DNA from: Phaeosaccion multiseriatum
Lineage: Eukaryota; Protista; Ochrophyta, other classes
Reading direction: 5' to 3'
NCBI GenBank assembly: GCA_965112735.1
Contig: OZ218950.1
Location: forward strand, 372,001-436,000
DNA: 64,000 nucleotides
Shown here: one piece after another, positions 1 through 64,000 of the stretch
Layout: each line of letters starts with the position of its first letter
How positions within the stretch are numbered: position 1 is the first letter of the stretch
Notes under the pieces: model-generated
Told to the model about the DNA's origin: nothing
Seen by the model: only the letters and a program-made list of their open reading frames with translations
Databases searched by the model: none
Translations under genes and position numbers: made by a program

Positions 1-276
1 ACAATCAAGAGGTCGATACTGACATCGATATCACAAGTATGGTACCTTTCGATTCTTCAATCCACGGTAGCGTCTCACCACATCGGCTGCCATCTGTCAT
101 CAGTCTTCCTGCCCGCGCCCCCACAGCCGTCATGAGGCTAGTTTTTCTATTTTTGACACCAACCGCTGTACCACCAACCGCCTCACCTCTGGGTCCAGCT
201 TGAGGTCGTAAGTCATGAGAATCTTGGTGCTGAGGCCCTTGCGAGTGGCATAACGGTAGGACACCAATCCTGCCAT
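1..276 (-). pseudogene. Duplicated fragment of the AK-Nudix gene (one exon, [28 protein letters not shown], plus adjacent intron)
   Basis: Near-identical to ~14306-14615 in the same orientation, with substitutions and a ~40-bp deletion in the intron part. May continue left of the window. Confidence 0.9.
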
Positions 277-1220
277 ATGGAGCATGTTGTCGAGGAGAAG
301 CGGCAAGGAAAGGGGGCGGGCAAGCGAGGCAGCAAGCTCATCAAGCCGCCAAAGCCCAAATGCTGGTGCTTTGGTCTTGCTTGTGGAGAGAGAGACCAAC
401 ATCGGCGCTGCCCCTCCTGATGGTGTGACTTCAGGTACAGGGTTGAATTTACGATTTACCTCCGAAAGTCAGTTTCCAGGCCTTGTATGGGGATGGAGTT
501 CGATTCGATAATGCCATTGGGGGCGCAACGAGTACAACGATGGAGGGCTTTAGCATTTCGCAGGAGCAGTACGACGACTGCCGCACCCTCGTCAACGCAG
601 CGGAGAAGGAGCGGATTCAAGGGGAAGCGCTTCTTCAAGTAGGGGCGGATGGTGGATAGCAGCGAGGACGAGAGCAGCGAAGAGGATAGCAGCGAAGAGG
701 AGAGCAGAGAGGAAGGAGAGAACTTGGGAAGGAAGAATAGCTCAGAGGTCGGAGGCGAGGGAAGCAGAACTACAACCAGCCGGTGAGGGCGACGGTGGTG
801 CATGAGGCGAAGCAAAAGCTTCTGAACAAAGACGGCAAGGAAACCTTCTGTGCTGTATGCAACGACAATGACAAGCCCGGGACCATCATCCTCTGCCGCA
901 ATGAGGACACGTGCGGAAAAGAGTACCACGTTCGTTGCTTAGGGTTGGAAAAAGACCGAGAGAGAGGTCATGGACATGTCCCGAGTGCGCGTAGGAGGGC
1001 ACAGCTCGGTAGTAGTAGTATCTATTTTTTCTTGCCTTGCTTGTCCTGCGAGTTAGCCCAATGGACCCCCCACCTTCTGAGCATACCCCAGCGTCAGGTG
1101 ACCCAGGGGGGGGTGAGGGGGGATTGTTACGGCCTAGCCTAGAACCGCCGGCCTAGGGAGAAACAATGGCCGGCATAAAGCGGCCAACGGTTTAGTTTAT
1201 GGTCTTCAGTCTGGAGCCGA
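277..1220 (+). mobile_element. Truncated, degenerate DNA transposon related to 36206-41292 (transposase C-terminal region plus PHD finger)
   Basis: MEHVVEEKRQGKGAGKRGSKLIKPP (277) and MEGFSISQEQYDDCRTLV (540) align with DDLVEE..GK..AGGRG..SKQIVPP and LRSFTITSEQEDIGEELV of the 36-41 kb element. PHD-like CAVC..C....C...YHVRC at ~846-940. Ends CTGGAGCCGA at 1220, as that element's TIR does. Contains stops and frameshifts. Confidence 0.7.
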
Positions 1221-1255
1221 GAAGTGAGAAAAGGGGGAAAAGGCTCGGCCCTATA

Positions 1256-1649
1256 CCCTAACCCCAAATTTATGGTCATAGAAATGGGACATTATTTTTT
1301 CGAAGGGCCAAAATCGAGGTTTCCGACCGTCATTTTTTTGCGTCCTTGGAGTGAGCATTAGAGCTCATTCTTGACTACACCTCCACGTGCGGATGATGCA
1401 ATCACTGGTCGCGTCGTCATTTGAGGGCGATGCAAAAAACAGGCTAATGTCATATTCTCGTCGGCGCCTCACGCGACGAAGGCATCAGTGGATTGCATCA
1501 TCCACACGTGGAGACGTAGTTGAGAGTGAGCTCAAACTCCAATTCTAAGGACGAAAAAAAATGACCGTCGGAAACCTCGATTCCGGCCCTTCGAAAAAAT
1601 AATGTCCCATTTCTATGACCTTAACTGTATGACATTATCGGGGTTAGGG
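1256..1649. mobile_element. Small insertion with 10-bp TIRs CCCTAACCCC/GGGGTTAGGG and ATA target duplication, carrying a nested MITE
   Basis: ATA at 1253-1255 and 1650-1652. The homologous site in repeat copy 3 (~63545, minus strand) is empty. Confidence 0.6.
1274..1620. mobile_element. MITE / non-autonomous TIR element (GG...CC ends, TTAT/TTAA flanks, Kolobok-like signature)
   Basis: GGTCATAGAAATGGGACATTATTTTTTCGAAGGGCC at 1274 is the exact reverse complement of the end at 1620. Imperfect arms extend ~130 bp. No ORF. Confidence 0.85.
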
Positions 1650-2031
1650 ATAAACGGAAACGGAAACTAAATCGCATGTTCCTGGGCTCCTCCCTTCTTC
1701 CCATCCCTAACTTCAGACGGTGGCGCGGACTTGTTGGAAGCGTTCGAGTTGGCGTAACAAGCATTCGTTTGGTTCTCGAGTACCCTGGTGTCGTTACCAC
1801 TTGGGCCAGGCGCTTGGGAACCCCCTTATGTCTTCAGACTGAAGCATTCAATTTTCACTCCTCGTCAGGATTAGTAAGACCCTGTTTCTCAGGTGGATCG
1901 AGAGAGACAGTGAAAGAGCAGACGCAGTGGATGGACTTGAAGCCCCTTATGCCCTAAGTTGGATTTGGACCTGTTGAAGAAACGCAAAGGAGGTGCAAGG
2001 AGGATTGTTTGAAGGGCGCGGAGTTGTGAAA

Positions 2032-3333
2032 ATGCGGAAGAAGTGTACTGTGGAGGGGTGCGACAAGTATCGTGTCAGAGGAGGACTTTGCGTTAGGCAC
2101 GGGGCTGTGGTGAAGAGGTGTACTGTTGAGGGGTGCGACAAGCATCGGGTCCAAGGAGGACTTTGCCTGGCCCACGGGGCTGTGGTGAAGAGGTGTACTG
2201 TTGAGGGGTGCGAGAAGCACCAGATCCAAGGAGGACTTTGCCAGGGTCATGGAGCTGTGAAGGTACGGAAGAGGTGTACTGTTGAGGGGTGCGACAAGCA
2301 TCGGGTCCAAGGAGGACTTTGCCTGGCCCACGGGGCTGTCATGAAGGGGTGTACTGTTGAGGGGTGCGACAAGCAGCGAGTCCAAGGAGGACTTTGCCAG
2401 GCCCACGGGGCTGTGGTGGTACCGAAAAGGTGTACTGTTGAGGGGTGCGAGAAGCAGTCGCAACAGGGAGGACTTTGCCTGGGCCACGGGGCTGTGGTGG
2501 TACGGAAGAGGTGTACTGTTGAGGGGTGCGAGAAGCATTCGCAACAGGGAGGACTTTGCCAGGCCCATGGAGCTGTGGTGAAGAGGTGTACTGTTGAGGG
2601 GTGCGAGAAGTATCCGCAACAAGGAGGACTTTGCAAGGGCCACGGGGCTGTGGTGAAGAGGTGTACTGTTGAGGGGTGCGATAAGGAGCGGAAGCAAGGT
2701 GGGATGTGCCTGAGGCATGCACGAGTGAAGAGAGAGGGAGCGGAAGAGAAGGAGGAGATTGCCCTTTGTACGCCTGTGCCCAAGCGAGGAGCTGCGACGG
2801 ACATCAACGGGAGAGGAAGGAAGAGGGCGAAATGCGCCCCTTCAATGCCTGGCGGAGGGGAGGAGAGGAAGGAGGCACTGGAGGATGGGAATGGGGTGGG
2901 TTTGCTTGCGGGGCTGAGGCTTCATGTCGGGGACGAGATTCAACTGCCCTGTGGCCTGTGGAGAGGGCTGGAAGATGGCGGGGCTGATGCTGCCACGGCC
3001 TTCTGCGGCCGTCGGGACAGGGAGCTGTCGAATGGCGTGGTGGTGGCTGTGGGCCGGAGTAAAGTGTTGCTGCTGCCCCACCTCGCTGTGCGCACAAAGA
3101 GGAAGGGGGCGAGCCTGGAGAGCACGATCCGAGGCTTTGTGTCTGCCTACCACCGCTATCGCTCAGGAGGAACAGGGGGGGATGATGATGGCGACAAGCT
3201 GAAGGAGGAGTGGGCGGTGCTGGAGGAGAGCATGGTGACGGCGAGTGAGAAGAAGAGGCGCGGACGGAAAGCGCTGCGAGCGTGCGTGCGTGTGGAGGGC
3301 CCTGCTGCTGATACCTCGGGACTTGGGATTTAG
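2032..3333 (+). CDS. Tandem CCCH zinc-finger (WRKY19-like repeat) protein, 9 repeats plus conserved C-terminal domain
   Basis: Nine 25/27-aa repeats C-x4-C-x9-C-x2-H. ATG at 2032 within ORF 1993-3333. Basic NLS-like segments (GRGRKRAK, KKRRGRK). Frame is intact. Confidence 0.85.
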   Translation: MRKKCTVEGCDKYRVRGGLCVRHGAVVKRCTVEGCDKHRVQGGLCLAHGAVVKRCTVEGCEKHQIQGGLCQGHGAVKVRKRCTVEGCDKHRVQGGLCLAHGAVMKGCTVEGCDKQRVQGGLCQAHGAVVVPKRCTVEGCEKQSQQGGLCLGHGAVVVRKRCTVEGCEKHSQQGGLCQAHGAVVKRCTVEGCEKYPQQGGLCKGHGAVVKRCTVEGCDKERKQGGMCLRHARVKREGAEEKEEIALCTPVPKRGAATDINGRGRKRAKCAPSMPGGGEERKEALEDGNGVGLLAGLRLHVGDEIQLPCGLWRGLEDGGADAATAFCGRRDRELSNGVVVAVGRSKVLLLPHLAVRTKRKGASLESTIRGFVSAYHRYRSGGTGGDDDGDKLKEEWAVLEESMVTASEKKRRGRKALRACVRVEGPAADTSGLGI

Positions 3334-3683
3334 TGACCCGATGGCCTTAATCCGCAGTGATGCTTGGCACGTGCAATGGGCGAACCGTAGAGATGTCAAT
3401 TAAAGTGAATTGCCCCACTCGCCGCACACTGTGCTTCACTGCGGGGGGGGGGGGGGGGGCGAACGAATGGTTTTAACATTCACAATGGACTTGGCAGCCT
3501 ACGGGCACGCTGTGTGTGTCACTTGGCGCTGGAGCTGCAGAGATGACTTGGCACGACATCGGTTACAGGTATAGAAGGAAGGCTTGATGGTAGATGGATG
3601 GCACACAGAATCCGAGGAGGGGGCTTGAAGTGACTTGAAGATCGGGGGGGTGGGGGGGGGTGGGGGGAGAGGATCAGTGTATG

Positions 3684-3716
<33 letters not shown>

Positions 3717-5453
3717 CACTCCCACTCGTGTCGACTGCAGCCCTGCCCCGTGTGTGTGTGTGCGTGTGTGTGTGTGTGTGTGCGTGTGTGTGTGTGTGTG
3801 TGAAGAGAGGAGTCAAGTCCAGGCATGGCCGCAAAGTCAGGCGTGGACTCGTCTCCTCTCTGCACATCACCCCACTTTACCCCACTGCTCTCCAACTCAC
3901 TCAACTCCACCTCTCCACTCCAATAGAGCCTCCAAGCCTCCACTCCACTGCACGAGCCTATCTAGTCAAGAGGGTGGATGCCTCTCCTCTCTTCACACCA
4001 CTCCACTCCACCACCTCTGGGATCCCTGTTGACCCCCCTGACCCCCCTCCCTCAACACCAATCGGGTGCTCTTGCCATCCTTATACCTGTCCATGCACGC
4101 CTTCCTCTCTCTCTCTCCACTGTGTATTCGTGTATTTATGTCTTTGCTCTCCGCCCTCAAGGGGTGGCAGTGGATGGGGAGGGGCACGCAGGGGGGTGGA
4201 TTGAGACAGGGGATGGCAGTGGATACGCAGCAAGAGCGTGAGTCGTATATTTTCTCATGTTCACCCTTCTTTGGAACTGGAACTCTAAGTAATCACTCTC
4301 TCGTGCATCCTCTTCCCCCTCCCCTCGGCCCATCCACTGCCATCCCCTTGGTAGGCGGCGGGCTATAAAGTGTACGATGAGGAGCAGCTGAACGCCATCA
4401 TCACTCGGTTGTAAGTCAGTGAAGGTGCAACACGGACCACGAGAGAGGAGAACATAAAGGGATGTATCTATGGATGTAGGCCGACGCCATCCACCCGTCA
4501 CACCGATGGGCAGTAAAAGGGTCGAGTCGGAGAGGAGAGGACAGCCGTGGGCTCAACGTAGTAGGAGGGGCGAGCGAGTCAGAGAAAGCGAAGGAAGGGA
4601 GAGGGTGGCGTGGGCGGAGCGAGCTGAGAAGACGCGTTGGAACGATGTCCGATTAGGCTCCCGCAGGGGGTCAAGGGGTGAGCATCCTCCGTTGGGTGTA
4701 GGCAGTCGTCTTCAGGGAAGAAGCTGGAATAGAAGATGAGGGAGGCTGGAGGGTGCAAGGGGCGGCGAGCGGGGCGACTGAATCCACTGGAGTAGCAGCA
4801 CGAGCAGCGGTAAGACCAATCGCAGCAGCAGTGAGCGACAACCGCAGACGCAGCAGCAGAAGCTGGTGGGGGATTAGAAAGCAGCAAGTGCTTTGTTTTT
4901 GGCGCTTGTCGTCAGCAGCGCGTTGTAGCTGGTGCGGTGCGGCAGGGGGGAGGGGAGGGGCATCAGCACCGGTGCTGGCAATGGCAAGCCTTCCATGAGG
5001 TGCAGGCTCGTCAGACTGGGCAGATGGAAGGGAGCACCACAGAGGTAGAGCTTAGCTTAAGAATTGCTCGTATGCTCCTTGATGGTGATGGGCCTTTCCC
5101 TCCTCTTTGCTCGCCCACCTCTCAGCCAGGTGGTACATAAGCCATTCAGCCTTTAATTTCGATAATTCACTCTCGTCCCTCACTGCTATCGTACGTGCTT
5201 TGCACAAACTGTCCCTTCCACTCCCGGTGCCACAGACGGGGGGGGGTCGGATTATATAATTAATAGACAAAGAGGGGGGAAACGAACGGAAACTGAAACT
5301 AGATCGCATGTTCCTGGGCTCATCCCTTAAGGGAGGCGAATATCGTGCTAGCCAATTAAATTCAAATTCCCCCACCTCAACTGGCGACTAGCTAGTGGAT
5401 GAACAACATGCAAAGAGCTTTGCCCCCCCTTTATTTTCACTTTCTTGGCTTCC

Positions 5454-7292
5454 CTAAGGCCCAGAAGTTGCGAATGAACTGCAAAGATCACACCCACAAG
5501 CCCCACCGTACATCTTGCTGGCGGACTGGCTCTCTGGAATGAGCTCGCCGTTGCGATTGCGCTTCCTGGGTCGCTTCTCGGTATCGGGCACGGCGCAAGT
5601 CTTCTTCGTCCCTTCTGTGTGCACGCTCACGCCACCCCTCCGAGCCTCTTGATAATGCCCGCACGTCTTGCACATCTTAAAGGCCCTCTTCCGCCGTGGT
5701 TCATCGGGAAGTGTGGCCGGTTGACCACTGGCACCGCTATCAGGCACGCGTCCTCCCTGCGAAGAGAGGGAAGAGACTTGCTCCCGCAGGGTGCACGCCT
5801 CGGCGCTACTCGTAGCCGCAGCCGCAGCAGTTGCTGCTACCAAAGGCACAGGCCCCTCTCTCAGCCGCCTCTGCTGCTCGAGCTGTCCTGGCGATGGGCA
5901 CGTCGGCTGTGGCTCTAAGAGGGAGTTGGCGAACTCCTCCCCAGGCGCAGGCCGCCTCAAGTCCCTTCTCAGCATGGCCCCCTGCTGAAATATCGGCTTC
6001 ACAGTGGCCTTCGCGTTCATCCTCCTCTTCAGCAGGTCATAGTGCTGGTGCAGATGCGCGCTCGTCTTGCGGAAAACGTTGCTCCACTTGCCCAGTCCTT
6101 TCTCTACGTCCTTGCAGCCCTCGTTCCAGTTGCAAGCCCAGCAGTCTAAGTCGATCGCACCATGCTTGATGTTCGCGTCGACTCGCTCCTGCACGCTCTT
6201 CACGTAGGCCCGCTGCCACGGAGACCACCCTCTGATAGCTTCTTCCTCATCATCCAGGCCGCCACCACGGCTCCCTGAGGTATTGCGTGTCTGCTGTGCC
6301 CGTCTTGAAGCGGAAGAAGTGCTGGCTGCTGCTGTTGCTGCTGTCTCTGCCACGGATACCGCTGCTGCTGCTGCTGCTGCTGTCTCGGCAGCTGCCTCTG
6401 CGGAGCTTTCTGCTGGAGGGACGGAGGGGGGAGGGAGAGAGGGAGCGACATCAATTCCTACGGGCGTCTTATACTTCTCTCCTACGCCTCTCTTCCCATG
6501 CTCCCTCCCCTCCAAAAAGGAGGCTTTCTCTCTCACCCACCCACCTGCCTGCATGATGAGCTGCGTGACGTGATGCCTCTCCTGCAGATGCCTGCCCTCG
6601 GCGCCAGCCGCAGCTGCTCCCCCTCCTGCTCCCCCTCCTACTGAGCTATGTGCCGGTGTCTCTCTTGCTGGTGCTTCCTTGGCGCCAGGCGCAGCTGCTC
6701 CCCCTCCTACTGAGCTATCTGCCGGTGTCTCCCTTGCTGATGCTTCCTTGGCGCAAGCAGCAGCTGCTTCGGCGTGTGGGACGGGCGGAGTAGACGTCTT
6801 TGCTGGTGCTACCGATGGCAGTGGAGAGCCCACAACTGTGACCCCTCCCTCCTCAGAGCTACCTGCAAATACAAATCCCCTCTTGGCCCAACTATCCCGA
6901 TTTTTGTCGACCGTTTCCTTGCGTACAGGACCCGGCTTTGCACTTCCCTTCGCGCTCTTGCTCCCTACGGGTCGTCCTCGCCGCCTCTTTACTGCCTCAG
7001 CAGTCTTCTTTGCCTGCGCTGCAGCTCCATTCACCTTGTTGGAAGTGTTCTTGCTCCCTCGCCGACGTCCTAGCCCCCTCTTTTCCTTCGCAGGTGGAGC
7101 TACAGCAGAAGCAGCAGCAGGAGCAGCAGCGACAGCAGCAGCAAAACCAGCAGTGCGTGCGATGTAGGGGTTAAAAGGCCTTCGTGCTGCTGCTGATACT
7201 GATGCTGATGCTGTCACCGATGATACCGCTGCTGCGACGGGTGCTGGTGGGGCTGTAGAGCCCTCTAAAGCATGCATTGCTTCATGCTCCAT
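5454..7292 (-). CDS. 612-aa transposon-associated protein: AT-hook-like N-terminus, low-complexity middle, C-terminal Cys/His cluster; no catalytic core visible
   Basis: Long ATG ORF. RRRGRPVGSK AT-hook-like motif. C-terminal CKTCGH..H..C..CGCDLC. Lies inside the fold-back element. Confidence 0.55.
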   Translation of the reverse strand: MEHEAMHALEGSTAPPAPVAAAVSSVTASASVSAAARRPFNPYIARTAGFAAAVAAAPAAASAVAPPAKEKRGLGRRRGSKNTSNKVNGAAAQAKKTAEAVKRRRGRPVGSKSAKGSAKPGPVRKETVDKNRDSWAKRGFVFAGSSEEGGVTVVGSPLPSVAPAKTSTPPVPHAEAAAACAKEASARETPADSSVGGGAAAPGAKEAPARETPAHSSVGGGAGGGAAAAGAEGRHLQERHHVTQLIMQAGGWVREKASFLEGREHGKRGVGEKYKTPVGIDVAPSLPPPSVPPAESSAEAAAETAAAAAAAVSVAETAATAAASTSSASRRAQQTRNTSGSRGGGLDDEEEAIRGWSPWQRAYVKSVQERVDANIKHGAIDLDCWACNWNEGCKDVEKGLGKWSNVFRKTSAHLHQHYDLLKRRMNAKATVKPIFQQGAMLRRDLRRPAPGEEFANSLLEPQPTCPSPGQLEQQRRLREGPVPLVAATAAAAATSSAEACTLREQVSSLSSQGGRVPDSGASGQPATLPDEPRRKRAFKMCKTCGHYQEARRGGVSVHTEGTKKTCAVPDTEKRPRKRNRNGELIPESQSASKMYGGACGCDLCSSFATSGP

Positions 7293-7596
7293 GTGTGCTT
7301 AGTCTGCTCTTTTCAACATCCTCATCCGCAAGAGGACTGTCCCTGTCGCGGCTTTCAAGGGTACCACCAGAGGTATCTGGCTCTTGGCCTTCTACTTCGG
7401 CCTCCATGCCTCTCATCTCTCAAGGTAGCGTCTAGGAGGCCGTCCTCATTGTTGTTCATTGCCGTGTAGTTTGAACGACCTTATATGCATCGGGACGACC
7501 TTATATGAAGACCCCCCATGTCTCGACGCGGAAATCTTGTTTGACTTGATTAATGTATAGGCCTCGGGACGACCTTATATCAAAATAGCCCTATCC

Positions 7597-8415
7597 AGCC
7601 GTGGTGGCGGCCTGGATGATGAGGAAGAAGCTATCAGAGGGTGGTCTCCGTGGCAGCGGGCCTACGTGAAGAGCGTGCAGGAGCGAGTCGACGCGAACAT
7701 CAAGCATGGTGCGATCGACTTAGACTGCTGGGCTTGCAACTGGAACGAGGGCTGCAAGGACGTAGAGAAAGGACTGGGCAAGTGGAGCAACGTTTTCCGC
7801 AAGACGAGCGCGCATCTGCACCAGCACTATGACCTGCTGAAGAGGAGGATGAACGCGAAGGCCACTGTGAAGCCGATATTTCAGCAGGGGGCCATGCTGA
7901 GAAGGGACTTGAGGCGGCCTGCGCCTGGGGAGGAGTTCGCCAACTCCCTCTTAGAGCCACAGCCGACGTGCCCATCGCCAGGACAGCTCGAGCAGCAGAG
8001 GCGGCTGAGAGAGGGGCCTGTGCCTTTGGTAGCAGCAACTGCTGCGGCTGCGGCTACGAGTAGCGCCGAGGCGTGCACCCTGCGGGAGCAAGTCTCTTCC
8101 CTCTCTTCGCAGGGAGGACGCGTGCCTGATAGCGGTGCCAGTGGTCAACCGGCCACACTTCCCGATGAACCACGGCGGAAGAGGGCCTTTAAGATGTGCA
8201 AGACGTGCGGGCATTATCAAGAGGCTCGGAGGGGTGGCGTGAGCGTGCACACAGAAGGGACGAAGAAGACTTGCGCCGTGCCCGATACCGAGAAGCGACC
8301 CAGGAAGCGCAATCGCAACGGCGAGCTCATTCCAGAGAGCCAGTCCGCCAGCAAGATGTACGGTGGGGCTTGTGGGTGTGATCTTTGCAGTTCATTCGCA
8401 ACTTCTGGGCCTTAG
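7597..8415 (+). pseudogene. Inverted duplicate of the 3' part (~270 codons) of the 612-aa ORF
   Basis: ORF 7666-8415 is identical in peptide to the C-terminus of 5454-7292 and lacks its 5' end. Confidence 0.85.
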
Positions 8416-9326
8416 GGAAGCCAAGAAAGTGAAAATAAAGGGGGGGCAAAGCTCTTTGCATGTTGTTCATCCACTAGCTAGTCGCCAGTTGAGGTGGGGG
8501 AATTTGAATTTAATTGGCTGGCCCTTCGGGCCAGCCCTATTAGCACGATATTCGCCCATCCCTTCTTCCCATCTCCCCATCTTCCCCCCTCCCTGACTTC
8601 AGACGGCGGCGCGGACTTGTTGGAAGCGTTCGAGTTGGCGTAACAAGCATTCGTTTGGTTCTCGAGTACCCTGGTGTCGTTACCACTTGGGTCAGGCGCT
8701 TGGGAACGCCATTATGTCTTCAAACTGAAGCATTCAATTTTCACTCCTCGTCAGGATTAATAAGACCCTGTTTCTCAGGTGGATCGAGAGAGACAGTGAA
8801 AGAGCAGACGCAGTGGATGGACTTGAAGCGCGTTATGCCCTAAGTTGGATTTGGACCTGTTGAAGAAACGCAAAGGAGGTGCAAGGAGGATTGTTTGAAG
8901 GGCGCGGAGTTGTGAAAATGCCGAAAAAGTGTACTGTGGAGGGGTGCGACAAACAGCCGAAGCAGGGAGGACTTTGCGTTGGGCACGGAGCTGTGCTGAA
9001 GAGGTGTACTGTTGAGGGGTGTAACAAGCAGCGGCTGCAAGGAGGACTTTGCGTTGGGCATGGGGCTGTGCTGAAGAGGTGTACTGTTGAGGGGTGCGAG
9101 AAGCAGCGGATCCAAGGAGGACTTTGCGTTGGGCATGGACCTGTGCTGAAGAGGTGTACTGTGGAGGGGTGCGAGAAGCATTCGAAACAGGGAGGACTTT
9201 GCGTTGGGCACGGGGCTGTGGTGAAGAGGTGTACTGTTGAGGGTTGCGAGAAGCAGTCGAAACAAGGAGGACTTTGCCAGGGCCATGGGGCTGTGGTGAA
9301 GAAGTGTACTGTGGAGGGGTGCGAGA

Positions 9327-11610
9327 TGTATATTAGAGCTTATGGGCTCAGTATTGGAGCGCTCGAGGTAAGTTGTAACCATGTGTAGATGCGTGTATGT
9401 GTGGTATTGATGGAGCGTGAGGTGGAGGGGAAGAGGATGGTAAGGGTGGTAGAGTAGAGGATAATGGGGAATGGGAAGGGAGTGAAGGGGGAGGAGGAGA
9501 TGAAGGGGTGTGGGAAGGAGTGAGGTGGTGGAGGTGATATGTGAACTAGCCTACTGTGGGTGGTGCGGGTGACAAGGCGTGACTAACTGTGGTTGCTATG
9601 CTGTGTGCTGATGGTCTCGCTGTCTGCTGGCTGGTGTACTCCTGCTCCTCAGGCGGCCGCTCCGTCGATGGCTCCCATGAGCCCCCAGTCGAGGGTTTCT
9701 GCTGCTTCGTGCTGCGTCATGGTGGCTCGAAGGAGGGTGCCATACCTGATCTCCCGCTGTGAGAGGGCGCGTTGAAGGGCGAGGGACAGTTGTTGGCGCA
9801 GGAGGCCCTTGATGGGGCCCGTGGCTGCCGCCGCTGCGGGGCCGAGCCCTCTTGATGCCTTGTGGATGGCCATCGCCTCGATGAGCTCGTCCGTTTGGTG
9901 GCCCAGTCTGCCGTACGTCTCGATTGCAATGCACTTCAGGGTTGAAGTCCCGGGCAGAAAACTGCCCAGGTAGTGGGTGCGCTTGCGTTCTTCGGCGGCG
10001 GCTGCTGCGTGGCCTGGCGTGGTGGAGGCCCGTCCCACGTGAGTGGGGGCGGTGGGGTTGGTGACGGTGATGTCGCAGAGGAGGTTTCTCCGCAGGGGTG
10101 CGTCCGCTCCCGGGAAGCTACCTGCGGGATAGGTCAGGTCCATGCGTAGGTCTCGGCCTGCTCGGGTGCCCGTGGGGCCGTCGAAGCAGGTCTGGTCCTC
10201 TACACGTGCTCCTCCAATGCCCACGCTGTGCATCATCCTCCCGAAGGCCTTGACGAGGAGGTGGTGTGTGTGGTTGTGGAGGCCGGTGCGGGGGCAGATG
10301 GTGGCGTGGGTAGTGCTTGCCGTGCGGGCGCAGCCTGTGCCAAGGCAGGGTGGGGGCGGGTCCGCGTATGGCGTGTTGACACCGAGGTTGCGACGAAGGG
10401 CCATGGTCCATTCTGCGGGGGCCATGGTGTTGTGGCCGTGGGGGAGCGCTCCGAGGAAGGCCATGGCGCCCCTTCCTCGCTGTGAGTGGAGTCGGGCTGT
10501 TGCCATTTCCTGTGTCTCCTCTCCCCTCTGTGCCTCTGCCGGTGTGACGTCGATGGTGGCGATGCTCTGCGTCAGCTCCTCATGGCGGCGTTTGTGGATG
10601 AAGGTGGTGAGGGCCTTCTGGACGCCGTGGGTCGGTTGACGGCCTGCCTGATGGCTCCTGCGCACGTTGCGTCGCGCTGTGTCCTGGGCTTGGTGGTCAG
10701 GCGGCTCGAGTACGCGTGAGCGGGCCTCGTCGAACTGTGCCTGACCCACTGCTTGGATGAGGGGGGCCTCAGGGACCCCCTCCTCGTGCAGGAGGTTGAC
10801 GCTGTCGGCGACGCTCTTGAGGGCTCCGTTGGTGAACAGCTGGTCCGGTAGGGCGCTCTCTTGGGAGCCTTCCCGGCGTGCGGTGCGGCTGAGCAGGGGG
10901 GGGAGGGTGAGCATCTTGTTGCCAAGGTATGCTGCTGGGGCGATGTCGTGGAGGCTGGTGAGGCCGAGGCCGCCGAAGCGCCGTGCCGTATGCATTTGTA
11001 GGCGCTGTGTCTCCGTCCATGGCTCCTCTTGTGCATCTGCGGCCTGCTCCAGAGGGGGGGCATCGGGGAGTCGCATGATGTGGGCCATTGTCGCTCTGTT
11101 GGTGCGGTCTGCCCTGCTGCCGAGGGCGCGTCGGAAGATGGAGGGGTCAATGGCTCTCGCCAGGTGTGTGAGCCTGGCTGGGAGGCATTGGAGGAGGACG
11201 AGGGTGGCCGCCTGGGTGTTGTCCCACTCGCTGCAGTGTTTGGCGAGTTGGAGGTAGCCCCTGGGGTCTTCTTGGCCGAGGATGTTGCGGAGGTACTCTT
11301 CGATGTACTCCTCCGTGCCGACGGGGATGCCGGCTACCACGGTACCCTCGGTGGCAAGTGTGGCGCCCTGCCGTTGGGCGTGGTCCCTGTCAGCCTGTGT
11401 TGGCTGCTTGCCTTTGCCCATGAGGTAAACCGTTTTCCTCTCGTTGAACTCGAGGCCCAAGCCTCGGAATTGGGCTTGGAGATGGGCATGGCGTGGGGCG
11501 TAGGTCTGTAGGGGTGCGTCGGGTTCCAGCTGGTCCATGAGGTCGTCTGCGTAGGCGGAGATGGTGGGGCGGTTCGCTGCGGTGTCGGCTGTGTTCTGAA
11601 CTTTCAGCAC
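9327..11610 (-). mobile_element. 5'-truncated non-LTR retrotransposon with restriction-like endonuclease (CRE-like)
   Basis: TSD TGCGAGA at 9320-9326 and 11611-11617. Encodes the RT C-terminal half, a zinc knuckle and an RLE domain. The ~320-bp 3' UTR is C-rich on the sense strand and has no poly(A). Confidence 0.9.
9649..11610 (-). CDS. Partial RT-zinc knuckle-RLE ORF of the retrotransposon
   Basis: ISAYADDL (RT catalytic motif), ARRFGGLGL, CLGTGC...HATIC (CCHC), RMDL..CDITVTNP..AEERKRTHY..IAIETYGRLG (PD-(D/E)xK RLE). Uninterrupted frame to the stop at 9649. Confidence 0.9.
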   Translation of the reverse strand: MLKVQNTADTAANRPTISAYADDLMDQLEPDAPLQTYAPRHAHLQAQFRGLGLEFNERKTVYLMGKGKQPTQADRDHAQRQGATLATEGTVVAGIPVGTEEYIEEYLRNILGQEDPRGYLQLAKHCSEWDNTQAATLVLLQCLPARLTHLARAIDPSIFRRALGSRADRTNRATMAHIMRLPDAPPLEQAADAQEEPWTETQRLQMHTARRFGGLGLTSLHDIAPAAYLGNKMLTLPPLLSRTARREGSQESALPDQLFTNGALKSVADSVNLLHEEGVPEAPLIQAVGQAQFDEARSRVLEPPDHQAQDTARRNVRRSHQAGRQPTHGVQKALTTFIHKRRHEELTQSIATIDVTPAEAQRGEETQEMATARLHSQRGRGAMAFLGALPHGHNTMAPAEWTMALRRNLGVNTPYADPPPPCLGTGCARTASTTHATICPRTGLHNHTHHLLVKAFGRMMHSVGIGGARVEDQTCFDGPTGTRAGRDLRMDLTYPAGSFPGADAPLRRNLLCDITVTNPTAPTHVGRASTTPGHAAAAAEERKRTHYLGSFLPGTSTLKCIAIETYGRLGHQTDELIEAMAIHKASRGLGPAAAAATGPIKGLLRQQLSLALQRALSQREIRYGTLLRATMTQHEAAETLDWGLMGAIDGAAA

Positions 11611-13474
11611 TGCGAGAAGCAGCGGGTCCAAGGAGGACTTTGCATTGGGCACGGAGCTGTGCTGAAGAAGTGTACTGTGGAGGGGTGCGACAAGCAGCGG
11701 GTCCAAGGAGGACTTTGCGTTGGGCATGGGGCTGTGCTGAAGAGGTGTACTGTTGAGGGGTGCGAGAAGCAGCGGGTCCAAGGAGGACTTTGCGTTGGGC
11801 ATGGAGCTGTGCTGAAGAGGTGTACTGTTGAGGGGTGCGACAAGCACCAGATCCAAGGAGGGCTTTGCAAGGGCCATGGAGCTGTGGTGAAGGTGTGTAC
11901 TGTTGAGGGGTGCGACAAGCAGCGGGTCCAAGGAGGACTGCCAGAGCCATGGAGCTGTGAGGAAGAGGTGTACTGTTGAGGGGTGTGATAAGTATCCGAA
12001 GCAAGATGGGATGTGCCTGAGGCATGCACGAGTGAAGAGGGAGGGAGCGGAAGAGAAGGAGGAGATTGCCCGTTGTATGCCTGTGCCCAAGCGAGGAGCT
12101 GCGGAGGACATCAATGGGAGAGGAAGCAAGAGGGCGAAATGCGCCCCTTCAATGCCTGGGGGAGAGGAGGAGAGGAAGGAGGCACTGGAGGATGGGAATG
12201 GGGTGGGTTTGCTTGTGGGGCTGGGGCTTCATGTCGGGGACGAGATTCAGCTGCCCTGTGGCCTGTGGAGAGGGCTGGAAGATGGCTGGGCTGATGCTGC
12301 CACGGCCTTCTGCGGCCGTCGGGACAGGGAGCTTTCGAATGGCGTGGTGGTGGCTGTGGAGCGGAGTAAAGTGTTGCTGCTGCCCCACCTCGCTGTGCGC
12401 ACAAAGAGGAAGGGGGCGAGCCTGGAGAGCACGATCCGAGGCTTTGTGTCTGCCTACCACCGCTGTCGCTCAGGAGGAGCAGGGGAGGATGATGATGACG
12501 ACAAGCTGAAGGAGGAGTGGGCGGTGCTGGAGGAAAGCATGGTGACGGCGAGTGAGAAGAAGAGGCGCGGGCGGAAGGCGCTGCGAGCGTGCGTGCGTGT
12601 GGAGGGCCCTGCTGCTGATACCTCGGGGCTTGGGATTTAGTGACCCGATGGCCTTCCGTCCGCCGCATCGCCTTCGCCGTGGTGAAGCTTGAAGCGTGGT
12701 TCGTGGAACGGGTGAAAAAAAAGTAGAGTGAGTAAGGCCTCTGCCGAAGAGCAACCATCGGCTATCGCAGTGCATCGCCTTTCAGGGCAGGGCAGCAGCC
12801 CAAGCACCGAGAGAGAGAGAGACACACATCGATGTCGACATTCACCTTCTGACAGACATGTCGAGGGTGCCGAGAGACTTGTCGGCATGTGGGCCCCTCT
12901 GGGACACTGTGGGCTGCTCCTGGGGCTGCTGTATCACCATTTGCTGCTGTTTCTGTGGCTGGGGCTGCTGTATCACCAACTGCTGCTGTTTCCGTGGCTG
13001 GGGCTGCTGCCCAGTGTCACGTCGTTCTGTGAACGCTTTTGCGATGCATTCATTGCGGTGCAGTGTGCGGCTGTGGAGGGACAATTGGGGTTTCTCCTTA
13101 CTGATTTAGAGTAATGTGCTGGAAAACGTAACTGACACTTGGAGAAGACCCTCAAGTCTACGATTTCCCCCTCTGGTTCCGTCAGTGCTGTAAACAAAAG
13201 GCTTGCTACTCACCCCCTCGCATACGTCCTTCCTCTCCTCTCCTCTCCTCTCCCCCCCTCTATCTACTGTCACTACACAGCCGCTCACTTCTGTAGTGCC
13301 CGAGAAGGCGCTTCCTTCACCTTCTCTCCTGCCTGCTCTCTCCCCTCCTAATTGCAGTGTCCCTCCCTCACGACGCCTGTCCCCTGTCCCCTATCCGTCG
13401 GTCTGTCGGTCTGTCTGTCGGGCGGTCCCCTTCCGCCGCTGCCTTGTGGGCGAGCCCACAAGTAAAGCAAACAT

Positions 13475-13509
<35 letters not shown>

Positions 13510-13773
13510 TCCATACATACACCATTGTTCACCTCACGTGCTGCTCTCGAATGAGACACGCAAGGCAAAGCAAGAGGGGCCATCGACTACCTTCTGTGGC
13601 CCCTCCTCTCGACACGTACCCATACACGCACGCACCCACGCCCCCACGCACCCACACACGCGAACAGTACCGTCGGTTACCATTCACTTGACTTGATCAA
13701 CCTTCGCCCAACCATTCACTCCCTCCCTCCCTCACTCTCTGACTCACTCACTCACTCGCCCATCCTTGGCTTC

Positions 13774-16700
13774 TCAGCAGACAGAGCTTGAGCGAAGCAA
13801 GTGACAAATCTTCATAAAGTCCTTGTCGTCTGTGGAGAGAGAGGAAGTAAGGGAGGGAGGGAGGGAGGGAGGGAGGGAGGGAGGGAGGGAGGGAGGGAGG
13901 GAGGGAGGACAGGAGAAGGCACGCGGCCCAGCCACCTTAGTAAGTAAGCCTGAGTCGTTGACTTGGTTCCGTTGATTTAGCAGCTCGTTTACAGCCTGTT
14001 CGTTGACTTGGTTTCCTTTGCTTACCCGGGTCGAGGTACCCGTGGCGGACGGCAAAGTCGATAACCACGAGGGCGGAGTTTGGCTTCCAATCAGGGAGGG
14101 AGTGCGTGAGGGAGTCAAGCACGTGTTCGAAGGACAACAGAGAGAAACCGTCCACTTCGCCGTCGCCGTTGAAGGGTACGAACTGAAGGGGGTGGTGGTG
14201 GTGGGGGGTGATTCGTTGGTTGATTGATTGGTCGATTGATTGATTGATTGCAGGGAGGAGGGGGAGAGTAAGAGGCAGTTGTGATATGAAGGGCAGTACG
14301 ATTGTCAATCAAGAGGTCGATACTGATATCGATATCACAAGTATCGTACCCTTCGATTCTTCAATCCACGGTAACGCGTCACCGCATCGGCTGCCATCAG
14401 TCTTCCTGCCCGCGCCATCCACAGCCGTCATGAGGCTAGTTTTTCAATTTTTGACACCAGGTACCTACTTTCTCAAATCCAGCAGGCAGGCCCTCTTTCA
14501 ACCGCTGTACCACCAACCGCCTCACCTCTGGGTCCAGCTTGAGGTCGTAAGTCATGAGAATCTTGGTGCTGAGGCCCTTGCGAGTGGCATAACGGTAGGA
14601 CACCAATCCTGCCATGCAGAGAGGCGATGGGTATTGGGTATACTGGTATTGGGTATACAGGTATTGGGTATACAGGTATTGGGATATAGGTATTGGGTAT
14701 ACAGGAGGTGTCGAGAGAGGGAGTGGAGAGGAAGAGTGGAGGTTCCGTTTGTTTCCGAGTCAGGTGGGTTTCCCAGCCTGCCCCCTCCCCTCCCCATCCA
14801 GTGCCATCCCCTACCATCCATTGCCATCCATTGCCATCCCCCTCCATCCATTGCCATCCATTGTCATCCCCACAGACCTGTGGGTACGATGTTCTTGACG
14901 ACCTCCCACGGCACGGAGGCCTCCTCCTCGCACTCCTTGCGAACGTTCTCCATCAGGGTGATGCCCGAGGGCTGTCCACCGGCCACCTTAGAGGAGGGGA
15001 AGGGCAGCAACCGTCGTGTTAAGTCTAGAATAGAGACCCTCTTAGTATAATAGACCTTGATTCTTGTCTTCTCCTGAACCGTACTACAACGAAGTAGTAA
15101 AGAGGGGTTCTGGAAAGAGGCGGCCTGTGTGCCGGACATCTCAAAGGAGAGTCAAACGCAACACACTTTTTGTATTGTGACTGACATGATCAGCGCTAAG
15201 GTGGGGTTGGATGGCATTGGATGGGGAGGGAGGGAGCTGGATGGGGAAGGGCGGGGGGCACAGGGTTGGCCTTCCTTCTTTCCTTCCTTCCCTGCCTTCC
15301 TTCTTCCCATGTGCCCCCCTATGTGCCTCTACAGTGCCTCTACAGTGCCTTCCTTACCATTTGGTCGAGCTTGCCTCCGTAGCTGGGCTTGCTCAGAGAC
15401 CTCGTGGCGATCCACATCTTCTTCTTCAGAGTCACGGGGTCCTCCACGTACGCGTTGATGTGCACGCCGTAACTGTGAGTCAGCAGTTGGTGGTATAGCA
15501 GCAGAGGAAAGGCTGTGAAGATCAAAAAAGCAAAGCTCACGCTTCTGTCTCTCTCTCTCTCTGACTCGCTGACTTGCTGACGCTCTCTGACACTTTGCCT
15601 CTCTGCCTCTCGTCTCTCTCTTACTCTCATATCTCTCTCTGGCTCTCTGTCTCTCTCTCTGTGTTTGTGTGTGTCCCTCTCGTTCGCTCTCTCTCTCTCT
15701 GACTCTCTCTCTCATGTCTCTCTCTCTCTCTGACTCTCTCTCTCATGCCTCTCTCTCTCTCTGACTCTCGTCTCTGTCGCTCTGTCTCTCTGCCTGTCTC
15801 TCTGTCTCTCTCTGTGCATCACATCACATCCACCCACCTGGGGATGCCGAAGTAGATCATGGCCGCTCTCTCCAAGCGCACCTTAGAAGGGAGGGAGGGA
15901 GGGAGGAAGGGAGGGAGGGAGGGAGGGAGGGAGGGAGGGAAGGAGGTAGGTAGGTAGGTAGGGAGGGAGGGAGAGGGAGAGGAAGAGGGAGGGGGAGGGG
16001 GGAGTCCAGAGCTCAGATCAGATCGATCTATCCACGACTACCCACGACCCAACATCCATCCAGAATATCGACCCCAACATCCATCCAGAATATCGACCCC
16101 GAGGACCCGAGGATGCGCCTCATATGCTTCTGTGCCAGCCTGTGGCCCTCTTCGCGGGAAACCCAAGCAGATGGCAAAGGTCCCCTTACTTACGTACTTA
16201 GCCTCAAACGCAGCCTCTCCTATCCTCCTCCTCCTCCCCTCCCCTCCCTCCTTCCCTCACCCCCCCTCCAGTTAGTCAGTCAGTCAGTCAGTCCCCTCCC
16301 TTCCCTCTCCTCCCTCACCAGCGGCTCCTCATCAGTCAGTCAGTCCCCTCCCTTCCCTCCCTTCCCTCCCCTCCCTCACCAGCGGCTCCTCATCTCCCAC
16401 ACTGACGGTCCCCACGGCATGAACGTCTTGAAGCTCCTTCCTAATACTGCTGCGTGGAATGGCCCCTGCCTCCACAAGAGACTGGACGAGGCCGCCCAGC
16501 ACCCTCGTGCGCTTAGCCACCGAGTCGGCTGCTTGGCGGATTTGGGGGGGGGGAGGGGGGACCCAACAAGGGCAAGACGAGGGAGGGGAGTGGGGGGGGG
16601 GTGAGTTTCATTCATCAGGACGCACACACACACAAAAGCCCACCCACACATCTCCCCCGCCCCACACGCACACACATACACGCACACACGCACATACACG

Positions 16701-17244
16701 CACACACACACACGCACACGCACACACACGCACACACACACACGCACGCACACACACGCACACACACGCACACACACACAAGCACACACAAGCACACACA
16801 AGCGCACGTACCGTAGGGAGCGAGCTGCACAGCCTGGGAGCCCTCAACGCCCCCCTCATCGGGAACGATCTCGACGGCACTGCCCACGTAAGGCCGAAGT
16901 TCGTTACAGAATTTCTTGCCCACAAAGCCCACCTGGGGGACGGTGGAGGGGAGTGTGTGGGAGGCGAAGGAGTGGATACGAAGGAGAGTGACACACATGT
17001 ATGACGCAATACAACAGACGGAAATACACACGCACACACACCCTCTTACCTGAAGGTCGTCAATGAAGACGCGAAGGTAATTGCGTATGTCGTGCTCGTT
17101 GCAGCGCTGCACTGCGGCGAGGAGAGGGCCCGGCTTGTTTGACTCCAGCTGCTGCTCTGCGGCCTTCTTGCGCGGGTCCAGAGTGGAGGGGGGCAATATC
17201 AATGCTGGTGTCGATCCTTTCGATTTCGATGTCGAAGTGCCAGG

Positions 17245-17277
<33 letters not shown>

Positions 17278-20200
17278 AGTGTCTGTTTGGTCTCGTTGGG
17301 TTTGGAAGTGGTCAGCAGGGAGGAGGGACGCGTCTTGGAGAGCGAGGGAGGGCTGAAGGGGTTCGATTTCCTCAATATCACTGGAGGGGGGGGGGGGGGG
17401 GGGTGAGACGAGGAGGGGGACGGGGGAGAGGGGTGAGGTGAGGGGACACCGAGTACGTTGTGCGAGGAGAGAGAGAGGGAGAGAAAGAGACGAGAGGAGA
17501 GAGAGAGAGGGAGTGAAAGAGACGAGAGTGATAAACTTGACGTGGGAGGTACCGCAGAAGGAAGGCAAACTACCCCCATCGCATTCGATAGTCCAACAGA
17601 GGCCCCAAGCAAAGCACGTCCAATTAACGCCTCATCTCTCTATAGTCGCGCCCCTCGCTCACTCACTCACTTACTTCCTCACTCCCTCCCTCACTCACTC
17701 ACGTATTCACTTATTCCCTCACCATTCACTGTCTCACTCCCTCACTCAATCACTCATGCACTCACCCACTCACTCACTCACTCCCTCACTCACTTACACA
17801 CTCACTCACCCCATGCGTGCATCGATGAGCTCCCTTGAAGCAGCAACGGCCTCAGGTCCCATCCTTTCAGCTTTCTCTTGAGAGACCTACCAGATATCCA
17901 CGGTAGCGTTAGTAAGAACAAGCCAACAAAATCAGGAAAGAAGAAAAAGGATGAAGATGAAGCAACACAAGCGAGACAGGAAAACAGGCGATCTCCAGGA
18001 AGCAAAAATAGGGAAGAGAATGCCGAGCAGACATCGTCCCCCTTGAAGATCAGACGAGAAACAGCATGTTCACTTACACCCGCCACTGTACACACTCATA
18101 GATTGCCATCCATCCATCCCTCCCTCCCTCTATCTACACCCATCGATTGCCATCCACCCAGCCCTCTCTACACCCATAGATGGTTATCCATAGATTGCCA
18201 TCCACCCCCGGTACCCACCCGGTCCAGCAGGGCCATGGCCTCCTCAAAGGCATGAATATCACTTCTTCCCGTGTCCACAACGACCGACGGAATTGGAACA
18301 CTGTTGCCCCCCCCTGGGACGTTGTTGAAGCAGGCCATGAGTGCATCTCTACTGTCTGCGTACTGTAAGAGCCGCTTAGTGAGCACCTCCTTTTTTTAAG
18401 GACACAGTAAGGAGGCAATAGGGAGACAGTTACGAAGTCAGACACAGGGAGAGGGGTCGCAGCAGAGGGATGCATCAGGCAGCAGAGGGATGCAGGGCAG
18501 CAGAGCAGAGCAGAGCAGAGCCACCAAAACAAACAAGCCAAATGACTAACCAACCAACCAAAAACCAACCAACCAACCCACTAACAAACCAACCAACCAA
18601 CCAACCAACCAACCAACCACCCAATTAACCACTCACTTCACCCCCCCACTGACATCCACCCATTGACAAACTCCACCCATTGATATACTACCCACCCACC
18701 TACCCACCTCAGTGTCGTCAAGCCTCCACACGAGCCTGGCCTGCACCTCAGGAGGAGGCGGGTTGAACTTAGGGTGATAGATCACGCCAGTCGCGGAGTC
18801 CGTCATACGACCCAGGCACATCTCGCGCACGAGGTCGTCGCTCCGCTGAAGGGGCAGGGGTAGGAGGGTGGAGGGGAGGAGTGTGAGTAGCAGTGTGTGA
18901 GTGTGAGTTGCAGTTTTGAGTGGCAGTGTTTGAATGTGAGTGTTGAGTTGTTGGGTTGTCAGTTTGCGTGTCAGTATGAGTGCGAGTGCGAGGGTCAGGG
19001 TCACGTGCTCTCCCCTCCCTCTCCCCCCCTCCTCTCCCCCATCCTCCCCTCCCCTCCTCCCCCTCCCCTCCCTTCCCCTCCCCTTCCGTTTGCTCCCCTC
19101 CATCCACTGCCAATCCCCACCCCCCCTCACCTCGAGCACAATAATGGCATCGGGCAGCAGATCCTCGTTCAAAAGCATCTTGGCCTGCTTGGGGGTCCGG
19201 GGGAACCCATCCAGCACCTAGGGGGGAGGGAGGGGGACACGAACCAGGTTTGGGTGCCTGTGTATCTGTCTGTCTACAGACTGCTTGTCTCTGCGTGTGT
19301 GTGACTGTCTGCCTGTGCACATAAGCCGCTGTCTGTCCATCTATCTGCCCATATGCCTCTATCTGCCCATAAGACTCACCCATCCGTTGGCTCTGGAGTC
19401 CACGGCATTAAGTCTCCCCCGCACCATGCTCCTCATAAGCTCGGAAGGCAGCATTTGCCTTGGGGGTTGGTGATACACAGGTGGTACACAGAGAGCAACG
19501 CGGGGCAGGGATGGCCGTGGAGGGGCATAAAGGCTAGGCGTGTAAGTGTCAAGCCAAGGATAGTATCGAGATGTGCACACATACAGAGAGAGACAGGGAG
19601 GGAGAGAGAGGGGGGGGGGACCCTCACTCACCCCTCTTGCATCTGCTCCTGCGCGATCTTGCCCAGCGTGGTCTGTGCCTTGACCTCTGCCCGCAGGAGG
19701 TTGCCTGTGCACACATACACCCCTCGGAGGGCTCTGGCGATCATGGGAGCCAGCGTGCCTGAGGGGGAGGTGGATCCGGTTGGAAATGGATTGCAGTAGA
19801 CGGGGTGGATTGGGTAGGATGGGGGCCCGAGGGATGCACCACCCCAGAGCAGCAATCGTAGTAGTAGCAGAGCAGTAGCAGCAGCAGAGCAACAGCGAAT
19901 GACGTCAGCAGGATCGTCACATGGCTGCAGCAAGGCAGCAGCAGGAAGCGGCAGCTGCGGCAGCTGTGTGTTTCATTCCTCATCCCTTTTCCCCTTTTGA
20001 TTGGCACTTTGTGATTGGCACCGTATTCATGTTCTCCTGGCTACTGCTGCAGCCGCCTTGGATTTGTATCACACTCCTCATATCCTGAATGCTGCTTCTG
20101 CTGCTGCTCCTCCTTCTCCTCCCTTAATTTGTATCCTTGCCTTCTCTTTTCCTCCCCCCGACTAACCTTTGCCCGAGCATGGCTTCCCCAAAACCAGGAC

Positions 20201-20589
20201 CTTGAGGGGAGGGCCTTCGTAGGCCTGTGGATATTATTACAACGACGTGACATGGAAGGCGAGGGCATAAAAGCAAGAACGATAACATCACTGTTTTGTT
20301 CCCTTCAACTCACCCTTCCCCTGGCCTCCGTCAAGGCCCTTCTCGTTGCCACATCGCTGTACTGGAAGTTGTAGTCGCTTTCAGTTGGTGTGAATGACGT
20401 TTCCCAGTCTCTGTAGGGAGCATGGGCGGCTCCTCTCTCTACTTGAAGTCTCGACTTCCCTCCTACTCTTAAGGAAGGAGTACCGCGCCCAGCCGCAAGT
20501 AACGAGGATGGGAGAACGAAGCCTGCCACTAGACCCTCGCCGTGGGGGTCCAGCAGTAGGAGAGATAGCAGACAACACCTGAGCGTCAT
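13774..20589 (-). CDS. Spliced adenylate kinase-Nudix hydrolase (Tnr3/NUDT20-like) fusion, probably plastid-targeted
   Basis: Exon 1 (20314-20589) has a signal peptide and VAG|FVLP. P-loop GKPCSGK-GT is split over exons 20167-20224 and ~19630-19758. LDGFPRT at ~19200; LID region [17 protein letters not shown]. Phase-2 link from exon 17810-17886 to exon 17050-17380. Nudix box [23 protein letters not shown] at ~14920-14985; DGEV; [12 protein letters not shown]. Stop at 13774. Confidence 0.8.
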
Positions 20590-20709
20590 GCAAAAAGCCG
20601 AGAGAGATGAAGAAAGATGATCGGGTGGGGGGCCGGTTTCTGTGAATGCGATAACAACACGCCTACAAAGGAAATTTTTTATTTTTTTGAACGCGCGGAT
20701 CGGATCCTT

Positions 20710-23671
20710 TTAAAAAGCTTCAGCGAGGATCCTTTGAGGACCCTCCTCTTCCCCTCTCCCACCACGCGACGCAAGGAACTCCGCCGCCTGCCTATACACA
20801 TCCACATGCGCCCCCACCACCTCGTCGTAGTCACTGCTCCCCAACCCCATGTCCCTCGGGTAGCCGCCCCCCATGGTCAGCACTAGCCGAGACCCGGCCC
20901 CCCACACCGCCTCATACACCATCTCATTCCTCCTTCTTAAGCCCTCCCTGCTCAGCTTGCATCGCCCGAGCCGATCGGCGTGGAGAGGATCCACACCGGC
21001 CTGGAAGAAGACGAGATCGGGTCTGCTGCTGCCTGTCCTGCCTACGCTGCCTTTGCTGCTGCTGCTACTACTGCCTTTGCCGCCACCATCACTGTCCTGC
21101 TGACTGCCCTGCGCTTTGTTCGGCGGACTGCCCTGGTCCCTGCCCTGCTCACTGCCGCCCTGCTCGTCCATCATCATCCTCATGGCCTTGGGTAGCGCCT
21201 CCTCGAGGAGGCCCAAGTAGGCTTCGTCCGTCACGTCCGCAGGCACTTCCACGTCCAGGTCGCTGCTCCGCACCTGCGAGACAACGGATAGACAGAGGCG
21301 TATAGGCAGGGTGAAGGAGGGATGTGGTGCGCATGGACAGGGGGCACCCCAGTCAAGCATATGGGTACGTGCATGGGCACAAAAAGACAAAAAAGAAAAA
21401 AGAACAGACAAAAGAGCGTGACAGTGGTGAGTGAGAGACAGAAAAAGGAAGAAGGGCAAAGCTGCAGGGCAAGAAAAAAAAACAGACAGCACCGACGATT
21501 CCCACGTGGTCCCCCACCGTAGTACTAAATCGGCTCGACATCGCTTGACTTCCGAGATCGGACGGGTTCGGGTATTCTCGATGTGATATGGCCGTCCGTG
21601 AGAAGGCGGTACATCAGGCAGCCTCTATACGGGAGATGTTGTCAAATGATTGGCCAACTGCTGTGCCGCTTCGCCACCCTCTCCTCCCGTCTCTCTTCGT
21701 ACCTTTGAAAAGTAGTTAGCCTCGCAGTGCATGCTGAAGGTGAACACCCGAGGGTCTTGCTCGAACAGCACGGCGTTGCCATTGCCTGAGTTGATTTGAT
21801 CCATGTAAAGGCATTGGTCGGTCGGTCGGTTGGTCGGTCGGTGCAAGTGCGCAACATGCGCAACAAGTGTACGCAGCAAAAGGTTAATAGGTCGCGACAC
21901 CCAACCCAAAGAGGGGCAGCGCTTGCATCGACTGCGGCATGTTCACTTGTGTGGCATGTGGTGATTGATGCAGCACGGTCACTGCTTGATCATAGGGTCG
22001 GTGCCATCACGCCAAGTGTCACCACCCACCCACCCACCCACCCATTGACTTACTACCCACCTTGGTGCGTGTCGAGGTCGATAATGAGGACCTTTCCGAC
22101 CGTGTCGGGGTAGTCCCTCAGCGCCACGAGGGCGGCCACCGCGATGTCGCTGAAAACACAAAAGCCCTCCCCCCTGTCGAAGAAGGCGTGATGTGTACCG
22201 CCAGCCAAGTGCCCTGCGAACGGCGTCAGCAGCTCTTGTTGCTGCTGCTGCTGTATCACCAACTGGTCGGGCTGCTGTGGTCTTTCCCCGAGAGGAGGGC
22301 TGCTGCACACTCTGTGCGTGGCCGCCACCGTACCGCCCACAGAGCTCAGCGCCCGGTCTACGCCCGCTTGGCTCCATGGGAAGCCGATCTGGAGAGGTTG
22401 GCGACGGCGGAGAGGAAGGTGAAGTACAAGGGGGCAAGGCAGCTCTAGGCGGTCAGGCTCAGATGATGCAGCCCCTCCCATGCTTCCGATCTCTTGCTCC
22501 ACACCTGCTGTGACCTTGTCGGCCACCGTGCTACCATAGAATACGCCCACACTCTCTCTTTCTGTCTATGTGTGTGTGATATCTCTCTCTTTCTCTCTTC
22601 CCCTCTCTGCTCTGGTCCTCTCTCCCTCCCCCTGTCTGCTCTATTCTTCTCATTCTCTTCCTCCCTCTCTCCACTATTGTCCTTCTCTCTCTCTAACTCT
22701 TTCTGTCCATCTCGCTGGGTCTGCCTGCCTGTCTCTCCCTCCCTCTCCCCCTCTCGCCTCTGTCTCTCCCCCCCTCTCTCCCGTGTCCTCTCCTCTCTCA
22801 TTTCCTTCTGTCTGCCTTCGTCTCCCTCTCTCTTGTCGTCTCGCTTTCTCTCTCTGTGTGTGTGTCTACCTGTGTCTCCCTTCCTCTTCCCCCCCTCTCT
22901 CACCCGTCTGTTCTCCATCTTGGTCATCTCCCCCGACACGAAGCGCTTTATATACTCTCCGCAGTGAGCGAGGCACAAGTCTTCCACCGAGCATAGAGGA
23001 GAACGGTGGAGACTCGCCATCGGAGGTTTTCTTAAAGAGGTTGACAGCGCTGAGCCAGCCTCGCCCCCCGCCCCCCCCTCCTCCTCCTCCTCCTCCTCCT
23101 CCTCCTCCTCCTCCTCCTTGTCCTCCTCCGGGCGAATGCTCATCTCTTTCTGAAGGCCCTCCCGAACGAGTCTATACTTGTCCATTGGAAATCTGTGGTT
23201 CTCGGGCAAGGGGAACTCATACACGTCGTTGTAAAACAAGGGCACCGGGTGGTAGTGGTGTCCCTCGACGAGGGAGGATGCGTCGTTGTTGCTGTGCTCG
23301 AGGCTGCTACTACTGCTACTGTTCCGGCTGTTCCTGCTGCTGCCTTTGCTATCCCGGCAAGTGGTAGTTGTGCTTATCTTGCCCGTTGCAGCTTCCCACC
23401 AAGGCGCACCCCACAGTCCTTGTTCTAACACCCCCTTGGTGCTGCTGCTGGAGCTGCTGCTCCTGCTGCGGCGGCGAACTGCACCCACGAGAAACGCCAA
23501 GGCAAGTCCCGGAGAAGAGGAGCTGGTCGCTGCGGGGAAATGCCCCCGTACAACATGATCGGAGATGCTGCGCCGCATGAGGGCTACAGCATCCAATTTT
23601 GTTGCAATTTTGGAGGGAGTGCGAGTGGTCATCGATAAGTTAATAAAAATTGGGCTCCCATTTTTGTGCAT
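20710..23671 (-). CDS. Histone deacetylase-family (Zn-dependent, class IV/AcuC-like) protein, spliced
   Basis: Motifs HRFPMDKY, LAGGTHHAF, GEGFCVFSDIAVA, IIDLDTHQG-NG, FTFSMH, QAGVDPLHADRLG and TMGGGY across ~5 exons. Start codon uncertain. Confidence 0.9.
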
Positions 23672-23847
23672 ATTTTTTTCGAGATTGCCCCAGCTAGGTG
23701 GGGGAGTGTGGGGAGAAGGGCATTTGTGCCTGACATCAGCTCAGTCTTAGTAGACCCTCTTCACTTGCCCTTGCCTTGGAGCAAGACCACGTCTGCTCAA
23801 AGCGGTCGCCAAACAGAGGAGAACAGGAAGAGGGAAAAACGTGGTGA

Positions 23848-24671
23848 ATGACTTGTCGACAAGAGAGACCGCGATGCGCCCTTGGCAGGAGGTGTGTGGA
23901 CGCGGACCTGAACGGGCAGGGAAGGAGGAAGGTTCTGTCCAAGACTTCCGCATGCCGCTGCCCCCAGACGCACGAAGGTAAGACTTCCAGACTTTCAACC
24001 CTTCGGTAGAGGATGTGGGCTAGTATCATTTGAAGAAGCCACCACACCACAAGACAGAGACGAAATAAATATGGAGACAGGCCCAACCATTCCGAAAGGA
24101 CGCGTGAGGTTCGTTGAAGTTATCGAGCTAGTGTTTCCTCTTGGGTAGCTAGGAAGAGGAAGAGACGGAGAAAGAGGAAGATTTTCAAACACATGTACCC
24201 ATCTCTTGCCCTTTCCCATCCACTCCCTTCCATGAAGGTGACGAGATGATCTTCTGTTCGATAAGCTGTCTGACTCTGCACGAAAAGGACGTCAAGCAGT
24301 GGAAGGCCAAGGGAAAATGGCCGTCCGCGGAGGATCTCAAGCCTACGCCTGCGAAACGGGGACGAGCGAAGGCGGCCGGGTCAGGAGGCACGCCGAAGAA
24401 GCTGCGCTCCACCCCCACCAAAGGAGGCACCCCGAAGGGTACGAAAGCCCCTCCACCCACACCTGCCTCTGCTGGGAAGGCAAGGGGGTCAAGGGCGGGG
24501 AATACTCCAAGGGGGAAAGAGATAAAGCTGAAGACCACCCAAGCCAAGGCATCGCCGAGTGCAAGCAAGGCCCCTGCCAAGGACGTAGCTGAGGAGGGAG
24601 GAGGGGGCATCACGGGCTTTTTCGCATCCATGTGGAGTGCCGTGTGGCCTAAAGCTGAGCAAGAGAGCTGA
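23848..24671 (+). CDS. Hypothetical small basic protein (Cys-rich N-terminus, Lys/Pro-rich tail)
   Basis: ATG 23848 open to a GTAAG donor at 23978. Micro-exon GPTIPKGRVR at ~24081. Terminal ORF 24246-24671. Exon linkage not fully resolved. Confidence 0.4.
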
Positions 24672-25752
24672 AACTTGTGAAGCGAAATGGGCACAACCGA
24701 GGGGGGGTGGTGGTGGGCTGAAGGGGAGAAGGGGGCATGCAGGGGCAGGCACTTAACTCTACTGAGTCCTTCACTGCTTTTGCTGCTGCTTTTCAGCGGC
24801 AACGGCTTTTCCGAACCAGTTGCGGCCGGTGCGCTAGGTGGCGAGAGCTATGGGCTACAGTATGTATTTTTGTTTTTTTCGGCGCCTCTCCACTGCCATC
24901 TGAGGAGGCAGGGCTACAGAGCGGTGCGGTACTTGAGCGACTGGAAAGGAGCCATGGAAGATGGATACAATGCGATGCAAATGCTCTTTCAGCCAGGCTG
25001 CGATGTATCTGCCTACATGCTTGTGCCGGACAACAAGGCGAGAGGGAGAGAGAGGCGGAGGGACGGAGGGAGGAGGCGGCGACACCGTGGCGATGCCCAT
25101 ATTACGCCTGGCTGCAGCGAGGAGAGACGGAGAGAATCCACCAACTACTGTACTACTACCGCGAGGGCGCCCCATCTCAAAGGCAGCGCTAGAATGGCAG
25201 TAGGAAGGAAGGGAAGTGGGGAAGGGAAGACAACGCTTGGTATGCCAATTAAAAGATTTATTTATCTGTGAAAAGAATACGGGACTGAAGGGGTGTATTG
25301 ATTGATAAGGTAAAAATTCATACAATATGGGGTAATGCCTCCCATTTAGGAAAGCAGTTAGACGCCTCGCCTCCCTCCCACAAGCAAGGAAGTGGCAAGT
25401 ACGTAAGTACCAGGGCTCACAATCGGTTAGTCACTGCTTGGCCGCTTCTTCGCCCCTCGAATGGGCCGAGTCAAGTGAGTCAAGAGAGTCAAGCCACAGC
25501 CCATGAACGAGACACACCGGGCGGACACCATCACCCATATCCACCAGCCCTGCACCGTCCATCGGAAACACAACACCGCACGCACGCGCCCACCTCGGCC
25601 CCATCTGCGCTGCGAAAAGGACTCCTCGGTCCTCTTCTTCTCTTCTTTTCTTCTTCCTCTCTTGCTCATCTGTCATTACTAATTTAAACATCTTCACATT
25701 CCATCTCGCTCTTGTTCCTTCCTTCCTTCCTTCCCTCCTTCCTTCCTTCCAG

Positions 25753-26106
25753 TCAACGCTCCCCATCCCCTTTCGAGATGAAGTTGAGCAAGTCTATCCG
25801 TGTCACCACCCCTGCTATCACCGTGTTGATGGTGCTGGCCCCATTGCTGTAGCAGCGCTGCTCCGTCACCACTAGGGCGTAGTGGTCCTTGTCGAAGGAG
25901 CGGGCAAGGTCGGCCAGGGGTGTCGCCAGAGACACTTTGCGGAACTGCCGGTACATCACCTGAGGGGGGAAGGGCGCACCCGCACACACGCACATACACC
26001 GCACACGCGCACACGCACGGAGAGAGAGACCCACACAGACAGACAGACCGACAGGCACACGAACAGAGAGAGGCATGAACAGACAGACAGACAGACGGAT
26101 AGACAT

Positions 26107-26151
<45 letters not shown>

Positions 26152-26206
26152 TAGACAGGCAGACAGACAGACAGGCAGACAGACAGGTAGGTAGACAGAC
26201 ATACAT

Positions 26207-26281
<75 letters not shown>

Positions 26282-26301
26282 GGTAGGTAGACAGACAGAG
26301 G

Positions 26302-26363
<62 letters not shown>

Positions 26364-26666
26364 TAGACAGACAGACAGACAGATAGACGGATAGGTAGAC
26401 AGAGAGGTACACGCACACGCACACAGAGAGAAGGGGGCGGATAAGAAGTGAGGCATTGACACTCTCGAGCGCCGCGCCGGGGAGGGAGGGCACCAATGCA
26501 CCGCAACGCAGGGGTCGGTGAGGGTGAGAGTCCGAGGGCGGGCACCGGCTCTCTCGCCTCGAACCGCTTGTTCTGTAGCTATGCTTCTGGATGAAGGTGG
26601 AGAGCTCCTTGATGTATGTACAGGACCTCTCACTTTGCTACCCAACTAGGTATGGGTCTCTCTCTG

Positions 26667-26734
<68 letters not shown>

Positions 26735-28847
26735 AATCTCTCTCTTGCAAGCCCGTTCCCACACACACACACTAATACCCGGTCCTGACACCACCCACCT
26801 TTGTGACGTCTTCCGTGGGCTGCACGCGATTGGCTACGAGCTGAGACGCCAAATTGCCCTCCGTCACCACACCCAGGACCTTGTTGTCCGCACTCACAAC
26901 CTGGGGGGGGGGGGGGGGGGGGGAGGTATACCCACGCGCATTCCACACGGAAGAGTAATGTAAGGGACAGGTGAGACGGTCAGCTGTCCACACTTCCCAC
27001 CTGCGATACACACACACGCACGCACACACGCACCCGCACGTATGTACCCACACTCTTTCACGCACATTCATGCGGAAGCACAGCGCAAAGGTACACAAGC
27101 ACGCACACACACACCAACACACACACACACACGCGCACTCACCGGCACCATGTCGTATCCCTGCGCCATGAGTATGTCAATGGCCTCTGCACAGGACACC
27201 GACGGGGTGATGGTCAGGGGTGTCTGAAGCTCCAGCTCGGACACCTTCACACAGGGAAGGGGAGGGAGGGAGGGAGGGAGGGAAGGAAGGAAGGAAGGAA
27301 AAGAAAAGAGAGAGGTAGTCAGAAGGTGCAGCAGCGGCATGGCAATACGCGTCCACTACCATCCTCCCTCCCTCCCTCCCTCCCTCACCTTCCTTCTGGA
27401 CCACCAGCTGCTGGGTCCCGTGTCCGCTGTTCCCCTGCCCACAAATGAGTTATCGTACATCCACTCGTCGCTGAGGAACTTCGTCATGTAATTCCTCACT
27501 GAGTCCGGCAGGATCACCACGCAGCGCTGCCCGGCCTAGAGGTGGGAGGTGGGAGGTAGGTGGGAGGGAGGGAGGGAGGGAGGGAGGGAGGGAGGGAGGG
27601 AGGGAGGGAGGGAGGGAGGGAGGGAGGGAGGGAGGGAGGAAGGGAGAGGAGGGGGGGAGGGATGAAAGTGAGGGAAGAAGGGGAGGGGAGGGGAGGGAGG
27701 CAAACCAGCCAGGCCGACAGGCAGGCAGAGGGAGGGACGCGGCCCGACAAATTCACCATCTACCTTCAGAGACTTGGCGGCTTGCACAGCGGCGTGCATG
27801 GCACTCCCACTGCTGCCTCCACACAGCAATCCCTGTGGGGAGGATGGATGGCAGTGGATGGATGGTAGCGGACGAGGGAGGGCGTTGCGTGAATGGCTCC
27901 GAGGCAAAGGGCAGGAAGGGCAGGCATTCGTTCCTTTTCTCTTCCAAAGGAGAAGTACGTGGGAGTGCCTACTGGAGCGTGTTTGTGTCCGTGCGTATTT
28001 GTATACAAATGGCGACTGGGGTAGCAATACACTGCATGTATGTATGTATGTATGCATGCATGCATGTACGTATGTACGAATGTTGCATGTATGTACGTAT
28101 GTATGCATTGCTTCCTTCCCACCCTCACCTCGCTGCGAATGAGGCGACGAGACATCATGAAAGACTCTTTGTCCTTGGACTTGACCCTGCATGGAGGGAT
28201 GGCAGTGGATAGATGAGTGGATGGGAGCGTATGAGAGATGGATGGATGGCAGTGGAGGGACAGGTGGATGGCAGTGGATAGATGCTTAGGTTGACTTGAC
28301 TCCTCTGAGCCGATGAAATCACCTCACTCACCACGTGTCCACGATGCTCCTGTCGAGAACTTGCGGGACAAAGTCATACCCGATACCTTCCACTGTGTAG
28401 GGTTCGAGCCGGCCCTCGTCATTCATGCGGTCGGGGAGCGCGAGAATGCTTCCCACTGGATCCACACCCACCACCTACAGAAGGGGGGGATGGCAGTGGG
28501 TGGCAGTGGATTATAGTCAGTGTATGGGGGGAGAGGGGTGGGACACACACACACACACACACGATAACTAACTAAAACTGAACTAGCCTGCGAGTGAGTC
28601 AGTGACTGAGTAACGCCGTCCACCCACCCACTGACCAACTTGCACTGACCTTGACATTAGGACATCGCTCCTTGAGCTTCCTGGCGATGCCCGAGATCGT
28701 CCCTCCCGTGCCCACGCCCATCACCACCATGTCCACCTTCCCCTCGCACTGCTCAAGTATCTCCTCCGCCGTTCCATCGTAGTGCGCCAGCGGGTTGGAG
28801 GGGTTGGCGTACTGTTTAGGTCGTGTGTGTGTGTGTGTGCGTGTGTG

Positions 28848-28898
<51 letters not shown>

Positions 28899-31027
28899 GT
28901 GTGTTGTTTTGAGGTTGGTTGGGGATGGGGTTGGGGTTGGGGCGGGTTGTTGTTGCTGTTGTTTCCTCTACTCCCATGTATCGAGTCCCTCTACTCTGTG
29001 TATGGAGTCCCTCTACTCCATGTATCGAGTCCGTCTGCTCCATGTGTCGAGTCCCTCTACTCGATCTGTCGACCATCCACCTACCCATCCAACCCCTACA
29101 CGAACATGCGTACGTTACTGACTGAGCTGTGTACCTCACCGAGCTTGCTCAAGGTCTAATGCACTGAACTGAACTGAACAGTGCCCACATTCCTGTACCT
29201 GATCGAGGATGTGGGAGTTTGGTATCTCCAAGTGAAGACGCTTGGCCATTCCGATGTGTGACTCCGGAGAGTCCCAAGCCGCTTCCGTCGGCGTCCTGAT
29301 GATTTCCGCCCCGAGAGCCTTGAGCACGTCCACCTTCTCGCGGGACATCTTCTCTGGGAGGGTGATTATGCATCTGTGGAGGAGCGGGTGAGAGTGAGTG
29401 GGTGAGTTGAAAGAGCGAGAGCACGAGGAAAGGGGTATAGCGGAGGAACGTCGGTGAGTGAGTGAGTGAGTGAGGTAAGAGAGCGAGAGCAAGAGGAAGC
29501 GGGTGTAGCGGAGAAAGGCTGCGTCGGGGAGGGGGTCCGTCTGCTTTGCTCTGGCCACTTGCGACACGCGTAGACGCGCAGCAACACCGATTGCACACCT
29601 GATTCCCCCTCGCTCCCCTCTGCCTCTCTCCCTGTCTCTTTCTCTCTCTGTGTGTGTTTGTCTCACTCTCTGTGTCTCTCTGTCTCACTGACCAACTTAA
29701 CCCGCAACGTGGTTTTGTTGGTGATACGGTGCGCTCACCTGTACCCCTTGATGGCGGCGGCCAAAGCCAACCCAATGCCAGTGTTGCCTAAGGGGAGTAA
29801 GTCAACAAAGACACAGCACGGGAGTGAGGGGGGTGCTCGGCACACCAGTCAATCCCTCCGAAAGAGACAGAGAGAGAGGGATAGGAGAGGAGTGAAGAGG
29901 AGTGGACACAGACACACACAGAGAGGAGTGGAGACAAGACCAATACAGAGGAGAGGAGAGGAGACAGAGAGAGTGGAGAGGAGAGGAGACACAGACAGAC
30001 AGAGAAAACACAGACAGAGAGAGAAAACAGAGACAGACTTCCGCACCTGAGGTGGGCTCGATGAGAGTGTCTCCGGCCTTGATGCGGCCCGACCTCTCTG
30101 CGTCCTCCACCATTCGCAGGCCGATGCGGTCCTTCACGCTGCCCCCGGCATTGAAGAACTCGCACTTGGCCAGCAGCTGGGAGGGTGGAGGGAGGGGAGG
30201 GAGGGAGGGAGGGAGGGAGAGAGGAAGAGACCGTGAAAGGGAGAATGAGGGAAATACTGAGGACGAGAGAAATATGGAAGAAAGGAGGGAGAGAGGGGAA
30301 GAAAGAGACAGACACACAGAGATCGCAGAAAGGCGTAGCAGAGGGGCGCGCCATGGCTTGTTGCCACAACTTGTTTCCTCTCTTGCAGCGACAAAGGGGG
30401 AGGGACAGTGGGAGAGAAAAGCCCCTTACCTCGCACTTAAGGCCTTCCTCCTCCACAATCTTGTTAATCCTGACCATCGGCGTGTTCCCGATGTGACCTA
30501 ACGCGTTGTCCAAGATGAGCTTGCGTGGATCGTTTCTTGGTGCCGCCGGGTGGGGGCTCTGGGGTATGGTACACACAAGAAAGGAGCCGCAGGGAAGACA
30601 TGTGGAACATAGAAGAAATGAGCAGCAGGGAAGAAACATGGAAGAGTCACACTTCGGCGGAGAGGGCGATGGCGCATTCGTGCTATGCAGTGGTAGCTGA
30701 GATCCAATGGAAAGCACCGGGCGGAAACGTGGCTGGCTGACAGAGTGAATCGCAGTGGGATTCCCCGCGGAAAGCCTAAAGCCTCTTGGGCTTAATAATC
30801 TTAACCCCAACGGGGAGCAGGGCAAGCCGAGCAAAGGGGGGGGGGGGGGCACGCACCTCTTGGGTTGTACCCAGAGCCCATTTGCACTTCCTCTCCTCCT
30901 CCACCTTCGCCTTTTTCGGTGTACTACCGCCGCTGCTGCTGCCTCTTCTATGCTCCCTCCCCTTGTTCCCGCTCCCCTCTCCGTTGCTCTCGTCGCGGCC
31001 CGCAGCCGCCCGCTTTGTGCTACTCAT
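25753..31027 (-). CDS. CBS: Cystathionine beta-synthase with C-terminal CBS (Bateman) domains, ~12 exons
   Basis: [25 protein letters not shown] (PLP lysine), [71 protein letters not shown]. Confidence 0.95.
26036..26402. repeat. Long imperfect (CAGA)n intronic microsatellite
   Basis: ~365 bp of CAGA repeats in the last CBS intron. Confidence 0.95.
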
Positions 31028-31259
31028 CTCGTCCGTGAAAGCCCTCCCTTCCAAAGCGAAGGTATTGACGAAAAACTTCCCTCTCTTCCAAAGCGAAGGT
31101 ACTTTTTTTCTTTCTCTTTTTTCTTATGTTGTGCTATTGCTCGATACAGTTGTACCAACATCAATTGCTTACGCCTGGGCCATTGACATACGACAGTCTC
31201 CAGTTCCAATTTCATGAGCACAGTGTTACTTTCGATGAAAGGGAAGAGAGGGGAAAGAG
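31028..31259. promoter_or_regulatory. Probable bidirectional promoter between CBS and the bromodomain gene
   Basis: Divergent start codons only 232 bp apart, with an AT-richer spacer. Confidence 0.5.
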
Positions 31260-34200
31260 ATGGCTTCGAGTAAATCCAATGATCGAATCGTCTCTGAAGG
31301 CCTGCGGGCGATGGACAAGGTGAGGAGGGAGAAGAAGGCCGGGGAGAGAGAAGGGTGTTAGGGTGAAAAACCTCTCCAAGAATGGGAGGAATGAATTCAT
31401 TCATTCAAAGGAATGAAAGAAGCCTCTCTCTACAATGGCGGCGCATGCATCCCGCCCCCCTCTCCTTTAGATTACCCCTCCTCCACTAAACTTGCGCTGT
31501 TCATTCATTGCTCCTCTCCACTATTACAAAATCCTACTTCAGTAGTGTGTTGTTTTCGACGTTGGCACCCATCTGCTGCCGAGGCCTTCCGCTTTATAGT
31601 ACCTCAGACCTCAGAAGTTACTACATGTGCTCACACCAAAATGCTCTCCCCCCTTTCGTCTCCTTCCCCCTCCCTTGTGGCAGATCCTCAGCAGCCTCAT
31701 GACAAAGGCCGAGAGTGCGCCTTTCAGAGAGCCCGTCAAGTGGAGGGACATGGGGCTGAACGACTACCCACACGTGGTCAAGCGGCCGATGGACCTCGGT
31801 ACTATCAAAGTGAGTGAGTGAATGAGTGAGTGAATGAGGGAGTGAGTGAGTGAGGGAGTGAGTGAGGGAGTGAGTGAGCGAGTGACTTGTCCTGTCCTGC
31901 CCATGAAGGAGGGAGGGAGGGATGGAAGACGCTTGTATCCTGCACTGGAAGCTGAGCCGTGATACTGCAACTGTACCGTGTGCGCCAAGTAGCTTGGGTT
32001 TGGTTCGACATTGCCCTGCGGCCTTTTCGCTTTTCCCTCGCCGTCGTTCTTCACAGTCGGCTTCCTTGCCCGTCACTGCTGATGCTGCTGTTGCTGTTTC
32101 TCATATTCTTTTGTACTACTACTACTACTACTACTGCTACTACTGCTGCTGCTGCTACTACTACTACTGCTGCTGCTACTTCTACTACTGCTGCTACTTC
32201 TACTACTACGACTACTGCTCAAGCTCATGCTGGAGAAGGGAGACTACTACCGCATGCCCCTGGAGGTGTACGAGGATGTGCGCCTCGTGTGGGCCAACTG
32301 CAGGTACAGGGGCATTGTTTAGGGCAGGGGTTGCGTCAGTCATGTACCCACCCAACCCCTTGCGTAGCTACCTACCCACCCATATGCCCCCGCTTGTGTG
32401 TATTTGAGTATGCTTGGCCGGCTACTGTATCACCAACTGCTGCCGCTGCTGCTGGCCCTGCCCACCGTAGTACCAACAACTGCTGCTGCTGCTGCTGCTG
32501 CTACTGCCGCCTCTTTTTGTGCTCTTCTTCCTTCTTCGCCTCTACTTTTGTGTCTTCTGCACCCTCGAGAGGGCTCAGTACTCGCTCACTACTCAACTCA
32601 CTACCCCTTACGCCTAATACTGCATTGCATGACTCAGGGCCTACAATCCCGAGGGGAGTGAGCTGGCCACCATGGCGGCTTCGTGCAGCAAGAGGTTCGA
32701 GGAGAAGTACTGCAAGGTGAGAGGCATATGGGCAAGGGCACATTACCAGGCATACGGGCAGCCAGCCAGACGTACGGCCAGGCAGGCGTATGGGCAGGCA
32801 GGCAGCCAGGCATGTATGGGCAGGAGCGGGGCCGCACAGGGAAGGGCAACGTCCTCCCACCACCTCCCTCACTTCCTTCTTTCCTTCCTTCCTTCCTTCC
32901 TTCCCTCCTTCCCTTCTCTCTTTGCTGTGCTGTATCACCACCTCGCGAAGGTGGCAGCCACGCTGCGAGACTCCCCGTCTCTGAACCGCATCAAAGAGGA
33001 GCGCCCCGTCACCGCGGAGGAGCGGCGCTGGTTCGCACACCACATCTACAGGCAAGCAAAGCGAGTACAGCAGTTGGTTGTTTGTGTTGCACCAGCTGTG
33101 AGCTGTGAGCTGTGAGCGTTCCGTTTGGTTTGGCGGTGTGTGTATGGGTGTTGCGTGTCGAAATGTCTACGACTCCCATCCCTGTAGACCTGAGTACCTC
33201 AATATATCCTACTTTTTTCCTTTTTGTGCTGCCAACATTATGACATGCGCAATGAACGAATGAAAGAATGAATCCACCGCGTACATCCGTCATGGATGGA
33301 TGGATGGATGGATGGATTTGTGCAATCAAATCAGCGTGGAGAAGGGAAGTAGAGGGAAGGGAATCGGGGACATGTCTGCTGCCATCGCCTCTCTCTCACC
33401 TGCCATCTTCCCTTGCTGCTGGACTGCCTGCCTAACTGACTGACTGACTGACTGACTGACTGGACAGGGTTCGAATGGAGGAGCGCACTTCCGTGATCCA
33501 TCGGATTGACCACCGCTGCCCTGACGCATTGGCCAAGGTGGACGACGACATTGAGATTGATATAGGTGAGGGAGGGAGGGAGGGAGGGAGGGAGGGAGTT
33601 ACCAGAGAGAGAGAGAGTCGAGACATTGAGTGGAAACAGGGCCAGGGCATGGTTGGATCCTACTGAGTCTTCAGACGCCCTGCTCCTTTGGAATATGCAC
33701 AGTGGCTTCGATATCGAATCCATTCATGGTGAAACTGAGGGAGGGAGGGAGGGAGGGAGGGAGGGAGGGAGGGAGGGAGATGGATAGATACGAGTCAGTG
33801 AGGAAGGGGGGCCAGGATTGAGAAAGGCGTTAGGGTTAGTGAGGGAGGGAGGGAGGGAGGGAGGGAGGGAGGGAGGGAGGGAGGGAAGGAGGGGGCCTGC
33901 CCCGCCCGCCCTTCAATGTGTTGGCGTGTCTGTGTACGTCAATGATGATTGATTTATCCCAAGTGCTGGGGGTTCGACTGTGGCCGACTCGACTGTGCCA
34001 CCATGAAAACACACAATCCAAGCAAAGCGTATCTATCTGAGACAGCAGACAGCAGACAGCAGACACTTGTGGGAGACGAGAAGGAAGATAGCATACATAG
34101 ACTCAAAAGAGACAAGATATAGATGGAGACAAAGTCCACTACCTCTTCCTGTCTCTATTGTCTGTCCTCTCTCCTGCCTCCCCTGCCTCCACCACCACTT

Positions 34201-34656
34201 ACCATCTCTCCTGTCACTGCTATCACTGCTGTCACTCCCTCCAACAACGACGCCGACAACACAACAGATAAGTTGGACCCTCGCACCTTCCGGGAAGTGT
34301 GTCAAATCATTAGAGAGGCCCTCCCCCGCCCCCCGCCGGAGGGGAGGAGGAAACGGGGTGTCAGGACAGAGGAGGGAGGGGGGGCAGGAAGGAAGGCAGC
34401 AGAGGGTGGCAGCGCCAAAAAGGCGAGAAAGTCCAACGGAGGAGCGAGCAGTGGTAGCAACGGGGGCGGCGGGGGCAAGTCGAGTGGAGGTGGAGGCGGT
34501 GCCAGCAGCAGTAAGTCCAGTGGTGGAGGAGGTGCCAGCAGCAGTAAGTCCAGTGGTGGAGGAGGTGCCAGCAGTAGTAAGTCCAGTGGTGGAGGAGGTG
34601 GCAGCAGCAGTAGCAAGGGAGGGGGGGGCGCGTCGAGCAGCGCGGGAAGGAAATAG
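31260..34656 (+). CDS. Bromodomain + ET (NET) domain protein, GTE/BET-like, spliced
   Basis: MASSK..EGLRAMDK|ILSSL..PFREPVKW...DYPHVVKRPMDLGTIK|..DVRLVWANCR|AYNPEGS; ET domain VTAEERR..IEIDI|DKLDPRTF; Gly/Ser-rich tail. Confidence 0.9.
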
Positions 34657-35238
34657 ACGGCGGAGGGAGGGAGGGGGTGGGTGGGGTGGAGGGGTTACTA
34701 TCACCTCCAGGCTGCCCGCTTCGAGCGTTTGGGGGTGCGAGAGCGTCCCAAAACATGATGGGAGGGAGGAGGAGGGGGGGGAGGAGGAGGGGGAGGGAGC
34801 AGGCATGGGGCGCTCGGGGCGACCGAGAGAAGAGAAGGACAGTGAAGAACTTTCTTTCTCTCCGGTCGGTGCCCCTGGGAGCGTTCCATGGGCTGAAAGT
34901 CTTGGCTGGCACGAGCTGGTGCGTTGTGTGCCGTGTGTGTATTTATTTATGTGTGTGTGCGTGTGTGTGCGTGTGTGTGTGTGAGTGTGAGTGCGTGGGC
35001 AGACATACCTAGCGTCAAACCTGACTGCCGCCGCACCTGAGTAAATAATATTGTATTGAGTGGGAGCGGTTGTTACTGGTTGCTGGCGATCCCCTTGTCG
35101 TGAGATACTCATGACATTTGTTCCACAGTGTACGATATATATGATGTATCCACGTAATGTGTCCTTATCAACCCTCACTTCCCATTCCCTTCCCTTCGTT
35201 ACCTAATTGCTTTTTTAATTTGAAGTTTTTTTTTATTA

Positions 35239-35980
35239 CTGTGATTTCGCGGTTGAGTGGCACTTTTTACGCCCAATTACGCCCCATTAATTTTTTTTTA
35301 CGCCAAATGACGACTTTTTTGACGACGTTTGACGACGTTTGACGACGCTTTAGCCCCCTATTTGACGCCCTTTTACGCCCTTTTACGCCCTTCTACGCTC
35401 TTTGACGCCCTTTTATCTTAATTCGCCTTAATTTCGTCTAAAAAAAATCACGTAAAAAAAAATCACGGAAGAGGGCGTAAAAGGGCGTAAAAGGGCGTAA
35501 AAGGGCGTAAAAGGGCGTCAAATAGGGGGCTAAAGCGTCGTCAAACGTCGTCAAACGTCGTCAAAAAAGTCGTCATTTGGCGTAAAAAAAAATTAATGGG
35601 GCGTAATTGGGCGTAAAAAGTGCCACTCAACCGCGAAATCACAGTAGCCAAATGACGACTTGTTTTACGACGTTTGACGACGTTTTACGACGCTTTAGCC
35701 CCCTATTTGACGCCCTTTTACGCTCTTTGACGCCCTTTTATCTTAATTCGCCTTAATTTCGTCTTAAAAAAAATCACGTAAAAAAAAATCACGGAAGAGG
35801 GCGTAAAAGGGCGTAAAAGGGCGTAAAAGGGCGTAAAAGGGCGTAAAAGGGCGTAAAAGGGCGTCAAATAGGGGGCTAAAGCGTCGTAAAACGTCGTAAA
35901 ACAAGTCGTCATTTGGCGTAAAAAAAAATTAATGGGGCGTAATTGGGCGTAAAAAGTGCCACTCAACCGCGAAATCACAG
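35239..35980. mobile_element. Two tandem palindromic MITEs (TA-flanked, Tc1/mariner-like signature) with internal 10-bp repeats
   Basis: Complete copy 35239-35644 (CTGTGATTTCGCGG...CCGCGAAATCACAG, TA on both sides). Second copy 35647-35980 lacks ~63 bp of its left TIR. (AAAGGGCGTA)n and (TTTGACGACG)n arrays in the arms. Confidence 0.85.
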
Positions 35981-36457
35981 TAATTAAAAAATAAATTAAA
36001 GCAGAGATGCGCCACACGGGAGCCACGCAGCTCTTGCTCCCTGTCCCACGATCGTGAGCCCTCCTCCCTCATCTGTTGTTCTTGTCATATATATATATAT
36101 ATATAATATATCGTCATTTATCGAAGATGTAATATTATATTATTATAATACCTCCCCGGCCCTCACAAGCCCTAACATTCGAGGCACTTGTACCGGACGG
36201 AGTCATCGGCCCCAGGCGAGGTTTCACGGGCTTTAGGCTTCTGGGCCGTATCCCCCTCCAGGCTTCGGGCTTCTGGCCGCAGGCCAGCGCAGGCTTCTGG
36301 CCGCAGGCCAGTGGCCAGGCTTTAGGCTTCTCAGGCTGGGAGAAAAAAAAAAAAAAAAATTAGGGGGGGGGCACGCACGCACACACACAGGCCCTACAAG
36401 GCAGCTTAAGCTGAGCAGATGACCTGACCCGCCTTCATATGTCTGAAGTATACTTAT

Positions 36458-37990
36458 TTAACAATTATCACCATCTGCGCCACCTCGCTCCCGGGTGGGC
36501 AGGCCTTCAGCCGGCTTCATGCTGAGAGAGCATCGGGAACAAAACCAGGGTTCGCTCTCGGGTGGAAGGCTCGGCAGTGGTGGTTTAAGGCAATAAAAAT
36601 GGCATCGCTCGCGGCACTTCGGACCATCGCACTTGAGAGCGCCTCTTCTTGTTCCTCTGACATACTGAGCACCGTGTGCTGACCCTGGGTGCAGCCTTCG
36701 CATCCGAGTCCTTCGCAGCTGCTGCTCTCTTGCCTCCATCGCCAGCACCACTGTGATACCTCTTGTAGTCCACTTCCCTCACACGTCGCCCGCTGCTGGT
36801 CGTGCCGGTCTTCGTTTCCTGCGCTTGCTTTGCCCTTGTGTAGTGGTGTTCCTCTTCGTCCTCCTCTTCACTACTGCTGCCGCTGCTGCTGCTACTGCAG
36901 TACGCTAAGCCGAGGGCGTCAGTTGTTTGAAATCCAATGACCCTTGCCTGTTCTTCCAGAAGCGCTCTTTGGCTGCCCTTGACGAGTTCTTCGCCGATGT
37001 CCTCCTGCTCACTGGTGATAGTGAAGCTCCTCAACTGATCGCCGCGGCCGGTGCGTTGTAAAATGCCGATACACCAGCGTAAATCGCCTCGATGGCCACG
37101 TCGCTCGAGCCGCCGCTGTCGCACACAAAGACCACGTCATCAACCACATCCGCCTCCTCAACTTCTTGTAACCCCGCATCTGTTGACTGCCGGTGGAAGG
37201 GGCGGATTTGTAGCCTAGGAGGCACAATTTGCTTGCTTGTCCTGGTCTCCCCCCTTCCCCCTGCGCTGGTGCGCTTGCCCATTGTGGTCTCCTCGACCAA
37301 ATCGTCCAGAAGCTGAGCGAGGAAGTACCTATCCCCACCTTCCCGCTCTGTTTTCACAAGGGCGATATCGTAATGCCGTAGGGCTAAGCGCCGAAGAGAC
37401 TTTACGCTTCCTGGTGCACTCTGGCGTCCCTTCCTACCCTTCTTTAGCACCGCTTTTGTCACGGTGCTTGTGGTTTGCACCGACGACAAGAATGACCCCG
37501 CTGCTGAGCGTGAGGCGTCTCGAGTTGGCAAGGGCGCGCGCGAGAGGACGAGGGGCCCGGTCCCAACGCCGTAGCGCGCTCTCTGCGTCACAGTCTGCTG
37601 CCTCACCCCCTTCACACGGCGAGAGAAGTTTAGGCAGTCGACAAGGTCTTGACGCCTCTCGTCCGTGCGAGGGACAGGTTTCGGCTTCTGTACCTTATAT
37701 AGAAGCTCCGACGATCGAGTCTCCGCAATCAGATCACGCCCGTAGTGCTGTCGACTTCCTCTCACATGACCGCCCTGGTCAAACCCCATCTCTGTCGTAC
37801 GCTTCATTTTCTCATAGATGACAATGGACCGTCTCTGGCGGGCCTGAAGAGCAGTAAGGTTTCCCTGCAGTGTTCGCATGTCTCCAAAGAACCTCTCCAC
37901 GCTCAAAGTTGTGCAGGCCTGCAACGTAATGTGCTGCAGCGCCTCGGGGGGCATACCCTACTCAATTACAAGCAGAGGGAGAGAAGAGTT

Positions 37991-38057
<67 letters not shown>

Positions 38058-39634
38058 CAAAGGCAAACTTACTTTGGCCAGGAGACTATTCACCAAGGTG
38101 GGTAGACTGCCGCAGAATGACCTCACCGCCTTCCTCACGGAGAGTAAGAAGTTGCCCTCCGGCCCCTATTGTGATGATGGCGGTTTCCCTGTCGCTAAGG
38201 TAATGTTCGCGGTCAGGCCTTCCAGGAAGATGTGTACTTTGTGGAAGAGGGCAATTGACTCTGTCAAGTCCCGCGCAGCACCATAATCCTCCTCCTCCTC
38301 CTCCTCCTCCTCCTCCTCCTCCTCCTCCTCCTCCTCCTCCTCCTCATGCTCACCCCCCCCCACCCTCCGACGCCGAACTGATAAGCGACATGAGGCCGAA
38401 TGCGTCTAGAAGGTTCCGCATGGCGGGTAGGACCGAATTAGCCATCGGGGTAGCGTCAGTCAGCAACCGAATCGCGCTGCTTCCCGGCTCTGAAAAGGCG
38501 AAACTGTTCCTTATCCAGGCCCCGAAGGTGGGGCCAAGAGATATCGCCAAGAAGTGGCACACGGCCCGCTACACCGCACAGAAGAGCCCCGTGCGCATCT
38601 GTCTCGAATGGCACGCCCCCCACCACCGACCCCTTCACCGACCATGTCGTCTCCAGGTCTTGGTTGCCATTGCCTCGGGTCAAGATGCCAGGTTGGGACG
38701 GAATCTTCCTACACATGTCAATGACGAAACTTCGCCCATAATCCTCTGCATATTACGAAAGATCTGGCCCAGGCTTGGACCGGGAAAGTGGCTCTTATGA
38801 GAGAGGAGGAGACTCTTATGCTCGCTGTAGTCGGGTGAGTACGAGTGCCCCAGTCAGAAAGTGCTGTGTCTTTTTCTTCCCCACTTTTAACTGACTTCCA
38901 TTGTACACGCTGCTCGCCGTGCTCTGACATACGCGTTTGATGTATGCGACAGGCGAGTTCTCATGGGATGGGCGATGGTGATGGCACCGGTCGACGCGAG
39001 CTGTTGAGGGAGGGGGAATTCCGACCGTTGGGAAAGGCAGTCCCGTTATGAGGACAGGGGGAACACTGACAGCCCTTACAACCAACAGGTAAATTTCTCG
39101 GCACTAGTTAAATCACCCCCTTCCCCTTCCTCTTCTCTTTTCTTTGAAGACCTCTGCAGCTCTGCGAACTCTGGTCGCCCTGCTCTGACATTCTTGCCAT
39201 GCGTTTGACGTATGCGTGATGCAGGTGATTTACCGGGGATGCGCGATGACGAGGGGTTGCGGCGAGCAGTGGGAAAGGGTGTCTAATTGGGAAAGCTATG
39301 GCTGTTACGACTGGAGAGGCGGGGAAGACCGGTCGGCAGGTGAGTTATTACCCGTCGCTCTACCGCCGACTTGCCCCCCCCCCCTCCTACCGCCCTTTAT
39401 GCAAATCCCCAATTCTAAATCGCCCCTAATCATTCTTTGCGCCTTAACCCCAGCCTCTCCCCCCCCTCTTCTTCTTGGTTTCTCCTCTATTCGCTCTTTC
39501 AAGGTAACCACTGGCGAGGCAGCTTCGATCCCCGAATGCAGCAGGGCGGAGAGGACCTGCGGAGGGATTGCCGGGCACCGGAGGATCAGCAACGACACGG
39601 AAACAAAAAGGGCAGACGAGACATCAAGCTTCAT
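36458..39634 (-). pseudogene. Degenerate putative transposase with C-terminal PHD finger
   Basis: TTLSVERFFGDMR resembles the catalytic-Glu motif of P/THAP9-like DDE enzymes. Preceded by Q*GPEGN (stop at 38166) and an intron at ~37958-38072. PHD CSVC / CDGPKC..CHFYCLKPPL..WFCSRC is split by a frameshift. 5' boundary uncertain. Confidence 0.6.
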
Positions 39635-39782
39635 CTTGGCAGCTTGCGGAGAGAATCCAACCAGAGAATTGCGTCGGACGCTGCCACGGTCTGGGTACCC
39701 GAGCCAAACGTCGCTGACGCTACCAACCCCAATAGAATGTCCTTCCCGAAAGGCGGCTTGAGTTTGGAGTGGCTCTCAACTT

Positions 39783-40970
39783 TTGCGGGGGAACACTTTC
39801 TCGATACTCTCGAGGTCGACGGCGGTTCAACAGGTGCTCCGCGACGTTTCCGCCCACTACGCGGCAACGGCGGAGTTGGTACCTGTGGGTGTGTGCGCGG
39901 AGGAAGCGACCTCCCGATCGGGTGGACCAGCGGTTCTTTGCTTCGCAGCGGCACTACAAGCGACGTCGATTGAGGCGCAAGAGGAGTTGCAACGCTTGTC
40001 CGGGGCCTGTGGTCCGGCGGACCAGCTTTGTCAGAAGGCCATCGTCGAGCTGTGCGGTTTAGGGGAGGTGGCAGCAGCGGAAGGGCATAAGCTTTATACG
40101 AAGAGGAGAAAGGATGTCCACCTGGCACTTGTCGAGGCGACACTCCCGCGGGGCCGTGGTGCGGCATCGCAGTCTGACCGGGCAGGAGAGGGATGCGGGC
40201 GCAAACGCCCCGCTGTTGTTCCACCAGAGACGAGTGCCTCCAAGAAGCAGAAGCAGACGGATAGCGCTCCAACAGGGGGTAGTGGCCTCGAGCAGCAGAA
40301 AGTGCACGAGAATGCTGGGCAGGTGGAGGACGACGGCTTCAGCAGCGCAATTATAGACTTCCCTGGCGTTACCCAGCAAAGCAGTGCAACACATGATACA
40401 GCAGCAATTCAACGACTTGGCTCAGAAAAGGGCGCCTCTCGTCTAGCAGCGTGGCAGAAAGACCTTTGCAAGGCGATGGATGACAGCGCGAAGAGCGGAG
40501 ATGGATGGCATCGAGAGAGGGCGCAATTGTATGACCCTCCACCTGATGGACTGTGCGGCTGGCGCTGCGCCCGATTCCTATTGCTGCTGCTGGGGCGTGA
40601 GGGGTACGACTTCCCAGCGAACACACCCGAGGACATTCGCTCGCCGGCCTCGACATTGGACCTCCGGTCGTACATGCTTGCTCAGCGCTCCCCTGCGCTC
40701 AAGGAGGAGCGGGCAGAACTTGAGCCGAGGAGGAGGAGCTGGCTCACTTCCATGGACCTCGATGCGCTGGCAGGTATCATCGGCCTGAAGTTTTTTTTTG
40801 TGCGTAGTGAGCACGGGAGGCCGTATGACAAGCCTACTTTGTGCACGGCAGCACCGGTCCTGGGCCCTAGGTCCGGAAGGGTTTGCGGTGTGGCAATGGT
40901 GAACGTCAGCGGCGGCACTCACTGGGAGCTGGTGGATACGAGCTGCTTGTGGGGCTCAGGAGATGCGTGA
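39783..40970 (+). CDS. OTU-like cysteine protease (putative deubiquitinase), transposon cargo
   Basis: PPDGLCGWRC (Asp/Cys loop, ~40545), WLTSMDLDALA and GTHWELV (His, 40920) have OTU motif order and spacing. True start not determined. Confidence 0.75.
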   Translation: MRGNTFSILSRSTAVQQVLRDVSAHYAATAELVPVGVCAEEATSRSGGPAVLCFAAALQATSIEAQEELQRLSGACGPADQLCQKAIVELCGLGEVAAAEGHKLYTKRRKDVHLALVEATLPRGRGAASQSDRAGEGCGRKRPAVVPPETSASKKQKQTDSAPTGGSGLEQQKVHENAGQVEDDGFSSAIIDFPGVTQQSSATHDTAAIQRLGSEKGASRLAAWQKDLCKAMDDSAKSGDGWHRERAQLYDPPPDGLCGWRCARFLLLLLGREGYDFPANTPEDIRSPASTLDLRSYMLAQRSPALKEERAELEPRRRSWLTSMDLDALAGIIGLKFFFVRSEHGRPYDKPTLCTAAPVLGPRSGRVCGVAMVNVSGGTHWELVDTSCLWGSGDA

Positions 40971-42029
40971 GACTGTCACACCCGAGCTACAGATACACCA
41001 GGGGGGTAGAACGAATGTATTGATAGTGAGGCATGTAGGCAGTGTATCGAGAGGGGCAAACGACGAGCAGCCTGCTCTCTCGGAGAGATGAAATGAAGAG
41101 TGTATCAGTTTCGGCCACCATGTGTATCACTTTCCGCGCTAAGCGCGGAAAAAAATGGTGGACTTGGCAGGCTTCTCGCTACTTTCCTGCAGGCTTCTGG
41201 CCGCAGGCCAGCCGCAGGCTTCTTACTTTCGGCCGCAGGCCGCCGCAGGCTTCTGCTTTATCGGGGGTCAGAGAAACCTCGCCTGGAGCCGAGAGTCACG
41301 GGATACCCACGCGAACCAACCAACCAACCAGCCAACCAACCAACCAAGTAAATGGCCCGTGCTACATTCATGTGTGTCATGTTCTTTTTGATTTGCTGAG
41401 TCCGTTTGGTGCCTTCCTTCCTTCCCTACTTTCGGTGGACGCTCGAGGAGCCGAGGTGGTCAAGCGTGTAATGTTCAGCCTCTTATCGTACTGCTTCCTT
41501 CCTTTAAAACCACCTCAGCGAACTCAAACGCACACCGCAAGGAGGAAGTAGGGCACCGGCCGAAGGCACGGAAGTTAGTCGAAGGAGGTCCGTAAGTCAC
41601 CGAAAGTGAGTCCTTCGTTGAGGAGGGAGGGGCCGTCCCCTTCCGTCCCTGGCGTCAAGTCAAGTCGGTTTGTCTCGGTCGGGTAGCACAGCGGATGGAT
41701 GCATGCCGCGATCGATTCATCAACGAAGACAGCTTCATTCACTTCACATGCATACTTTCGCGATTTGAAACGAAAGACAAGTTCCCTGGGCTGCAACACC
41801 CATCCCGTGGCATACGGTTCGCAGTTGATTCGCAGTCCTGGGCAAGTTATCGTTTCCAAGTAGAGGAGTGATGTATGTGGAGAGAAGTATGCGATCGCTT
41901 CTTGGCTGATCGATGGGTCCATGAATCCATCGGTGCAGGCATCCATTCATCACCTGTGCTACCCGAGAGAGACTCCAGTGGAGCAGAGAATAAAATGTGG
42001 GCCGGAAGCCTTCATTCATTCATTCATTC

Positions 42030-43651
42030 TCATCGCTTGAAGACCTTCAGCTCTGCCACGAGCCCTTCCAAGGTCTCCCTTGCCTCCGTCTTGGATAAGT
42101 CAGTGAAGGCGGCAAGCAGCAACGCACTCTTGGCCTTGGCGCTCATGAGCTTGGGGCAGGAGTTGGACACAGGACTGCCCTTGGGGGTGGCCATCAATAC
42201 GCCTTCCTCACGGAGACTGACTCCGTATCTTGGGGGGAGAAAAGGAGGGAGGAGCAGGAGGAGAAGAAGAGATGGACGGGGTTAATGACTTTGGGCGAGC
42301 GATTCACACGTCCTTGTCCTGACACCCCTCGCCCTTTGTCTTGACACTCCTCATCGCTTCACTACATACTTTCACATACCCCCCCACCAACCCACACACC
42401 CAACCTCCAAACACACTCACACACGCGCACGGACGCACGCACGCACGCACTCACCTCTGATTGAGGAAGACGATGTCAACCTTCTTACTCTTGGTGAGGC
42501 GGACCCAATCGCTCGTCTCGTGCATCTCAGCTCGGAGACCCTCGGTCTCTGCCAAGACGGCCCCCGCATTGCTCAGGGCCTTGAGATGCAGGAGCCCTTG
42601 GTGCCGTGATAGAGCGCTCGTGAGAAATCCTTCCCAGCTGAACTCTTCCTCCGCCTTCTTCCTCTTCCTCTCCTCCTCCGCCTCCTTCTCTTTCTTCTTC
42701 CTCATCTCGTCCTGCTTATCCTGTTCGTCCTCCTTAAATCGCACCTTCTTACCACCCTCTGTCGCGGAGGAGGAGGAGGAGGACGATGCATCCCCCTCCT
42801 CTCCGTTCTCAGGAGCACCCTCTCCTCCCTCTCCCTCTCCTACTCGCCCCCTCCCCCGGCCCCTCCTCAATCCACCCTTGGGCTTGGGACTGACGCTGTT
42901 ATCCGAGTCGGACTCCTCCACAGCCTTCTCCCCCGCCGATTGGCCCTTCCTGGTCTTGCCTCGTTGGGTCGCGGTAGCAGCAGCAGCAGCAGCAGTTGGT
43001 GATACAACAGCCGGTGATGCACCGCCCCACATACACTCCACCACCCTCAACTTCTCCCCGACTGGAGAGGTTGCCCTGCGAAGGAAGCGTCGAGCCTGCT
43101 CCGGCATGGAGAGAGGGCGAGGAACCTTGCTGGGCAAGTGGCAGGCCTGGAAAGACGAGATGGCAGTGCACGACAGGGCAGCAGAAAACGAGAGAGTAGA
43201 ACAGGACAGGACAGGCAGCGTGTGAGGATCAGGCCAATATCTCACTGTGTGTGAGAGAGAGCCGAAGGTCGGTCAACCAATTGCTCCTTCTGCTCACACA
43301 TATGCCTGCCTCCCTCCCTCCCTCCCTCCCTCCCCCTCCCCCCCCCACCCTCCGCCCGCCCCTCCTCTCTCTCACCTTCTTCTTCTCAATCTTGCGCGCC
43401 TCCTCTTTGTACAGCTTCACCAAGAAGACCACTGCTCCGACGATGACGACAGACAACAGAGAGTCCCACCGTAGCACACCCGTAGAGGCCACAAAGGCCA
43501 CGGCCGCTCTCCTTTTGTAGGCAGGGTATACGTTGAAGGTATATGGGCCAGAGGAAGAGGGACGGCAGGCATATGGGCAATAGACGATAGACATAGAGAG
43601 AGGGGAGGGAGGAAGGGAGGAAGGAGAAAAGAGAGCGAAGGGAGGGGGAGG

Positions 43652-43699
<48 letters not shown>

Positions 43700-46051
43700 A
43701 AGAGAGAGAGAGGCAGATGGAGAGGGAGGATCAGTCTGTGAACGGCACTGCCACATTTCTACTGGGCCTCAGTATGAAGGACCATCAGCTGCCATGGGGG
43801 CCACTACCAGAAAGGACCACTGAGCCAAGCTCCAGCCGCCGCAACCCCCCTTCCTTTCGCACCCAAGCAGCCACCAAGGCAGCCGCCCACGCACGCACCT
43901 ATGAGAAGAGAAGCTTCTCCGTGAGGTGCCCCACCCGCGCTTGGAACTTCCGCCGCTGCTCGCTCTTCGCTTCTCGCTCGTCCTCTCCTTCTTCGGGGCC
44001 GATGACGATGATGCTTTCCCCCCCTGGCTAGCTTGAGCGTCGGGCCCCGCCTCCACGTCCTTCTTACCCTTTCCCTCGTCCTTGCCCTTGACCTTGTCCT
44101 TGTCCTTGCCCTTGTTCTGCCTGGTCGTCCTGTCCTTCTCCTTGAGTGTGACTGCCTTGTCCATCTCGGAGAGAACAAATTGTGTGGCGGCTTTGTCGTC
44201 GGGGGTTCCGAAGTGTGTCAGGTACTCGCGCGCAGCCTTGTGAATGGGCAAGGCCAAGAGTTGGAGAGGGAGGGAGGGAGAGAGAGAGGGAGGGAGGGAG
44301 GGAGGGAGGGAGGGAGGGAGGGAGGGAGGGAGAGGGAGAGAGGGAGAGAGAGAGGGAGAGAGGGAGAGAGGGAGGGAGAGAGAGAGGGAGAGAGGGAGAG
44401 AGGGAGGGGGAGAGGGAGAGAGACAAGACAGACAGACAGCGTGAGGGGGCAAGACAGGAACAAGAACAAGAGGGGAAGGGAGACGGAGAGGTATGAGAAA
44501 GGTGAGTGGAGACAACAATAGGAATCTTCAGGGTCAGGAGAGACCCTGCACCTCGGAATGGACAAGAGAGATGGGCATGGGTGGGGTGGTCGGACAGAAG
44601 CAGAGTCAGAGGATTGAGGAGAAGCGCTGCCAGGGAGGGCCAGGCGTTGCCGAGGCTTGGCCTGAGTCCTCCTCCTCCTCCTCCTCCTCCTCCTCCTCCT
44701 CCTCCTCCTTCTCTTCTTCCTCCTTCCTGTTCGCTCCCTCCCTCTCCCGTCTCTAACTCACCTCCTCTAGACTCAAGCCGCCTCCGAGGCGGTACACGAA
44801 GTGTGCAGGGATATCATTGACGTTGACGGTTACAAGCACGGCACTCGGGTCAGAGGGATCGTACTCCTCCTGGGCCTTGGCCATGAGCAGCGCGGCCACT
44901 TGCTCCACTTGAGGGGGGGCTGTCGTGCCTTGACTTTCCCTCCCCTCCGAAACTCGCCCCTCCCCTACTCCCTCTCCTCCTCCTCTTGAGGATGCATGCT
45001 GCTCCTGCTGCTCCTGCTGCTCCTGCTGCTGCTGCTGCTGCCGAGGCGTGGCCATGAGCAGCTGTAGAGCGAGCTCTTGCCGAATGCCCTCCACCCAGTC
45101 CGCAGAGAGGGAGAGCTTCCTCCCGAAGGCTTGTGCCACCTCGTCCACCCCTTCCCCTGGCCACAAATGCACTTCATGCTCCACGTCATCCACCGACACG
45201 CGTAGGGAGACAAGCGGGAGCGCAGGAGCAGCACCTGCAGCAGTGGATGGTACGGCGGGAGAGGAAGGAGGGGATGGCGGGAGGGGTGCACCCTCCGCGA
45301 GACGGAGCTGCTTGCGAATGGCCGTCTCGATCTCCTGCTCTACGTAGGCAATCTGGGCGGCGTCGTCCGTACCAAAGAGCGCACAGTACTCCGTTGCAGC
45401 CTGGCGAGTGTGCGAGGGAGGGACGGAAAAGAGTTGTGTGTTTGGTAAGAGCAGAGGAAAGAGACTACTTGTATCCTTAGGCACAGCACATTCTGTCTCT
45501 CCATAGCACCCATCCGATAGACAAAGCAATGGAAGGGCGAAGGCAGAGCCTACAAAAAAAATCATCGAGGGAGGAGGCGACAACACGCGACCAACCACAA
45601 GGCACGATTGCGCAAAGAAGCAGTCTTCAGGTGAGTGTCTATATCTATCACCACCACTCACCTCTCTTGGGGTCTGCCCACCCTGCTGTCGATCAAACAC
45701 AATGGGGGCAGTGACTCCGTTCACGTTCAGATCCACGACGAATATCCTACTGGATGCGTCGCTGCTACGGTCATTACTGCTCGATTGCCGGGCGTCCGCT
45801 GCCTTGAGCTGCAGTACGCTGCAAATTGCGTCGAGTGCATGATCTACATACCCATGACCCTCTTCTGGTGCTGCTGCTGCTGCTAATACTCCTCCCGGCC
45901 GAGTAGTTGCTGATGCTGCGGCTCCTGCTGCACCTGCTGTTGTGGCTGCTGTTGCTGCTGTTGCTGCTGCCACCACCCCTACTCCTGTTGCTGCAGAGAG
46001 GCAAGACAACGTGCCCATACGCACGGCGACTCCGCCAAGCACAGACAACAT
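42030..46051 (-). CDS. Type I membrane protein: signal peptide, three short repeated domains, one TM helix, C-terminal profilin-like domain
   Basis: Phase-consistent exon chain: 45661-46051, 44762-45401, ~43899-44236, ~43376-43512 (SLLSVVIVGAVVFLVKLY), ~42455-43146, 42030-42228. C-terminus SWEGFL..GAVLAETEGL..IVFLNQRY..KAKSALLAAF..ETLEGLVAEL follows the profilin pattern. Confidence 0.65.
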
Positions 46052-46603
46052 GATTACCCCTCTGCTGGATCCTGGATGCCACAGATGCCAGAGCACACAA
46101 TTTGTTCTTCAATTCCTCGTCCACCTCGGGGCAAGAGCGCAACCAAGCACACGAATGCCTCACCAGTTGCGAACGTACTTGTTAGGATTCTCGCATGCCG
46201 CTCGTGAGCTGTGGAGGAGAGCGAGGAGAGCAGGAATGGCTGGGCCTCCCTACTTTTTTAACGGATTTGACAGGTTTTCACCTCGATATTATTTGGGATC
46301 GATATCGATTTTTTAGTGCCTCCTCTCCTCTCCCTCCCTCTAGAGTGCTATTGCGTTTGTATTTTGAAGTAGTTTAACCAATGTTGGCGGCGATCCAAAA
46401 CGTCGATGGGGGAAGGCGCACTCTAGCAGCCATGAAGCCAATTATATAAGTACTGTATCGTTTATTCACATTTGGGGTATTCGGCCCTCTGGACTCTGAG
46501 AAGAGTAAAAATCGTTGTCAAGTGTCGCACACTGACTGCGTATCGCTATCTAATACTACGTACTAGTAACACGATAGAAGCTTATCGCTATCTAATAAGA
46601 CAT

Positions 46604-46841
46604 CTAGAAGAGGTAGGGGAAGGTGTGACCGGTGAGCACTGCCTGTGTGCAGATACCCGAGAAGGCAAGCATGGCCAGTCGGCCGTTCTTGATCTCAGAC
46701 TTCTGGAAGCCGGCCAACTTCTTGGGGTCCTTGCTCATGTTCATGGGGTCAAAGTAGAACTGCCCGGGCTCTCGGCCGGAGCCCTTTGCTGCCTGGTAGA
46801 TGGCGGCTCCGCTAATGACCTGATGGTGAAAAAAGGAGAGG

Positions 46842-46881
<40 letters not shown>

Positions 46882-47964
46882 TTGAGTGGGTGGCGCGATA
46901 GGCTCTGGACGCTGGTGCAAGGAGAGCAACGTCGATGGATGCCACCCTCGCCCATAATGCTTAGAGATAAAGGTGGTGAGAGTGGTGGTCGGAGAGAATG
47001 TGTCGTGAGGTCAGGCGTGACTGTGGGAAGAGAGAGCAGAAAACTCAAGAAGGGAGGGTGGGTGAGAAATAAAGGAAGCAGTCAGCGGCTCCATCCATTG
47101 TCACGTACCTCAAGGCCCCCGATGAGCACGAAGAGGACGGGCAGGTTTCCGCTGGCCACCATGGGGTCGTGGGCCGTGGCCGAGGTGAGGTCAGCGTACT
47201 TGGCGCCGGGGAAGCGGACCCCGAGGTCCACGGCCACCCAGCCCAGCGTGGCCAGCATGGCCACTCGGCTGTGCTTGAGCTCAGCCTCGCGCATCCAGTA
47301 CATGGTGCTCAGGCCGCCCTCTGCTTGCGAGGCCATGCCGGGCACGATGAGCTGTCCGCGTGGGAGGAGAGGGGTGTGAGGAGAAATTCGTTCGTTAGCA
47401 AGGCTGAGCTGAGGCAGCAGCAGGATCGGAGACGGGGAGTTGCTTGCCCAAGGAGAGAGAGAGGCAAATTGCGAGTGTCGGCTCCGCTCCTCCACTACTG
47501 GCGGTCTGCTAGGCTGCGACGGCGGCTCTAAACCCTCCACCCACTGCCCCCCCCCCCTCGCGGGACCTGCGGCCGAACATCTGTCTCTCTCTCTCGTCTA
47601 ACAGCGCCGCGCAACTCAGACCGTGCAACTGCAGAGCAACTCTTGCACGCCGCCTTTCGCAGTGTGGCTTCTCGTTGGATTCTCTCTACCATCTCCCCCA
47701 AGGCTCTCGCTCGTCGCTCACCTGGGAGAAGTCAAAGTCGATGGAAGAAAGTCCCAGGGGATCGAAACCTACGTCGCCTGCCATTGAGCCGTCGCAGTTG
47801 GCAGGCTGCTCCATGAAGGGCATGGCCTCGCTCTTTGCCTGCACCCTCGTGCTGGCTCGGCCCTTCTGGGCGACAGAGGCGACGCGAGACACCGCCACAG
47901 GGGCGAACGCATCAGCCGAAGCCGCGAGGGCAGCAAAGCTAGCAACAATGGCGCAGGTCTTCAT
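46604..47964 (-). CDS. Light-harvesting chlorophyll-binding protein, Lhcr-type, 3 exons
   Basis: Presequence ASADA|FAP. GDVGFDPLGLS, MREAELKHSRVAMLA, FDP, SEIKNGRLAMLAFSG..TQ. Exons ~47722-47964, ~47109-47352, 46604-46819. Confidence 0.95.
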
Positions 47965-48211
47965 GGTTAAGGTCGGTGTGTGGGGGAGGAAGAGAGGCGA
48001 GATTTTGCTTTGTGAATCGGGTTTCGTTTCGATGGGTGATGTGTACCAAAATCAAGGCGCGATTGAAAGATTTTCCCCAGGGGCTACGTCGTGTCACCTC
48101 ATCAATCGCTGTTTCCTATATGTCTGTTGCCCATATGTCGTTGCCCATATTCTTGCATCATGCCGCTGATCGCCGTCCAAAGTGATTGAATAAAGCATAA
48201 AGCGTAATAGC

Positions 48212-51200
48212 ATGATCGAGCCAGAGCTCACCAGCATGTCTCTTCCGCTGGCCCCCTCTGCTGTGCCTCCCGCAGTGACAGAAGCAGTCGTGGAGGCTGC
48301 GCCAGCGGAAGAGCCGGAAGAGGAAGGAGGACAAGTGGAGGTGGCAGTCGACACAGCCGCACCAGGAGCAGCAGCGAGAGAGGAGGAGGAGGAGGAGGAG
48401 GAGGAGGAGGAGGAGGAGCAGGAGCAGGAGGAGCAGGAGGAGGAGGATCAGGAGGAGGGGCAGGAGGAGGAGGAAGAGAAGGAGGAGAAGGAGGAGGAGG
48501 AGGAGGAGGAGGAGGCGGAGGCGGAGGCGGAGGAGGAGGTGCCTGAGGCAGCACCAGCACCAGAAGGGGCAACCCCCGAGGAGGAGGGCGAGCCGGGAGT
48601 AGCAGAACAAGACAGGGGGGATGTTCAACCCTCCCTAGCAGCGGAGGAAGCACCCGTTAAGGCCTCCTTCATAGCGGCAGGGCTCGCCAACATCCGCCTG
48701 CCTCTCAACAGCGGCCTCAATGGCGCTAAGGAGGCCATCGTCGAGGCAGCGGTGGAGGAGCCCGAGGTGGAACCGGAGGTCGGCGACGACGTCTCTTGCA
48801 TCTTTGGGAGAGGAAAGGTGAGCAGCATTGTTCTCTCTGCCTTCTTTTCTCCAAAAGGGCTCTGGTTTACTCACTCTATCGTGCCGCTCGTCCTTCTTCG
48901 CAGCTCCTGAAGATCAGAGATGAAGACGGCGTGTACGTGGTGCACTCCACAGAGTGGATCATGGACAACTACAGCCGGCCCAAGTTCTTCCTGCAGCGAA
49001 GCGGAGTCAAAAAGGTTTGTAGTGGCGTGTCGCGTGTGGAGGTCGGCCCGCCCTTTGCTTTTTGCACTGAGCCTAGTCTAAGCAAACAAGCACACACACC
49101 CAACCTTCCACACCTCCCTCCTTAGGTGGCGAAGAAGCGACTGTTCGAGATGAACCCCTTCGAGGTGGTGCACACGGCGAGCGAGCACAAGGTGGAGGGG
49201 GGCAAGCTCTACCAGGCCAAGGAGTACGAGTCGGTAAGTGGGAGAGCACCACACCTGGACCTAGCCTCTCTTGGCGGCCCTTGATGGACACGTTGTTCCT
49301 TCCTTTCTGGTTGTGGTGTACTGTTCCCTTACCTCTCCCCCGTCTCAACACAGCGCCCGTGCTCTCTCTCTCTCTCTCTCTCTGTATATATATGAAGCTC
49401 TCCCTCTCTCTTCTGGCTCTGCCCCTCCCTCCCCTCTCTCTCACTCCCACTCCCCCCTCCTCTCTCCCCTCACTCTCCTCCATGCGTCCTATCTCCCGCT
49501 CTCCCCCCTCCCTCCCCTCCCCCCTCCCCCCCCTCGGTATCTCCAGGCCGCCCAGGCGTACCTGCGTGCCGTGGGCTATCTCAACTACATTACAGAGAGG
49601 AACAACGGGAGGGAGGCCTCCTTCTTGGACAAGGCCCGGGCCCTGGAGGTGATGATCCCGTGCTACAACAACGTGGCCACGTGCTACACCAAGCTCAATA
49701 AGCCCGCGGACGGCTTGCAGGCCGCCAAAAACGTAAGTCAAGGATACGTGTGTTTTGTGTTGTGTGTAGTGTGTGCTGTGCTATCCCTCTTGCCAAGGCC
49801 GAAGGAACGTACAGGGAAGGTGCACGGTGCAAAGGCAGGGTTCTAAATATATTCTACACTGGCTTTGTGCTCCTTCATTGCTAGCTTGGAACCTCGTATC
49901 CACCCCACTCCTGCTCTTTCCTTCAGTGGACTCCTCTTACTCCTCTCCTCCCCCACTCCCTAGAGCATCCAACATCTTGTAGAGAGAGAGATAAGAGGGA
50001 GAAAGAGAGCGAGAGACAGACAGAAGTTCAGATTGCTCTCCTACGATGATCGTAACGGGCGAATGGGGCTCTCAAACCACTACAGAGCTCCTTCTTGCCC
50101 CCGCCTGCGCACTCACCCCCAGCCCCAACCCTTCCTCCCCCCCCCATCAACTGCCATCCCTGCGTCACATCCACTGCCATCTCCCCCTCTCCAGGCGAGC
50201 GTGCTGTGCGACGCTCTTGAGCTGGAGGACGCAGGGCACGTCATGTCAGTGCTCAGGGGGAGGGGCTTCACAGACTTTAAGGTCTTCGTGGAGTGGAGGA
50301 GCAAGGCACTCTACGCCATCGGTGAGTGCCTGTGTGTGTGTGCGGGTGTGTGTGTGCGTGCGTGTGTTGTATGTCTCTGTGTGTGTGAAAGAAAGAGTTG
50401 GTGTGCGCGTGTGTGAGCGTTTGTGTGTGTGCGTGAACTCCTCTCTTCCCCTTCCCTTCCCTTCTGATGGGCACCCACCCACCCCCAACCACCACCAGGA
50501 AAATGCCACTCGCAGCGAGGAGACATGGCGGAGGCTCAGGAGTCTCTCAAAAAGGCACTCAAGGTGGGTCAGTTTGGTCAGTTGCAGGCATATGGGATCG
50601 GTGTAGTGGTACGTATGCATACGTTGCACGTCTGTGCAGCTGTGCGCCACTCGCTGTGTGGCGATCTTGCCACTCTGATGTCGGCGTACCTGAAACTCTC
50701 ATGCTTTCACGGTCATCCCCACCCCCCCTATCCATCCATCCGTCCATTGCCATCCACCCCATTACTCACTCACTCCCTCACTCACCCACCCACTCACTCA
50801 CTCAATGACTTAGGTGGCGAGTGGGCAGGGCCCCAAGATGGCCAAGGCGGAGGCCGAGATGCTGAAGCTGCTGGAGGCGGTAACGGCCCGCCTCAACAAG
50901 GCCAGGGCTAAGGAGAAGGCCATGTGGAAGGGCGCTTTCAAGAAGAACGAGAAGGACCCCGACGCCGGAAAGCCCCCTCCCAGCAGCGCCAGCAGCAAGG
51001 TGGGTGGGTGGGTGGGGGGGGGGGGTGCGTGTGTGTGTGTGTGTGCGCGTGTGTGTGGGCTCCATGAGGATGCATCCATGAATATGGATATCCTCTCCTC
51101 TCTCTGCGTGTAACGCACCACCCCGCTGCTGTCTAAACTCTCACACACACACGCACACACATGTACGCACCCGCAGGCCGCCCGGTCGCTCTCCAGTGGC

Positions 51201-51560
51201 AGTAGTAGTAGCATCTTCCCAGGAGTAGGTGGAGGGGGAGCAGGGACCCCAGCCCCCACCGACTTCTCCTCGCTGCTCCCCAGCAGCGCAAGTGCAAATA
51301 CGGCGAGTGGGAGTGGGAGTGGTAGTGGCTACACCTTCCCTCTGGGCATTGACGCCACCCTCAAGAGATTGAGCGCGAGCAAAGAGGGCAAGGGTAAGGG
51401 CGGGGAACATGACGTGGACGATGAGAGCAGGGGCCGAGCGAAGACTGTCGGGTGGAGCGGCTCTCGAACTGCGCTGCTACTTGGAGGGATCGGGGTGGCG
51501 GCGGCGGTGGGGTGCGCGGCTGCTGTTGTGCTGGGCAGAGAGAGTCGGCGGGGGCGGTAG
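48212..51560 (+). CDS. TPR-domain co-chaperone-like protein with acidic N-terminus and C-terminal membrane anchor
   Basis: KVEGGKLYQAKEYES|AAQAYLRA, CYNNVATCYTKL, KALY, KAKEKAMW-type helix as in FKBP/Cyp40 TPR modules. Tail LLLGGIGVAAAVGCAAAVVL followed by RESRRGR. Confidence 0.75.
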
Positions 51561-51899
51561 TTGGTGATACAACAGCAACAGAGCAGCAGCCGTTGGTGAT
51601 GGAGAACCTCCCTACCCCACCCAGCCACTCCGCAGTAGTCGCGTGAAGGGCAGGGTGGATGGGGTGAGGGAGGCGACGAGGAGGGAAGGAAGAAGGAAGA
51701 CAGGAAGCGAAGGCAGGGGAGTCAGAAGGGTACTGAAGGCCGAGAGGTGGAGGCGGAGCTGCTGCTGCTCTTCCCTTCTCGGCCCCGATGGGGGTGCAGA
51801 GCATGGCCTGCAGGGCAGGCACAGCCTGAGCAACGTCGAGCCAAGCCAGCCCAGCAAGGAAGGCCACTCTCCCCGAGGGAAATGCAAGCAAAGACGAAG

Positions 51900-52077
51900 A
51901 CGACGACGACGAGGAGGAGGAGGAGGAGGAGGAGGAGGAGGAGGAGGAGGAGGAGGAGGAGGAGGAGGAGGAGGAGGAGGAGGAGGAGAGGAGGAGGAGC
52001 AGGAGGAGAGGAGGAGGAGGAGGAGGAGGAGGAGGAGGAGGGGGAGGAGGAGGAAGGGGAGGAGGGGAGGAGGAGGA
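51900..52077. repeat. (GAG)n trinucleotide tract
   Basis: Directly visible. A similar (CCT)n tract lies at ~57998-58150 in a USP intron. Confidence 0.95.
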
Positions 52078-53737
52078 TCAAGGGTGGCACACCAACTTCG
52101 CTGGCTCAGGCTCCTGTCTGCCTGTCATGTCACCAAGGGAAAGCAAACGCGGCAGAGAATCATGTCACCAAGGGGAAGAAAACGCGAAGGGGCTTTAGCA
52201 CCAGCGGCACTGCACGCTAGACAGAGCCAGCTCCGTTGGTGTAACGTCGCTTTGATGTAGCTTTTGCTTTTGCTTCTGTTTGGTGACTTGATTTCACAGC
52301 TTTTCTGAGTTGTGTCCTTTCGGGGCACCTCCTCGCTCCTCGCCCCCCGCTCGTGCAGCATGTACAAATTACGTAACTATCGAAAGCACAAAGTCTATGG
52401 CCGTGTTGGGAAAGGAGAGAGAGCGAGACAAGGGCTCGGGCAGTGTGAGTGTAGGCAAACATGGCACCCGGGACAGAAGGGAATTTGTGTTTGAGTTTCC
52501 TTTTATTAGACCCTAGCCATCCAACAAACATCAGAACAAACGAGCAGAGGGATACCAGTTCCAGAGAGGAGCGAGGGGGGCAGTCAGAGAGGTATGTGAG
52601 GAGAGAAAGGGGACGAATAGTATTGTATAGATAGGAGAAGGGGCAGAGAGCTCGGAAGACCGGTGAACAGTGACGCTTCAGCGCTGCATTCACCCACTCC
52701 ACAGAACTCGGCCAGCCAGCCTGCAGTCCTGCAGACGAAGGGTGCAATGTCGATCTCTTCCGACCTGCAAGTGCAGCCATTTCTCTCTCCTATTACGTTG
52801 CTAGGTTCTCGACAAATACATGCCCCCAATGCTCCAACATTGCCCCTTATGCTCCCACGATATGGCCCAAGCGTGCGAGCGATGCCGTTTCTACGACTCG
52901 CCGCCTTCCCCGCAAGCTTCTTACTGCAGCCCACGAGTGTAAAGCACATGCTACATCTCCCTTGCTAGTTTGCCCATTCCTCCCCGCCCCACAAGGCAGC
53001 TCCTCGCTCCTCGCCTCCGTCTCTCTCGCCTGCCCGCCTGTTCGTACAAATGAATGCACACTACAGTCTTTAGGCGTGTGAGGGAAGGAGAGATGGAGAG
53101 AAAGAAGAAGAGAAAGGCAATGTCTCCAGGAAAAGGTTAAGCGGAGAGGTGTCGTCGACGTGTCGTGGGCGTGTGGTCAGCCGAGATGCCGAGGTGGGCG
53201 CGTCACCATTTGTGGGCGCGTCACCGTTTCAGTTTCAGTTTCAGTGTTATGGGCGGAGAGGAGGGGAGCGAAGGGAGGAAGAGGGGGAGGGAAAGAGAGA
53301 GAGAGAGAGAGAGAGGGAGGAGGAGGACACACACAGAGAGAGAAGGAGGGAGCGAGCAGTAGGGATGTTGTGGTGAGGTGAAGGCTGAGGTGTCACGGCC
53401 CTAGGCGCGTCATCCATAGTTTCAGTTTCCTAGGAGTTGCTCCCTGTTTCGTTAATTTCCAAACAGTGGGTGAGTAGTGAGCGACATTGGGAGGGGAGTG
53501 AGGGCACGAGGGGTGAGTGAGGGATTACATGTATTGTCTTGAATGTCTAACCGCTCATCTTCCCCTCCTGATCACCTACACGCCGCCAAAAAATGCATTA
53601 ACGCCACCTTTTCTCTTCTGAGGATCTGCTCGAGTATCTTTGTAATGGACCTCCTCTGCCGTCTCTGACAACCCTCCAGACTAGCAGCAGCAGCAGAGAG
53701 AAGCAAGTAGCGCACCGTGAAGTACTAAACCAACAAC

Positions 53738-56700
53738 ATGCCGAAGAAGGGAAAGCGAGCTGGGCGGCAGCCAAGGGCTGCCCGCTCAGGAAGTGCAAAT
53801 GGCTCTAGGGGTGCCAGTCCGTCCGCCCGAAGCGCCTCCCCCATGACGAAGAGCGGGTCAGGCAGTGGGAAGGTCTTTTTCGATGGCGCGGGGGATGACA
53901 GCAATAGGGAAGCCAACATCAATAGTAGAGGGACAACAACAGAGGGGGTGCTCAGCGCTGCTGCCAAGAAGCTTACTCCCCCTCCCGCGCCTCTCAGTAA
54001 GCCTCTCGCGCCTCTCGCTGTGAATGGAGAGGCGAGGTCGCCAGTCAAGGCCGTGACGTCGCCGAGAGCAGGCGTCCCTCCTCGGTCCACGGCAAGCAGG
54101 CGAGGAGACGAGGGAGACACATCGCTCAGTCAGGTGAGCTCGCAGACGCAGGAGGTGCATCTGTCTCTACGCACTTATTGCAGTGAAGGCACTTAGTCGT
54201 CTCTCCCGCCGTAAACCCCTTTCTCTTTCACCACCCCCTATCTCTTGTATGTTTGTTCTTCTCATCGCCTCTCCCCACCGTCTGCCATCTCGCGACTCCC
54301 GACACCCCCTCCTCGACCTTCCCACCCCCATGTACCGCTTCTCAGGCCCAGTCCACCCTCCCGGGCCCGGTCATGGCCAACAAGACGATCCTCTCCGCCG
54401 CAGAGATCGGACTCGGTGAGTAGAGTGATCGTAAGACGAGAGACCGAGACAAAGGGAGACGGGAGAGGGAAGGGAGAGAGAGAGAAACAGAGAGACAAAG
54501 GGAGAAAGAGAGGAGGGAAAGGGTACAGAGAGAGAGGGATGCAGAGAGAGAGGGGGGGGAAATGGTAGATGTAAAGAGAGATGAGAGGGAGGGGAGAGAG
54601 AAATGAGAGAGAGGGCAGAGAGAGATGTGGGAGGGAGGGGGTAGGGGAGGGATAGTATCGCGACTTCTCTCAGAGGCCCAACTGAGGGAGACCCAATCTG
54701 CTCAAGGAAAGCCTGCCGAGAGGGTGCGAGCGCATGGAGAGGGACGCGAACTGAGGGAGTTTGACTCTGCTGCTGCCGCTACTCTGGCCCACGGGGCTAT
54801 GACGCCACTCGGTGGTGGGTTGGTGGGTGGGTGCGCGTCGCCCCAATCACCACCATCACCACCAACGCAGTGCACTTGAGCCATCAGCTAGCTCAACCCT
54901 CTCTCTCTCTGTCTCTCTCTCTCTCTCGCCATCTCTCTCAGCGCCTCCCTCTCACTCACTCTTCCCCCCTCTTTCTTGTGTCTTGTCACTTTTCCCTCTC
55001 TCTCACACACACACCCTATCTCTCATATCCCCCCCCCCCCACTCTCTCAGCCTCGCTGCTGGTGGATGCCCAACAGACGCACTTGGTGGAGAACTGGCCA
55101 TTGCCGGGCACCGACGACGCTCAAAAGCACGCCTTCTTGGCGCAGCTGGGCAAGCTTCACGACACTGTGCCGGGTAGGTGGATGGGTGTCAGGACAGGGT
55201 GTGTGGGTGGAGGGTGTCAGGACAGGATATGTCGGTGGATAGGTGTCAGGATTGGGAGGGTGGATGGGTGGATGCAGTACAGGGAGGGTGGTTGGGAGGG
55301 TGTTATGACAGTGGGAAGGTGTCAAGACTGGAGGGCTGACGAGTATCCGGAGTGGAGGGTACCCTATCCCTTCCAATGTATCAGGAGTGGAGGGTGTCAG
55401 GACAGGGTGGGTGGGTGGGAGGGAGGGTGTCAGGACATTGGGTGAGTTGATGTAGGGCAATGCAAAACGCTTGCATCCTTTGACACTGGTCAGTCAGTCA
55501 GACCTCAGCTGGGGTGGTGTGGTCCGCCCTCATGCATTCACTTGCTCACTCATCGCACTACTCACTCACCCACCCACTCAATCCACCTCTACCCATACGC
55601 CTTTACTGACCCTTGCACCCCTACCTGGCGCACGCACCCACCCACCCACTCATCCCTCCATCACTCACTCAATACTCAATACGCCCCTGCCCATACGCCT
55701 CTGCTGATTCCCGTATGCCTCTACCCGCCGCAGGAGAGGGCGGTGTGGTGGGCTACGCATCCAGAGCGCGCTCCCTGCTGGCAGATGCGCAGGAGGGGCG
55801 TAACCCCCTGGAGGGGTGGACGCCGTCAGTGCCGCAGGGGGCGAGCCTGGACCCCGGATCCGACAGGTAACTGGTATCAGGACCCGCTTGACTAATAGCG
55901 GGAGGATGGCACTGGATGAGGAGGGCGCTGCTGCTGACGGACTGACTGACTGACTGACTGACTGACCGACGGACTGACTAAGTGGTGGGAACGTCTGAGT
56001 GGAAGCATGGCCGGCGAGTCGAGGGGCAGCTGCTAGAGCGCAGAGGGGAAGGAGAGGGGCAGCTGTTTGCACAGCAGGGAAGGAGAGGCGCAGTTGTTAG
56101 CACAGAAGGGAAGGAGAGAGGCAGCTGTAAGCACAGAAGTTAGAGTGTCCCTGTTTAGAGAGGGGCAGTGTGGATTGTGTGTTTTTTGCCTTGCTGACTT
56201 ACTATCCCTCCCTTTTACCCTCACCGCAGGAAGACAGAAGCTTCATGTCCAATCCGATGTTGAAAAGGTTACAGAAACTAAAAACTGAAGACTGAATACC
56301 CTTACCCTAACCCACCCACCCAAAACAGATACCTTGAGCTGGAGAAGGAGGGCCTGAAGAGCGTGAAGGAGTGCGGATTCGTGCTGGTAGCAGGCGGGCT
56401 GGGGGAGAGACTCGGCTACGGAGACATCAAACTCAAACTGCCCACTCAGTCCTGCACCTCGATGTGTTATCTCGAGCTCTACATTCGTCAGATCTTGGCG
56501 CTCCAGGCTCGTTACGGGGCTGGCAAGAAGCTGCCCCTCGCCATTATGGTATCGGATGACACAGAGGCCAGCACACTGAAACTTCTCGAGGAGAACAGTT
56601 TCTTCGGAATGCCCAAGGAGCAGGTGAGATAGACGTGTGGTGTTAGGAAATGCTAAGTAGCACGTTGGTAGACAGGCAGTCAGGGAGGGAAGGAGGTGGG

Positions 56701-59700
56701 TTGGTTAGTGGGTTGCGCTCACCTTCACCCGGCCCCTCATCCTTACCCTCACCATGGCTTTCATCCTCACACTCACGCTCACCCTCACCCCCTCCCTCCC
56801 ACCCCCCTCCCTTTCTCTCCCCGTCTCCCCATCCACTGCCATTCTCTTCCCCCCTCCTCAGCTGACTCTGATGAAGCAGGAGAAGGTGCCTGCCATTGCC
56901 GGTAACAGCGGCACCTTTGCCGCGGAGACTGAGGATCCTTACCACATCACCACCAAGCCACACGGGCATGGAGATGTTCACTCACTGATGCATCGCTCAG
57001 GGACGGCTGACAAGTGGGCGCAGGCGGGTGAGTAGATGGGAGGACGGGAGGGAGGCAGTGGATGGGGGAAGGGAGGGAGCGGGTGATGGAGTGTGAATGA
57101 ATGGATGGGTGGGTGTGTGAGTGGGTGAGTGGGTAAGGAAGTGAGCGAGAGAGGAAGGGAGGGAGAGAAGCAGTCTCTCGCCCCCCGAACATCGCCCCGT
57201 CCATGAGCTAACCGCTGCGCATCCACTGCCATCCCCTATCCCGATCCGCTGCCCCCCCCCCCGCCACCCCTCCAGGTCAGAAGTGGGTGATCTTTATGCA
57301 AGACACCAACGGGCTTGCTCTGCACACACTGCCCGCCGCCCTCGGAGTCAGCAAGCAGCTTGGTCTGGAGGTAAGCGGGTAGATGGGTGGGTGCGTGCGT
57401 GCGTGCGTGGGTTCGACTTATTATTAGACTTACGTGTACTTTGTTGACTTATGTGGTTGTGTTCTTACTCTGTGTGTCACTCTGTTCCCTCTCCTGCCGC
57501 CCCATGCTTGTGCACCCCCCCCCCCCTTGCCTCGCTTCGCTCCTCCCTCTCCCTCCACCCCACCCTCTCCTATCGTACACCCCCCCTCCCCTCTCCTCCT
57601 CTCTCTATTGGGCACCCACTGCAATCAAACAATCAAACAAAAGGTCAACTCCATGACCATTCCCCGCAAGGCCAAACAGGCAGTGGGGGGCATTGCCAAA
57701 CTCACACATGACGACGGCAGGATGATGACCATCAACGTGGAGTACAACCAACTCGACCCCCTCCTTAGGGGCACCACGAGCCCCGATGGAGATGTGAACG
57801 ACGCAGAGACGGGCTACAGGTGCGGGAGGGAGCGGGGGGGGGGAGAGACGGTAGAGAGGACGAAACAAAGAGAGGGCAAGAGGTAGAGAGAGGAGGAGAG
57901 AGAGGGACAAGACAGGGCTTTCCATACCCACAGGCAGATAAGCCACCTAAACCTTGCTGCCTCAAGTGCTCTTCTCGAGCTTAACCCTGCCAACAAACTC
58001 CTCCTCCTCCTCCTCTTCTTCCTCCTCCTCCTCCTCCTCCTCCTCCTCCTCCTCCTCCTCCTCCTCCTCCTCCTCCTCCTTCCTCCTCCTCCTCCTCCTC
58101 CTCCTCCTCCTCCTCCTCCTCCTCCTCCTCCTCCTCCTCCCCCTCCTCCATCTCCTCCCCTCCACCTCCACCTTCTCATCCTCCTTGTACTCCTCCTGCC
58201 CCTCTCCCTCCTCCCCCACCCCTCCCTCAGCCCGTTCCCCGGCAACATCAATCAGCTCATCTTCGCTCTGCAGCCCTACTGCGCCGTCCTGCAAGAGTCT
58301 GGAGGAGTGTTGGCGGAGTTCGTGAATCCCAAGTACACTGATGAGACGAGGCAAACCTTCAAGAAGCCCACCCGTCTGGAGTGTATGATGCAAGACTACC
58401 CCAAGGCGCTCGGGCCCGATGCCAAGGTACGTAAGGACTTATGTAAGGGAAATGGGGTATGGACTATGTGTCTATATATTGGGTATGGGGTATGTATGGG
58501 GTGTGGCCTATTGGGGAGAGAGAGGAGGGTATGTATGCATGTATGAGGGGGTATAGACGCGTTGTGGGGGAATGGGGTACGTGATGCGGATTGTTGTTTT
58601 GTTTCCGAGGATGGGATGGCTGGATGGATGCATTTGATCGTGTCGTGCGTGCGCTCGCTCTTGCCGCAGCATCCTTCCCATCCCCTGCCGCCCCCCCAAA
58701 CCCCTCCACTGCCCTCCTCCCCCCCCCCTCTCCCAGGTGGGCTTCACAAGCCTGCCCCCCTGGGTGTGCTTCAGCCCCGTCAAGAACTCTCTCGAGGATG
58801 CTCTCAAGGCGCAGAAGGCAGGCATCGCTCCAGGAGCGGCAGGTCAGTGCCTGGCGTCAGTCAGTCTGTCAGTCAGTCAGTGCCTGATGTCACTAAGTCA
58901 GTCAGTGCCTGATGTCAGTAAGAGTCAGTCTGTGCCTGGTGTCAGTCAGGGCCTGGTGTCAGTCAGTCAGTGCCTGGTGTCAGTAAGTCAGTGCCTGATT
59001 TCAATCGGCCTGGTGCTGCCGCCTGCCTTCCTGTCCGTTTCCCCACCTTCACTCACCCCCTCCCTCCCTCCCTCCCTCCCTCCCTCCGTTCCTTCCTCCC
59101 TCCCTCCCTCCCTCCCTCCCTCCCTCCCACCTCCCCTTCCTTCCTTCCTTCTTTCTTTCTTCCCTTCCTTACTCCCTCGCTCCATCCTTCCCTCCCTCAC
59201 CACAGCGACTGGCGAGAGTGATGCCTTCATGGTGTGGACGAAGCTTCTCACCAAGCTAGGCTGCAGTGTGTCTGTCGGCCCCTCAATCGAATGCCTCGGA
59301 GGTCTCAACGCCTGCCTCTCTCCCATGATCGCACTGGAGCCGGACTTTGCCATCTGTTACGCTGACCTTCAGAGCCGTTTCCCCCTGCCAGGGCGAGTCA
59401 AAGTATCGGGCAGGTCGACATTGGTGGTCAAGGGCGCGGGGGTGGTTATCGAGGACCTCGACTTAGATGGGTGTCTCGAAATCGAGGTGAGATGTTTTGA
59501 TTTTGTACTGAGACACGCACGGACTGACTAACGGGCTGCCCTGCCTGCCTGCCACGATTGAGATGAAAGGATATCACCAACTGCTACATGCTCCCTCAGC
59601 AATTCTTCTCTGCGTCTCTTTTTCTCAATGTCTCTGTGTGTCTGTGTCTCTCTCTCCGTCCATGTGTGTGTGTGTGCGTGTGCCCCCTTCATGCCCCAGG

Positions 59701-60753
59701 TGGAGAAGGGCGGCAGCCTCACCATCAGGCGCCTTTCGGTTTCGAACCGGGGATGGTCGATGCAGGCCCTCTCAGAGGCGGAGGCCGAGGCGGGCTCGGA
59801 GGAGCTGCGCATGAGGGGCTTCAAGCTCGTCAAGTGAGTGTCAGGACACAGAGGGGGTGTGTCGGGACAGGGAGAGGGAGTGTCAGGACCGAGAGAATGC
59901 GTTAGGAAAGACGGAGAGGAAGTGTGAGGATAGAGACAGACAGTTTTCAGTTTTCAGTTTGTGTGACGAGATCACTGAAACGGAGTCGATATCGATATCG
60001 AAGCTTCTGTGCTGAGAAAGAGTGTGGACAGAGAGGAAGTGTCAGGTTAGAGAAGGAGAGTGTGAGGACAGAGGAAAAGTGCCAGGACAGAGAGGGAGTG
60101 TCAGAATAGGCAGAGTGTCAGGACAAAGAGAGAGAGTGTCAGGACAGCGAGAGAGGGAGTGTCAGGAGAAAGAATAGACAGTGTCAGGACGGAGAGGGAG
60201 TGTCAGGACAGAGAATAGACAGTGTCAGGGCATAGAGGGAGTATGAGGATAAAGAGTACAGGCACAGGACAGAAAGGATACGGGCATGGTGTGGGGGTGC
60301 ACAGGAAGAGAGAGAGAAGAGAGGAAGAGGAAGAGGGAGGGAGAGAGGGAGAGAAGAGGGAGAGAAGAGGGAGAGAGAGGACACTTGTGGGGCTGTGAAG
60401 GCACCACATACGCACACGCACCATAGCCTTCCTTCTTTCGTCTGTGCCTGCACTCACTCACTCACTCTTGCCCCACCTCTTTAATTTCTCTTCCTCCGCC
60501 CTTTCTTCCTCCCTCCCTCCCTCCCTCCCTCCCTCCCTCCCTCCCTCCTGTCCTCGCCTACTTCTCTCCTCTTCTCTTTCTCCTATCCGATGCCCTCCCC
60601 CACCTCCCTCCTCCTCCTCCCTCCTTTAGGAGCGAGAGCAGGAAAATCTCCGTGAAGGCCGGTGAGACGAAGGTCATTGACGAGAGCCCCGGCGGCAAGG
60701 ATGACAAGGACGTTAACTGTTTCGCAGGCATTCTCAGCATGTTGGGCCTCTAG
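53738..60753 (+). CDS. USP: UDP-sugar pyrophosphorylase, multi-exon
   Basis: [97 protein letters not shown]. Stop at 60751-60753. Confidence 0.93.
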
Positions 60754-61364
60754 AATGGGCTTCTAGAGAGGGAAGGGGGCGAGAGAGAGGGGGAGGTGGG
60801 GAGACAGAGAAACAGAGATGCTGGGCGTCAGCACATGTGTGTGCGGGCGTGTGCGTAGTGCGTGCGTGCGTGCGTGCGTGTGTGCGTATGCCCCCCGTCC
60901 TTGTATTCAAGGAGGGGAATTTTGACATGTTATAGGGGAGGACAACAGGGGCGGGGAAGAGAAGTAGACAATACAGTCCGTCCAGATCACAGGGGCGGGG
61001 AAGAGAAGTAGACAAAACAGTCCGTCCAGCCAGATTAGATTTTAGAGACCGCAGCGGGGAAGAGAGGGAAAGAAGAGTGCAGAGGAGAGGAGGGGAGGGG
61101 GAGGGTTGTGGCGGTCAGCTGCGGATCATCGGAAAGCAGGGGAGGCGGCGAAGCAGCGAAGCGCCCTCCTGCCTTTGTATTCCTACTCATTTGCGGAGAA
61201 GGTGGCCATCGCCCCCCCCCCCCCTCTCGGGAGTCCTAGCTACATTTTTTTTTATTTTCGTTTTACCCGTTGAAGATCGGCAGTGGCTGAGGTCTGTCTA
61301 AGCAATTAATGGGCGGACAGCACTGAGCTTAGCTGAAACGGAGTCGGTGGAGCACGGTTGGGCG

Positions 61365-64000
61365 GAGGGCTGAGAGCAAAGACATGAATACACGAATACA
61401 CAGTGGAGAGAGAGAAGAGAGGAAGGAGAGGAAAAAGGATGGCAAGAGCACCCGACTGGTGTTGAGAGAGGGGGGTCAGGGGGGTCAACAGAGATCCCAG
61501 AGGTGGTGGAGTGGAGTGGTGTGGTGTGAAGAGAGGAGAGGCATCCACCCTCTTGACTAGTTAGGCTCGTGCAGTGGAGTGGAGGCTTGGAGGCTCTATT
61601 GGAGTGGAGACGTGGAGTTGAGTGAGTTGGAGAGGAGTGGGGTAAAGTGGGGTGATGTGCAGAGAGGAGACGAGTCCACCACGCCTGACTTTGCGGCCAT
61701 GCCTGGACTTGAGTCCTCTCTTCACACACACACACACACACACACACACGGGGCAGGGCTGCAGTCGACACGAGAGGGAGTGCAATCAATCAATCAATCC
61801 ATACACTTATCATTAAGTTAGCTTACGTACCCCATCCCCCCAGCGGGCCTCGTCTTCAAGTCACTTCCAAGCCCCCTCCTCGGATTCTGTGTGCCATCCA
61901 TCTACCATCAAGCCTTCCTTCTATACCTGTAGCCGATGTCGTGCCAAGTCATCTCTGCAGCTCCAGCGCCAAGTGACACACACAGCGTGCCCGTAGGCTG
62001 CCAAGTCCATTGTGAATGTTGAAACCATTCGTTCCCCCCCCCCCCCCCCGCAATGAAGCACAGTGTGTGGCGAGTGGGGCAATTCACTTCAATTGACTTA
62101 CTCTACGGTTCGCCCATTGCACGTGCCAAGCTTCACTGCGGATTAAGGCCATCGGGTCACTAAATCCCAAGTCCCGAGGTATCAGCAGCAGGGCCCTCCA
62201 CACGCACGCACGCTCGCAGCGCTTTCCGTCCGCGCCTCTTCTTCCCACTCGCCGTCACCATGCTCTCCTCCAGCACCGCCCACTCCTCCTTCAGCTTGTC
62301 GTCATCATCATCCTCCCCTGCTCCTCCTGAGCGATAGCGGTGGTAGGCAGACACAAAGCCTCGGATCGTGCTCTCCAGGCTCGCCCCCTTCCTCTTTGTG
62401 CGCACAGCGAGGTGGGGCAGCAGCAACACTTTACTCCGGCCCACAGCCACCACCACGCCATTCGATAGCTCCCCGTCCCGACGGCCGCACAAGGCCGTGG
62501 CAGCATCAGCCCCGCCATCTTCCAGCCCTCTCCACAGGCCACAGGGCAGTTGAATCTCGTCCCCGACATGAAGCCCCAGCCCCGCAAGAAAACCCACCCC
62601 ATTCCCATCCTCCAGTGCATCCTTCCTCTCCTCCCCTCCCCCAGGCATTGAAGGGGCGCATTTTGCCCTCTTTCTTCCTCTCCCATTGATGTCCTCCGCA
62701 GCTCCTCGCTTGGGCACAGACGTACACGGGCCAGTCTCCTCCTTCTGCTCCGCCCCCTCCCTCTTCATTCGTGCATGCCTATGGCACATCCCACCTTGCT
62801 GCCGATGCTTCTCGCACCCCTCAACAGTACACCTCTTCACCACAGCACCGTGCCCAAGGCAAAGTCCTCCTTGGACCCGATGGTTGTTACACCCCTCAAC
62901 AGTACACCTCTTCTGTACCACCACAGCCCCGTGGGCCAGGCAAAGTCCTCCTTGGATCCGCTTCTTCTCGCACCCCTCCACAGTACACCTCTTCAGCACA
63001 GCCCCATGCCCAACGCAAAGTCCTCCTTGGATCCGTTGCTTCTCGCACCCCTCAACACTACATCTCTTCAGCACAGCTCCGTGCCCAACGCAAAGCCCTC
63101 CTTGGACCTGCCCCTTCCCGCACCCCTCCACAGTACACCTCTTCCGCATTTTCACAACTCCGCGCCCTTCAAACAATCCTCCTTGCACCTCCTTTGCGTT
63201 TCTTCAACAGGTCCAAATCCACCTTAGGGCATAAGGGGCTTCGAGTCCATCCACTGCGTCTGCTCTTTCACTGTCTCTCTCGATCCACCTGAGAAATAGG
63301 GTCTTATTAATCCTGACGAGGAGTGAAAATTGAATGCTTCAGTCTGAAGACATAAGGAGGTTCCCAAGCGCCTGGCCCAAGTGGTAACGACACCAGGGTA
63401 CTCGAGAACCAAATGAATGCTTGTTACGCCAACTCGAACGCTTCCAACAAGTCCGCGCCGCCGTCTGAAGTCAGGGAGGGGGAAGATGGGAAGATGGGAA
63501 GAAGGGAGGAGCCCAGGAACATGCGATCTAGTTTCAGTTTCCGTTCATTGGCCCGAGCCTTGTTGCCCCCTTTGCTAATCCCCCTGTGACACCGGGAGTG
63601 GAAGGGACAGTTTGTGCAAAACACGTACGATAGCAGTGAGGCGAGAGTGAATTATCGAAATTAAAGGCTTAACGGCTTATGTGCCACCTGAGAGGTGGGC
63701 GAGGAAAGAGGAGGGAAAGGCCCATCACCATCAAGGAGCATACGAGCAATTCTTAAGCTAAGCTCTACCTCTGATGCTCCCTTCCATCTGCCCAGTCTGA
63801 CGAGCCTGCACCTCATGGAAGGCTTGCCATTGCCAGCACCGGTGCTGATGCCCCTCCCCTCCCCCCTGCCGCACCGCACCAGCTACAACGCGCTGCTGAC
63901 GACAAGCGCCAAAAACAAAGCACTTGCTGCTTTCTAATCCCCCACCAGCTACTGCTGCTGCGTCTGCAGTTGTTGCTCGCTGCTGCTGCGATTGGTCTTA
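61365..64000 (-). repeat. Zinc-finger-array repeat unit, copy 3 (inverted, insertion-free, runs off the window)
   Basis: Reverse complement matches 4811-5328 and 1228-4158. Confidence 0.9.
62160..63149 (-). CDS. Tandem CCCH zinc-finger (WRKY19-like repeat) protein, 5 repeats plus the same C-terminal domain
   Basis: Intact ORF with ATG at 63149. C-terminal ~190 aa nearly identical to copy 1. Confidence 0.85.
   Translation of the reverse strand: MRKRCTVEGCGKGQVQGGLCVGHGAVLKRCSVEGCEKQRIQGGLCVGHGAVLKRCTVEGCEKKRIQGGLCLAHGAVVVQKRCTVEGCNNHRVQGGLCLGHGAVVKRCTVEGCEKHRQQGGMCHRHARMKREGAEQKEETGPCTSVPKRGAAEDINGRGRKRAKCAPSMPGGGEERKDALEDGNGVGFLAGLGLHVGDEIQLPCGLWRGLEDGGADAATALCGRRDGELSNGVVVAVGRSKVLLLPHLAVRTKRKGASLESTIRGFVSAYHRYRSGGAGEDDDDDKLKEEWAVLEESMVTASGKKRRGRKALRACVRVEGPAADTSGLGI

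What the first reader, a model, noticed from the sequence alone, without database searches (positions are those of the whole stretch)
2032..2720. Modular zinc-finger arrays with fixed scaffold and hypervariable positions: candidate repeat-coded (TALE/ZF-like) recognition system
Seen: three paralogues share near-identical flanks and C-terminal domain but carry 9, 11 and 5 repeats of 75/81 bp. The scaffold CTVEGC-(D/E)K-xxx-QGGLC-xx-HGAV is almost invariant. Change concentrates in one patch (YRV, HRV, HQI, QRV, QSQ, HSQ, YPQ, ERK, QPK, QRL, QRI, HSK, QSK, YPK, GQV, KRI, HRQ) and one dipeptide (VR, LA, QG, QA, LG, KG, VG, IG). The same patches recur in different order between copies (HQI is repeat 3 in copy 1 and repeat 9 in copy 2; HRV is repeats 2/4 in copy 1 and repeat 4 in copy 3). 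Known: C-x4-C-x9-C-x2-H WRKY19-like repeats occur in plants and stramenopiles, with largely unknown function. Inference: repeat shuffling plus selection on polar/basic residues would suit a re-programmable nucleic-acid-binding array, for example TE-recognising repressors analogous to KRAB-ZFPs or PRDM9.
Basis: partly seen in the sequence, partly recalled or inferred. Interest (0 to 1): 0.8.

Follow-up and report, generated by a model that had tools for sequence, protein, structure and literature searches.

The report
Reshuffled zinc-finger-array gene family
Three neighbouring genes (two intact, one broken by a jumping gene) belong to a family of at least 65 young gene copies in an alga-like eukaryote. 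Each copy encodes 4-11 copies of a little-studied zinc finger with a frozen frame and about seven freely changing positions, which fits a modular binder, probably of DNA or RNA, although neither binding nor expression is shown.

Summary
Copy 1 (2032-3333, +) has 9 fingers. Copy 2 (8918-12640, +) has 11. Copy 3 (63149-62160, -) has 5. All share flanks and a 205-aa tail.

The finger is Pfam Zf_WRKY19 (E 1.5e-51), so the domain is known, but no function has been reported for it. Copy 2 is broken by a 2.3-kb retroelement and a 2-nt deletion.

The genome holds at least 65 full-length copies in tandem clusters. Across 166 fingers, change is concentrated at positions 7, 9, 10, 11, 17, 18 and 23. The codon-model dN/dS ratio (omega) is 0.085 for the frame and 1.1-1.4 for the variable sites, and the latter is not distinguishable from 1. 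Diversifying selection is therefore not shown; a frozen frame around free sites is.

Arrays are mosaics drawn from an old, limited pool of finger types. Genes whose tails differ by 1.3% carry unrelated arrays.

The arrays are basic (pI 9.2), and a bipartite-NLS-like motif follows them. The tail has no homologue elsewhere, but it also ends other proteins of this genome.

My best reading is modular recognition of a nucleic acid, comparable in its evolution to KRAB zinc-finger genes (confidence about 0.45). No RNA data exist for this organism.

The scan had already reported this family on other DNA of the same genome (s1-360297, s1-336308).

The parts
1650..2031 (+). Conserved 5' leader or promoter region of copy 1, shared with copies 2 and 3 and with loci L002 and L021 ('type A' flank).
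   Evidence: blastn finds 88-89% identity to 8576-8917 and to 63548-63150. Alignment of upstream sequences shows two flank subfamilies.
2032..3333 (+). Copy 1: an intact, intronless gene of 433 aa with 9 fingers, a linker and a tail.
   Evidence: The ORF is given. It matches Pfam Zf_WRKY19 at E 1.5e-51 in 9 stretches. The genome search returns it at 100% identity.
2044..2718 (+). Copy 1 finger array: nine C-x4-C-x9-C-x2-H units of 25 or 27 aa. The last unit is the conserved terminal type (xRK/xPK triplet, Met at position 15, Arg at position 18).
   Evidence: AlphaFold2 of fingers 1-3 gives mean pLDDT 89.6.
2719..3333 (+). Linker plus lineage-specific C-terminal tail (205 aa). It contains a KR-x11-KRAK bipartite-NLS-like motif, an acidic run and a basic end.
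   Evidence: No Pfam hit. No homologue in two protein-database searches. 36 full-length copies at 90-96% identity lie on contig C1. Omega is 0.49 in the core of the tail.
8918..9326 (+). Copy 2, 5' part: start codon, fingers 1-5 and the first 7 codons of finger 6.
9327..11610 (-). 5'-truncated non-LTR retroelement inserted antisense in finger 6 of copy 2. It is flanked by the 7-bp duplication TGCGAGA (9320-9326 and 11611-11617).
   Evidence: An RT-like ORF with a YADD motif lies on the minus strand. The junctions are shown. Copies 98-99% identical sit in five other family loci. The cut site is identical at 8 junctions.
11611..12640 (+). Copy 2, 3' part: the rest of finger 6, fingers 7-9, finger 10 with a 2-nt deletion between 11939 and 11940 (frameshift), terminal finger 11 and the tail. 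This copy is a pseudogene.
   Evidence: Searches show the frame changing between 11821 and 11969. The tail is 94% identical to that of copy 1.
62160..63149 (-). Copy 3: an intact gene of 329 aa with 5 fingers and the tail.

Best explanation
**What it is (shown)**
- These are three members of a young, tandem-clustered, intronless gene family in a eukaryote, probably a stramenopile alga.
- Each gene encodes a basic protein with three parts: an N-terminal array of 4-11 Zf_WRKY19 Cys3His fingers, a short linker with a bipartite-NLS-like motif, and a 205-aa tail found only in this genome.
- Within each 25-residue finger, 16 positions are frozen by strong purifying selection. About seven positions (7, 9, 10, 11, 17, 18, 23) change at roughly the neutral rate.
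- Variability peaks at 7, 9 and 11 and dips at 8, 10 and 12. That alternation is what one exposed face of the beta-strand after the zinc knuckle would give.
- Arrays are mosaics of an old, limited pool of finger variants. Seven triplets make up 68% of fingers.
- Arrays change by duplication or deletion of whole units and by short-tract exchange between units, while the tail stays nearly identical between genes.

**How it most likely works (inferred, not shown)**
- The array acts as a modular reader of a linear polymer, most likely DNA or RNA.
- Each finger would contribute one recognition element through the variable face. The invariant frame and the Lys-Arg linker would give generic contacts.
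- The shared tail would serve as the common effector or partner-binding part.
- In evolutionary behaviour this parallels KRAB-type C2H2 finger clusters, but the finger is a different one.
For: **Domain identity and fold**
- Pfam PF24906, E 1.5e-51, 9 stretches.
- The three-finger model has pLDDT 89.6. Its best shape match is a diatom Zf_WRKY19 cluster at TM 0.71.

**Family size**
- 136 matches to the tail, about 65 of them full length without stops: 36 on C1 (84-770 kb), 13 on C8, 12 on C13 and a few on C2.
- At least 909 candidate finger units genome-wide.

**Concentrated variation**
- Amino-acid entropies per position.
- Pairwise Nei-Gojobori pN/pS is 1.2 at variable sites and 0.13 in the frame.
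- The maximum-likelihood codon model gives omega 1.11-1.36 at variable sites and 0.085 in the frame.
- Frame codons such as V3, C6, Q12, H19 and G20 carry many synonymous changes and almost no replacement changes (none at V3, C6, H19 and G20).
- In the wider family, positions 3, 12, 22 and 24 vary freely. The frame here is therefore tighter than the fold itself requires.

**Strand-face pattern**
- dN relative to the global dS is 1.21, 1.54 and 2.34 at positions 7, 9 and 11, against 0.09, 0.80 and 0.32 at positions 8, 10 and 12.
- DSSP places beta-bridges at positions 9, 12 and 15.

**Mosaic arrays**
- For 136 of 138 fingers, the closest relative lies in another gene.
- Variable patches are linked to neighbouring synonymous markers (Cramer's V 0.64-0.79) but only weakly to each other.
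- Genes whose tails differ by 1.3-1.5% in DNA have unrelated arrays.
- Synonymous difference between fingers is about 0.32, against 0.047 between tails.
- The same triplets (QSQ, QSR, QSK, KRV) recur in the C13 cluster, whose tail differs at dS 0.46.

**The genes are maintained**
- All 26 tails sampled from the C1 cluster are open. The chance of that under neutral substitution is about 6e-6.

**Signs of a nuclear, nucleic-acid role**
- The copy 1 array has pI 9.2 and 40 K+R against 19 D+E.
- The KR-x11-KRAK motif is read directly from the sequence.
- The tail also ends proteins with HTH-like modules or lone fingers.
- There is a Pfam CxC6 (KDZ-transposase cysteine cluster) hit above its cut-off on the same residues.
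Against: - No binding data exist for any Zf_WRKY19 finger. Two literature searches found nothing on the domain.
- Omega at the variable sites cannot be told from 1. Those sites may simply be unconstrained.
- No RNA run is on record for this organism. The four runs that hold the sequence cover genes and spacers alike, so expression is unshown.
- The tail is only weakly constrained, with pairwise dN/dS 0.5-0.85, and it folds poorly in AlphaFold2 (pLDDT under 50).
- At least a fifth of the sampled copies (7 of 33) carry this retroelement, and in all about a third look disrupted.
- Neither Foldseek nor the wide VIA-align search found a significant match to a solved structure. The only tight local fits are to A20-type fingers, which bind ubiquitin.
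- I could not obtain model coordinates, so whether positions 17, 18 and 23 share a surface with 7, 9 and 11 is untested.
Confidence: 0.45

Rival explanations
1. There is no code. The variable positions are simply the few surface residues that this tiny zinc knuckle tolerates changing. The family would be a young, partly decaying amplification whose arrays bind something generic (a polyanion, or nucleic acid without specificity) or are drifting toward loss.
For: - Omega at the variable sites is 1.1-1.4 and not distinguishable from 1. No site is significant after correction.
- Tail dN/dS is 0.5-0.85.
- About a third of the sampled copies are interrupted or truncated.
- No expression evidence exists.
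Against: - The amino-acid repertoire is narrow and old. Seven triplets cover 68% of fingers. Position 10 is Ser, Arg or Pro in about 96% of fingers. The same triplets persist in clusters whose tails differ at dS 0.46.
- Fingers within an array stay as different from each other as fingers of different genes, although the tails are homogenised.
- All 26 sampled tails are open, which has a chance of about 6e-6 under neutrality.
- Frame omega is 0.085.
Confidence: 0.22
2. The arrays are protein-binding scaffolds, for example for ubiquitin-like or other repeated protein surfaces, rather than nucleic-acid readers. The variable face would tune partner choice.
For: - The only tight local structural fits of a single finger are to A20-type fingers: A20 ZF7 with linear ubiquitin, rmsd 0.9 A over 20-25 residues, E-values not significant.
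- Treble-clef-like fingers often mediate protein contacts (general knowledge).
- Wider relatives such as the EsV-1-7 repeats have no shown DNA binding (paper 10.1101/2024.02.19.579948).
Against: - The matches have E above 1 and cover a single knuckle.
- The arrays are strongly basic and are followed by an NLS-like motif.
- The repeats are regular, with a constant Lys-Arg linker.
- A tail shared with HTH-like-module proteins fits nucleic-acid work better.
Confidence: 0.18
3. The family is a selfish or virus- or transposon-derived cargo gene that spreads as a short mobile unit. On this reading its diversity reflects the element's history, not host function.
For: - Between the two flank subfamilies, homology stops sharply about 60 nt before the ATG and 15-20 nt after the stop codon, although tail dS is only 0.05.
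- Related finger arrays occur in giant viruses, and the EsV-1-7 protein matches at E 1.9e-3.
- There is a CxC6/KDZ-transposase Pfam hit.
- The genes are intronless.
Against: - Within each subfamily the flanks are conserved for hundreds of bases. The two 3' flank types are themselves recognisably related, with indels. That fits tandem duplication plus gene conversion of the ORF.
- I saw no terminal repeats, target-site duplications or poly-A tail at the unit ends.
- The copies sit in a few tandem clusters rather than being dispersed.
Confidence: 0.08

Closest known systems
Pfam PF24906 Zf_WRKY19 (WRKY19-like zinc finger) arrays of oomycetes, diatoms, labyrinthulids and land plants
   Same: Same finger: C-x4-C-x9-C-x2-H, Gly at positions 5, 13, 14 and 20, in tandem repeats of 24-28 residues. 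Our protein scores 172 bits against a cut-off of 27. 292 array homologues were found in Phytophthora, Pythium, Aphanomyces, Skeletonema, Thalassiosira, Hondaea, Elaeis, Canna and others. The best shape match is a diatom cluster at TM 0.71.
   Different: The best outside match is only 57% identical over 69% of the array. None carries the 205-aa tail. The frame here is far more uniform than in the wider family. This genome has at least 65 near-identical tailed genes in tandem clusters. No member of the domain family has a tested function.
KRAB-C2H2 zinc-finger gene clusters and PRDM9 (animals)
   Same: The evolutionary behaviour is the same: tandem gene clusters, arrays of many short fingers with a constant linker, a frozen frame, variation confined to a few positions per finger, gain and loss of whole units, and a constant non-finger domain (established knowledge).
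   Different: The fold and ligand set differ (Cys3His knuckle-hairpin versus the beta-beta-alpha Cys2His2 finger). There is no KRAB, SCAN or SET domain. Omega above 1 at contact residues, which is documented for KZFPs and PRDM9, is not shown here. Unlike the PRDM9 minisatellite, fingers within an array are no more alike than fingers of different genes. DNA binding is unproven.
EsV-1-7 cysteine-rich repeat family (PF19114; Ectocarpus IMMEDIATE UPRIGHT, phaeovirus EsV-1-7)
   Same: Both are Cys3His repeats starting with C-x4-C and ending with C-x2-H, arranged in tandem. The gene families are expanded in tandem arrays in brown algae and their sister groups, and the biochemical role is unknown (paper 10.1101/2024.02.19.579948). 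There is a structural match to EsV-1-7 at E 1.9e-3 and to giant-virus EsV-1-7 clusters.
   Different: The EsV-1-7 loop is longer and its model spans 35 positions; from my memory of Macaisne et al. 2017, which I did not check here, the motif is C-x4-C-x16-C-x2-H-x12 with a 38-residue period. PF19114 does not hit our protein. This genome has its own separate EsV-1-7 genes, 56 motif hits at other places.
TALE, PPR and Pumilio repeat codes
   Same: Only the logic is shared: near-identical tandem modules in which a few positions differ, with module order varying between paralogues.
   Different: Those repeats use no zinc and have a helical fold, and a one-module-one-base code has been demonstrated for them. 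Nothing of that kind is tested here.
A20-type zinc finger; CxC6 cluster of KDZ transposases (PF18721)
   Same: A single finger superposes on A20 ZF7 at rmsd 0.9 A over 20-25 residues. Pairs of fingers score 37.6 bits on CxC6, whose cut-off is 27.5.
   Different: The A20 matches are not significant (E above 1), and A20 fingers are Cys4, single, and bind ubiquitin. The CxC6 hit overlaps the Zf_WRKY19 hits, and no transposase lies nearby.

Membership tests
Pfam Zf_WRKY19 (PF24906) | The profile HMM score exceeds the curated gathering threshold. | tested here: met
   172.2 bits against a 27-bit cut-off, E 1.5e-51, 9 stretches. All 150 scored units in the genome are over the cut-off.
Pfam Zf_WRKY19 (PF24906) | Cys-x4-Cys-x9-Cys-x2-His ligand spacing, with Gly at positions 5, 13, 14 and 20. 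| tested here: met
   All 23 complete fingers in the window fit this. Gly is 98-100% conserved at these positions. Ligand invariance in my larger set is by construction, because I selected units with that pattern.
Pfam Zf_WRKY19 (PF24906) | Each unit binds zinc. | not testable with these tools
Programmable repeat-coded recognition system (TALE / C2H2-array-like) | Tandem modules share a constant frame, and variation is confined to a few positions. | tested here: met
   omega is 0.085 in the frame and 1.1-1.4 at 7-9 positions.
Programmable repeat-coded recognition system (TALE / C2H2-array-like) | The variable positions form the ligand-contacting surface. | tested here: inconclusive
   The alternating 7/9/11 pattern and the beta-bridges at 9, 12 and 15 fit one strand face. 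I had no coordinates, no complex and no solved relative.
Programmable repeat-coded recognition system (TALE / C2H2-array-like) | Each module type corresponds to a base or base triplet in a nucleic-acid target. | not testable with these tools
   This needs DAP-seq, SELEX or a co-structure.
Programmable repeat-coded recognition system (TALE / C2H2-array-like) | Diversifying selection (omega above 1) acts on the recognition positions. | tested here: inconclusive
   Omega is 1.11 (2dlnL 0.4) or 1.36 (2dlnL 4.1) on sites chosen after seeing the data. The best single site is position 23, with uncorrected p = 0.015.
EsV-1-7 repeat family (PF19114) | The protein matches the PF19114 profile (the longer C-x4-C ... 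C-x2-H unit). | tested here: not met
   There is no PF19114 hit at E up to 1. The loop is 9 residues and the period 25. The genome's PF19114 hits lie elsewhere.
KRAB-ZFP / PRDM9 | C2H2 fingers plus a KRAB or PR/SET domain. | tested here: not met
   Pfam finds no zf-C2H2, KRAB or SET domain.

The most novel reading that the evidence does not exclude
Zf_WRKY19 arrays would be a previously unrecognised class of programmable nucleic-acid readers. Positions 7, 9 and 11 (plus 17 and 18) of each 25-residue finger would specify one element of the target, so that the roughly 65 reshuffled genes form a rapidly evolving repertoire. That repertoire would be locked in a conflict with mobile DNA, including the retroelement that lands only in fingers with Glu at position 7.
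Probability: 0.2. Interest if true: 0.85.

Novelty: new variant of a known kind. Interest (0 to 1): 0.55.

Why it matters
Zf_WRKY19 fingers occur by the hundreds in oomycete pathogens, diatoms and plants, yet no function has been tested for them. This family is a natural experiment. It offers dozens of near-identical proteins that differ almost only in the order and identity of a few finger types.

Binding assays on two or three members, for example copy 1 against copy 3, or arrays with swapped fingers, could show directly whether the finger reads DNA or RNA and whether a per-finger code exists.

If a code exists, this would be an independently evolved counterpart of the animal KRAB-zinc-finger system in an alga, and a possible new scaffold for designed binders. 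If no specific binding is found, the family still shows how concerted evolution can keep one half of a gene uniform while the other half stays diverse.

Tried and rejected
**Fold and homology of the 205-aa tail**
- Full-length AlphaFold2 of copy 3 gave pLDDT under 50 across the tail, so I attempted no fold search on it.
- Pfam, the word-indexed search of 5.8 billion proteins, the exhaustive HMMER search of 1.84 billion representatives and the ESM Atlas feature search all came back empty.
- The single weak hit, P0121, is a repetitive 886-aa protein and tells us nothing.

**Solved-structure relatives of the finger**
- The PDB sequence search found nothing.
- Foldseek against the PDB gave nothing at E up to 0.001.
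- The VIA-align wide search gave no Z of 2 or more.

**Pfam side hits**
- The Beta_helix hit (44 bits) is rejected as an artefact of Gly-rich periodic repeats, because the three-finger model shows separate knuckles.
- The Pacifastin hit is rejected because it falls below its curated cut-off.

**Expression**
- No RNA run is on record.
- The four runs that hold the sequence are contigs covering genes and spacers alike. Summed depth over the ORF is 100-300 times that of unique flank, which fits a multi-copy family but is not a copy number.

**Positive selection**
- Pairwise counting, an ML codon model with a likelihood-ratio test, and the per-site tree count of changes all fail to show omega significantly above 1.

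**Mobility of the gene unit**
- The sharp homology ends turned out to separate two flank subfamilies, each conserved internally.

**The 'WT.EEEEY' module of tail-bearing proteins**
- Only weak HTH hints (E 0.006-0.07) and nothing in the PDB.

**Literature**
- Nothing was found on the Zf_WRKY19 domain itself. The CxC6/KDZ search gave nothing relevant to algae.

**Model coordinates**
- Coordinates are not exposed by the tools, so I could not map the variable residues in three dimensions.
Full report
**1. What is in the window**

A six-frame scan for C-x4-C-x9-C-x2-H, the ORF lists and the raw sequence show three paralogous genes.

- Copy 1 (2032-3333, +) is an intact 433-aa ORF with nine fingers at 2044-2718.
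- Copy 3 (63149-62160, -) is an intact 329-aa ORF with five fingers.
- Copy 2 (8918-12640, +) has eleven fingers but is broken in two ways.
  - Finger 6 is split by a 2,284-bp antisense retroelement fragment (9327-11610). The fragment carries a YADD reverse-transcriptase ORF and is flanked by the 7-bp duplication TGCGAGA.
  - Finger 10 lacks two bases between 11939 and 11940, which shifts the frame.

The recurring fingers really are the same units. The two HQI fingers are 93% identical in DNA against a background of 82%, and the two HRV fingers of copy 1 are identical.

**2. What the finger is**

Pfam assigns the repeats to Zf_WRKY19 (PF24906; 172 bits, cut-off 27; nine stretches).

A search with the array finds 292 homologues, all annotated only as hypothetical or 'WRKY19-like zinc finger domain-containing' proteins. 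They come from oomycetes, diatoms, a labyrinthulid and land plants.

I found no paper on the domain.

AlphaFold2 of fingers 1-3, using an alignment of 50 three-finger segments, gives pLDDT 89.6. Each unit has a zinc knuckle, single beta-bridges at positions 9, 12 and 15, and the Cys-x2-His turn.

- The nearest predicted structure is a diatom Zf_WRKY19 cluster (TM 0.71).
- Weaker relatives are the EsV-1-7 repeats of phaeoviruses and giant viruses, and fingers in phage HNH and EndoVII nucleases.
- No solved structure matches significantly. The tightest local fits are to A20-type fingers, with rmsd 0.9 A over 20-25 residues and E above 1.

**3. The family in the genome**

The window is G000:C1:372001-436000, in a 67-Mb assembly of 22 contigs.

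The 205-aa tail has 136 matches, of which about 65 are full length without stops:

| Contig | Position | Full-length copies | Identity to copy 1 tail |
|---|---|---|---|
| C1 | 84-770 kb | 36 | 90-96% |
| C8 | 1.45-2.26 Mb | 13 | 72-79% |
| C13 | 3.02-3.17 Mb of a 3.33-Mb contig | 12 | 64-67% |
| C2 | several places | a few | about 60-71% |

The Pfam model finds at least 909 candidate finger units genome-wide, some of them in other, larger ORFs. Finger numbers in sampled genes range from 4 to 11.

The tail has no homologue in a word-indexed search of 5.8 billion proteins or in an exhaustive HMMER search of 1.84 billion cluster representatives. Pfam and the ESM Atlas also give nothing.

Inside this genome, the same tail (33-48% identity) also ends other proteins:

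- four proteins on C13, which carry one to three copies of a roughly 95-aa 'WT.EEEEY...' module with weak HTH hints, two of them with one or two lone fingers as well;
- one protein on C2, which has two fingers and a long acidic run.

The tail therefore looks like a lineage-specific module joined to different putative binding modules.

**4.

I extracted 166 complete fingers (130 of 25 codons, 36 of 27 codons) from 33 gene copies.

Amino-acid entropy:

| Positions | Entropy |
|---|---|
| 7, 9, 10, 11, 17, 18, 23 | 1.4-2.6 bits |
| 2, 25 | about 1 bit |
| all others | 0-0.4 bits (up to 0.8 in the 27-residue units) |

dN/dS estimates:

| Method | Variable codons | Frame codons |
|---|---|---|
| Pairwise Nei-Gojobori pN/pS | 1.2 | 0.13 |
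| Goldman-Yang model on the ML tree of 114 distinct units | 1.11 (seven codons), 1.36 (nine codons) | 0.085 (sixteen codons) |

- Fixing omega at 1 costs 2dlnL of 0.4 for seven codons and 4.1 for nine codons.
- In a count of synonymous and nonsynonymous changes inferred along the finger tree, per-site dN/dS is 0.6-3.4 at the variable positions and 0-0.3 in the frame. The best site is position 23 at p = 0.015, before correction for 25 tests.

Two caveats apply. The variable sites were picked because they vary. Exchange between units also violates the tree model.

The conclusion is that variation is very unevenly spread and the frame is under strong purifying selection. Frame codons carry many synonymous changes and almost no replacement changes. 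Diversifying selection, however, is not demonstrated. The variable sites behave as roughly unconstrained.

**5. Evidence that the variable sites are not simply drifting**

- The repertoire is narrow. Seven triplets (QSQ, QRV, HRV, QRI, VRV, QSK, QSR) cover 68% of the distinct fingers. Position 10 is Ser, Arg or Pro in about 96% of fingers.
- The same triplets recur in the C13 cluster, whose tail differs from the C1 tails at dS 0.46.
- Positions 3, 12, 22 and 24 vary freely in the wider Zf_WRKY19 family but are frozen here.
- Variability alternates. It is high at 7, 9 and 11 and low at 8, 10 and 12, as expected for one face of the strand that follows the knuckle.
- Fingers within an array are no more alike than fingers of different genes: 83% for neighbours, against 82% both for other pairs in the same array and for fingers of different genes. 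For 136 of 138 fingers the closest relative sits in another gene.
- Genes whose tails differ by only 1.3-1.5% in DNA carry unrelated arrays. Synonymous difference between fingers (about 0.32) far exceeds that between tails (0.047).

Together these say that an old pool of finger types is kept diverse while the rest of the gene is homogenised.

Association analysis shows each variable patch tightly linked to the neighbouring synonymous markers (Cramer's V 0.64-0.79). The patches at 9-11 and 17-18 are only weakly linked to each other. Short-tract exchange therefore re-assorts sub-finger patches, in addition to gain and loss of whole units. Examples of unit gain and loss are L006 against L012 and L009 against L024.

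**6. Are the genes alive?**

- All 26 sampled C1 tails are open. With 4-21 substitutions per copy, the chance of that under neutrality is about 6e-6.
- Tail omega is 0.49 in the core, and 0.71 in the linker and 0.85 in the last 55 residues of the tail. Constraint is moderate to weak.
- About a third of sampled copies are truncated or interrupted.
- No RNA run exists for this organism. The four runs that hold the sequence cover genes and spacers alike and so look like DNA.

Expression is therefore unknown.

**7. Flanks**

Homology between most copies stops about 60 nt before the ATG and 15-20 nt after the stop codon. That first suggested a mobile unit.

Alignment of the flanks shows two subfamilies instead. 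Each is conserved for hundreds of bases, and their 3' flanks are distantly related to each other. With tail dS of only 0.05, this points to tandem duplication plus gene conversion confined to the ORF, not to transposition.

**8. Mechanism**

These points are shown:

- the domain identity, the family size and its clustering;
- the frozen frame with free positions;
- the mosaic arrays and the homogenised tail;
- the basic charge of the arrays: pI 9.2, with 40 K+R against 19 D+E in copy 1.

These points are inferred:

- nuclear localisation, from a KR-x11-KRAK motif that fits the classical bipartite NLS consensus;
- modular recognition of a linear polymer, most likely DNA or RNA, through the 7/9/11 face together with 17/18;
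- generic contacts from the invariant frame and the Lys-Arg linker;
- a common effector or partner role for the tail.

I put this reading at about 0.45. The rivals are given with their evidence in the Rival explanations section:

| Rival | Confidence |
|---|---|
| No code: unconstrained surface residues in a partly decaying family | 0.22 |
| Protein-binding scaffold (A20-like) | 0.18 |
| Selfish or virus-derived cargo gene | 0.08 |

**9. Comparison with what is known**

This is a member of the Zf_WRKY19 domain family. The profile score and the ligand spacing were tested and met.

It is not an EsV-1-7 family member. PF19114 does not hit it, and the genome has separate EsV-1-7 genes.

It behaves like KRAB-C2H2 clusters but is not one, because it has no C2H2, KRAB or SET domain.

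The new elements are the lineage-specific tail, the size and youth of the family, and the quantified frame-versus-variable contrast. The scan has already reported the same family on two other stretches of this genome (s1-360297, s1-336308), with similar readings. My results agree with them on the pattern. They are more cautious on selection.

**10. Link to mobile DNA**

The retroelement in copy 2 has 98-99% identical copies in five other family loci from three clusters.

All eight junctions I could read lie at the same base, after GGGTG[C/T]GA[G/A]A. That is inside codon 8 of a finger whose position 7 is Glu. Glu fingers are 37% of all fingers, so eight of eight has a chance of about 3e-4.

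Fingers with Asp, Asn or Gln at position 7 lack the target sequence. Part of the variation at position 7 may therefore reflect exposure to this element. This supports the earlier notes on the element (s1-350131, s1-338480). It is the only TE connection I could show.

**11. Verdict**

| Item | Verdict |
|---|---|
| Observation | confirmed |
| Novelty | new variant of a known kind |
| Interest | 0.55 |

Noticed in passing
window 9320-9326 and 11611-11617; L004, L017, L021, L028, L030 (three times): All eight readable junctions of the finger-targeting retroelement lie at the same base, after GGGTG[C/T]GA[G/A]A. Each falls in a finger with Glu at variable position 7, and none in a finger with Asp, Asn or Gln (chance about 3e-4). 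The Asp/Glu choice at position 7 may therefore decide whether a finger can be hit.
   Followed up: partly
L031 (G000:C13:567000-572500), L032, L033, L034, L035 (G000:C2:5708000-5711500): The 205-aa tail of the family (33-48% identity) also ends other large proteins. Four proteins on C13 carry 1-3 copies of a roughly 95-aa 'G.WT.EEEEYAAAII.HF' module with weak HTH hints, two of them with one or two lone fingers as well. A fifth protein, on C2, has two fingers and a long acidic run.
   Followed up: partly
window 1650-2031 and 3334-3480, compared with loci L003 and L006-L013: The family has two flank subfamilies. ORFs differ by about 5% at synonymous sites across subfamilies, while the flanks are barely alignable between them. 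This implies gene conversion limited to the ORF.
   Followed up: partly
window 5454-7292 (-) and 7666-8415 (+): A 612-aa ORF rich in Ala and Pro, ending in a Cys-rich segment, lies between copies 1 and 2. Its C-terminal 249 codons are repeated in inverted orientation about 370 bp away.
   Followed up: no
G000, many places (for example C1:4970361-4970906 and C1:1732601-1733614): The genome has a separate EsV-1-7 (PF19114) repeat family, with 56 motif hits over the cut-off. It is distinct from the Zf_WRKY19 family.
   Followed up: no
window 3436-3453: A run of about 18 G lies roughly 100 nt downstream of the stop codon in all 'type A' copies (copy 1, copy 3, L002, L007, L021).
   Followed up: no
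L030 (G000:C8:2257123-2261196): Three separate 3' ends of the same retroelement sit within 1.2 kb of finger-coding DNA. Repeated hits have turned part of an array into a nest of element fragments.
   Followed up: no
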